Source: Octopus sinensis (Eukaryota). Taken from it: a stretch of 64,000 nt of DNA. Below the pieces are notes generated by a model, which was given only the letters and a program-made list of their open reading frames with translations, was not told the origin of the DNA and searched no databases. Location: the NCBI RefSeq assembly GCF_006345805.1, contig NC_043015.1, positions 5,704,001 through 5,768,000 of the forward strand, given 5' to 3'. The translations under genes were made by a program, and so were the position numbers. This document shows, piece by piece, positions 1-64,000 of this stretch (position 1 is its first letter; every line of letters begins with the position of its first letter).

Positions 1-393
1 TCAGAGGTCTTCCAATAAGGATTATGCTCCACATTTCATATAACAAGGCAAAGCGGCCTGTCAGGGGGCCCTGGTCGAACTGGGCAAGGTGATGTGGACT
101 GTTTCCCCTCGCTTGTGAATTGAACAATCACCCTAGTGTTTTCTGTGATTTTATGCTATCTACCTTCAGATTGACTCACAATACGGCCTCTTTCAAATTT
201 GTACTGTCCCAATGCTTCTTTTCTACATGGCGTAGTTAAACAGCCACATATAGAATTTGATGCATAAAATGGTAATTAATAAAAGAAGTATATAAACCTT
301 TTCAAGTTCAAAATAAACATAAAAGGTTTTAAGGGTGGTCTATTTACTTCTGTCATATGTGTGTATACATACATATGTATATGTGTATGTCAG

Positions 394-424
<31 letters not shown>

Positions 425-426
<2 letters not shown>

Positions 427-628
427 CATTAACCACTACACACATTTTTCTCTCCTTGTTTCTCTCCTTGTTTTTTCTGTGTACCTTCCTGTAGAAGAGC
501 GTAGGCTCGAATCGTAAAAGACTTTTTCTATTCCTGAGCGTTATACTAATACATCTCTTTGTTTTGTACAACATCTGTCTTCGCCTTTTGTTTGTTTTTT
601 TTTTGTAAACTCTCCCTATATATATTAT
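425..628 (+). mobile_element. Non-coding dispersed repeat (Penelope pLTR-like), family H1, carrying a degenerate minimal hammerhead at 485-520
   Basis: Similar to 47735-47890 (+), 49385-49585 (-) and more distantly 29315-29510 (-). Flanked by (AT)n. Motif CTGTAGA-A-GAGC-gtag-GCTC-GAAT-CGTA. Confidence 0.6.
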
Positions 629-914
629 ATATATATATATATAATATATATGACTTGTTATATATTTTAACAATTTGTCTACTCCATTTTTTTAACAAAC
701 GTGGTTGGGGATACTGGAACTTCATTCCAAAGATTCTCCATACATTATATGCATGTACTACTTTCATATCTTCGCAAAATTACGACTGTAAATTCCCAGC
801 AAAATATGAAGAATCAATAATAGAAATCTCTTTTGGGAAAACTATAATTAAAGGAAGAATCCACATTCAACGTTATCACCTATATTACAATATATCTATA
901 TATATATATATATA

Positions 915-950
<36 letters not shown>

Positions 951-953
<3 letters not shown>

Positions 954-1047
954 GAAAGAATGGAGTTGAACGACGATTTAACAAAATTTTAAAAATTCCT
1001 TTATAAAGGAATTTTGTTAAATCGTCGTTCAATTCCTTTCTTTCATT
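951..1047. repeat. Fold-back inverted repeat directly after (AT)n
   Basis: aatgaaagaatggagttgaacgacgatttaacaaaatt ... aattttgttaaatcgtcgttcaattcctttctttcatt, with a central ttcctttataaaggaa palindrome. Confidence 0.85.
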
Positions 1048-2146
1048 AATTTGTATTAAAAAAACACACATTCCACACGAAAGCACGTGATCTCTGCCAT
1101 TGCATGGTAGCTTCAGCCGTGTTTTTCTGACTTAATTTGCTACCCTGGTATCGGTTAACCGAATTATCCATACTAGGATAATTCCCTCAACGACACACAC
1201 ATATATTATATATCTATATATATATAGATATAATATATATATATATATACACCCATATATATATTATATACATATAATTAACACATAAATACACACACGT
1301 CCATAGATGTGTGTGTATACGTAAGAATGTAACTGTATATACGTATACATTTTTTGAGATCCTTCTGCTGTTATGACGTGACCTATCACAGAATGAATTA
1401 CTGCAACTTCAGTTTGTCTCCATTGCAAAAGAAGCCAAATACCTATCCATTGATCTCGATGTCTACTGACATATTGCAATTCTCAACGTATTGCTTGGAT
1501 ATCAGTAGATTTTCATTTTGATCTTCGTCGTATTTCATTCTTATTTTTTTTCTGTTTTTTTTTTTTTAATATTATAACTATGTTGGCTTTGTATTTTCTA
1601 CGTACGCGAAATATTTCTACTAAAATTTAGCTTCCGATTTTTTTTTTCTTTTCCATCATCAACGCATTGCGTTCAAACAAAATTTACCTGAATAAAGACA
1701 TGTTACAACCGTTAGAAATATTCAGTATTATTTTCTGATGTATTACGTTATAATGTTTCCGCTGAAGTTTCGTATATAATTTACACCGATGGTGGAGGTG
1801 GTAGTGGTGGTGGTGATGGTGGTGGTGATGGTAGTGGTGGTGGTGGTGGTGGGTGGATTTGGTGGTGGTGGAGGGGTGACATGCCATACGAAATATTCAG
1901 ACCATATTTTGATGAAATTATGTCAGCACTCCAATTTCAGCACGCGGTATATAATAATCTGATAATTATTTTGATATTAATATTCATTAGCAGTGTATTT
2001 GTGGCTACATTAAATTAATTCCATTGCATGTACATGCATAAGTATGCCGAAATGGAAAACATATGTATGTTTACGTTTGTTTGAGTTCGTATATGTATAA
2101 ATACTTACGCACGCACACACACACGGATGATATACATATGTGCATG

Positions 2147-2185
<39 letters not shown>

Positions 2186-2191
2186 TATATA

Positions 2192-2358
2192 TAGGAGCAG
2201 GAGTGGCTGTGTGGTAAGTAGCTTGTCTACCAACCACATGTTTCCGGGTTCAGTCCCACTGCGTGGCACCTTGGGCAAGTGTCTCCTACTATAGCCTCGG
2301 GCCGACCAAAGCCTTGTGAGTGGATTTGGTAGACGGAAACTGAAAGAAGCCCGTCGTA

Positions 2359-2406
<48 letters not shown>

Positions 2407-2623
2407 TGTGTGTGTTTGTGTGTCTGTATTTGTCCCCTAGCATTGCTTGACAACCGATGCCGGTGTGTTTATGACCCCGTTACTTAGCGGTTCGGCAAAA
2501 GAGACCGATATAATAAGTACTGGGCTTACAAAATAATAAGTCCCGGGGTCGAGTTGCTCGATTAAAGGCGGTGCTCCAGCATGGCCGCAGTCAAATGACT
2601 GAAACAAGTAAAAGAGTAAAAGA

Positions 2624-2626
<3 letters not shown>
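2192..2626 (+). mobile_element. tRNA-derived SINE, family A (full length, internal AT/GT microsatellite)
   Basis: A box-like tggctgtgtggtaag and B box-like gggttcagtccc. 3' tail ...gaaacaagtaaaagagtaaaagag. Many copies in the window. Confidence 0.85.
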
Positions 2627-2669
<43 letters not shown>

Positions 2670-2689
2670 TATATATATGTAAACATTCC

Positions 2690-2880
2690 TTTTCATTCTT
2701 TCATTTTTCTATTTGTTTCAATCATTTGATTGCAGCCATGCTAGAGTACCACCTTTAGTCGAATAACACGACCGTAGGACTTATTTTTCATCTCTTTTGC
2801 TGAACCGTTATGCTACGCGGACATAAACACGCCAACATCGGTTGTCAAGTGATAGTGGAGCGACAAACTCGGACGAACAA
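2690..2880 (-). mobile_element. SINE family A, 3' fragment
   Basis: Reverse complement of the family A tail (gtttcaatcatttgattgcagccatgctagagtaccacctttagtcga). Confidence 0.7.
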
Positions 2881-2934
2881 ATATATGAGAAGCCATGAAA
2901 ACCAACGTATAGTACTGCATGTTGTTGTTATCGT

Positions 2935-3096
2935 CGTCTTCCTTGTGGTTTGTCGCAGGCTAGTTATTATACCTGCTAGCGATTCTGTAGATAGCGGATT
3001 ACTACCAGTGACCATAGGTATCCGCAAGATTTCGGCAGTCTTCCAAGTGCTAAGGAGTCTAAAGATAATCCTTGTTTTCCCTAAGTCACACACTTC

Positions 3097-3097
<1 letters not shown>
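2935..3097 (-). mobile_element. Degenerate 3' end of an R4/Dong-like non-LTR retrotransposon
   Basis: The minus strand reads ..VCDLGKTRIIFRLLST, resembling the KxxLLGTAHILRxxLS C-terminus seen in the copies at 32.1, 32.6 and 37.2 kb. Confidence 0.45.
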
Positions 3098-3147
<50 letters not shown>

Positions 3148-3245
3148 ATATTATTATATTATTATTATAGTAGTAGTAGTAGTAGGAGGAGGAGGAGGAG
3201 GAGGAGGAACAGCAGCAGCAGCCTCATCATCATCATCATCATCAA

Positions 3246-3295
<50 letters not shown>

Positions 3296-3322
3296 TATTA
3301 TTATTATTATTATTATTATTAG
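3098..3322. repeat. Compound (TAG)n/(GGA)n/(CAT)n/(ATT)n microsatellite
   Basis: Direct reading. Confidence 0.95.
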
Positions 3323-3798
3323 TATTGAGTGAGAGAGCAGTACATGCCATCAAAGTTACACTAGGGTAAAATATACGAAGCCCAGTATTCCCATCATGAC
3401 TACCCGTTTGATAAGGGTACACCAGGCACATGCATCACAACCATGTGTGCGTGACATGGTCATCTCATATCAAGATAAACAGCGCGTGATCTTGCAGGTG
3501 GGGCCCAGTTAGAAGTTTTTTTTCTGATCGAGTGGCCAATCTCGCTCAAAAGATCCCTGGATAAGGACTGTTTAAGGATGCTATACGAACCATCCATGTT
3601 TCCAAGAATTCCAGACTTCCAAGAATTCCTTTCAACACACGGCTATGATGTTTCCCCACTACTTCTGCTCATGATCAGAGATGCACATATCGTCAGCCAT
3701 TAAGGGACATGGTCAACTGGTTAGGGTCAAACAACTAACAAGCTAATCTCTGGTATTGAGCAGAATATTTGCTGTAGCACATCTTTTATGCCAAGACT
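3322..3798 (-). mobile_element. Probable non-LTR/SINE 3' segment with (TAA)n tail
   Basis: Complex sequence embedded in ATT repeats on both sides. The minus strand ends ...ctctctcactcaatactaataataat. Confidence 0.45.
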
Positions 3799-3799
3799 A

Positions 3800-3805
3800 T
3801 TGTTG

Positions 3806-3850
<45 letters not shown>

Positions 3851-4079
3851 TATTATTATTATTATTATTATTTATTATTATTAATATTATTATTATTAGT
3901 AGTAGTATTATTATTAGTAGTAGTAGTATTAGTATTATTATTATTATTATTATTATCAGTATTATTATTATTATCATTATTATTATTATTATCATTATTA
4001 TTATTATTATTATACTTTTATTGTGTATTACTGTTATTATATTATTGTTATTATTGTTATTATTATTATTAGTAGTATT

Positions 4080-4116
<37 letters not shown>

Positions 4117-4177
4117 TATTATTATTATTATTATTATCATCATTATCATATTATATTATTATTATTATTATTATTAA

Positions 4178-4208
<31 letters not shown>
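3800..4208. repeat. (ATT)n microsatellite
   Basis: Direct reading. Confidence 0.95.
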
Positions 4209-4379
4209 GTGCTGGCGGTATAGTTAGAACATCGAAGAAAATGCTTAATGTTATTTCTTCCGGCATTTGATTTTTCTTGTGGACGTTAAAATGCAATATT
4301 AATTAAACTCTGTGGTAGATCTTGAGCAGATAAGAGGAAGGAAGCCTTGACATTCCGCCTTTAGCCCTGAACTTCTTTG

Positions 4380-4800
4380 CCGTTGATAGATGCGTTTCTG
4401 GTTAACGTCACCTTGATTACTACGGGCAACTTATTTATTTTGCATATGTTTCTGTTTCCATCTACCAGCCAATTGTTTATGCGCATTATTTTTTTCTTTG
4501 CCATGCGGTTTACGTTGTTAGCAACAACACTTGACCTGCTTCTTACAGGCTGTTCAGCCTTGATATTCTTCATGAAATCAATAGCAAATATCCTGTCCTC
4601 TTCCAAGATAGAACCGTAGCTTCTAACGCTTTCTCGTGATTTTGAACGTGATTTAGCATCCAGTCTTTAACTGTTTCAAGATATTTGGCCAGTCCAATAT
4701 TGGTGGCTTTATAAGCAATTGTAACTTGTATCGATCTGCAATCTCCTTGGGATCTGGGAGGGTAAAGACGATTCACATCTGCCTTTGGGTGGTGCATCTT
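4380..4800 (-). mobile_element. R4/Dong-clade retrotransposon internal fragment (post-RT region), degraded
   Basis: MHHPKADVNRLYPPRSQG...IGLAKYLE matches the HHPKADVxRLYLPRxxGGRGL motif of R4/Dong ORFs. Frameshifted. Confidence 0.75.
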
Positions 4801-4874
4801 ATTACAAGGCAGCAGTTTGCGTAAATTTCGCTCAGTTTTCTTTATTTGACAGATATTCTAATTTAACACGTTAT

Positions 4875-4900
4875 TACTATCACCATCACCACCATCATCG

Positions 4901-4946
<46 letters not shown>

Positions 4947-5133
4947 AATCGTCATCATCATCATCATCATCAAAATCATCATCAAAATCATCATCATCTT
5001 CATCAAAATCATTATCAAAATCATCATCGTCATCATTATCATCATCATCGTCATCAAAATCATCATCATCATCATCGTCATCAAAATCATCATCAAAATC
5101 ATCATCAAAATCATCATCATCATCGTCATCATC

Positions 5134-5183
<50 letters not shown>

Positions 5184-5198
5184 TATCGTCATTATTAT
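4875..5198. repeat. (CAT)n / CATCATCAAAAT microsatellite
   Basis: Direct reading. Confidence 0.95.
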
Positions 5199-5529
5199 TC
5201 CTGAGGTCTAAATAGCAAATGATTGATTACTCTCGGTGGGTTAATAAGTTTGACTGTGTACGACCTACGAAAATGAATCAATGACAGCGTTTTCGAATTA
5301 TTGTTAAAATGTACAGCAATATTTCAATGACTTGTAAACTACGGTCACTACTCTACCTCTATTAAAGTTTTCGAGGTGCACAACAGTTGGGAAGTATTTT
5401 TGCATTTGTATATATATATTTGTGAGTGTTTATTATAACCTACACCACTGCAATTCCCAAGAAATATATTACGACTTCAAAGGCTGTAGGCATGCTCACA
5501 TCTATCATATAGCTGATTTCGTTTTATAT

Positions 5530-5567
5530 AGAGAGAGAGACAGACAGACAGACAAATAGATAAACAG

Positions 5568-5631
<64 letters not shown>

Positions 5632-5722
5632 TGATAGATAGATAGACAGACAGACAGGCAGGCAGATAGATAGATAGACAGAGAGACAGACAGATGCATA
5701 GATATATAGATAGACAGTTAGT

Positions 5723-5801
<79 letters not shown>

Positions 5802-5976
5802 GACAGACAGACAGACAGATAGATATATATATATATAGATAGATAGATAGATATATAGATAGATAGATAGAGAGTAGTAGATAGATAGATAGATAGATAG
5901 ATAGATTAGATAGACAGACAGAAGACAGATAGATATATATATATATAGATAGATAGATAGATATATAGATAGATAG

Positions 5977-6043
<67 letters not shown>
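5530..6043. repeat. (GATA)n/(GACA)n microsatellite
   Basis: Direct reading. The tract continues at 6347-6510. Confidence 0.95.
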
Positions 6044-6045
<2 letters not shown>

Positions 6046-6346
6046 TGTTTCTTTATTAGCCATGCACACAGACGGGACAGATTACAAAGTAGAGCTTTTC
6101 TTTTTGGGGGAGAGAAAAAATGTTGGGGTAGGTTTTCGATCAAAAGGGATCGTAAAAGGGAAAGAAGAAAAATAAGGGGGGGAAAAACGATCAATAGGGA
6201 TCGTGTATCACGGTGTCATGATGTAAAGTGTAAATGGGGAACCAGATAAGGTTTACCCGTGGGAAGAAAAGACTACGGAAAAGACCGCGGTAACCTCGGC
6301 CAATAATGTTACATGTTACCACATTCGTTTGCAAGTAGTTGACCCT
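6044..6346 (-). mobile_element. L1/Tx1-clade LINE, 3' UTR-only copy inside (GATA)n
   Basis: Homologous to the 3' UTRs of the copies at 14.4-17.2 kb. Ends ...gctaataaagaaacatatctatctatc. Confidence 0.8.
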
Positions 6347-6348
6347 AT

Positions 6349-6426
<78 letters not shown>

Positions 6427-6427
6427 T

Positions 6428-6511
<84 letters not shown>

Positions 6512-7165
6512 TTTCAGTAACAAGTAACAAATAAGTACACAAAAGTAATAAACTACCCATCATGTCTGCGTATTTGAAGCAAATTCGACATTAATCAAAG
6601 AAATGTTGTAACACTAAATTTAGGAATACATTACAAACACTATATGTAAGTATACAAAATAGGTATTAGAATTTATATTTAAGTATATAGAATTTGTATC
6701 ACTTCTAGTTATACAAATTCAACTTGAAAATAAGTAACTTTGTCAAATAATATTTTATTAAAATAACATTCATTAATAAGTAAGCGATATCGACATAATA
6801 TGATGGACCTACAGAGAAGAATGGAACTTCTCTGATAACTCATATTCTCTCATGTATTTATATATATATATAGATATAAATATGTGTGCTGATTCCGTGT
6901 ATTTACATCTATATATCTAAAGCAGGTGTTTTCTACATAACAAAATAGAAAGTAGCTTCTGTCGCGTTGCCATGATTTTCAACGAGATTTAGCATCCAGT
7001 GATTAACTGTTTTATCGTGTTTCTTTTAATTGTGTCAGTTATTAGACTGCGGCCATGCTGGGGCACCACCTTAAATAAATTTCTTTTCACATATACATTG
7101 CATGGTGCATAGAAGAACTGGCACACACGGTGGCAAGCCGGAATCATTTGGTATGGAAGCTAGGA

Positions 7166-7381
7166 AGGCGGTGAGTTGGCAGAAACGTTAGCACGCCGGG
7201 CGAAATGTGCAGCCGTATTTCGTCTGCCGTTACGTTCTGAGTTCAAATTCCGCCGGGGTCGACTTTGCCTTTCATCCTTTCGGGGTCGATTAAATAAGTA
7301 CCAGTTACGCACTAGGGTCGATATAATCGGCTTAATCCCTTTGTCTGTCCTTGTTTGTCCTCTCTGTGTTTAGCCCCTTGG
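7166..7381 (+). mobile_element. tRNA-derived SINE, family B (3' end cut by the inverted repeat arm)
   Basis: aggcggtgagttggcagaaacgttagc...gagttcaaattcc...gtcgactttgcctttcatcctttcggggtcgat. Confidence 0.85.
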
Positions 7382-8309
7382 GAATTGCACTGGTATAGGT
7401 TGTAATAAATACTCACAAATATATATATATACAAATGCAAAAATATTTCCCAACTATTGTGCACCTCGGAAACTTTAATAGAGGTAGAGTAGTGACCGTA
7501 GTTTACAAGTCATTGAAATAGGTATGGATGTCAGAACTGCCAGATCACGTGATTATTGTATATACATTCATACGTACATACACACATATATGAGAACGAG
7601 AAGTTAGCTCACTCTGGTTGAGGTTTCATTTCTTAACATTTTGTTGAATCCCAGCAAACCATAGACTATTTTTAGCACGATAGTATACATGTAAATACAA
7701 CGGTTCGGTCTCCGTTGATTAATTACATTTTCTTTTGAACCATTAATTCGTTCTGCTAACAATAGTGATATGCCGACCCTCTCATACATTTACCTCCTCA
7801 GTTATTTTATTGATTGCTGTGAGGAGATGAAGAATAAGTAAAGCACGTGATGCTGGGATTAAGAATCTTTTCTTCATTACGCAACGCATATAAATAGATA
7901 TTATAAACACTTTATTAAAACATTTTTACTGTGATAAAGCCAGGTCAGTTCGTGCAAATGGTAGTACACTATGCCAGATTATCAACAGTATTTATATCAT
8001 CAAAGAGCTTCTCGCTTGTCACTCTGTATGTTCGATAAAATACATGCAGTCATTTTACTTGTGTAAAATCAATTGACTATTTACATGTCTACTATGAAAA
8101 ATGACCCAAGGCCTGAGAAAAACGTTAGAGACAAGAAAAAATCATTAAAAAAATCAATATTTATTAATAATTAGCATTTTACCTAACAGGAATTGTAATT
8201 ACTTTTTTATCTAAAAACAATAACATATAACAGAGGAGGATATCATATATTAATGAGGTTTTTCTATAATCAGAGTAACAATGTATGTAATTTATATATA
8301 TATATATAT

Positions 8310-8478
8310 ATACTAAGCAATAAAGGGTTTAGCAACGAATTGCCTTACCACATACCGAATTTAGAAATAGCAGTCAAAGAGTTTAGCTTAGAAGAAATAG
8401 CTATAACTCTTTGACTGCTATTTCTAAATTCGGTATGTGGTAAGGCAATTCGTTGCTAAACCCTTTATTGCTTAGTAT
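8310..8478. repeat. Perfect 74-bp inverted repeat (8310-8383 / 8405-8478) in an (AT)n-flanked cassette
   Basis: The arms are exact reverse complements by manual comparison. 21-nt spacer. Confidence 0.9.
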
Positions 8479-8577
8479 TACTTAAATTTTCCTCGAATGA
8501 GGCTTTTACATGCCGAGGACTACTTGGTGTAATTGATAATTATTCCAAATTAATAATTTCACCCTTCATTATTACGG

Positions 8578-8628
<51 letters not shown>

Positions 8629-8773
8629 GAAATTGTACTTTTAATGCTCGTCTGATTACTGCACTATTTGTGCATGAAATTTTATATAGCAGACACATAG
8701 ATTTTGTATACATCAAATCAATCTTATATCTCTCAGGAATGTACACATTATTGCTGCTCCTACCAAGTATATA

Positions 8774-9299
8774 TTGGGTTGTCTGGAAAGTTCGTGCTGA
8801 TTTTTATAGGAAAGAAAAAGGTCAATAAATACTTGCCATTACATTTTTAATCAACCAAATGTGAACCATTTTGTTGTACAATGCATCTCCATTTTCCTTT
8901 TAACTTGAAAATAACCCTTTTCCCAGAATTGAAGTGGTTTCATGGCAAAGAATTCATCAAGGTATCTTTTTATTTCATCCAAGGCATTGAAATATTTTCC
9001 ATTAAGACTCTTCTGCAGAGACCTAAATGTGGAAATCCAAAGGAGCAATATCTGATGAATATGGAGGGTGGGGTAACAGATCCCAGCCGAGATGCAGCAA
9101 TTTTTGTCTGGTTCCCAAAGCATCAAGTGCCGAAAATGAACTTTCTTATCTTCCATTTTAAAGGGTTACAGAATTAATACAGATTATAGGAACATAAACC
9201 TTCTTCCATGAAAAGGCGTAGTCAAATCCTATTTTATGGACTAAAATAAGTCGAAATGTAAGATACTATAAATTGGCATGAACTTTCCGGACAACCCTA
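8774..9299 (-). mobile_element. Internally deleted mariner (Tc1/mariner) DNA transposon
   Basis: TIRs ttgggttgtctggaaagttcgtgc / gcatgaactttccggacaaccc, with TA at the left flank. N-terminus MEDKKVHFRHLMLWE is fused to C-terminal remnants HPPYSSDIAPLDFH and FRSLQKSLNGKYF...FWEKG (YSPDLAP motif). Confidence 0.9.
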
Positions 9300-10821
9300 T
9301 GTAATGAAAACTGTACTTTTAATGCTGTTTAAAATAGATTCTCATCTCTTTGGTTTCATATGTAATACTGCAACACAGGACTTTGAATAAGTATTTTCTA
9401 TCATATGTTCAAATAGAGAAAGGCTTGTTGAGACCATTTTACTTTATAGGAAATTTGTGGAATAACAGCTGAAGCGCCATAGTTCTTTTAGAGAGGTAGT
9501 CTTTATTACTCGCTCCATTTCAATTATCTGCTGGTTCTTGTTCGCAATTAACTGAATATAATTTTGAGTAGGTCTTTATCTCTTTCTTTCATTCGTGTAT
9601 GAAGCCTTGAGAATATTGCATATAGTGTAGATTCACGTCTGATCTGATTAAGCCGCAAGTAAATGAATAATAAATGAATTGCCAAAATTTAGAGAATAGT
9701 CATAAATAATAGTTCAACATATCTCATAGATTCTGACATTTCGTTTCTCATATCGTATTTATAGAGACAGTGGATTATATACGATGTTAACTGCTTCAAA
9801 ATTGACCACAGCCTGATTTAAAATGTAATATTATACTGTGTTCATTAGATGTATGATATGAAATTTCTATGTGCTTTGGTAAGTAAGTGCAATGTCATAC
9901 AACTGTCTCAGCCTAAGGAAAGGTTGGCAAATTCCATTAATTGACCCTTTTCATAGAATCGCTGATAGCGCATAGATTTCGATCATCGAAATTTATAAAG
10001 CAAAATTAAAAATTATATACAATATAAAAAATTGCATTAAATCAATAAATATTTCGCTTTTTGTTTCATTACCTTTTTCAATAAGAAATATTTAAACAAA
10101 TTTCATCGATATACTTAACGAAATAAACAAAGAACAATAAACAAAACCAATCATGTTATAATCATATGGTTGGAATATTTTAATGTAAGGTAACTGTTTG
10201 GTATGTTTTAGTTTCTTTTTTTTATATTGGGCAGGAAATTAGTGAGTTTTAGCCTGAAAAGAGCACGCTCTTCTACATTGAGTTTAATAGAAAATCAGCA
10301 TTCATAAAATTCAGAAAAGCTTCATGTGTTTATCGAAAACGTGGATAGCCACGAAAGCAAAGCGGCAAAACTCAACATTTTCCCTAAAGGTTTTTTTCCT
10401 TCCTCTTGTCGTTTGTTGTCGTTTTCTGTTCGTGCATTTCCTCTCTGAATAGTGATGTCATTTGCATCTGAATTATTGCCGGCTCGTACAGGTGGCGCTA
10501 TATAACCCCATCTGATTACTGCACTATTTGTTCATGAAATTTTATGTAGCAGACATAAATTCTGTATACATCAAATCATTCTTATATCTCTCAGGAATGA
10601 ACAAATTACTGCTTATCCTACCAACAAGTGAACACTAACCACAGCGTATGTGTGTGTGACACACGTACACACATCCATAAATACTGGCACATATACATAT
10701 AAGCATGTATATGTGTGTGTGAGTGCGTGAGGGCGTGTACATCTTTGTGTATAAAGATATATAGAATATATATTTGTAGAATATAAAAAATTAAACGCAT
10801 ATACGTAGGTATTCCCTTATA

Positions 10822-11034
10822 CACTCTTTACTTGTTTTAATCATTTGACTGCAGTCATGCTGGAGCACCACCTTTATAATCGAGCAAATCGACCTCAGAG
10901 CTGCTTCTTTGTAAGCTTTGTACTTATGCTATCTCTTTTGCCGAACCGCTATGTTACGGAGCCGTAAGCACAGCAGCATCAGTTGTCAAGCGATGCTGGG
11001 TGGACGAACATACACACACACACACACACACACA

Positions 11035-11067
<33 letters not shown>

Positions 11068-11270
11068 CACATATATATATATAATATAAAATATATATAT
11101 ATATATACAAATACGACAGTCTTCTTCCAGTTTCCATCGACCAAATCTCCTCACAAGGCTTTGGTCGGCCCGTGGCTATAGTAGAAGATACTTGCCCAAT
11201 GTGCCACGCAGTTGGACTGAACCCTGGACCATATAGTTTGTAAGCAAGCTACTTACCACACAGCCACTGC
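10822..11270 (-). mobile_element. SINE family A
   Basis: Reverse complement of 2192-2626. Confidence 0.85.
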
Positions 11271-11854
11271 TACGACTATGCAAAGAAATATATATATACA
11301 TTTATGTTTGGAGTGTGTCATCGTCAAACTGTACCCGTGAAAAAAAAGACTATGCTGAGAGCAAAGCAAGCGGAATCGAAACGTTAAAATTACGGTTAGA
11401 GCATAATTACCACTTCTACCATTTACGAGCAGGAACACTCCCACTAACACCAACTCTATAGTTTTTCATTACCAAATTTATCCAGCGATTTTGGTCAAAA
11501 ATTTCTTAAAAAGTAGAATGTTATTTAACCCCAGATATTATTGAGCTGCGTGACTACCTGCAATCACGTGGTTGAGGAAAATTTTTATTAATAATTTTTA
11601 TTAATAAGGAATCCAGGCATAACTCCCCTTTTATACCTTCTCCGATAAAACGGAGTTAAGATTCATAGAGTGGAATCATTTTATGAAGTAGACATTTTGA
11701 ATGAGAATTGTCAAAACGGCAAAAATCGCTGTTAAAACACAAAATAATGTAATATCAATCTATGATTCAAATTGCATTTCATTAAATTGTCTTCACATTC
11801 CTACATCCACACTAAAAGCATAAACGCATTTTAACAATCGAAACGATATCTAAT

Positions 11855-11901
11855 TATCTGTCTATCTATATATTATCTATCTGTCAATATACATATATAA
11901 T

Positions 11902-11942
<41 letters not shown>

Positions 11943-11959
11943 TATTTATCTATCTATCT

Positions 11960-12004
<45 letters not shown>

Positions 12005-12043
12005 TTATCTATCTATCAATATACATATATAATACAATATATA

Positions 12044-12081
<38 letters not shown>

Positions 12082-12245
12082 TATATATGCAGTTCAAATT
12101 ATAGAAAAACAATGTTATGTGTGTGTGCTTGTTGTGTGTGTATTATTCATACAATACACACACACACATAATTGTGTACTCTTATACATAAACATGGGTG
12201 TTCGTGCATTTACACACACACTTATATATATTATGTATATATACT

Positions 12246-12294
<49 letters not shown>

Positions 12295-12365
12295 TTACAT
12301 ACAATATATATATATATATATACATACATACATGCAAACATATATGCAACTACATACATATATAC
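11855..12365. repeat. (AT)n-rich compound microsatellite
   Basis: Direct reading. Confidence 0.9.
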
Positions 12366-12865
12366 ACTGCGATTCACGCAACAAATCTTCTCTCACCTCA
12401 TTTATTAAATTATTCAAGGTAAAACGCGAGAGCATAATGGAAAACAAAGTTTATAATATATATCAACTCTCCAGTTATCATGATTCGTGATAATATAGGT
12501 CTGTGTAGGGAATGTGGCTGTAAGATTAATATTTATACATAAAATGGATATGACAGAAGCAATTAAATCAATAGGACCTCCCCGGCTTGCCAAGTGAATT
12601 TTCAGTTGCAATTTCCTTCCCCGTAGTGTAATTGCTCCGGAATTCTAACTAGCCGTGCATAAATCACTAATGGTATATACTAAAACTTTCCCAAATTTAA
12701 ATAATTCGATTTTCATGTAATAATAAGCGATCTTTTATCCAACTACACATGATATATTAGGTTTGACAAGTGTTAAGGGCATTAGGAAATCGAATTATTA
12801 CAATTAGGACATTTTATGAGCATTTAATATATAGGTGTCCACGCCATTTTATATATGTATATATA

Positions 12866-12869
<4 letters not shown>

Positions 12870-12898
<29 letters not shown>

Positions 12899-13003
12899 CT
12901 GAGTGTGAATATGTGTGTGTGCGTGTATGTATGCATAATACATCCATATTAATCAGTATATGTGTACTCTTGTGTATGAGCATATATATATATAATATAA
13001 TAC

Positions 13004-13074
<71 letters not shown>

Positions 13075-13227
13075 GAATACATATATACATATTATATATA
13101 TATCTATATATATATATATATATATATATACAAGAGAGAGAGAACGGGGAAACAGAAAGTGGTTAGTTAGTTATACATATGAATATACATGTGTGTATAC
13201 TAGATCTATGGGTATATATATATTTAA

Positions 13228-13261
<34 letters not shown>

Positions 13262-13540
13262 TATATACATATATACACATATATACATATATACTATATA
13301 TATAATATACATATATATATGTATATACATATATATATATATATATATAATATGTAAATACATATATGTATAACATATATATACATAATATATATATATA
13401 TAGTATATATATATAATATATATGTATATATATATGTGTGTGTGTGGTGTGTGTGTGTGTCTGAGTGTGAATATGGTGTGTGCGTGTATGTATGCATACA
13501 TACATATTAATCAGTATATGTGTACTCTTGTGTATGAGCA

Positions 13541-13571
<31 letters not shown>

Positions 13572-13584
13572 CTATATATATATA

Positions 13585-13628
<44 letters not shown>

Positions 13629-13777
13629 GAACATATATACATATATATAATATCATATATATATATATATATATATATACAGAGAGGAGAGAACGGGGAA
13701 ACAGAAAGTGGTTAGTTAGTTATACATATGAATATACATGTGTGTATACATATATCTATGGGTATATATATATTTAA

Positions 13778-13824
<47 letters not shown>

Positions 13825-13975
13825 TACATATATACATATATACATATATATATATATACATGTATATATATATGTATATACATATATATATATATATATA
13901 TATGTAAATACATATATGTATATACATATATATATAATATATATATATATAATGTATATATATATAATATATATG

Positions 13976-14020
<45 letters not shown>
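12870..14020. repeat. ~550-bp tandem duplication embedded in (AT)n/(GT)n
   Basis: The non-repetitive anchors gtctgagtgtgaatat...gtactcttgtgtatgagc and gagaacggggaaacagaaagtggttagttag each occur twice (~12900/13460 and ~13140/13690). Confidence 0.85.
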
Positions 14021-14021
<1 letters not shown>

Positions 14022-14330
14022 ACAGACATAATCATACAGAAACATGAGTGAGCATATATTACTGCAGTGATGGAATCATACATATAGAAACGCCTCTGCA
14101 GAATTATGTAAATACGCTTGTCCGTATGCGTACATACATGCGTAAGGCGTTACGTACTAAGTATGGGAACACTTGTGTGTGAAATGTAAGACCGGCGTTG
14201 CATTCTGTATTTACTAAATACATGGTCCACCTTTTTGGTATGGAACATCAACAAAGTGGGTAAAATAGTTCAGGAGTAAATTTCTGTCTATGTATGTATC
14301 TCGATAGTTGTCAATGTAGTAAGATTGATG

Positions 14331-14422
<92 letters not shown>

Positions 14423-14437
14423 TATAGATAGATAGAT

Positions 14438-15155
14438 AAGTTTCTTTATTGGCCACACAGGGCTGCACAGAGATAGAACAAATTACAATGTAGAGCTTTT
14501 CTTTTGGGGATAAAAAAAGGGGAGTGGTGGTTTTCGATCAAAAGGGATCGTAAAAGGAAAGAAAGAGGAGAAAAAAAGGGAGAGGTTAAAAAAAGGGGGG
14601 GAGAGCAAAAAAAATGAATAATAGGGATCGTTATCACAGAAATGTCAATATGAAGTGTAAAGGGGAGGACAGGTGAGGTTTACCCGTGGAAAGAAAAGCC
14701 TACGGAAAAGACCCCGGTAACCTCGGTCAATGAAGTCACATGTTATATTTTTTTTTTTTTTGCAAATAAGCAACTCTCTGTATTAATTTTTACGGTTCAT
14801 AGAATCATAGTCAAGGTGGCTTCGTCATTCATACGTGCCATCCTTGCTGCATTCACCCATCTTTTTTTAAAACATTCACTAGACAAAACTTGCCTCTCTA
14901 CTCTCACTTTTTTCTTCAAGTGATACTTGAAGAAGTTGATGAGAGATTGACCAGAGAGGAAAGTGTTTGTCTCTAATCCTTTCAGGCGCGTCCACAGATA
15001 CATTCTTTCGCCATAGCCACAAGTATGATAAAAATAGCCTTTCCTTCCCGTTTGAAGGAGGAGGCGTGACGATATTAACGATAGACTCGGCTGATAAACC
15101 GACTCGTCCCACACGTGACAGCAGTGGTTCGACATAAGCCCACAGGTCGGAAATT
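14438..15155 (-). mobile_element. 5'-truncated L1/Tx1-clade LINE, copy 1 (ORF2 C-terminus plus 3' UTR)
   Basis: WTRLKGLETNTFLSGQSLINFFKYHLKKKVRVER...RWVNAARMARMNDEATLTMIL*, with frameshifts. 3' end abuts (TATC)n. Confidence 0.85.
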
Positions 15156-15320
15156 AGGTAGGTAGGTAGGTAGATAGGTAGGTAGGGAGGGTAGGTAGGT
15201 AGGTAGGTAGGTAGGTGGTAGGTAGTAGTATGTAGGTAGATAGGGTAACGGAGAGACGTAGAGATGGATATAGATAGATAGTTAGATGACGAAGACAGAT
15301 AGATCGGAGATATATAGATG

Positions 15321-15354
<34 letters not shown>

Positions 15355-15398
15355 TAGATAGTATAGTAGTAGTAGGAGTTAGTAGATATAGTAGTATA

Positions 15399-15439
<41 letters not shown>

Positions 15440-15457
15440 TATAGATAGATAGATAGA

Positions 15458-16176
15458 TATGTTTCTTTATTAGCCACACAGGGCTGCACACAGATAGAAC
15501 AAATTACAAGGTAGAGCTTTTCTTTTGGGGGTAAAAAAAGGGGAGTGGTGGTTTTCGATCAAAAGGGATCGTAAAAGGAAAGAAAAAGGACAAAAAAAGG
15601 GAGGGGTTTAAAAAAAATGGGGGGGAGTAAAAAAATGAATAATAGGGATCGTTATCACAGAAATGTCAATATGAAGTGTAAAGGGGAGGACAGGTGAGGT
15701 TTACCCGTGGAAAGAAAAGCCTACGGAAAAGACCACGGTACCTCGGTCAATGAAGTCACATGTTATATTTCTTTTTTTTTGCAAATAAGCAACTCTCTGT
15801 ATTAATTTTTACGGTTCATAGAATCATAGTCAAGGTGGCTTCGTCATTCATACGTGCCATCCTTGCTGCATTCACCCATCTTTTTTTAAAACATTCACTA
15901 GACAAAACTTGCCTCTCTACTCTCACTTTTTTCTTCAAGTGATACTTGAAGAAGTTGATGAGAGATTGACCAGAGAGGAAAGTGTTTGTCTCTAATCCTT
16001 TCAGGCGCGTCCACCAGATACATTCTTTCGCCATAGCCACAAGTATGATAAAAATAGCCTTTCCTTCCCGTTTGAAGGAAGGAGGCGTGACGATATTAAC
16101 GATAGACTCGGCTGATAAACCGACTCGTCCCACACGTGACAGCAGTGGTTCGACATAAGCCCACAGGTCGGAAATT
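15458..16176 (-). mobile_element. 5'-truncated L1/Tx1-clade LINE, copy 2
   Basis: ORF 15816-16133 reads ...IFIILVAMAKECIWWTRLKGL..., the L1/Tx1 AKxxIWxxR motif. Confidence 0.85.
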
Positions 16177-16356
16177 TAGGTAGGTAGGTAGGTAGATAGG
16201 TAGGTAGGTAGGTAGGTAGGTAGGTAGGTAGGAGGTAGGTAGGTAGTTAGATATGTAGGTAGCTAGGGTTGGAAGGAGGGACGGAGGTAGACGTAGAGAT
16301 GGATATATAGATAGATAGTTAGATAGACAGACAGATAGATCGAGAGATATATAGAT

Positions 16357-16389
<33 letters not shown>

Positions 16390-16405
16390 TAGATAGATAG
16401 ATAGA

Positions 16406-17207
16406 TATGTTTCTTTATTAGCCACACAGGGCTGCACACAGATAGAACAAATTACAAGGTAGAGCTTTTCTTTTGGGGGTAAAAAAAGGAGAGTGGTGGT
16501 TTTCGATCAAAAGGGATCGTAAAAGGAAAGAAAAAGGACACAAAAAAAAGGGAGGGGTTTAAAAAAAATGGGGGGGGGTAAAAAAATGAATAATAGGGAT
16601 CGTTATCACAGAAATGTCAATATGAAGTGTAAAGGGGAGGACAGGTGAGTTTACCCGTGGAAATAAAAGCCTACGGAAAAGACCACGGTAACCTCGGTCA
16701 ATGAAGTCACATGTTATATTTCTTTTTTTTTTTTTGCAAATAAGCAACTCTCTGTATTAATTTTTATAGTTCATAGAATCATAGTCAAGGTGGCTTCGTC
16801 ATTCATACGTGCCATCCTTGCTACATTCACCCATCTTTTTTTAAAACATTCACTAGACAAAACTTGCCTCTCTACTCTCACTTTCTTTTTCAAGTGATAC
16901 TTGAAGAAGTTGATGAGAGATTGACCAGAGAGGAAAGTGTTTGTCTCCAATCCTTTCAGACGCGTCCACCAGATACATTCTTTCGCCATAGCCACAAGTA
17001 TGATAAAAATAGCCCTTCCTTCTCATTTGAAGGAAGGAGGCGTGACGATATTAACGATAGACTCGGCTGATAAACCGACTCGTCCCACACGTGGCAGCAG
17101 TTGTTCGACATAAGCCCACAGGTCGGAAATTGTTGGACACTGCACGAGTGCGTGCAGAACGGTTTCCTCGCTCTGACCGCATCTCGGGCAGGTCGACCCC
17201 GTGTTTC
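16406..17207 (-). mobile_element. 5'-truncated L1/Tx1-clade LINE, copy 3, including the CCHC zinc finger
   Basis: TCPRCGQSEETVLHALVQCPTISDLW (zf-RVT-type CxxC...ETxxH...C). (GATA)n on both sides. Confidence 0.88.
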
Positions 17208-17214
17208 TAGATAT

Positions 17215-17284
<70 letters not shown>

Positions 17285-17614
17285 TCAATGATGGATGGAC
17301 AGATTTTGCACAGACAGGTACACAGATAGACACATGCATATGTAACTATGTAACAATTGCACATATGTGCTTGTTTGTTTATGCATGTATAAGTATGAGT
17401 GCCAATATATTTTTGCATTAATCGTTGAAGAGCTATTTATAACAACTCTTGACTAAATGATAAGTATCAGTGTCTAACCCTGAAGCAACGTGCATTCATT
17501 TGAATTACATCATCATCTCGGTCGTCAAGGGAACCTTCCTACATGCATACAAAACAATAAAGGATATTGCTTGTCTGGCTTGCCTGAGATATATGCATAT
17601 GCACTTATTTATAT

Positions 17615-17848
17615 ACCTATTTCTTTATTACCCACAAGGGGCCAAACATAGAAGGGACAAACAAGGACAGACATAGGTATTAAGTCGATTACATCGACCC
17701 CAGTGCGTAATTGGTACTTGATTTATCGACCCCGAAAGGATGAAAGGCAAAGTCGACCTCGGCGGAATTTGAACTCACAACGTTGTGACAGACGAAATAC
17801 CGCGAAGCATTTCGCCCGGCGCGCTAACGATTCTGCCAGCTCGCCGCC
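17615..17848 (-). mobile_element. SINE family B
   Basis: Reverse complement of the family B consensus. Confidence 0.85.
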
Positions 17849-18062
17849 TTTTTATATACTTATTTATATACCTGAACACCTACATATATGTCTATATATC
17901 TTGTTTTCTATATATTTCCACAAAGACATTTTTTTTTTTTACAGTTGTGCTTATTCAGACATTGGAAGCGAATATCAGTCATATTTTACGTGTATATTGT
18001 CTTGACTGTGGACGAAAATATTTAATCACCTCCTTATTAACATAATTGTATTCTATATTTGT

Positions 18063-18388
18063 GAGGGCGCGTGGCTTAGTGTTTAGGGCATCCGGCTCAT
18101 GATCGTAAGGTTGTGAGTTCGTTTCCCGGCGACGCGTTGTGTCCTTGAGCAACACACTTTATTTCACGTTGCTCCAGTCCACTCAGCTGGCAAAAATGAG
18201 TAATATCTGTATTTCAAAAAGGGCCAACCTTGTCACACTCTGTGTCACACTGAATCTCCTTTACGAACTACGTTAAGTGTGCACGAGTCTGTGGAATGCT
18301 CAGCCACTTGCACGTTGATATCACGAGCAAGCTGTTCCATTGATCGTATCAGCTGGGACCCTCGTCGTCGTAACCGACGGAGTGCTCC
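18063..18388 (+). mobile_element. tRNA-derived SINE, family C
   Basis: Head gggcgcgtggcttagtg...gagttcgtttccc, body gtgtccttgagcaacacacttt, tail ccctcgtcgtcgtaaccgacggagtgc shared with 52765-53063. Confidence 0.8.
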
Positions 18389-18894
18389 TTATTATATATT
18401 TACTAGATATACGGCGTATGTGTTGCTTTGTAAAATGCCTTTACTAATTCAGCATGTGAAATAATTCGCTTATTCATTTCCTTGTAATTCTATATATTCC
18501 TCTATATATCTGTTTATCAACGAATATCTCTCTCTTTCTCTCTCTTTCGTATCCATCTCTCTCTCTTTCTCCTTTGTCTCGTTCTCTCTCACTTTCACTC
18601 ACTCTCTCTGTTCTCTGTCTACGTACTTACCTCTCTCCCTACATAACGTTGCTATTATGTTAAACTATCGTATGTCCCATGTCCAAATGTGGACAAATGC
18701 AAGTTTTTTTTTTCAATATTTATTCTTGCTTGCAACTGCCGGTTCTTTTGGTCAGACTATCGTATATCCAGCCGATTCAGATGCCAAGATATTGAGCATT
18801 GTCAAAGTGTAATACAGCTGTTTAGCTATGAAATGCTGAAACTATTTATTCCTTTTGTAAAAAAGCAATTTTTGGGACTTACAGCACTTTTGCC

Positions 18895-19099
18895 TTGGGT
18901 AAAAGTGGTAACTTGGGCAAGTGTCTATTGCTATAGCTTTGGGCCGACCAAAGCCATGTGAGTGGATTTGCTAGACAGAAACTGAAAGAAGCCCGTCATA
19001 TACATATATATATATGTGTTTGTATGTGTGTGTGTGCGTGTGTGTGTGTGTGCGTGTGTGTGTGTGTGTGCGTGTGTGTGTGTGTGTGCATGGTGGAAA

Positions 19100-19144
<45 letters not shown>

Positions 19145-19325
19145 TGTGTCGGTGTTTTTTCCTCCACCACCATCGAATAGCAACTGTAACTAAGCAGTTT
19201 GGCAAAAGAAAAGACCCATCGAATAAGTACTAGGCTTACAAACAATAAGTCCTGGGGTCGATTACTTCCACTAAAGGCACTGAGCCAGCATTGTTGAGGT
19301 CAAATGACTGAAACAAATAAAAGAG
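18895..19325 (+). mobile_element. SINE family A (5' truncated)
   Basis: Matches the family A body and tail. Confidence 0.8.
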
Positions 19326-20036
19326 AAAACCAAGAGATTGTGGAGTAACAAACTTCATAGTGATTTGACATAAAGTGTAACATCTTTGACGGGATAGAGG
19401 AAAATTTGAGTGGCCCTCCGTGTGAATTAAATCTAGAAAGTAAGTAAAGATAACTTGTCATAACTTCGTAAGGAATTGATAGAAAATTGCAGTTAGTTCT
19501 TTACAGCTGCTTCACTGTAGGTCTTCAAATATATTCATACATACATAATACATACATACATACATACATACATACATACATACATACATACATACATACA
19601 TACATACACACACATACGTACATACATACATTCAAACGTACATGTATGTATACTAACATAGACCGACAGATAAACAGACTGACAGATACAGGGATATATA
19701 TATATATTATTTATATTTGATGTCTGTTTAAATCTAGAATACAATATTACGCTAAGTAAACAGAAAGCAATGTTTTGAAACATGAAATTCAACACATTAT
19801 ATTTCAACATTGAGGACATTTTATTCATCAAAGTAAGTACCATTGCAATCAACACAATTTTTGCCAACGAGTTACAAGTTTGTTTATTCTGGTAACATAA
19901 AAAACAATGGCGTTCAAGAGCTTCGGAGCTGTTTGCATTCTCTTTCAGCATCGGTTTGATTTTTGAACTCCCTCGCAGGAAACTATCAAAGTGATTCAAA
20001 TTGTGTGTAGACTGTGTAGGCATTCTTTAGCCTTGT

Positions 20037-20345
20037 TTTGTTGTTTGTTCCTTCTCGAGCCATGCCTGACTCATAAGGGCCGGTTTCCAGGTTTCTTGGC
20101 GTAAAGGTTCCATACTGGGACGGGAGGCCGGTCCATCGCGGGTGAGCTACAAAATGCAGGAGGAAAGAGTGAAAGAAAGTTGTGGCGAAAGAGTCAGCAG
20201 AAGTTTCGCCATTACCTTTTGCCGGAGCCGCGTGGAGCTTAGGTGTTTCGCTCGTAAACACACACTTCGTCCGGTCTGAGATTCGAGCCCGCGATGCCTC
20301 GACCGCGAGTCCGCTGCTCTAACCACTAGGCCATGTGCATCCACA
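20037..20345 (-). mobile_element. tRNA-derived SINE, family D
   Basis: Reverse complement of 43827-44131. Confidence 0.8.
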
Positions 20346-22621
20346 TGTTTTAGCCTTACTCGTCTTCGGACCCTACAAAGCAGTATGCTCCTCATTGATA
20401 ACTAGTTGCTTACTAGCCAACCCATCACAAAATCTGTTTTCTCTTGTCGTTCATTCTGTGAATTCACTTATACTCACAACGCTAACGAATTCCTCATTCC
20501 ATATTTCTTGATACTTCAACTTCTTGGAATTCTTTTTTCTTTCACCCATTATTTTACCATGCGAACATCGATTTCAAGTTGTTCGAAATGAATATCAATC
20601 GCATTAACCCACCAACTTCCGAATGCCTTCGAATTTAATGGTCACAAATACTTCCTTCCAAACACTAATATAAAATAATCATCATAAATGAAGTTAAGTT
20701 TTTTTCTGGAAATTAGTTATGCGATCAATAAAATTCCTTTGATGTTTCAGAGTAACTGAACTAGTCAGTCCAAATTTGCCCAGGTCGATTTTCGCTTTTA
20801 GTTACCCTGATTCTAAAATAAATACAGTAGTAAATGCTACTGAATATTGCAAATGTGTGGTCATGTGCAAGTCGAAGCTAAGCAATCATTATTTTATCAA
20901 ATTGCGGTATAAAATGTAAGACGAGTCTAATTCTTATTCATTGGTCAGCAATTAATTTGGGTTTGAATTTATAACTACTCACGTATTTTAGATCTAAGAG
21001 GGAAGTTGTTGCTATTTTTTTCTTGTGTATCTAATGTGTATTAACGAACCAGTATTTACTATCATACAGACTGTAATTGAAGTATTGACTCTCTTTGATA
21101 TTGTTTCTAACCGTATTCCCGTTGGAATATATCCGAAACGAAATCACAGTGAAATTTGTAGACATTTGAGACTTGTATAGTTTTTTTGAACATGTAGGAA
21201 TTGGCGAGAATTAGGAGGTCGTTTCTCTATCTTTTAATAAATAATGCATTTTGAAAACAATAAAATTGGTAGACACATGTTTCATGAGAATACTTTTTCG
21301 TAGCTGAAGGAAAAAGAGAACGAACTAAATTGGGAAATTCAGAATAAAACTTTTACCAAAGGAGATTAGAATATTCCCAGACGTTAATGCTGAAAATTCT
21401 GACTTACTTAGCCTCAGTTTGATTACCTTGTATTGCCCATTACGATTGAATTAATAAAAGAGATTATGCCTTACCCAACTCTTTATTGGTTTAGTATATT
21501 TTGTACTTCTTTAGACGTGAACAAGTTTGTGTATCAAAGTGCATATCATCAGGTGTTCCATCAATGGAAAATAGATCTTTGAAAGATCAAACAACATTTT
21601 AGCAAACGCTATCAGCAGAATTAATAACAAAAAGTTAAAATGCATTTATATTAACTTGCTCTAAAATGTGTTTTAATTCTTAAAAGCTCACTTTATAAAT
21701 CTATTTTGCTAACCGTATCTTTTCGGTAAAACAAGTCTCAGTTTCTTTGGCTCTTGCACTCAAAACCACAAAATACCATCTGAGGATAAAAGAATGGTTC
21801 GATTTCATTAATAAGTTTAATTCCAAAAAGGTAAGTAGGAAATGCTATGAGTTCCAAATGTAAATTTTCTGATGAAGTAAGCGTCTGAATGAAATCTACT
21901 ACTTCTCCCGTTCAGCAATCTCTGAAATCTTAAGCATATAGATTTACAGAATCGTTAAACTGTCGGAAAATGTATTTCATTATCTGTTCAAACACATGAA
22001 TTTATGAGTTCGAATCCTGCCGAATTCAACTTTATCTTTTTCTTTGTGGAACTGATAAAATAAAGTGTCAGTCAATTACTAAGCTCGTTTTTTATCGACT
22101 GTTAACCTTACCTAAATTCTTGGCTTTGTGCCTGTTTTTATGACGACTGCTACTTTCGAAACAATTAATGCATTAAACTCGCCACAGAAAATAATTGCCT
22201 CCATGATACAAATAGTATACTTCCATTTACCTTTGAAACTCACGCGTCAGCCTCTACTCTCTTTGCAACATTAATTCACAGATAAGCGACGAGCTAGCAC
22301 ATGAGTTAGCTCGCCGGGCGAAATGTAGAGCGGCTCGATTTTACCTTTCATTCTTTCGGTGTCGATAAAATAAGAATCAGTTGATGTAAACTTGGTTTCA
22401 TGTAATCAACTTACCCCAAACCCAGAAATTGTTGGCATTGTGCCAACATTTGAAATCAATATTAATTCACAACGTTTAAGGTGTTGAGCTACCAGAACAG
22501 TCACTACTTTCATTCGCGTGCATTTATGCGTATATATTTATGTATGTGATTATACGAGAGCAGGTTTGTGTGACTGAGGCGCTGGTAGATTTTAATGGAA
22601 ATACTTGAAAATGTATGTACA

Positions 22622-22693
22622 ACATATATAACTTAGTGGTAGAGCATTCGACTGCAGATAGACAGGTGCCCGGTTTATATCCGAGTGTCCCCT
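22622..22693 (+). pseudogene. tRNA-Cys(GCA) pseudogene
   Basis: tataacttagtggtagagcattcgactGCAgatagacaggtgcccggtttatatccgagtgtcccct aligns to metazoan tRNA-Cys. The 5' acceptor strand is lost and the T-loop is mutated. Confidence 0.8.
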
Positions 22694-22894
22694 TTAGAAG
22701 TTTTTTCATTTCTTTATCTTCAGCATATATTGTAGGCGTAGGAGTAGCTCTGTGGTAAGTATCTTCCTTACGAACCACATGGATCCGGGTTCAGTCCTAC
22801 GGTGTGGCCGGTTGGTCAAGTGTCTTCTACTATAGAAGACGAACGACGAAAGTCTTGTGAGTGGATTTGGTAGATGGAAACTGAAAGAAGTCCG

Positions 22895-22931
<37 letters not shown>

Positions 22932-23033
22932 GGAGTAAACACATAAATGTGAAACAAGGTGGAAAAAAGAGTACTCAAATACCAGTGGTAGAGTAATATG
23001 GTTTATTTAAAGCAGCAGAAAATTCAACAAAAC

Positions 23034-23071
23034 CTGTTACTCTGAGTTTCCCGTTGCCGTTCATCGGACAG
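23034..23071 (-). ncRNA. Type I hammerhead-like ribozyme motif (copy at 23343-23380)
   Basis: Stem I CUGU/ACAG, core CCGAUGA, stem II CG-GCAA-CG, GAA, stem III ACU-cag-AGU, GUA site. Confidence 0.65.
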
Positions 23072-23103
23072 TTTTTGCTGTTTTTGCTAGAATCTAGCAA
23101 AAA

Positions 23104-23141
23104 CTGTCCGATGAACGGCATCGAGAAACTACGAGTAACAG
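23104..23141 (+). ncRNA. Type I hammerhead-like ribozyme motif (copy at 23413-23450)
   Basis: Stem I CUGU/ACAG, core CCGAUGA, stem II CG-GCAU-CG, stem III ACU-acg-AGU, GUA site after 23137. Confidence 0.65.
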
Positions 23142-23182
23142 GTTTTGTTGAATTTTCTGCTGCTTTAAATAAGTATATATAT

Positions 23183-23216
<34 letters not shown>

Positions 23217-23483
23217 ATATATAATATATATATATATACCGGAGTAAACACATAAATGTGAAACAAGGTGGAAAAAAGAGTACTCAAATACCAGTGGTAG
23301 AGTAATATGGTTTATTTAAAGCAGCAGAAAATTCAACAAAACCTGTTACTCTGAGTTTCCCGTTGCCGTTCATCGGACAGTTTTTGCTGTTTTTGCTAGA
23401 ATCTAGCAAAAACTGTCCGATGAACGGCATCGAGAAACTACGAGTAACAGGTTTTGTTGAATTTTCTGCTGCTTTAAATAAAG

Positions 23484-23524
<41 letters not shown>

Positions 23525-24995
23525 GTATTATGTATGTATGTATGTATGTGTGTATATATGTTTGTGTGTCTGTGTTTGTCCCTCTCCCAACGTCGCGTGA
23601 CAGCCGATGGTGTGCTTACGTCCCCGTAACTTAGTAGTTCGGCAAAATATTCCGATAGAATAAATATTAAGCTTACAAAGAATAAGTCCTGGGGACGAAT
23701 TGCTCGAGTACAGGCGGTGCTTCAGCGTGGCCATAGTCAAATGACTGATACAAGTAAAAGAATAAAAGAGTAAAAGAGTAACAGTTGACTCCAGTTCGTA
23801 TATGTCCTTTGTATTGTGTACGTATTTTAGCTTGCAGGCGTGTTTTTTTTTCTTGCATGTGGTTACATATATTTGAAAGGAAATATAGTTTATTCGCCAA
23901 TTTCTTTTTTTACTTGTGTCTATCATGCTTTTTAACTTAAAATATGAATCATAATCAAAAACACTTCTCTTTGTTGAATGGATATATAGATATACAGATA
24001 CAAATTTATAAAGGGAAAAGAGGGTAAAATCATAAATCAAGGAGAGATTTTGTTCGATACTGTCTTCATCGATCGAAGATATAGGAAAAGCAATCACGAC
24101 AGATGTACGATGTTGTCACAGTACGTCTTTATTTTTCATCCCCATTTTATAGATCATCAGATTATTGGACAGTTTCTGAGGCATATCTTTTCTTCCTTTT
24201 TTTCTTTCTTTTCTCTTTCTTTCTTTCTTTCTTTTTCCCGCAGATGGTGGTTTTGTAACCTCTTGTTAAAACTTTCTCCATTTTGGAATGTCTCCATTAG
24301 TGCTCTCTGACTACCTCGCGCAATAAATATATATATATAAAGCTGCTAATTTCGGGAAAGAGAAAAGCAGACATACAAGCAGGCAGAAACAGACAGACAG
24401 AGACAGAGATACAGACGGGGGCATAGAAATAGAGATACAATACAATGGGATACTGTAAAGGAGAGGAAAGGAGTATAGACCACAATACTTAACCGTTGCA
24501 TTTATTATGGATGATTTCGGCAGGATTTGATCATGGAGTGGAAATAGCCAGAAGATATATTTCAAAGCAATCTATCAGATTCTCAAACAATGTTACCATT
24601 TCGCCGCTTAGTAAAACTTGTAAGAAGCCAGGATGCCACGACTGTAATCCTTTTGATCTTATTTCTTCTAAATCAAAGACTGAATTTAGCTTTAAAAATA
24701 TTCACATCAAGCCAACGGCGTATCATCTGCATGGTTACTCTACCAGCCAGATATAACAACCAAATCTCCCTCTTTCCCTCTCGCTCTCTCATATCCCATC
24801 ATATTTACATTTAAATACGAGAAAGACATTCTGATAAGAAGATGAGATGATCAGTCCTCGAAAAAATTGAATTTACTCATTCAGATTATATTTTGTTAAT
24901 AACGTTCACAACAGAGAGAAAACTTGAAGTACATGCCTAGTAAAACAATACCAACACACTACTGTTTTATGGTTACCATTTTGTCACAATACTTA

Positions 24996-25400
24996 TCTAT
25001 ATATATATAAAGCTGAAGTTGTATGTGTGTGTGTGGCAGGTTTGGTAGCATTCAAAAAAACACTATCTCCTCCGAGACCCTGCAGCACAAGTTCACCAAA
25101 ATTGAGAGTATGATAGAAGAGGGCTTGCTCTTTATTCCGGAGAAGAAAAAAATTCAAATCGGATCATGCTAAGATCAAAAATTATTTACATCAAAAAGGT
25201 GCTTTTTTTCTATGAAAATCCCAGTTTTTTACGATTTTGTGAATGCTGTGTCGCCATTTGTCGGTGCATTTCAACCATAAAAACGTTCACTTAAAGAGAA
25301 TAACAAACTAAATAATGCAAACATTTTTACTTTTTAAAGATTCCAATTCTAAAGGATCGAAAAGAATACAAACCCGAGCAACGTTGGGTTATACTGCTGG
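24996..25400 (+). mobile_element. Non-autonomous Helitron
   Basis: Starts A|TCTATATATATATAAAG. Ends with hairpin aacccgagcaacgttgggtt followed by CTGG|T (CTRR). Inserted between A and T, no TSD. Confidence 0.8.
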
Positions 25401-28069
25401 TTATAGTTTTAAAATTATACGTAGTGTCCATGAAATTACTTCGGATATTCCGACGACATTTTCAGACGAGTGATTGGGGAGCTATCCACGTGTCATTCTC
25501 AAAATGTAGATATTCTTCGAATTTTGCAACATATTCCTCGCACTGCTCTCTGACAGTCTTCCGCGCCGTTTTCCTCTTACCAATTTCACTAACACAGCTT
25601 GGTAATATATATTTTGCTCAAGCTGTCATGTAATGGGATCGGATATGGATTGACATGATCTACAATTCGACTTGCTAAACATAGTGTCAAATATTGAATA
25701 CATTAAGTTATTTCATCAGCACCAGAATACAAATTTACCGAAGATTCCTCTTCTCAACGAATATATATCTTACGGATTTATAAGCAAAATCCATATTGGA
25801 AAATATATTCGACCCATATATAAAACTAAGACATATTTATTAATGGAACGCTTGAAGTCGAGAGCCAAGGTGATCAGATGAAAGATAGGCCAAAGCACAT
25901 GTCTAGTTATATGAACATGTGATACATGAAAAGAGAAAATGAGTCTACGACAGAGAAAAACAGAATATCTAGAGAAGGAACACCTACAAAACAGCTAGAG
26001 CAGCTAAGATTCAGAGTCAAACATCCAGCAGAAATTCTTTAAAAAATTAACGTTCTATAGGACTCGTCATATTTTAATAGTTTTACTGTATTGTGTTTTC
26101 TAGAAGGCCAGCACATCTCTGGATAGGAAATCAAAGGAAATCTAAAGATATTGTAGTTGAAGCCCATGCACCAGAATATCATTAGTCTGTGTGACTTCCT
26201 ATAGAGACTTGAGGGTGTCGAGCAGGTACAATCGTTGCCGCGCCAGAGAAAATACTTATTACTGAAAGTAGTATATATATGAATGTAAAAATATATATTA
26301 CTGAAAGGGATCTTCGATTTTTATGACAGGGTAATGTTTTCTGAGGTTTATTTAGTAATATACGTATCATGTGAATATAGAGGAATACAAAATCGTAATC
26401 ATTCAATGTTGCATGTGTTTCATTTATCAGAAAATGAAATGCACCCAAAATGGGATGACCCCGACCAAATTTACTCGTTTGTTAACTAATCACTTGAAAC
26501 AGCGTTATGCCGGATGATGCTCATTGCAAATGTTTCATCCTTTTGTCAAAGGGAAGATGTTGTTGGTGTTTCATGCTTGTTCTGCTCCATTGTAGAATAT
26601 CAATATCAAATTTTAAGGAAGCTCTAATACTGACTATCTCGCCTATGTGTAGGAAGCTTGTATCAAGAACTGTCTTATCCAATATGTCCTTCTTCCTTAT
26701 TGGATTGAGAGTGTGGCGTGAGAAAGAAAGGGTTGGCTGTTATTCTAAGGAAGTCTAACCACCTAACATTGATCAATATCAATTTAAAAGATAGTCTTCT
26801 AGATGTTATTTAACCAACGATATCCTTCGTTTCGAACCAATGGAGGACGTGATAGGGTTGTTAGTCTTTGGAAAATTTCACGCTGGATAATGTGGACTTC
26901 GAATCCTAACATATAGAAAAAAACTGGAGGATTAATAAGAGAAGGCCTTTGATGTTAGTTTGATTCGGTCAAAACTGGCAAAGTCAAAAAATAAAACGAT
27001 TCAACAAAGATTATACAGTTAGGCAGGTGTAATTTTACGTTGCCAGGCAATGAAGCAACCTGTATATGTCAATCTAGCTGCTAGAAATTTCAGCAAATCG
27101 ACTCGAAATTACACACATACACCTTATTAAATACGTTACAGTTGATAATATATAGTTGTTGATATCCATAATGTCTCACCTATTGTTAGTTTGTTATCTT
27201 AGATTACGTAGTTCTTAAAGCCCATAAAGGTGGAAATGATCTCTCTGTGAAAGATGAATATTATCTAAATAATAACGCCAGCAATAAAGACGGTAATTGT
27301 CAGTCATCAGATAGTATCCCCAGCGGTGTTTATTCTGACTTACAATTTGGTATTTTGGATGACTTTAGCCGAGACCATTCTGCTGCAAGAACTCTGAGAG
27401 GCATCAGATTTGCGCATATCTTCCATCCTGATTTCAGTCACAGAGGCACTGTGATAGGTCATAAATATGGTCGACCACCAAAGTTTTAAAAAGAAAATAG
27501 AAGAAAACTCTGTATCGAAAACTTGTATCGAAAATATCACAATAACGGGTTATGAATTTTTGTAACATCAATACAATATATCATTCCACTGCTGGGTTGT
27601 GAACACTAGATACTTTCGCTTTGATAGCTCAAACGAGTTTTGTTTCATTAGTGCCAGTTTTCTCCCAGAATATAAAACGAAAAGATGAAATAACATTTTA
27701 TTATCTCGCTAGTAAATTGCCCAGGTAAAAGATAAACAAACACGGAGGAATATTAATACATGAATAATGATGGTTAGTAAATATAAAATTTAAAGGTTAT
27801 ACACACAGGCGGCAGCCTATAAATAATTAATGTTCTCAACTAAACAGAACATCAGGAGGAGAGTTTCAAAAAGAAAATCATCCTACAAAAAAATCTTAAA
27901 ACATCAAGAATGTGATCGATAGGTACACAAAGATGCAGGCACCCACCAACACCACCCGTGATAAATAAATAAACCGCTCGTATTCACACATATATGTGTA
28001 TGAGTATATATTTGTGTGAATACCTGTATGCCAGTGTGTGCGCTTTGTTTGTGATGTATGTGTGAATGT

Positions 28070-28121
28070 GAATGTATATCTATATAGACATGGATGTAGT
28101 ATATATATACATACATATAAA

Positions 28122-28165
<44 letters not shown>

Positions 28166-28239
28166 ATATATATTATGTATATATATATTATATGTATAAG
28201 CATAGATATATATGCATACATAAATACCTATATATATAC

Positions 28240-28273
<34 letters not shown>

Positions 28274-28406
28274 TACATATATATATAATGTATATACGTA
28301 TACTATATATATATATTCATATATATTTCTATATATTTACAGAGATAAATTTATGACCATGAATCTATATAAATATATATAGATATATATATACCGTATA
28401 TATACA

Positions 28407-28463
<57 letters not shown>

Positions 28464-28486
28464 TCTATATATATACATATATATAC

Positions 28487-28534
<48 letters not shown>

Positions 28535-28562
28535 TATATAATATACATATATATATATATAT
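28070..28562. repeat. (AT)n microsatellite
   Basis: Direct reading. Confidence 0.95.
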
Positions 28563-29401
28563 GGTGTTTGTATGTACATTACGCATATATGCGTGTGCGT
28601 GTCTATATTTAAAGGTATATATAAGTCTATCTATGTGTTGTTGTTTATGTTGTGTGTGTGTTGTGTTATGTGTTGTTGTGTGTGTATGTCGTGTTTGTGT
28701 GTGTATTTGTGCGTTTGTGCTTCTACGTGTGTGATTGCGTGCGCACGTCTATCAATATAATCGATGCACAATCAGGTGTAGTCTCTGTTAGTGATAATTT
28801 ATGGCTTTTCCTCTTACCATTCATGTTTGGAAGGTATTATTAAATATTAGATCATAAATGATATGCAATTATGTATATATATGTAAATATACAATCAATT
28901 TTACTGAACTATGTGTGAGCATTATTTGTTACAATTAGTGTTATTGAGATTTAGATTTTAACCTATATATACGAAATCAAGTAGGTGATGCATACACCTT
29001 TTGTTGGTATGTCAATAAGAATAGAGATTTTGATGAAGCGATTGTACGAACGTGAAACGGCCAAATCAAGTAACGGCGCGTATGTAATATCAATAGTCAA
29101 TAGTCTTGCTAAAGTTACTCGTCTTAATAAAAAACAAGCAGAAAATAAGAAAGATTTCTCATTTATTTGTTAGTGAAGGATTCAGTACTATTTCTGCGAA
29201 TAGTCAACATCACCAGATTTGTGAACAGTAACTATGTACTCCTTCCGATGCCCCCTCGTGTTCTCTATCTTGATTATTTTTGCCCCATGTCTGCTTACCT
29301 TTGGTTAATCCAAACGTGAACAAAGAGAAAACACAACAAAGCGAGGACGTGGAAGAAGTATAGTGTCACTGGACGCTCATGAAAGGAAAGAAAGAAGGAG
29401 A

Positions 29402-29436
29402 ATTTAACGTTTCGAGCGGAGCTCTTCGTCAGAAAC
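29402..29436 (-). ncRNA. Minimal type I hammerhead motif in an H1-related repeat (29315-29510)
   Basis: GUUU-CUGACGA-A-GAGC-ucc-GCUC-GAAACGUU-AAAU: intact core, extra A after A9, palindromic minimal stem III. Confidence 0.7.
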
Positions 29437-29856
29437 ATAGAAAAAAGAAAGGTCTAAGGAAGGGAAGACGGAGAAAGAAAATCACCTACGATACACAGGC
29501 GGTCATGCCTCTTTCTGTTTACAAATTTATATGTTACTCAGTCGATCTTTGTATATATAAACCACTTTGATATGTTATAGATATATATTATCATCGTAAG
29601 AGTTGCTACACACATAAACATACTTACATACAAAAATATAATCATACATATGTACGTATGTTCTTACGATGTTTCCTATTGGACGAACAAGCGAGAAGTT
29701 CTAAATACATGTGTCATATGATATGTACACATGTTCATTGAAACCGATGCTAAAACTTTGTCTCGCAACTTGAGTTTCACGCCATTGCTATATTCAGATA
29801 AGAAGTTTCTTGCCTGAAGTCTTTAGTCTTGAATAGCATGGAAATTACACGTCCAT

Positions 29857-30061
29857 ATTATTATTAATATTATTTTTGTTGTTGTTGTTGTTGTTATCAT
29901 TGTTGTTGTTGTTGTTATTATTATTATCATTATCATCATCATCATCACCATCATCATCACCACCATCATCATCATCGTCATAATTATCATCATCATCATC
30001 ATCATCATCGTCATCGTCATCGTCATAATCATCATCATCATCATCATCATCATCGTCGTCG

Positions 30062-30128
<67 letters not shown>

Positions 30129-30147
30129 ATTTATTATATTATTATTA

Positions 30148-30178
<31 letters not shown>

Positions 30179-30344
30179 TATCATTATTATTATTATTGTT
30201 GTTGTCATTATTATTATCATTATTGTTATTATCATTATTATTATCATTATTATTATTATCATCATTATTATTATTATTATTATTATCATCATTATCATTA
30301 TTATTATCATTATTATTATCATCATTATTATTATTATTATTATC

Positions 30345-30399
<55 letters not shown>

Positions 30400-30400
30400 T
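29857..30400. repeat. (GTT)n/(CAT)n/(ATT)n compound microsatellite
   Basis: Direct reading. Confidence 0.95.
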
Positions 30401-31428
30401 GTCGTCGTTTTTGTTGTTGCCGTTTGGTTCTGGCAGAACTGAAAAACCACTTACAGGATCACTCGTCAGTTCGTTGTAATAGTTTATATGCACTTTATCC
30501 ATCGCTTTTCCGCCTTCTCTCCTCTATCAGATATAGCTTCATACTTGACAAGACAATGGAGAAACATTCAAGTTTACTAAGCTCTATTGTTGTTTCTAAG
30601 AATCTAGTGCCGTTTAGAATAGACACTCTTGTAATGAACAAGTGCCAGGCACAATATATCTCTAGAACTATCGTTACGTATTGCTTTTAGTCAATTAACC
30701 GACGTCACCATGCCAAAGTATGTTCTTTTTGTTTAAAAGCCCTTTGATCAAAGCCGATACAACCATGATCATCTGGTTTTTAAGAAATAATAAATACTTC
30801 GCTGTATTATATACATGTGTTATATAAATACTCTGCTGTGTTATATACGTGTCTGTTTCTATTATTGACTCCAATTGTGTGCAATTTGGTAGAAGCGTAG
30901 CTGCTATTTCTTCAAAAGTTAAATGGTTGTTTTTAAGTATCTTCTGTCGATTAACAAAAGATATACGCAGCAAAGTTACAGCACAAAAACCAGATAGAAT
31001 TGGAATGTGTTACGTTTCAGAAAGCTTTACAATCGATCGCTTACAACTTGTTTCCATAAAAATGAAATTGTCGATTCAGAAAGTCATACAAAATGCCTTC
31101 TGTTATTTCATCTGACTTTGTACTTTATAAGTTCAAATCTCACCAATGTCAATTTACCTTTCATCCTTCCGAATTGATAAAATAATGTACCACTGACGTA
31201 CTGTGATCTATTAAATCGACTGCTTTATTCTGCTGAGTTCTGGGGCAATACAGCTATATAAGAAAGAAGTCTTATTAGCAATGTTCGATTTCTGATCTGT
31301 TTCAACGGATTCTGAAATGAATTGGTTTGGCTATGTGGAAAGACCGCATGAAATTCGTTCGACAATGTGCCATTCGCAAAGAAGACTATGTTGTGAATGA
31401 TCTGCCACGACTGTTTACTAGTAGAATC

Positions 31429-31501
31429 AAAGCATAGTATATTTAAAGCAGAGTATATTCAAAGCGTAGTATATTCAAAGTGTAGTATATTCAAAGCGTA
31501 G
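31429..31501. repeat. 16-bp minisatellite (gtagtatattcaaagc), ~4.5 copies
   Basis: Direct reading. Confidence 0.85.
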
Positions 31502-31772
31502 AAAGAAAAGGAGCAGATCAAAAAATTGGATCGACTTTAGCAAGAAGGGTCTCTTAGGGAACTCCAAAACCACCTTCTTTTGAAAATGGTTGCAACATTG
31601 GAACAAACACTGAAAAATTATTTCCCAAGATTGTAAAAACAGAGCGCACAGAATCTGAGCATACGTTTATCAAAGACGTGGTTACATTCGCGTACACAGG
31701 ACGATGTGTGTGTACATACATTTATACACGCACGTGCACACACGCACACACAGACATATATTATTATTATTA

Positions 31773-31872
<100 letters not shown>

Positions 31873-31894
31873 ATTACTATTATTATTATTATTA

Positions 31895-31933
<39 letters not shown>

Positions 31934-31957
31934 CATAATTATTATTACTATTATTAT

Positions 31958-32438
31958 TTTCCTTCTTTCTTCAAATTTTCTTCCGCTTCTCACCGAGTGT
32001 TTTCCGTACACCTAGGGCAGAGAAGCAGATTGTATGCATTCCCAGATTACACACGCAAATTCACAGGTAAAATATGTATTTAAAAGATTAATAAATAAAT
32101 ACATTCATGAATGGATGTTGTTTTCACAGCGATAATGCTATTCTCAGTACATGAGTCGTTCCAGTTAAGACGATTTTGTTCACCTCCTGTAGGGATGGTA
32201 ATCCTGGTATCATTTTCAAATAGGTTTCAGTACCTTTTTTTATCATTCCTAGAGATCCTACAATCACTGGTACTATAGTCGCCTTGAGATGCCACATTTT
32301 TTCAATTTTTATTAGCAAATCTTTATATTTACTGCTCTTGTCAAATTCTTTCGCCGTTATATTGTGAACGCAAGGAATACTTATGTCAATTAATGAACAT
32401 AGCTTTTTTGTCTGATCTTTTATAATAATATCCGGTTC
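31958..32438 (-). mobile_element. 5'-truncated R4/Dong retrotransposon (restriction-like endonuclease C-terminus plus 3' UTR)
   Basis: PDIIIKDQTKKLCSLIDISIP...KYKDLLIKIEKMWHLKATIVPVIVGSLG...LTGTTHVLRIALSL*. PD..D RLE motif. (TAA)n on both sides. Confidence 0.9.
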
Positions 32439-32480
32439 ATTATTATTACTAATATTATCATTATTATTATTATTATTATT

Positions 32481-32806
32481 CAGTAGTTTTATTTTTATAG
32501 CGCGTGCTTCACTTCACTACCGAGGCAGCTCTGTGTGCCTTGAGTATGTGCTGTGATTTGTTGTGATGCTTATTGTATGGAAAGTGTTTCTGCGTAGGAT
32601 GTGTGCAGTGCCTAGTAGTGCAATTTTTCTGTATGTTAGTGTTTGTAAGTCCTGGTGTTTTGTTATGTATTTGTCTGAATAATTTTTTATCATGCCTAAT
32701 GCACCTACTATGATAGGATTGTTTCTGATTTCAGATTCCAATTCTAGTTACCTCTATTTCCAGGTCTTTGTATTTTGAGAGTTTCTCCATTTCTTTGAGA
32801 GACACA
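32481..32806 (-). mobile_element. 5'-truncated R4/Dong retrotransposon, second subfamily
   Basis: KEMEKLSKYKDLEIEV...PIIVGALGMIK...KIALLGTAHILRR, frameshifted. Different 3' UTR. TAA tail. Confidence 0.88.
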
Positions 32807-32852
32807 ATAACAATAATAATAATAACAACAACAATAATAATAACACAACAAC

Positions 32853-32910
<58 letters not shown>

Positions 32911-32913
<3 letters not shown>

Positions 32914-33299
32914 TTGGCTGATAGGTGGGAGGAGAAACCTCTGCACGGCAAATATGTGACCCGCAGTAAACAAGCTGATGTTGACCAGAAGCAAACCCAT
33001 CAGTGGCTGCGGAGCTCAGGGCTAAAAGCAGAGAGCGAAGGTTTCATCCTGGCTGCTCAAGACCAAAGCCTATTAACCCGGAACTACCAGGCCAATGTGA
33101 TGAAAAATGGAGCAGACCCAAAATGCCGATTCTGCAACGACATGATTGAAACAGTGGACCACCTAATCTCCGGATGTAAAGTCTTAGCACCAGTGGAGTA
33201 TAAACTAAGACATGACCAGAGTTGGCCAATATCTCCACTGGCTAATAAGTCGGCATTACAATATCAAAACTGCCGACAAGTGGTATAATCACCACCCTG
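32911..33299 (+). mobile_element. R4/Dong retrotransposon fragment with CCHC zinc knuckle, running into the gap
   Basis: WEEKPLHGKY...WLRSSGLKAESEGFILAAQDQSLLTRNY...CRFCNDMIETVDHLISGC...RHD.VGQYLHW. Starts directly after (AAT)n. Confidence 0.92.
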
Positions 33300-33399
33300 N
33301 NNNNNNNNNNNNNNNNNNNNNNNNNNNNNNNNNNNNNNNNNNNNNNNNNNNNNNNNNNNNNNNNNNNNNNNNNNNNNNNNNNNNNNNNNNNNNNNNNNN
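33300..33399. other. Assembly gap (100 N)
   Basis: Run of n. Confidence 1.
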
Positions 33400-33444
33400 G
33401 AGCATTGCAGGAAGAGGAGGAAGAGGGGAGTAGAATGATAAGAA

Positions 33445-33475
<31 letters not shown>

Positions 33476-34597
33476 AAGAAGAAGAAAGAAGACGAAGAAG
33501 AAGAAGAAGAGAAGAAGAAGAAATGTTCAATTTACTACGATACCATTACTGACTGATGTTTCTAAGCGAAAACATTCTACCACAAAAGTGTATGAAGTTT
33601 CTGATTGACTTCAAAAAACATTTTATAAGTAGCCCGTTGGCGTGAATGCATTAATGCACTCATGGAATACTTTAACCAACAATATAATACCGAGAGAAAT
33701 ACCACACAGACTTATGCATATGTTCCTGCAGACGTAGATACTTTTAAACATATGCGTAAAAGATTTTCTCACAGATACATTCATCGATAACGCACCAAGG
33801 GAAACGCGCGCATACACAAATGATACACAAAGCATCACAAATATATATGCCATGCTATAACATGTGCAATTAATTCTTTGGTATTGTTGTAAAGACGCTA
33901 TTTTGACGTACTGGGTATCATGGGTACTTTTAAAAATTGGGTTGACTTTACCTATGAGGTGTGAGAACACTCGATTGGTTCCAGCAGGATATAAAATGAA
34001 AGCGACTCTAAGAAGAGAAGAATTGAGTTCAGTACAAGAATAGTGGTCTATTTATCGACCCGAAAAGTATTGACATTTTCCTGATTTGGGGTAAGAGAGC
34101 GTGGAGCCGAACGGATTCGGATTACAGCAAAGCAAAACTACTCGATTGGCCATTACACCTACACACACACACACACACACAAACACACATACAAGTATGT
34201 ATATATACGTACATACATACACATATATAATATATATATGTGGTGTGTGTGTGTATGTATGTATATAATATATATGTATGTATGGGTGTATGTGTGTATA
34301 TATATATTATATATATATATAAAAATTTTGCAATTCAGGACAACTACTTAATAAGGAAAATTAACAAGAAATTGTCAGGTAGATAGCGTAAAAACCTCAT
34401 AGAGAAAAAATTTCGAAAATAATTATTTCTTATTGAACATATATTAATTATATATAGAGGGCATAATTATACATACATGCCAGGAGGCATTATATATACC
34501 TGCCAAACGCTAAGAGGGACAATCAGTCATTTCTACCAAAAATATTACTAATCCCACCGAATGCAATTTTTCAAAGTAAGACATTTAAAAATATATA

Positions 34598-34640
34598 GGC
34601 CTGTATCACAGTGATTCATACTTACGTAATCATCCAGGCC
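34598..34640 (-). ncRNA. Type I hammerhead, array unit 1 (core damaged by indels)
   Basis: Same motif as 36028-36073 but missing core bases (mutation or sequencing error). Confidence 0.5.
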
Positions 34641-35080
34641 TGAATGTATTATAAATAAACAACGACCCTGCCTCGCTTAAGCCGATACAGCTACTGATCA
34701 CATCAACGAAGCACATGGTGAGTTTATATTATTAACATCCGGGTGAATGGCAACTTTTAACAAATTGCATTTCGGGAGAGGATAAGTTTTTTCGGAATAA
34801 AAATTTTTCAATTAAGGACAACTACTTAATAAGGAAAACTTAACAAGAAATTGTCAGGTGATAGCGTAAAACCCCTAATAAAGAAAAAATTTCGAAAATA
34901 ATTATTTCTTATTGAACATATTAATTTATATATAGAGGCATAATTATACATACATGCCAGGAGGCATTATATATACCTGCCAAACGCTAAGAGGGACAAT
35001 CAGTCATTTCTCTACCAAAAATATACTATCATAATCCCACCGAATGCAATTTTTCAAAGTAAGACATTTAAAAATATATA

Positions 35081-35125
35081 GGCCTGTATCACAGTGATTT
35101 CATACTTACGTAATCATCAGCAGCC
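35081..35125 (-). ncRNA. Type I hammerhead ribozyme, array unit 2
   Basis: CUG-CUGAUGA-uUAC-GUAA-GUAu-GAA-AUCA-cug-UGAU-A-CAG. Confidence 0.78.
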
Positions 35126-35564
35126 TGAATGTATTAATAAATAAACAACGACCCTGCCTCGCTTAAGCCGAACAGCTAACTGATCAACATCAACGAAGCA
35201 CATGGGTGAGTTTATATATATTACACATCCGGTGAATGGCAAACTTTTACAAAATTGCATTTCGGGAGAGGAAAAGTTTTTTCGGAATAAAAATTTTGCA
35301 ATTAAGGACAACTACTTAATAAGGAAAACTTAACAAGAAATTGTCAGGTAGATAGCGTAAAAACCTCATAAGAGAAAAAATTTCGAAAATAATTATTTCT
35401 TATTGAACATATTAATTTATATATAGAGGGCATAATTATACATACATGCCAGGAGGCATTATATATACCTGCCAAACGCTAAGAGGGACAATCAGTCATT
35501 TCTACCAAAAATATTACTAATCCCACCGAATGCAATTTTTCAAAGTAAGACATTTAAAAATATA

Positions 35565-35609
35565 GGCCTGTATCACAGTGATTTCATACTTACGTAATCA
35601 TCAGCAGCC
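35565..35609 (-). ncRNA. Type I hammerhead ribozyme, array unit 3
   Basis: Identical motif, 484 nt from unit 2. Confidence 0.78.
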
Positions 35610-36027
35610 TGAATGTATTATAAATAAACAACGACCCTGCCTCGCTTAAGCCGAACAGCTAACTGATCAACATCAACGAAGCCCATGGGTGAGTTTATAT
35701 ATATTACATCCGGTGAATGGCAAACTTTTACAAAATTGCATTTCGGAGAGGAAAAGTTTTTTCGGAATAAAAATTTTGCAATTAAGGACAACTACTTAAT
35801 AAGAAACTTAACAAGAAATTGTCAGGTAGATAGCGTAAAAACCTCATAAGAGAAAAAATTTCGAAAATATTATTTCTTATTGAACATATTAATTTATATA
35901 TAGAGGGCATAATTATACATACATGCCAGGAGGCATTATATATACCTGCCAAACGCTAAGAGGGACAATCAGTCATTTCTACCAAAAATATTACTAATCC
36001 CACCGATTATTATTTATAATACATTCA

Positions 36028-36073
36028 GGCCTGCTGATGATTACGTAAGTATGAAATCACTGTGATACAGGCC
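36028..36073 (+). ncRNA. Type I hammerhead ribozyme, inverted arm copy 1
   Basis: Stem I GGCCUG/CAGGCC, core CUGAUGA, stem II UAC-GUAA-GUA (GNRA loop), GAA, stem III AUCA-cug-UGAU. AUA cleavage predicted after 36067. Confidence 0.85.
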
Positions 36074-36509
36074 TATATATTTTTAAATGTCTTACTTTGA
36101 AAAATTGCATTCGGTGGGATTAGTAATATTTTTGGTAGAAATGACTGATTGTCCCTCTTAGCGTTTGGCAGGTATATATATGCCTCCTGGCTGTATGTAT
36201 AATTATGCCCTCTATAATAAATTAATATGTTCAATAAGAAATAATTATTTTCGAAATTTTTTCTCTTATGAGGTTTTTACGCTATCTACCTGACAATTTC
36301 TTGTTAAGTTTTCCTTATTAAGTAGTTGTCCTTAATTGCAAAATTTTTATTCCGAAAAAACTTTTCCTCTCCCGAAATGCAATTTTGTAAAAGTTTGCCA
36401 TTCACCCCGGATGTAATATATATAAACTCACCCATGTGCTTCGTTGATGTTGATCAGTTAGCTGTTCGGCTTAAGCGAGGCAGGGTCGTTGTTTATTATA
36501 ATACATTCA

Positions 36510-36554
36510 GCCTGCTGATGATTACGTAAGTATGAAATCACTGTGATACAGGCC
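36510..36554 (+). ncRNA. Type I hammerhead ribozyme, inverted arm copy 2
   Basis: Stem I GCCUG/CAGGC, same core. Cleavage predicted after 36548, 481 nt from the previous site. Confidence 0.83.
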
Positions 36555-37146
36555 TATATATTTTTAAATGTCTTACTTTGAAAAATTGCATTCTGTGGGA
36601 TTAGTAATATTTTGGTAGAAATGACTGATTGTCCCTCTTAGCGTTTGGCAGGTATATATAATGCCTCCTGCATGTATGTATAATTATGCCCTCTATATAT
36701 AAAATTTAATATATATATATATATATTATACGCTTTCTAGTACGTTAGAACGCATGGCGCATTTATTGTGGTATATCGTGCCAGACAGACATTGCTATAG
36801 TTTTATATGCCCACGGGCATATGGCGTAGAAGTTAAGAGCACGGGTACTAACCCCATTACTCCGAATCCGATTTCATGCAGTGACCTGGTCAATTAGCAG
36901 CGACTCCCTCTAAGAATATCTGCGGGAATATTATTCCGAAATATCATATCAGACTATGGATGACTAAATTACAACAGTTATATAGCCCATTGCCTGTATT
37001 ATAGTGCATTGTTGTACCATTCAAGACACTTTTCCTTTACAAACAATACAGAATACTTCAAGCGGACAGAAATACTCTCCTATAATAATAATGATAATAA
37101 TAATAATAATAATATTAATAATAACAATAACATAATAATGATGATG

Positions 37147-37185
<39 letters not shown>

Positions 37186-37200
37186 TAATAATAATAATAA

Positions 37201-37452
37201 CCAGGAAACCCAAAAATGGCAGAAATTCAAAATATAGTGGGAACTGCTCATATCCTACGCAAAATACTTTCTATGTAATCTCAAGGTTTAAAACAAACAT
37301 TTTTTTTATACATCCACTAGTACAACACAAGAAACAACCAAATATGGCACACTAGGCATAACAACAACGTGAACTTCCAACCTGTTGTCTCTTGAGGTCT
37401 CTGGGTGAGACTTGGAGCCAACTTGTACAAATATAAAGCAAAAGTCAAACAT
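37201..37452 (+). mobile_element. Short 3' end of an R4/Dong retrotransposon within (TAA)n
   Basis: PGNPKMAEIQNIVGTAHILRKILSM* followed by a 3' UTR and taataat. Confidence 0.8.
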
Positions 37453-37593
37453 ATAATAATACCAATAATGTTCCTAATAATAACAATAATAATAATAGTA
37501 ATAATAATGATAATAATAATGATAGTAATAACAACAACAAAAACATTGAAAAAAAACTTAGAAATGATAACCCAGGTTCGAAATTTCCCCAAA

Positions 37594-37639
37594 GACAGCT
37601 GAAGAAGGCTGTAGGATATATCAGCCGAAACGTTGTGTT
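37594..37639 (+). ncRNA. Minimal type I hammerhead in a Penelope pLTR-like remnant (~37545-37695)
   Basis: CUGAAGA-A-GGCUG-uaggauauau-CAGCC-GAAACGUU-GUGU. Stem I has a G.G mismatch at the first pair. Confidence 0.65.
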
Positions 37640-38204
37640 AACAACAAACAAGATGAAGACAAATATCCGAATTTGTAAACAATGTAAATACTGTACAGAC
37701 AGACATTGCTATGTTTGTTGTAAAATCAATAATCGAACTCAGTTCTAAATAACATCAGTGCAGAGCAGTGGTGCTCAATACTTTTATGCAAATGAGATCT
37801 CCCAAGGACACTTTTTAATATGCTTATCATTATGTATATATATATATACTTTAATATGCTTATACGTACCTCTTCTTTTAAATATGTTTATCCTTTTACA
37901 TATATATATATATAATATATATGCAATTTTGAATTTAGTTCTTAACAGACTCCCATACATTACAAGTCAACCATTCGTATACATGTACTGTTTTATCATG
38001 CGGGTTGTAATTTACAATATGCGCTTGGTGAAATGATGACCAAATTGAAGTTAGCTGCTCTAAATTCTAAAAAAAACAACTTGTTGCTTACTAAAATGTG
38101 GTAGGAACTTGTCTCATATCTACGCGCGTGTGTGCGCATGATTGTGTATGTATATATCCAAAGGCACTTCTTATTGTTATTTTTCCTCCATTTTCTTTTC
38201 CTGC

Positions 38205-38236
<32 letters not shown>

Positions 38237-38332
38237 TTTTATGATAATAAGGGAATATTAATTCCGGCGTCACAGGGATGAGATATTCAAGTTAAGAATA
38301 TTAAGTTGAATTATTCTCAATAAATAAATACA

Positions 38333-38599
38333 TATATATCAAAGTATCATTAGTAGACAGAAATCCCCATAAAATTCATCAAATCAGGATATAAATTCAA
38401 CCATGTCATAGAATATTATATTTACTACTTACTATTCATGTTCAAAGTGGTCGACTACACTTGTTTCATGAGGTTGTATACTATGTTCCGGAGACACGCA
38501 GTCTCTTACAGAACCTCCCCTTATATACAACCCCAATCTTCAGATCTGATTTGTTGAATTTTATGGGGATTTCTGTTTCTAATGATACTTTGATATATA
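38333..38599. repeat. Inverted repeat of ~55 bp (38333-38387 / 38546-38599) in an (AT)n context
   Basis: atcaaagtatcattag...aaatccccataaaattcatcaaatcag is mirrored by ctgatttgttgaattttatggggatttctg...ctaatgatactttgat. Confidence 0.85.
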
Positions 38600-38606
38600 C
38601 ATACAT

Positions 38607-38660
<54 letters not shown>

Positions 38661-38789
38661 TTGTGTGTGTATTATACATACAATGAATGCATGCATACAT
38701 ACACACATACATACATGAATTCATGCATATATACATACATTTTATATATATATATATTTATATACATACATACATATATATATATAATA

Positions 38790-38845
<56 letters not shown>

Positions 38846-39789
38846 GTATATATATATATATTATACATACAATGAATGCATGCATACATACATGAATACA
38901 TATATACATACATACATACTTACATACATACATAAATACATACACACATACACACATACATACATGCATACATGCATGTTTACAAATACATATATGATGG
39001 TAGACTTAAGTTGTCCGAGAAAGACAGTTCTGCAATTTCTTGCTGAACGAACTGCACAATTTTATGTTTATAGCGATCATAATTAACTGCTCTAGATTAG
39101 CTTCCTTCCTTCAATCGGATCGATGTGGTCTGATTAAATGAACGATGTTGAAGTGATCACTGAGGTACTTGAGATGAAGAGATTTGCTCTAGAACACTGG
39201 ACACCGCCTGGCTCTGAAATTTAAACACCAAGCCACTTGACCATACCTCCTGTCTGTTTTTCATTCTCTCTACCACCGACTAGGTTAAACGCAACACATA
39301 CCTTCCACCGTATTTTCAAGTATATAAAACCTATTTCGAGGTTTTCTGCATGGGCGGATACACTGAGTTTTCGGTGTATAAGTAATTGTGAACTCCATTT
39401 GAAGCTTCAACATTTATTCTTGAAGATTGTCTCTAAATCTCATTTATCAGCCGCCATCCTCTTAACGTTTGTCGAAAATATTAACCACTGTCAATTACGT
39501 AAACGCATAATATATGGTAGTTTTACTTCTGAGAATTCGGCTTCTTTTTCTGTGGCATAACACGAAACACAATACTTATATACTTTCTCTCTCTCTCTCT
39601 CTCTTTCTCTCTCTCCTTCTTACTTTGTCTATCTATATATATATATATGTATACACACATATATGTATATATGTATATATATATATACACACACATATAT
39701 GTATAGATGTATATATATATATATATATACATGTATATATGTGTATGTATATATATATACATACATATATATATATATATATAAATATA

Positions 39790-39842
<53 letters not shown>

Positions 39843-39904
39843 TGCCTGTATATATGTATAAAAAATATATTTATATAAATATGAATATATATATATATAT
39901 ATGC

Positions 39905-39937
<33 letters not shown>

Positions 39938-40217
39938 TTATGTATGTATGTATGTATGTATGTATGTATGTATGTATGTATGCTTAAAACGATTTGTTCC
40001 TTGGTTTGATGGAAATGTTAAAGAACCTGTCCAAAGTTAAGTTGTTACGTAAAAGCTATAATCTAAATTAAAAGTTTCTATATCCGACGAAATTCCTTAG
40101 ACGAAAGCCTACCAAATGCGATAATTTCCATTCTGAGTAATGTCAATCTTGATTTGTTTCAAAAAGTGTATAGATAAATGCTGGCTTTTACATTGAAAAA
40201 AATGTTAATATTAAGTC

Positions 40218-40251
<34 letters not shown>

Positions 40252-40594
40252 TAATAATAACAACAATAAAAATAATAAAATGTTTCAAACTAGCATATTG
40301 CATTTGGATCTTTTGAAAGATTTCACCCAAAATATGATTTTTGTTGCTATTTGCGACTTATTTCATACAACATATTTCATAAATACAAATTGAAGCTTTG
40401 AAATAATTCTTTACAATTTATTTAGCGAATATTTTAGTTTTATTCTATGTGGGTGTATTGTGTGTGTGTATGTATGTGTGTGTGTCTGTGTGTGTGTGTG
40501 TTTTTTTTTCCATGTATTATTTGCATATCATAAGTTTTATTAATGCCTTCATGTTTCGTAGATATTCGCTTGAAATGTGAGATATAAATCAACA

Positions 40595-40920
40595 TAGGCG
40601 TAGGAGTGGCTGTGTAGTAAGTAGCTTGCTTACGATCCACGTGGTTCCTGGTTCAGTTCCACTGCGTGACACCTTGGGCATGTGTCTTCTACTATAGCCT
40701 CGGACCGACCAAAGCCTTGTGAATGGATTTGAGAGATGGAAACTGAAAGAAGCCCGTCGTATACATGTATACACAAATATAGCGGTGCGGTAAAAGAGCC
40801 CGATAGAATAAGTAGTAGGCTTACAAAGAATAAGTCCTGGGGTCGATTTGCTCGACTAAAGGCGGTGCTCCAGCATGGCCACAGTCAAATGATTGAAACA
40901 AGTAAAAGACAGAAAGAGAG
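40595..40920 (+). mobile_element. SINE family A (internal deletion)
   Basis: Matches the family A head and tail. Confidence 0.85.
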
Positions 40921-41419
40921 TATAGGATTGTAGTGCGACATATATGTGTATTTGTGTGCGCGCGCTTGTGTATGTGCATGTATGTGTGCATGTATGAGTC
41001 TCTCTGTTTATAATGAGTGGTTAACTTATTACTGTTGGAGGAAACTCTGTTGAAGCTTCTCATAAGAATCATTCCTGTAAAGCGTGTCATGAACTTAAAG
41101 CAATCTCCCTGCCTATATCATTCGGTGCCTTCAGGATAATTCCAACAGCTGCAAACATTAGAACTAGCTCTCCCGTTTGAGTATAATTTTCTTCATCCAG
41201 CACCAACAGCCAGTCTCTGTAACACTGATATTATCAAACGGGATGCCCTTCGGATTTTTGACCATAGAATTAGAAATAATATTAACTGTGACTAAAATAT
41301 TGCATGTTTCACTTATCATATTGTTTATTAAAACAACTCTGTTGTCATCAACGTTACGGAACATTATAACACCAACGAATTTACATAAGATTACAAATAC
41401 GATGATTAGCGACCCTGCT

Positions 41420-42037
41420 AAGGCGGCGAGCTGGCAGAATCTTTAGCACGCCGGGCGAAATTCTTAGCGGGTTTTCGTTTGCCGCTACGTTCTGAGTTCA
41501 AATTCCGCCGAGGTCGACTTTGCCTTTCATCTCTTCGGGGTTGATAAATTAAGTACCAGTTACGCACTGGAGTCGATGTAATCGACTTAATCCGTTTGCC
41601 TGTCCTTGTTTGTCCGCTCTGTGTTTAGCCCCTTGTGGTTAGTAAAGAAATAGGTATTTCGTCTGCCGTTACGCTTTAAGTTCAAATTCCACCGAGGTCG
41701 ACTTTGCCTTTCATCCCTTCGGGGTTGATAAACTAAGTACCAGTTACGCACTGGAGTCGATGTAATCGACTTAATCCGTTTGTCTGTCCTTGTTTGTCCC
41801 CTCTATATTTAGCCCTTGTTGCCAATAAAGAAATAAGAATCGTTAGCACGCCGGGCGAAACGCTTAGCAGAATTTCGTCTATCTTTATGCTCTGAGTTCA
41901 AATTCCGCCGAGGTCAACTTTGCCTTCCATCCTTTCGGGGTTGATAAATTAAGTACCAGTTTCGCACTTGGGGTCGATTTAATCGACTAGCCCCATCCCA
42001 AAACATTTTGGTCCTTGGGCTTAGAGTAGAAAAGATT
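41420..42037 (+). mobile_element. SINE family B head-to-tail trimer
   Basis: Full copy 41420-41653, with restarts at ~41654 and ~41837. Confidence 0.85.
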
Positions 42038-42789
42038 ATCAACACTGCTATTTTATTTTATTTTACTTTATTTTATTTTTATTTTTAGACCAGAGTTAAA
42101 TTGTTATAGCTGGAACGATTTTGATCATAAGTCTTACTCCTTCAGGACTGATTTGAGATTACATAACAGCAAGTGTGATTAAAATATAAAAAAGAGATTA
42201 GCGTTCTCGTTAATAATGAACTGAGTCAAATCATTATCAATACTTGCTCTTTTCTTACAGTTTGGAAAATCAATACCGAGAGGGGAATAGTATGAGTGTG
42301 ATTAATCTTGCACATCAACGAACTTTCTAACTCAAGTACAGCACCGAAAGATATTCCATAATACCATTCTGTATAGGTGTTTCTTATTTCTTTGATTTTT
42401 CACTCTTCTACCAGCAACTCATAAGATATCAAGTTTAAAGACGGTGATTAAATTGTTAGGTCCTATCTTAGCAAGTTTTCTAATTCATGTGACTGTGGTT
42501 AATGTGTCTGTTTAGCAACCCCATTCTTTTATAATTCAGTATAACTGTTTGGTAAATATCATATCCTCGGATCCAGCAATGCTTTGAGACCATAGGATCG
42601 GAACGAAAGGGTGCATACGGTACAAGTACACGCTCTAGATATTTTATAGAGGCAAACAAAACGCTTTGAATATCCTCCGGAAAAAAAATTGGGTGTCTCC
42701 CCTACGCGTATTTCGTCACTTTGTGAGATAACATTTTCGTAGATGGAAAATGCGTAGAAAAACGTTGTACTTGTGTATATATAATTATG

Positions 42790-43020
42790 AGGCGGCGAGC
42801 TGTCAAAAACGTTAGCATACCGGGTGAAATGCGTAGCCGTATTTTGTCTGTCGTTACGTTCCGAGTTCAAATTCCGCCGAGGTTGACTTTGCCTTTCATC
42901 CTTTAGGGGTCGATAAATTAAGTACCAGTTACACACTGGGGTCTATTTAATCGACTTAATCCCTTTGGCTGTCCTTGTTTGTTCCCTCTGTGTTTAGCCC
43001 CTTGTGGGTAGTAAAGAAAT
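42790..43020 (+). mobile_element. SINE family B
   Basis: Full-length match to the family B consensus. Confidence 0.85.
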
Positions 43021-43826
43021 ATATAATTATGATTATTTTTGCTACAGTAAATAATTTCAAGCAAGAGATAATTCTTTAGAAACGGCAGTGTAGTCTCTTT
43101 ATTGAAAAGCTATTATTATATTGACATTAATGGATTGAAGAGGGGGTAATCACTTTATCTGACGATCGGAATTTATTTGTAATGTGCTGATGTTAAATCT
43201 GCGTGTGTGTGTGTGTGTGTAGGGATATAAGCATGAGTTTGCGTTCGTGTGTGCATAGAAATGTTTTCCAGAGACATTTAATTGTGGTAAATTGTGTTAA
43301 TGTATCAAAAATAACCTGCAATATTTAGACCAAGAGAAATTCGCACTCACACACCCCTACCAGCAATTGAAATGTGGTAAGCATATAATCGATGCTATTC
43401 TTCACGAAATACGATTTTGCCTTTATATAAACCGACATGTGATTACAGTTATTTATATAGCAGATCCTTTCAAATGATCATCATTTGAAATATGAGGATC
43501 TCTTGAAGTCTTCTTATTCATACAACATATATTTCCTAAGTCTAAGTTTAGCAGATAATTTGATATAAGGTATTTTTAGATAGTGTGTTTATCGTAGTTT
43601 AATGGTTAATTAGAATGTGTGGTAGGTATTGAATGCATTAAGATATAGCCCTGCTTCTGGATCTAAATAATTGCCGTCGGAGAGGTAATAAAGTTGTCAC
43701 CATAGCTTAATATATACAGAAATACATAAAGAGCAAATGTGAAGAAAGAAGTATTATACTCGCTTTTCAGACGGAGCCTTTCGTCCGCAACCCGATTCAT
43801 GTCAATGTAGTGTCCTATGAATTTGT

Positions 43827-44131
43827 GGAGGCGCATGGCCTCGTGGTTAGAGCAGCGGACTCTGGGTCGAGGGACCGCGGGTTCGAATCTCAGACCGGGC
43901 GATGTGTGTGTTTATGAGCGAAACACCTAAGCTCCACGCGGCTCAATCAGAAGGTAATGGCGAACTTCTGCTGACTTTTTCGCCACAACTTTCTCTCACA
44001 CTTTTCTCCTGCATCTTGAGGCTCACCTGCAACGGATCGGCGTCCCGTCTAGGTGGGGAACCTATACGTCAAGGAAACCTGGAAACCGGCCCTATGAGTC
44101 AGGCGTGGCTCGAGAAGGAACAAACAACAAA
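43827..44131 (+). mobile_element. tRNA-derived SINE, family D
   Basis: ggaggcgcatggcctcgtggttagagcagcggac...gggttcgaatctc (A/B boxes). Tail gaaggaacaaacaacaa. Confidence 0.85.
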
Positions 44132-44856
44132 GTGCCCTATAAAATTAATACCTATACTTCAAGCAATAATCCTCTAAGAGAATTGTGTTGACACTTCAAC
44201 AGTAAACTATTTGCAAGTTGCACAACCAATTTACAGTAAACAATACCTTGTCTCAAGTTGCAATCTAAATACTTAAGGGAGATAACCGAGAATGAGCCTA
44301 CAGCGTTGATAACTCAAAGGGAAAACGGGAGAGAGTTGGAATAATTTGGATGTATTATTGCTATATCGTTGAAATTGCGCTTGTCGACTCTTATCAAAAG
44401 ACTTTTTTCCATCAAGTTCTTATCGCATAGAGATATAATACGAGGAATATATAATGGAATGCATTGGATTAATCCATAAATCCAATGCACTATGTGTCGT
44501 GTGCATAAGTTTAGTTGAACAAAAGCTTACCTGCTCAAGAATGTTGAGGTTTGTGTAATATTTGCGGTACTTACAGAATTTCTGTATCCTTTCATATTCA
44601 TTGAAAGCCAGGCAAACTTATTTGTTAGAAAGGTTATGAGGGTTCTTAATAATCTTCAGTGTTTGAGATTAATGAACTTATTTATATTGCTTCTCTTTTG
44701 TTCTGTGAATGAGTTGTCATGAACAAGTGTGTGTATGTGTGCATGTTTGTATGTGTATCAGTGTGTGTGTGTGTGTGTGTGTGTCTGTCTGTCTGTCTGT
44801 CTGTGCCTGCGTGCGTGTGTGCATGAGTGTGTGTGCGCGTGTATGTGCGTGCGTGA

Positions 44857-45089
44857 AGGCGGCTATCTGGCAGAAACGTTGGCACGCCGGGCGAAATGCG
44901 TAGCCGTATTTCGTCTGTCGTTACGTTCTGAGTTCAAATTCCGTCGAGGTCACCTTTGCCTTTCATCCTTTCGGAGTCGATTAAATAAGTACCAGTTACG
45001 CACTGGGGTCGATATAATCGATTTAATCCGTTTGTCTGTCCTTGTTTGTCCTCTCTGTGTTTAGCCCCTTGTGGGTAGTAAAGAAATAG
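44857..45089 (+). mobile_element. SINE family B
   Basis: Full-length match. Confidence 0.85.
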
Positions 45090-46313
45090 AATGCGCGCCT
45101 TTTCTTTAATGTTTCTTTTAACTGTATGTGAGGGTAAGATTTATTCGAACGATAATTCAATAAACCCAGAGATGTAGGTCAAGTGTTTTGATGTTTAGAA
45201 AACATCGAATACATTGCGTCAGTGTCTTTTCTTATTGAGGTTCGCTGTGACAAGAAATGGTGTATCATACAATCGAAAGGACATACTTTTATTTCGAGTG
45301 CATTTGTGTTTATAGTCATAGAATATATGTAAATCTAATCTGTGAGATCATTACGCAAACTATGATAAAGTGAGCCATGCAAAATTTCATTTATTCTAGT
45401 TGGTTGTTTTTTTATGAGTATGTGCCAATACTACGGCGACAGAAGGGGAACGAGAAAACGAACGAGTGTGAGTAAGATTTTACGTAATCCATGATATATC
45501 TAATATGTTCTATGTACACCGAATAATTGTCGTTTTTGGTATTGGACAACTGTTGTACGACTGTCGTTTTGATTGATTTCCTATGTAGTGGATGTGTGGA
45601 GTGAATATATCTTCTGTAATTTTACTTGTATATGCGGTAAATCTACCATGGTGTGTTTGGTAGCTGACAGCATATCATATCTTTGTTGTTGATTGAAAAG
45701 AAAATGTTCGCTATAGTTGTAGTCATATAAAAGTAAGTATGGATCGACCGGCCTCTGTTCAAATGCAGTCCACATGTCAATATCCTTTCTTTCTTCAATA
45801 TATATCATTATTTAATACAACCTTACTTCTTCAATGATGGTGAGGTAAGCGAGATATAACTGGTGATTTTAGTTGGTTGAACAGCCATAACGAGGCTAAT
45901 ATACACATAGTGAATAGCGGAAAACATACGTTACTGAATGTAGTACATTTGAATGTTGTACATTGTAATTACATCGGTTGCGTGAAAGTTTGGAATGTAT
46001 AAAATAACTGCGTTCTTATTTTTGTTATTGTTCAGTGATATTCGAGTGTTTAGCGAGGATAATAAGCATCTGTTCCGGAGTTTTGAGACTGTCCGCCATA
46101 AAGGTGTTGAAACTAGATGTGATAAATAGCAAGCGGCATTAAGATATGAGTTATTGAAATATGCATCATTTGTATTAATATTGGATATTTTAAAGGAAAA
46201 TATCTTTTGTTAAGACGATATTGTGTTCCAAAGTTTGTTAATATTCCACTGGCTTTAGAATGCGATAGACGTATAGATATCTCATCCAGATATTAATGCA
46301 TGTGTATTGCATT

Positions 46314-46547
46314 AGGCGGCGATCTGGCACAAACGTTAGCCCGCCGGGAGAAATGCGTAGCCGAATTTCGTCTGCCCTTACGTTCTGAGTTCAAATTACG
46401 CCGAGGTCGACTTTGCCTTTCATCCTTTCGGGGTCGATAAATTAAGTACCAGTTACACACTGGGGTCGATGTAATCGACTTAATCCGCTTGCCTGTTCTT
46501 GTTTGTCTCCTCTGTGTTCAGCCCCTTGTGGCTAGTAAAGAAATAAG
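46314..46547 (+). mobile_element. SINE family B
   Basis: Full-length match. Confidence 0.85.
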
Positions 46548-46839
46548 TATTGTATTATCCATCGTCTGTTAGATAATTTAAAATATGAAATAAATATTTC
46601 AAAAACCGTAAAATTCGTTGTGAAAAGAATAAATAGGGTATTTACACATTATGATTAATAATTTCGTGATCACCAAACACAGGAAATATGTGATTGTCTT
46701 TTTTTTTCTTCATATTCATTCGAAAATCAGAATAATCTTCAGTTCATATAGATAGGAATATATTAAGCTACCATTAGGATTATTAGGTAGATTAATATAT
46801 TAATACTGCTCTTCAGAGAAATTTGCTTATGTATGATAG

Positions 46840-47450
46840 ATATGGATGCAAATTGTGCAGTAAGACTTTTGAGAGGCATTTTAAGAAGGAAAGACTTGTA
46901 GGAAGAGGACAGAATAGTGTGGACCATCTAATCATAAAACACGTGGCAAATCATAACCAGATTCAAACCACAGCGGAATGCTACAACAAAGACCTCTTCC
47001 CGACAGGAAACTGCAGGCTATAAAACTAATGGATCACAAAGTGTTCGCAGAAAACCGTGGGTTCGTTGGCCTCCTGCTACTAAAAAAGTAAATGATAAAG
47101 AGTTTGAGAACAAGGTATGTAAAGCTTTATTTAAACTGACAGGATCCACTGTGGAGAAACCAGGGAAGTTAGCAAACTCAATATACGATAGAGGAATGGA
47201 ATTGTTTGGAGTAAAAAGGTATGAGAACCGAGTGGCAAAATAAAACTGTAAACCAAGGAGGAGGAACAGGAGAATGAAACATTTCAGGATGGAAAAGAAC
47301 AGCCTTAGAAAGAGATGGAAATGTGCGGAGGAAGACGAAAAACCTGGCCTCGCACAGCTGTAAAAAGATTTTAAAAATAAATGATGCCATCGTGAGGAGG
47401 GTCTGGAAACGGCACGCATTCTTTCTTGATGACCCCATAACCTTGCTAGC
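46840..47450 (+). mobile_element. Degraded N-terminal fragment of a Hero/NeSL-like (RLE) non-LTR retrotransposon
   Basis: VRWPPATKK...EFENKVCKALFKLTGSTVEKPGKLANSIYDRGMELFG...RRRNRRMKHFRMEKNSLRKRWKCAEEDEKPGLAQL resembles the pre-RT region of Hero-type ORFs (recalled, not searched). In-frame stops. Confidence 0.6.
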
Positions 47451-47734
47451 ACCCGGTATGAGAGCATCTGCAATGTGTTTGCAATAAGAAATATATATAT
47501 TACGTATATAGTAGATATACTAACAGGGCTCCTTTAGCTATATTTTCTTAGTTTCGAAACTTAAAAGGTTCTCATCAGAGGTAACTACGTCAATTTGACT
47601 AATCCAGACAAACAAGCAGTCGATCTATTTATATGTTCCAAATTTTTATATTATATTTTATATCAGGAGTCTGTAAACGGAGATCTCTGTCTACACAGAA
47701 CCAAGTTATGATAGCTCTCGACTACACATTCTTT

Positions 47735-47886
47735 ATTTTTTTTCCTTGTGTCTTTCTGTGTTCCTTTCTATGGAAGAGTGTAGACTCGAAACGTTAAAGA
47801 CATTTTCACTTCCCGAGCATTATACTAATACATCTGTTTGTTGTCTACACCACCTGTCTTCGACATTTTTGTGAATTCACCCCACT

Positions 47887-47890
<4 letters not shown>
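47735..47890 (+). mobile_element. Family H1 repeat with degenerate hammerhead at 47764-47799
   Basis: CTTT-CTATGGA-A-GAGT-gtag-ACTC-GAAACGTT-AAAG. Ends at (AT)n. Confidence 0.6.
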
Positions 47891-47950
<60 letters not shown>

Positions 47951-48522
47951 GTATATATATGTGTGTGTGTGTGTATGTGTGTATGTATGTATGTATGTAT
48001 GTATGTATGTATGTATGTATGTATTTGCGTGTTTATACTTATTTTGTGGCGAGGAGTGTACATCTAAGAATTATAAATCTTTATATGAATAATCGCATAA
48101 TCTTATATCCATATTTGCATTACATTCAGAGGTATTTATTTCGGTTTTATTTCCATCTGTTTTTTTTTTTAATTTTATGTTAGGCGATATTTTTCTTAAC
48201 TCAAGAAGATTTTTTTTTTTAAGCTGAAACCTTATCGAAACAGCTTCCATTCATTTCACTAATTTTATCGCCGTTAGAAAATTTAAGCACTTTCAAAGTT
48301 ATATATTATTTACTGTATCATTCTTTAATATTTTCAATATGTATTTTCGTATACATTCATATATAAGCTTTCTATGATTAATGCCAAAATGCATATGTTA
48401 TCATTTAGAATATTACAATCACGTTTTAGTTGCAATATGTTATAGCAATAATTGCGTCATTAAATAAATTACATTCATGAATAAAGTATTCAAATCTATA
48501 TTATAATTCCTTTAAGAAAACT

Positions 48523-48566
<44 letters not shown>

Positions 48567-48985
48567 TATAATATATATATATAAGCATTGAACATCAGCT
48601 AAAACATAACACTTTTTTAAAGCTAATATTCATATCATGAGCTACTTATCTACTTAAATAAAATTTGGCGTGCATTTCTTTAGAAATCATTGCTATACAC
48701 ATTGATTTACTTTGAAATGGTTAGCTGCCATTCATATATATTTTGGCATAGAGATGTTTTCAAAAATTCACTCTTTATTGGCGTAGGCTTTCCCGCATTC
48801 ATTTTTATAGAGTTTTTCTGTTATTTTCATCTTATGAAATAACGATGCTCCCGAACTATATATATTTCTTTTTTTTTTACATATAATGAATATTCTTTAT
48901 GCATTTATTTTTTAGATATTCTTGCTCATTGTGTATATAGGTTAACCCTATATGTTTCTGTGTGCATAAGCATATATTATATACC

Positions 48986-49023
<38 letters not shown>

Positions 49024-49059
49024 ATATATATATTATAATATTATATATATATATATATA

Positions 49060-49117
<58 letters not shown>

Positions 49118-49121
<4 letters not shown>

Positions 49122-49320
49122 CGCAGGTGTGGCTGTGTGGTAAGTAGCTAACATACAACCACATGGTTCGGGTTCAGTCCCACTGCGTGGTACCTTGGGC
49201 AAGTGTCTTCTACTATAGCCTCGAGCCGACCAAAGACTTGTGACTTAATTTGCTCGACCAATACCGGTGCTCCCGCATGGCCACAGTCAAATGACTGAAA
49301 CAAGTAAAAGAATAAAAGAG
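49118..49320 (+). mobile_element. SINE family A (internally deleted)
   Basis: Head joined directly to tail. Confidence 0.8.
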
Positions 49321-49347
49321 TATATATATGTATGTAATGTATGAATG

Positions 49348-49384
<37 letters not shown>

Positions 49385-49386
<2 letters not shown>

Positions 49387-49585
49387 CGGGAAGGTCTACG
49401 AAAATAAACAAAAGACGAAGGCAGGTGGAGTACAAACAAACAATTGTATTAGTATGGCGCTCAGGAATAGAAATAAAACAAGTCTTTTACGTTTCGAGCC
49501 TACGCTCTTCAACAGAAAAATACACAGAAAAGAAACAAGGAGAGAAAAAAATGCGTGCAGGAGCTAACGATACAACATGGCGTTC
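49385..49585 (-). mobile_element. Family H1 repeat with hammerhead-like motif at 49484-49519
   Basis: TTTT-CTGTTGA-A-GAGC-gtag-GCTC-GAAACGTA-AAAG on the minus strand. 3' end at (AT)n. Confidence 0.65.
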
Positions 49586-49785
49586 TGGTCTCACTTTTAT
49601 CCAATATTCTACTAATATCACTACCAACTCTTACCTCTGCATTGGATTTTTTTACCTCTAAGGATACTTACCTCTGGCTGCAGCTCTCTTTCACGGATCA
49701 AAGTGACTTTGTTATATACATATATATAGATGTATATATATATATATATATATACACAGACACACACACACACCACGGCGCACAC

Positions 49786-49825
<40 letters not shown>

Positions 49826-49847
49826 TTGTATCTACATATATATATGT

Positions 49848-49896
49848 AGCTTCCTGATGATTTCTTTTGAATGAAACATTCTAGTCTGTAGAAGCT
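49848..49896 (+). ncRNA. Solo intact type I hammerhead ribozyme between (AT)n runs
   Basis: Stem I AGCUUC/GAAGCU (6 bp), core CUGAUGA, stem II UUC-uuuu-GAA, GAA, stem III ACA/UGU. GUA cleavage predicted after 49890. Confidence 0.8.
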
Positions 49897-49918
49897 CTTC
49901 TATAAAATAAATAAATAT

Positions 49919-49967
<49 letters not shown>

Positions 49968-50591
49968 ATAATATATATATATACATACATGCATATATAT
50001 TTTAATAATACCATGCAACGTCAGCGTGTGCAGTCATATTTTACAGGTTTCCTTGTCCTGGAATATGGGAACACATGTCGGTGAGAAAATAGTCCACTGA
50101 GAAAATTATTCTCACAAACAAATGTTTCGAAATATATTGGGCTATGAACGATATCACCGGATCTTTGGATACATGCTTTTCTGCGTCATTGCACTCTGTC
50201 ATTACGAACACCTAGCTCGTCTTTTACATCCATATAAGAACTATTGATCTTCTTTATAAAACCTGTAAATAGTATATTAACCGATGAGACTTATAAATAT
50301 TATTTACTAATGAGCCAACCCAATCAGAGTTGAATAAAATATCTTAGCCTGAAATTATACTTTTCTTAGCCTGAAATTATTCTTAACAAGCTGTGACAAG
50401 ACATTTCGCTTAGGAAATATTTCCGCGAGATTTGCGCTATGAGTGACGCCATCGGATTACATTTCTTCATAACGCACATCGTCGGCTACGAATATAGGAG
50501 TCATTGTTTAGTCCTATCAGAAAGATAATGCATGTCTACAAAAACAGTAAATAGTATAATCCCTTATGTGCGTAAAGCATCGTTGATATGC

Positions 50592-51100
50592 ATTTTAACA
50601 AGAGAAGCGAATCTTTTGGGTGTGCTAACAATACTCTCCAGGCTGGATTTTTAAACAACAAGACTCGCACTAAATACACTCGAATAAAATATAACTAGTT
50701 GTAGGTTCGAAAACTCCATTCCTATAGTAAGCGTGGTTTGATGAGAAGCATGAAGCCTTCTACACCAGGTAGAAGGCTTCATGTTGTTGGGATGGGGGCA
50801 ATGTATTACACAACTAGCACTTATTTTGACAAGCCCTGAAAAGGTGAAAAGCAATGTTGATGAAGGCTGAACTGAAATACAGAACTTAAAGCTGGAATAA
50901 TTGTCTTTAAGCATATTTAGTATTTTAAGCTTTATAAAACATCCATCTCTTTCAGTAAATCAACTGACAAGATTGCACAATCATTTTCTTGATTTGCATA
51001 ATCTTATCCAATTACCTCATCAATACCATTGGCAAACAATAAGTATCCCTTTAACAAAAACCTGTATACGTTTGCTGTGTGTTTATGCGCGTGAGTGAGA

Positions 51101-51135
<35 letters not shown>

Positions 51136-51462
51136 TATCACCGTGACCGACCAGGTTATCAGATTTTGTTACACCTCGCTTGTCACAATGCGCTTCGCAT
51201 TGATTTATCCTTCAAATGACGCCACCCCCGCTGAATAAGCAAACAGGCCTACAAAAGAAAGAGTGGGAGAAAGTTGTGGCGAAAGAGCACAGCAGGGATC
51301 ACAACGACCCCCTTCCAGTGCCCCCTGGAGCTTTAGATGTTTTCGTTCAATAAACACTCACAACGCCCGGTCTGGGAATCGAAACCGCGATTCTACGACC
51401 GAGTGTTCGCTGCCCAAACCACTGGACCATTGCGCCTCCACACACACTCACATACACACACA

Positions 51463-51506
<44 letters not shown>

Positions 51507-51695
51507 ATATATATATTATATACACACAAATATAGGTGTGTGTATATGCGTGTGTGGGTGCGTTTATGTATGTATGTATGTATATCTAAATGTTGATAAA
51601 GGACAACATTTGATATTATAGCGTCATCAAATAGCTACTGATATGGATAGCATTGTTAGCACACCCAAAAGATTCGCTTCTATTGTTAAAATGCG
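50592..51695. repeat. ~50-bp inverted repeat pair (50592-50640 / 51644-51695)
   Basis: cattttaacaagagaagcgaatcttttgggtgtgctaacaat versus attgttagcacacccaaaagattcgcttctattgttaaaatg. Confidence 0.85.
51137..51440 (-). mobile_element. tRNA-derived SINE, D-related head with a different tail
   Basis: Minus strand ggaggcgcaatggtccagtgg...ggtttcgattcccagaccgggcg...ctctttcgccacaactttctccc. Confidence 0.75.
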
Positions 51696-52617
51696 TGATA
51701 TTAACAATTCTAAATTATTTTACTCTCTTCATTTCCAATTCATTTATGCAAATTGAACAAATATTCTACATTTTTCCCCCTGTATATGACAAGTCTTTTC
51801 ATCGGCTGAATTTATTTTAGATAATTGCTATACTGATGACGCATATTAAGGCAGAAGCTGTCAACAGTTGTGCTTTCACTTTAGGCAGGTCTTTTGTTGG
51901 GTTGTAAATTGTGGAGCGCAATTTTTCCAAGAGATTATCTTCTCTGCTCATTTGAAGTCGTTGATAATTGTCAAAGATTATATATCTGTAGATTAATTTT
52001 AATAAATCAAAAAGGTATGAACAACATTACATGTCTTCCTGCTTCTTTCCTCCCTCCCCTTCCTTCCTTCCTCCTCCTTCCCTCCCGTCCTTCCTTCCTC
52101 CTCCGTCCCTCCCGTTCTTCTTTCTTCTCTTCGTATCTCTTGACCGTTTTGGTCGTTGAGGCATTTGTTAACGATGTCGGAACTAGATTTTGCTACTTGT
52201 CTCAAGTCTTCTGCAGCCCCTGGTGAGTCAGTAACACCGGGAACGAACCCATCCGATTCGGTATGTGCTCTGCTGTGGCTGTGATGGTCATCAATGTCTC
52301 ATGAGCAAGTTGGCTTGGCGACGACCAATCCTCTCCAAGTTGTTGAGACACGCCTTTGCTCTTCACACATGATCGTCGACCCGAGCAGGTTTCCTGGCCC
52401 TAGCCGGCGTTTCCTTGAGGGGCTTTACTCGGAGTCTTTCGCCTGCTTGTGTAGTATTTACACCCTCTCCACAAGCTGCAGTGGGGTTACCGGGTATGGC
52501 GACGGTACCCACCAAGTGAGAGATTAGGAGTTGAATGAGGATCAGTGATACCTGTCCACCTGACCATCCCTGGCAAGGCGCAGTTACCAGACACCAAAGT
52601 ACCTATACATATAGACA

Positions 52618-53292
52618 CCCGTCAGTCATGAATGACCATAGATTGCATATAGAATGTTACCTTCCAAGGCACAAGTCAGGGCAAAGTTATTTATGGAAGA
52701 GCAGCAGTCGCACATGCATAGTTGCTTACCCTCTCTACGCCTTCCTTCCTTCCTCTGGTCCTGAGTATTTATTGAGCGAAAACACCTAAAGCTCTACGAG
52801 GCTCCGGCAGGGGGTGGTGGTGATCCCTGCTGTACTCTTTCACCACAACTTTCTCACACTCTTACTTCCTGTTTCTGTTGTACCTGTATTTCAAAGGGCC
52901 GGCCTTGTTACTCTCTGTGTCACGCTGAATATCCCCGAGAACTACGTTAAGGGTACACGTGTCTGTGGAGTGCTCAGCCACTTACACGTTAATTTCACGA
53001 GCAGGCTGTTCCGTTGATTCGGATCAACCGGAACCCTCGTCGTCGTAACCGACGGAGTGCTTCCCCCTCCCTTCAGGTCTCTTGACCGTTTGTCGATGTT
53101 ATCTAAGGGAAAGGCAAAGGCTGATAAAGCTTGGCATCAGTGATTTTATAACTCGCTTCTATAATTGAGTGAACTGGAGCATAATAATAATAAAGTGTAT
53201 TGCTCAAGAAAACAACATAGAGCCCGGAACGGGAATCGAATTCACTACCTCATGATTGTGAGCCCGATGATCTAACCACTGAATCAAGCATA
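52618..53292 (-). mobile_element. C-related SINE split by a nested plus-strand SINE
   Basis: Head at ~53085-53292 (ggttagatcatcgggctcacaatcatgaggtagtgaattcgattccc). Presumed 3' part at 52618-52741. Confidence 0.55.
52765..53063 (+). mobile_element. 5'-truncated mosaic SINE (D-type body plus C-type tail)
   Basis: Body shared with 51260-51360 and 43905-44000. Tail shared with 18205-18388. Confidence 0.75.
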
Positions 53293-53569
53293 CTGCTGCT
53301 TAGTGAATGGAAAATATACATAAATTTACTGAACTCGGATGCAGCAGCAATCGTAAAAAAAAGGGACGTAACTCTGTATGCACCAAGAGCGGTATTCGCT
53401 TGAAATAGATGTTTTCGTTTCAGGATTTGTGTTCGCCAACAAGCTGACAAGGGCTGTATTTTTACCTTCTCCTAGACAGCAGATACATTGAACCGCCCGT
53501 AATGCAAAGTGCATTAATACACGTGATACAGGTTGTTACTTTCTCATCGGCTTTAATCGACGACTACAT

Positions 53570-54348
53570 AGAAGAAGAAGAAGAAGAAGAAGAAGAAGAA
53601 GAAGAAGAAGAAGGATGATGATGAGGAGGAGGAGGAGAAGAAGAAGGAGGAGGGGAGAGAAGAAGAAGAAGAAGAAGAAGAAGAAGAAGGAGGTGGAGGA
53701 GGAGGAGGAGAAAAAGAAGAAGAAAAAAGAGAAGAAGAAGAAGAAAAGAAGAAGAAGGAGAGATAATAAGACGAAGACGGAAGAAGAGAAGAAGAAAAAG
53801 AAGAAAAAAGAAGGAGAGGAGAAGAAAAGAGAAAGAAGAAAAAGAAAAAAGAAGAAAAAGAAGAAGACAAGAAGAAGAAGAAGGAGGAGGAAGAAAAGAG
53901 AAGAAGATGAAGAAGAGGGAGAAGAAGAAGAAGAAAGAAGAGAAGAGGAGGAGGAGGAGGAGGAGAGGAGGAGAAGGATAAAAGGAAAGAAGAAGATGAA
54001 GAAGAGGAAGAAGAAGAAGAAGAGAGGAAGAAGAAGAAGGGAAGGAGGAGGAGGAGGAGGAGAGGGAGGAGAAGGAGAAGAAGAAGAAGAAGAAAGAAGA
54101 AAGAAGAAGAAAAAGAAGAAGAAAGAAAGAGAAGAAGAAGGAGGAGGAGAAGAAGAAGAAGAAGAGAAGAAGAAGAAAAAGAAAAAAGAAGGAGGGAGGG
54201 AGGATGAAGAAGAGAAGAAGAAGAAGAAGAAGAAAAAGAAAAAAGAAGAGAAAAAAAAGAGAGGAGGAGAAGAAGAAAGAAGAAGAAGAAGAAGAAGAAG
54301 AAGAAGGAGAAGAAGAAGAAGATGAAGAAATAAGAAGAAGAAAAAGAA
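53570..54348. repeat. ~780-bp polypurine (GAA/GGA)n tract
   Basis: Direct reading. Source of the spurious 236-323 aa ORFs. Confidence 0.95.
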
Positions 54349-54718
54349 ATATATATTCACAGACACGACAGAGTTGGGACCTATATACGCAGGAAGATAT
54401 ACCAACACTATGGGATAACAATAATAAAAAGATGGTATAGGCACACCCCCAGAGAAGGCCACAGAAAATGAGAAAACAACTATACTCTGGGATATGACAA
54501 TACACACAGATATTCATATTATATTATTAGCGTTATCCTGCATTATCATGCTATATTATTAGAGAATAAAAATTATTTCCTTATCTGTATCTTCCGATAC
54601 ATCTCAATACTTCTAAAGCAAATTTTGTTGACTTTCAACATAAGTTTAATTTGATGTGCGACAGCATCTTATAAAGCTATATTATTATATTCTAAATTTG
54701 CAGAGAATTCGAAATATG

Positions 54719-54792
54719 GGTCAGTTTAGCTTAATGGTAAAGGACTTTACGCGTAATCATAGATATGTGAGTTCGAGTCTCATAAATGACCG
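54719..54792 (+). pseudogene. tRNA-like sequence (decayed tRNA or SINE head; possible CGT anticodon)
   Basis: Acceptor ggtca../..tgacc, D-arm tagcttaatggtaaag, T-arm GTGAG-TTCGAGT-CTCAT. The anticodon stem pairs poorly. Confidence 0.5.
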
Positions 54793-55037
54793 CCGACAGA
54801 TTCCTCTGCAAAATATGGATAGTTTATCTTTTTCGTGCTATATTATTAGCATTATCCTGTGTTTGAGAATACAGTTATTTCCTTAACTGTATCTTCCAAT
54901 ACATCTCATCGCTTATAAACCAGACTTTGTTGACTTTCAACTTAAGTTTAACTTATATATATATAATATATATATATATATAAGATATATATAGATTTAT
55001 GTATGTATGTATATATGTATGTTAATCATATATACAT

Positions 55038-55076
<39 letters not shown>

Positions 55077-55459
55077 TATATATATCATAAATATATATGT
55101 GCGTCTGTGTGTGCAAATGAAAGAGGGAAGAAGGAATTTACGAGAATTTACTATTTATTACGACAATTGTTTCGACAGATCTAACATCAATTCCTCATTG
55201 GTGGGACACTCAACAACTGGTTCAGGAGCATCCGGCAGTGCAGATGTATCTCGTTGGGTGATAAATAAATACAACTCGTTAAAATAGCTGTTCCGCAATG
55301 TAACTTCCCGTTTTTTTTTTTGTAGAAAGAAAAGCAGCCAAACGGACGGAATATCTACATTTATATAGAAGATCAAAAATAAATTCACAGATGACAAAAA
55401 GAAAAACGCACACACAATCCAGCGAGAAAAGTACATTACATATATATATATATACTATA

Positions 55460-55502
<43 letters not shown>

Positions 55503-56531
55503 TATACTACATACGTACATATATACATATATGTACACACACACACAGATTGAGAGAGATGCGTGTAAAATGTATGTTCACATGCAGAAATATACGTGTC
55601 TGCATGTGTTTTTGTCTGTTAGTATAAGAATGTGCGTAGTATTCTGTACTGAATTTTTGATTGTATTTATTATTTGCAAACGTTCTGTAACTCCTGCGGA
55701 ATTGAAGCAAATAAAGACATTAGATTGTATTTCACTGTAGATGATTTTAGGGATTACTACGAGGTGAATTCATCATTATGATCATCATGATCATCATCAT
55801 CATTGTTATTAAGATCATCATAAACGGCATCCTTTCAACCGGCATCATAACAATTGTATTTCAAAAAGAAACTTGTAATAGCAAAAATAAAGGCAACACA
55901 GTAGGATATTTTTTCCTTCTTTCACTTTTATTTTTTTTATTTTTGCTAAATCGTATTTCGATTTTATTGTACTAAATGTAGTATTACGCATTGCGTGATC
56001 GATTTAGTTAGGAAATAATAATAACTAGCTTTTTGAATGCGTTATCTAGTTGATTGGTTTCCAATATAATTTAGCTATGTTTCAAATTTGAAGTATTACT
56101 TTTTATTGAAAGTGTCATTAACAACACACCTTCATATTCATCTTATTCTCGTTAGGTTTCACACTGTTTGTGCAGTGATTCGGAGAAATCTTTTTTGAGA
56201 TTTCTAATTGCAATGAATAATAATTATATTTTTGATTGTTCTTTTTGTTTGTTTTGTTTTTCTCCACATATGTTTCTTTGTGTCTCATTTACAAATAGAT
56301 GAAAGAGTAGAGTATCACTATTGAAATTACTATTAGCTTTCGAAGCAATATATTTCTGCTGCTTCTGCTGCTGCTACTGCTGCTACAAATAACACGACTA
56401 TTACTCTGGTAATATTTCTTTCACTTTTCTTCTTCCGATCGACTTTATGTAAACCCACCCTGCTCTCAAATTTTTACACTGTATTTGTTACGTCTCCATC
56501 ATCTGATACGCGTGTGGCAAATAAAAAGAAC

Positions 56532-56670
56532 TATTATTATTATTATTATATTATTATTATTATTATTATTATATTATTATTATTATTATTACTATTATTA
56601 TTATTATTATTATCATTATTACTATTATTATTATTAATTATTACCATTATCATTATCATTATTACTATTA

Positions 56671-56751
<81 letters not shown>

Positions 56752-56791
56752 TATTATTATTAATTATTACCATTATCATTATCATTATTAC

Positions 56792-56842
<51 letters not shown>

Positions 56843-56909
56843 CATCATCATCATCACAATTATCATTATTATCATTATTATTATCATCATCATCATCATC
56901 ATCATCATA

Positions 56910-56972
<63 letters not shown>

Positions 56973-57020
56973 TTCTTTATTATTTTTATATCATCATCAT
57001 CATCATCATCATCATTATTA
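56532..57020. repeat. (ATT)n/(CAT)n microsatellite
   Basis: Direct reading. Confidence 0.95.
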
Positions 57021-60000
57021 CTGTTGTCGCTGTTCATCGTCGATGCAGAACGTGTTTTTGTTTTCATTGTTGTATTTTGTTTTATTTTGTTTCCTTTGTT
57101 TCTTTTTTGAGGGTCACTTTTGTTTAATTTTTTTCTCCCTTATTATTAAGATGACTAGAACTATAACGGACTAGTCAACCTTTTCGTTACTTGCCCTTCG
57201 TGGCAAATTTTTAAAAGAAAGAAACTTTTACGAATGCAAAGCAAAAATTTTCAAAATGGCTTCTTCTTTGTTAGCGAACCGGAAACAGAGGAAGATAGGA
57301 GGTAGTAATAAAAGGTGAAACTGTATTTCGAATGCAACATCTCCCACCACACAGTTCTACAGACACAGTAATAATTAACAATATTAAAAGCCGAATCAAT
57401 AACAACAACAGCATTAATGACAACAGCCGGAGCAAAGATATATCAAAACCTCAAATAAATACTGACGAGGTAGAACTCACCACCACCACCACTATCACTT
57501 ACAGCTCCATTACAAGCCTCCATTACAAACACTAACACAACTTAAGGCAAACACATTCACCAACAGAACACAACTTAAGACGAAACGAGAAAAGAAAAGA
57601 CTTACGCAGTTATAAAAAAACTATCAAAGAAAAATAATGGGCCGCATCCACCAGTATGCAAGTATCACACACAACAACTAATTTATGTTAGCATCCATTC
57701 CAGTACACGAAATAATCATCTAAATATTGCAGCACGCATATAACGTTTTAAAAATCCCATGGGGTTATCCAGATTTTATCTACATTGAGCATTTTAGAGG
57801 CTCGCAGAAAATGATAGAACAGGCTTTCCACAATTTGATATCATCGGCTACGTAGAATATAAATTTATCTTCTGTACGAGCAGTCTATACAGGACTCGGA
57901 GGTACAGACCCGGTACTGAAAGTAGAATAATCACTCCCAGTATCAAAGCTTGGCCCACTGAGAGGAGGGCATTAGAATGAGGGCAGTCGACAACAACAAT
58001 TGCCGGGAAGCATAGTATAGAGTCGAAGTGTAAGCAAGAAAGAAAACTCGAATAAAGGAAGAATTAGTTAAAATATGCGAAGTATCACATCAGAATATTA
58101 TAGCAACCCACGTATTTGCGGTGAGATTGAACCTCTACGAATTCTTCAACGCGAAGGGATGTCGCTTTGCTGCATAAAACTCAAAGGGCCGAAAGCTATT
58201 TGATGGGCTCTAGCTGCAGAGGGCAACGTGATGATAAAGCTTTAAATCTGTTTTTGGTCGAACAAAATGGGAGCGTGTTAGTTCCGATCTGCTCGGGTCG
58301 AGTGTCGAGATGAAACTCAGGCTGGATTTCTATGCCTACACGATATCCCTCTATGTAAGAAAAGCAAAATGATGCGAAAAGCTGATAACAACAGTGGAAA
58401 CACAGGGAGTGTTTATTTGTTGTAAGAAGAATAGATAACCTTGTCTGAATGATCAGACCCATGAGGTTTATTTTCATATGTCAGAACTTTTTCGACATCC
58501 GTTGGCAGATATTCTGCCGCAACTGGCAGCAAAGAGCGAGTATTGTCAGTCGAAAAGCAACGGCGCCACTGAAAAAGGACTTAAACAAGGGATGACTTCA
58601 ATAATTTTAGACCCAAAATTCTGTGAGTGGTGCATTACATAATCTTGACCAGATTGTTAGCGAAGGGGATAATGCGTGTCGGCGATGGTCCAACTGGTGA
58701 TAAAAGAGCAAGCACTATCCCAAACAGATCTAGCCACGAATACCTCTATCTCATGCTATATATAATAGAGAGGGTGAGTTCGTAACTTAGCATTCGTTGG
58801 GGCCAGATCAATTAAGGTCACTTGAAAGCTTTTGATGAGGATGAACTTAGCTGAAAGACTTTGATGAAGATGAAGAATATTTGGTAACTGTCTTTTTTAT
58901 AGGTCTTCTTAAGTGTTAGTTTTTGTTGTTGTTGTTGGTTTTTTTACTTTTGTTCGGTCTCGACATCGGCTGCTGGATTACTGCAAAGAATAGAGACAGC
59001 TGCTCAGCGTTTTGAGTGAATGGCTACTTCTCTGAACAATTCGGTATTTCATCCTTTGTTCGTTAAAGCAATACATTTTTCTTTCGTCTGCATGTACTGA
59101 CTCTTGAGCCACTAAAGTAGAGACTAGAATTTTTAAGGGGCATTTCGTGAAAAGTCAACAAACTGAAGCTCTGCAGCGACATACATGTAAGACTTCACCA
59201 TCTCACAGTGCACATCTTGGTGATCGACACAGCCGTAAACAAATACGAGAAGTAGATTGGAGAAAAATCAGCGAATAAAATTCAGCTAACCACTGTTTAC
59301 ATGCAGCCGACGTTGATTTTGCCTTTCATACATACGAGGTCGTTAAATGAGCACCGTTGAACATAGGGGTCGAAATAATCGACTTAGCCCACCTTGAAAT
59401 CCCTGATCTTGTGCCGAATATGAAATCAGTTGTCAAATTAATCGACTAACTCCTATGTTATTGATAGCCTTAAGGTTAAATCAAGAAAATTATTATTCAT
59501 GTTCATGCTTCTAGCAACAGTAACTGCAGCATAAGTAGCAGCAACAACAGCAGCAGTCGTTCGAGAATTTGGACCTGGAGATCTCCATTTCCAGCGACTT
59601 CGAAGGCCACCTCCCAGTGGTGTCGGACGTCAACGTATAGCCCTCAACTACAACAAGACGACCAAAGTTTTTTTTTTCCAAAGTCTGGGGTTTCCCGCTC
59701 CTAAGCCCTAGACCATCACTTAATCCCCCTTACTCGTCTTGTTGCTTAGCAACAACAACAACAACAGCAAAAGCAGCAGCAGCAGTACTAGTAGTAGTAG
59801 CAGTAGTAGAAGGAGGAGGAGGAGGTGGAGGAGGAAGAAGAGCAGTAGTTGTAGTAGTAATAGCAACGACAGTTGTCGTGTGCTCGTAGATAGGCAAACT
59901 CGATAGATTGTTGACTAAATAGTTTACATTATTGAATTACGTCACTTTCTCTTCTTTATGAGGATTCATGCAATTACTACTGTCAGAGCATTGCATGCCG

Positions 60001-60645
60001 ATGAAATCATCTGTTATTCCTACAAACACAATGCTGACAGAGTTGCTATTACAACAAATGGTTATCCTAAAACATATACGTATCGTTAAGAAGCATGCTA
60101 TACTACCACGTTGTTTCGAATGCATTTGCCAGAGCAATACTTTGAACAGGTGTTTCCATGTACAGCTATGGGCCGGCCAATGTTATGTAAATGGTTTTTT
60201 ATAGAAGTTCTTCGTGTATGTATCTATGTGTGTGTGTGTTTGTGTATTCTTTTCAGACATGTGTTCGTTAACTGGTTTCACCCAAAAGCTGGGTACATGC
60301 TGGAGCACCGATTTTCAGTGATTCGGCGTCTCCTTTCTGTACTGTTTTGGACGAAAAAACGAGATGGACGCAACTGCTGTTCTTTGCGTCTCCTGCCGTG
60401 GTGGCTTCAGATGGGATTTCAGATAGAAATTTGTCCAGGTCCTTTTATATATATATATATATATATAGCGAGAAAGTAAGATAGACATAAATGGGTTTTG
60501 TAAGTCGGTAGACATGAGAGAGAGGGGACAGAAGAAGAGGGGAGAAAGGAATAAAAATAAGAAAGGGTAAATGAGTAAAAATACATTTATACATATGTAT
60601 ATACACGCAGGTACATATATAGCTATACATATATGTATACACACA

Positions 60646-60701
<56 letters not shown>

Positions 60702-60735
60702 CATACATACATATGTAGATGTGCGTATGTATATA

Positions 60736-60780
<45 letters not shown>

Positions 60781-61137
60781 TATATATATACACACATAGG
60801 TATACATACATGCATACAGACAGACATGGGGATCGCCATACATTGGCGGTTCGGCCACAATGAAAGACGGAATAGGAAGCGATCATAAAAACCGTACATA
60901 TTGAGGTCGATTTCTTTGACTAAACACTTTAATGCGATGCCCTTCTTTGGCCGCCGTCCAATGATTGAAACAAGTATAAAAAAAAAGATAAAAAGAAAAA
61001 AATCATAATAACTCCAGCCATTAATATATCACCTTCAACTCCAATTTTATTACTCAAGTAATTTAATAATCAGTTTTTGTTTCATTAGCCCATCAATAAT
61101 TTGTCACCACCCTCATATATAAAACTAATTACGTTTC

Positions 61138-61262
61138 ATCTTCTTCAATTTCTTCTTCTTCTTCTTCTTCTTCTTCTTCTTCTTCTTCTTCTTCTTCTTC
61201 TTCTTCTTCTTCTTCTTCTTCTTCTTCTCCTTCTTCTTCTTCTTCTTCTTCTCCTTCTTCTT
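61138..61262. repeat. (TTC)n microsatellite
   Basis: Direct reading. Confidence 0.95.
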
Positions 61263-62141
61263 TTTTCCTTTTTCTCTGTTCACAATATACTTCTTTTAGT
61301 CTTATCTTTATTCTTTTTCTCTCCGTCCTCTTCTATTTCCGTCCAAATATTATTACAACCTTTGTCGATAATATTAATGATATTTAATATTATTTTTGTT
61401 ATATTCTTTCGCTCAATCTCCTTTATTTTATCTTATCATCCTGCCTTCTTCATTCCAGCATTCATTCATTCTTCTATGTACGCATTCATTCATTCGTTCA
61501 TTCATTGAGTTACTCATTTATTTATTTAGTAAACAATAGCTATGTTTTAGGAAAGAAGATTAGCAAGTGTTAATGCTTCTCTAAATCAGTTTGTATTATA
61601 CTAACGTAATACATTTTCCACTCTGCATTCAATGTGAAATCCCTTTCAACGATCTCTAAAATATAATTGTAATAACTTGATTATGGAATACCATCGTAAC
61701 TTACAGATGATTATCTTATGATAATACTTCGAGTCTGATAATGCTCCATTAAAACGATAACAGGATATTCTTTCAATATTTTGAAGAGATAATTTTGCTC
61801 GGAATTTCGTATAATTATCTACTTCTTATGTTCAATGAAGCAACACTGTTGGAAAGTTGCGTAAATTGGATAGTTATGTTCATAATAAGCACATTTGCTA
61901 TTTGAGTCCAATGCCTCGTGTCGTATAGGTCAACGTTTCAATACCGCATCTTCTCGTGTGTGTCTGTGCGTGGCTGTGTATATACATAGAGAGGTGCGTG
62001 TTTAAACATATCACAATTATGTATATAAACACAGAAACACATATATATATATTTACATACATATATACACATGTATATATATATATATATATATATATAT
62101 GACGCCCACACACACATATATGTTTGTATGCTTATGTTTAT

Positions 62142-62201
<60 letters not shown>

Positions 62202-62317
62202 ATATACATACATACACACAAGTACAGAAATATGAACCTGTGCCTATAATATATGTGTATATATATAATTATGTTATGTAATGTATGTATACATATATTT
62301 ATGCATATATATGTACA

Positions 62318-62610
62318 CTAGCTGAATAGCCCGTTATTGCCGGGCAATTATTACAAGAGAACGTGTTATATAAATTTTTGTTTATTTCATGTCCGACCAT
62401 GCCTTCCCCAATAGATAAGCCACATGATCAGGACAGATTTGTACACTTTTTCCTAAAACCCTTTCTGAATTCCTTTCTGAATCATCTACATGTCTGCTCG
62501 AACGTTTCACATGACTTTATTCAATCTTATGACTTCTTAAACTTCAGAAGTTTGTTTAATAAATAGTCCTCAACGTTATGATTTTGCTTCCATTTTGTGA
62601 TAGACAGCTA
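62318..62610 (-). mobile_element. Non-autonomous Helitron, 3' end (5' boundary uncertain)
   Basis: The minus strand ends gcccggcaataacgggc (hairpin) tattcagCTAG|T. Confidence 0.65.
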
Positions 62611-63020
62611 TCATGCAGAAAATGCCAGCTTCCAAATTCTGTTTTTTCATTAGGTAAAATTGATTAAACTTTAAACCCATGTAAGATTTTACTAAAACTT
62701 TAAACCCATGTAAGATTTTTTTTTCAACAAGAAATTAACAAAATTGGATTTAAAGTGTAAAATTATCTCAGTGCACCAAAGTTGAAATTTTTGACGGAAT
62801 TTTAAAATTTCACTATATGTGATATCAACCGAGAAAGCCCTACAAACGTAGAGACAAACAGTTATAGGACGTTCCACACACACGCACGAGCACACAAACG
62901 CACACGCGCGCACACACACAAACGCACACAAGCACACTCGTTTGCAAGTGCCCGCACAGGCAATCACCAGTTTAAAACGATGACTAGTAGACATATGTAT
63001 ATACGTATGTATGTATGTGA

Positions 63021-63058
<38 letters not shown>

Positions 63059-63129
63059 CAAAATAATAAATAAAACATATACATACATATATGTACGTAC
63101 CTACATCTATATGTATATATACATGCATA

Positions 63130-63480
63130 TATGGGTACAAGACACCAAAAGAACGTCGAACACAATGAGAAACGAAAACATAAACACAAAGCCAAGGAAA
63201 TGGACATTTTTCTTAAACAACGAAATATAGAGTACAAGACATACAACACAAGCAACATTCCCCTTCTTCATCCGCCTCTGTTTCATCTACTCCGCGTTTC
63301 GAAGATAAAGGGGAGACACGACTTCGTTGAAACAGTGCTTCCCGCAAAAGCAAATTAAATAAAATTTGAGATTTTTTGCGGAGGGGTAAAAATGGTAACA
63401 AAAACAGGACAGTAAAAACAATACAAAATATATACAGTAAAAGACAGGACAAGGAGAATAACAGTAACACGAACATTGAG
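63130..63480 (-). mobile_element. Possible Penelope pLTR-like remnant abutting (AT)n
   Basis: Minus strand ctgtttcaacgaag...cttcGAAACgcg...gaaacag is a degenerate hammerhead-like layout, followed by a T-rich tail into (AT)n. Confidence 0.35.
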
Positions 63481-64000
63481 GGCTGTTAAGCCAGACCGAA
63501 TGAAAAAATATTTTAAACGCTTTGAAAACGGCGAGAGAGACAGGGAAAAATATGGACAGATAGTAAAAGGTCTTGAAGTCATACCCTGTTCTGGTAACGC
63601 TTAACCATTTGTGCCTTAAATCGACTGGAAGACCAAAATGGTGTAAGAAGTCAGCATCGAAGATAGGATATGGTATTTCTGCGATGCAGTGGTGTAGAAG
63701 TTTACGCTAGTCAGGAAGAAGGTGGACAGGCCTAATACTACATGCAACCCCTGTATCGACTAAAATTTGCTGCTTCGAAATAGACTCGAATGTGAAGAAT
63801 AGTAATTGATGATTAATCATGCACGCATGATAAATTCGCGATTTACATGTAATCGAAACAAACTGCCATATACGTATACAGAAGTATCATATATGTATAC
63901 AAGCATGCCTGGCATGTCAATAATGCTGAAAGTTTTATTAATGATGGAAATGTCTCATCAAGATAATTAGAGAAGATCATTGATGATTGTCAGCAATCGA

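What the first reader, a model, noticed from the sequence alone, without database searches (positions are those of the whole stretch)
22930..23481. Duplicated palindrome with back-to-back hammerheads whose differences fall only in unpaired positions
Seen: each ~170-bp palindrome encodes an outward-facing type I hammerhead on each strand (stem I CUGU/ACAG, core CCGAUGA, stem III ACU/AGU, GUA site). Within the motif the two arms differ only at loop II (GCAA vs GCAU), the base before GAAA (G vs A) and loop III (CAG vs ACG). The cassette is repeated at a 309-bp period and sits in the (AT)n of a SINE. Inference: a miniature version of the 34-36 kb architecture from an unrelated family, with a U4C core variant and a very short stem II.
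Basis: partly seen in the sequence, partly recalled or inferred. Interest (0 to 1): 0.72.

Follow-up and report, generated by a model that had tools for sequence, protein, structure and literature searches.

The report
Duplicated stub of Hydra Penelope retrotransposon
The mirror-image DNA with a hammerhead self-cutting-RNA motif on each strand is real, but it is the short two-armed end piece of a very abundant Penelope-type jumping gene, likely made in one insertion and then likely duplicated, so it is an ordinary kind of genome debris whose arm differences are likely decay, not selection.

Summary
Observation confirmed: two near-identical cassettes, 309-bp period, each a 170-bp palindrome with two outward-facing type I hammerhead motifs, in the (TA)n of a SINE-like repeat. 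The cassette is the end repeat (pLTR) of a Penelope-like retrotransposon: a pLTR 21-mer occurs 7,518 times, and full-length copies (3,353-bp unit) carry an intact 711-aa reverse transcriptase/endonuclease ORF with Hydra-clade motifs and a telomerase-like fold. Inverted, 5'-truncated pLTR pairs with a one-sided tail are the published footprint of these elements, and this scan has noted such palindromes on other DNA of this genome. The hammerhead is conserved between element lineages (0 of 28 core/stem positions differ). The arm differences here are not evidence of selection: two of three were not seen in other copies, and the loop III change breaks a helix III pair of the published Hydra fold. 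C4 and the short stem II are lineage alleles. Side result: arms end at two fixed sites 71 nt apart, 39 of 39 two-ended units use one of each, both arms share a source subfamily in 74 of 77 pairs, and none pile up at the cleavage site. Whether the duplication is real or an assembly artefact is open.

The parts
22733..22896 (+). 5' part of the host repeat (tRNA-type SINE; label recalled)
   Evidence: 75 BLAST hits among the fetched loci and the window; joined to the 3' part across a short microsatellite in other copies
22897..22929 (.). (TA)n target tract, left
22930..23000 (-). 71-nt tail of the long arm, copy 1; in full-length elements it continues into the 5' UTR and the ATG
23001..23092 (-). 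pLTR part of the long arm, copy 1, with a 9-nt duplication at 23080-23088
23034..23071 (-). Hammerhead motif, family-type sequence (C4, G before GAAA); predicted cut between 23038 and 23037
23093..23173 (+). Short arm, copy 1: pLTR from 45 nt before the cleavage site to the AATAAAG end
23104..23141 (+). Hammerhead motif with changes at 23121, 23124, 23131-23132; predicted cut between 23137 and 23138; predicted weakened
23174..23238 (.). 65-nt (TA)n tract between the duplicates
23239..23401 (-). Long (tailed) arm, copy 2; hammerhead motif 23343-23380
23402..23483 (+). Short arm, copy 2; hammerhead motif 23413-23450 with the same changes as copy 1
23484..23560 (.). (TA)n/(TATG)n tract, right
23561..23780 (+). 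3' part of the host repeat

Best explanation
Each cassette is two head-to-head copies of the end repeat (pLTR) of an abundant Penelope-like retrotransposon, likely of the Hydra clade, likely made in one insertion into a (TA)n tract and likely duplicated afterwards. Shown: the arms match the pLTR and tail of full-length elements with an intact RT-endonuclease ORF; arms of the family end at two fixed 3' sites 71 nt apart; two-ended units carry one of each; both arms nearly always come from the same subfamily. Inferred: the element's enzyme cuts both strands of (TA)n and primes each DNA end at one of the two sites on the same uncleaved RNA; both cDNAs run towards the RNA 5' end about 47 nt before the cleavage site and are joined head to head by short microhomology. 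The hammerhead is the parent's pLTR ribozyme, under selection in active lineages and predicted to need a dimer or protein help. In this copy it is a passenger: a read-through transcript is predicted to form a roughly 80-bp hairpin that hides it, and the right arm has picked up damaging changes. The 309-bp repeat likely arose by slippage or unequal exchange between the flanking (TA)n tracts, or in the assembly.
For: Parent: 571 matches to the junction of pLTR and upstream sequence; inverted pairs with gaps from 0 to 3,440 nt, the long ones holding RT fragments; tail runs into 5' UTR and ATG; open frames of 721-727 codons in 3 of 20 fetched regions; unit 3,353 bp; model pLDDT 87, best fold match telomerase TERT, E 1e-8; Hydra motifs. 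The published Hydra-2_aMil hammerhead has the same stem I, helix III and cleavage triplet. Ends, in the first 100 arms in genome order: 56 at +35..42 and 44 at +100..112; partner end identifiable for 55 of 100 arms and of the opposite type in 55 of 55, which is 39 units. Same subfamily allele in 74 of 77 pairs against 55% expected. 5' ends: 20 in -47..-41 against 3 in -54..-48, and 3 of 100 within 2 nt of the cleavage site. Hairpin -121 kcal/mol against -5.3 for the hammerhead fold. Similar (TA)n-spaced tandem copies at L169, L211, L010. Literature: inverted 5'-truncated copy and one-sided tail (PMC8557442); two internal RT start sites, both strands cut and extended, uncleaved RNA used (PMC11167929); dual motifs 100-700 bp apart on opposite strands (PMC4209133).
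Against: Pfam gives no hit for the full ORF and only a sub-threshold RVT_1 hit for a fragment. The Hydra linker CxCX5C has Phe for the middle Cys in both intact copies, against Cys in 25 of 25 homologues. The unit is longer than the usual <3 kb and the tail longer than 30-40 bp. No tree was built. Two of the 28 distinct loci have a tail on both arms (L024, L030), and 3 of 77 pairs are discordant. The RNA 5' end at -47 is inferred from truncation points and a conserved initiator-like motif only. The intact ORFs belong to the younger U4 subfamily, not this copy's C4 subfamily. The duplication was not verified.
Confidence: 0.88

Rival explanations
1. The palindrome is a selected twin-ribozyme module: both hammerheads are kept active in this copy, and the duplication supplies dimer partners (retrozyme-like).
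For: Core intact in all four motifs; tandem type I hammerheads 309 nt apart meet the retrozyme screen of bioRxiv 10.64898/2026.07.22.740005 in spacing; the motif is conserved between lineages.
Against: Stem I pair probability in the cassette transcript is 0; right-arm changes are not seen in other copies and are predicted to be damaging; the hammerhead fold (-5.3 kcal/mol for the right arm) lies far above the minimum-energy fold (-13.0); conservation is explained by the parent element.
Confidence: 0.05
2. The palindrome arises by fold-back: one cDNA (or an antisense-templated one) primes on itself and copies itself, instead of two primings.
For: Arms match in 74 of 77 pairs; short palindromes sit at many junctions; self-priming was proposed for Adineta elements (PMC3846280, passages).
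Against: The short end is as sharp as the tailed end and also ends arms with no partner found; it drops the C that microhomology with (TA)n would keep; 3 discordant pairs need two templates or conversion; either arm can be the longer one.
Confidence: 0.25
3. The 309-bp duplication, and perhaps the right-arm changes, are long-read assembly errors; the genome holds one cassette.
For: The two copies are identical except for one homopolymer A; neighbouring repeats show many 1-nt indels; perfect hairpins are hard to sequence (own knowledge).
Against: Both copies share the same changes; other (TA)n-spaced duplicates in the assembly differ by substitutions. This rival concerns only the duplication, not the identity of the cassette.
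Confidence: 0.3
4. The 234-bp palindrome is itself a non-autonomous element copied as a unit from master copies.
For: Many top hits share nearly the same central junction.
Against: That set was chosen by similarity. In the genome-order sample the 5' ends and junctions vary widely and arm lengths form a continuum up to full length.
Confidence: 0.07

Closest known systems
Hydra clade of C-terminal endonuclease Penelope-like elements (Craig et al. 2021, PMC8557442; saw abstract, section 11, passages, supplement rows)
   Same: Single ORF of about 710 aa with RWK, DKT, CxxC and CxH motifs, no CCHH; (TA)n targets; pLTR hammerhead with 4-bp helix III and 1-nt loop; Hydra-2_aMil shares stem I, helix III and the GUA site; inverted truncated copy plus one-sided tail.
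   Different: 3.35-kb unit; 71-nt tail; Phe in place of the middle Cys of CxCX5C; 2-3 bp stem II; thousands of copies. The listed octopus family Hydra-1_Obim has a different hammerhead and, by eye, a clearly different protein, so this is another family.
[quoted passage not shown]
   Same: Type I motif in pLTRs, palindromic helix III suited to dimers, dual motifs on opposite strands 100-700 bp apart from truncated PLEs, low expected activity.
   Different: Those have a long helix II (7-8 bp) and a conserved G10.1-C11.1 pair; here helix II is 2-3 bp with A-U, A.G or A.A at that site and helix I is long.
PAc (Poseidon clade) in vitro mechanism (Frangieh et al. 2024, PMC11167929; read parts 1-2 of 4)
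   Same: Two internal RT start sites define the tail; both target strands cut and extended; AT-rich target; uncleaved RNA is the template.
   Different: Different clade; its start sites lie inside the ORF, here both lie upstream of the ATG and 71 nt apart; use of one site per DNA end was not reported in the parts read.
Non-LTR retrozymes (bioRxiv 10.64898/2026.07.22.740005; read part 1 of 5)
   Same: Tandem units with type I hammerheads, derived from PLE pLTRs.
   Different: Here the repeat unit is a whole palindromic insertion between (TA)n tracts, two copies only, not a head-to-tail array of single motifs.

Membership tests
Penelope-like elements (EN+) | Telomerase-like reverse transcriptase in a single ORF | tested here: met
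   711-aa ORF with YRDD; best Foldseek match TERT, E 1.1e-8. Pfam did not detect it.
Penelope-like elements (EN+) | C-terminal GIY-YIG endonuclease | tested here: inconclusive
   GVVY...YTG motif, conserved across 27 sequences; one close homologue carries PF01541 (family name recalled); no direct Pfam hit; domain not folded alone.
Penelope-like elements (EN+) | Direct pLTRs flanking the ORF, inverted truncated copy, one-sided tail | tested here: met
Hydra clade | RWK and DKT motifs | tested here: met
   RWK in both intact copies; DKT in L130, EKT in L115
Hydra clade | CxCX5C linker | tested here: inconclusive
   First and last Cys present, middle one is Phe in both intact copies; Cys in 25 of 25 homologues
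Hydra clade | No CCHH motif; CxxC and CxH beside the conserved E and N | tested here: met
   By inspection against the text
Hydra clade | (TA)n insertion preference and pLTR hammerhead | tested here: met
Hydra clade | Placement in the clade by RT phylogeny | not tested
   No tree built; reference proteins were only seen as supplement text
Type I hammerhead ribozyme | Conserved core and three helices | tested here: met
   Descriptor match; lineage conservation; C4 is a known natural variant that lowers activity in vitro, and 2-bp stems II are known (PMC3088659, passages). No Rfam match.
Type I hammerhead ribozyme | Self-cleavage after GUA | not testable with these tools
   Needs an assay; insertion ends show no pile-up at the site
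Non-LTR retrozyme | Head-to-tail tandem array whose units yield cleaved, circular monomers | tested here: not met
   Unit is a palindromic insertion between (TA)n tracts, predicted to fold as a hairpin; RNA not testable

The most novel reading that the evidence does not exclude
This family records the Penelope insertion reaction: one RT-endonuclease dimer primes the two ends of a (TA)n break at two fixed sites 71 nt apart on the same uncleaved RNA, one site per end, and both cDNAs run off at a transcription start just before the hammerhead. The one-sided tail and the head-to-head palindrome would then be one event, and the conserved hammerhead would act at a step other than making the template.
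Probability: 0.5. Interest if true: 0.45.

Novelty: new member of a known kind. Interest (0 to 1): 0.2.

Why it matters
The locus itself is one of thousands of stubs and matters little. The family is more useful: it is young, has intact ORFs and sharp ends, and its insertion statistics (one short and one tailed end per unit, shared source, no ends at the ribozyme site) give testable predictions for the still unresolved Penelope transposition cycle and for what pLTR hammerheads do.

Tried and rejected
Rfam at gathering score (whole window) and at E up to 10 (22900-23520): no hammerhead family, only hairpin-type miRNA models below threshold. Pfam and PDB sequence searches with the ORF: nothing significant. 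Sequencing runs: no RNA holder listed. Contigs of four runs could not span the microsatellites, so the duplication is untested. No contig of four runs (X1-X4) covered 23121-23123; this is no proof either way. Idea that the two arms come from two random RNAs: rejected, 74 of 77 concordant. Idea that hammerhead cleavage sets the 5' ends: not supported, 3 of 100 ends within 2 nt; arms cut off more than 7 nt downstream of the site are invisible to this sample. A canonical TATA at -30 or a downstream promoter element for the inferred start: not evident by eye. 5' ends called near -135 to -230 are mostly subfamily differences from the reference, not true ends. The 3' flank count (11 of 33) is inflated by a 1-nt alignment offset, so the 5' flank was used. 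Earlier-findings look-ups near this place and by sequence returned nothing. Paper searches listed no description of this family or of one-site-per-end priming; the library lacks most subscription papers, including the older Penelope structure papers and Repbase, so this is weak.

Full report
Observation. The window holds two cassettes, 22930-23173 and 23239-23483, repeated at 309 bp and identical but for one A in the terminal AATAAAG. Each contains a 170-bp palindrome with 77-nt arms that differ at 23121, 23124 and 23131-23132. A type I hammerhead descriptor finds one motif per arm, facing outward. Rfam has no matching hammerhead model. The cassettes sit in the internal microsatellite of a common two-part repeat whose halves lie 6-102 nt apart in many other copies; calling it a SINE is recalled.

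It is a dispersed repeat. A search of the own genome gave 1,224 candidates; the 40 scored were 91-100% identical, and the loci shown lie in (TA)n. A 21-mer from the arm's outer part occurs 7,518 times against 0 for the reversed control. A pattern joining the arm to its upstream sequence gave 571 matches, many as inverted pairs; gaps between inverted arms run from 0 to 3,440 nt, and the long ones hold reverse transcriptase fragments. The 71-nt extension of the long arm continues into a 5' UTR and an ATG. Of 20 regions fetched, 3 had open frames of 721-727 codons; in L115 the pLTR-to-pLTR unit is 3,353 bp and the ORF 711 aa. The window's arms match that element's pLTR and tail at 5 substitutions in the long arm, apart from the 9-nt duplication.

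What the parent is. The protein has 1,076 homologues at E <= 1e-20 among 7,995 scored, best 57%. Pfam and PDB sequence searches found nothing significant, but the model (pLDDT 87) matches telomerase TERT best. Against the definition of the Hydra clade (PMC8557442, section 11) it has RWK, DKT (EKT in one copy), CxxC and CxH, lacks CCHH and targets (TA)n. It departs in the linker, where the middle Cys of CxCX5C is Phe, against Cys in 25 of 25 homologues, and in length. No tree was built, so the clade is likely, not proven. The paper's supplement lists Hydra-2_aMil with the same stem I, helix III and GUA site, and an octopus family with a different motif and protein. I saw supplement rows only, not the figures.

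The hammerhead. Against 25 copies of an older lineage the majority letter differs at 0 of 28 core and stem positions, 5 of 10 variable positions and 11 of 28 upstream positions (p=0.0003). The changes are C4/U4, position 7, the second base of a GNRA loop, the base before GAAA and the single loop III base. In the older lineage the base before GAAA is U in 25 of 25, giving a 3-bp stem II. In 236-255 pooled arms U4 outnumbers C4 by 172 to 63, and the base before GAAA is A 176, G 57, U 16 (296 arms found, 27 dropped as overlapping loci; the pool is biased by the queries). C4 also occurs in unrelated motifs in the fetched flanks, and both U4C and 2-bp stems II are known natural variants (PMC3088659, passages). 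Helix III is a palindrome with a one-base centre, as in the published Hydra motifs, which covary there; it can form only 3 bp as a monomer but 8 bp between two molecules (predicted -9.4 kcal/mol).

The arm differences. GCAU and ACG appear in 0 of 59 other arms, and no other scored copy exceeds 95% over 23096-23160. ACG breaks the inner helix III pair and lowers the predicted dimer helix to -5.1 kcal/mol; GCAU removes the GNRA loop and creates a predicted hairpin that takes in the core. The third change lies at a tolerant site. All three lie within 12 nt and could be one event or a consensus error. They are not evidence of selection on this copy. A transcript through the cassette is predicted to fold into one hairpin (-121 kcal/mol) with zero probability for stem I.

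How the palindrome is made. I took the first 100 exact matches in genome order (112 rows, 12 duplicates from overlapping loci dropped). Their 3' ends fall in two classes, 56 at +35..42 and 44 at +100..112, counted from the cleavage site. For 55 of the 100 arms the end of an inverted partner could be identified, and it was of the other class in 55 of 55; by hand count these are 39 units, one locus counted twice. Two of the 28 distinct loci have two tails. Paired arms share the subfamily allele in 74 of 77 pairs, against 55% expected at random (two tandem loci counted twice). 5' ends number 20 in -47..-41 against 3 in -54..-48, then thin out downstream; 3 of 100 lie within 2 nt of the cleavage site. 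Conservation between lineages also starts at about -51, around an initiator-like motif. These facts fit the in vitro behaviour of a Poseidon element: two internal start sites, both strands cut and extended, uncleaved RNA as template, predicted dimer (PMC11167929, parts 1-2). My inference is twin priming, one site per DNA end, on one RNA, with run-off at a start near -47 and head-to-head joining. Fold-back self-priming, proposed for rotifer elements (PMC3846280, passages), remains a rival. The inverted copy with a one-sided tail is the published footprint (PMC8557442), and dual motifs on opposite strands were noted in 2014 (PMC4209133).

The duplication. Both copies share the private centre and the private changes, so the duplication came after the insertion. 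Similar (TA)n-spaced tandems occur at 2 of about 73 loci in the genome-order sample (L169, L211; hand count) and at L010. Slippage or unequal exchange between the tracts is the simple reading; an assembly artefact is not excluded, because only short contigs of public runs were available.

The 34-36 kb structure. It is 3.5 head-to-tail units of 477 bp followed by about 1.5 inverted units, with outward-facing canonical motifs, and no BLAST hit to this cassette. The shared head-to-head layout is what Penelope insertions give in general; this locus is not a scaled-down version of that array.

Verdict. Real, explained, and ordinary in kind: a new family of a known clade, leaving a known footprint. 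Earlier notes of this scan report the same kind of palindrome elsewhere in this genome; I read them after forming my view and did not check their loci. The end statistics are the only part of some specialist interest. Novelty: new member of a known kind. Interest 0.2.

Noticed in passing
window 34319-36712: 3.5 tandem 477-bp units with canonical type I hammerheads on the minus strand, then an inversion at about 36008 and 1.5 units on the plus strand; between (TA)n tracts; many 1-nt indels between units; likely another Penelope-type or retrozyme-like family.
   Followed up: partly
window 29432 (-) and 49854 (+): Two further hammerhead-like motifs; the first is a minimal motif of a family seen in several fetched flanks.
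   Followed up: no
window 54720-54791 (+): Rfam tRNA hit at 35 bits, not called by ARAGORN; possibly a tRNA-derived repeat.
   Followed up: no
window 32124-33288 (-) and 14879-17436 (-): Open-frame fragments that look like C-terminal parts of non-LTR retrotransposon proteins (resemblance recalled).
   Followed up: no
L125:659-2150: A second Hydra-like ORF fragment followed by a hammerhead with the same helix III but a different stem I (GAUAA/UUAUC) and a long stem II; relatives in L118 and L165.
   Followed up: partly
L115:1760-3892, L130:3309-5441: The intact ORFs have Phe in place of the middle Cys of the Hydra linker, yet the family is young and still targets (TA)n.
   Followed up: no
L004, L105, L178: Inverted pairs whose arms carry different subfamily alleles, pointing to two templates or gene conversion.
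   Followed up: partly
L211, L169, L010, L029: Tandem copies at 172 (three single arms), 299, 281 and 1,467 bp periods.
   Followed up: partly
L213-L237: An older lineage of the same element with a 3-bp stem II and a fully paired 8-bp stem I; several of its arms also start near -47.
   Followed up: yes
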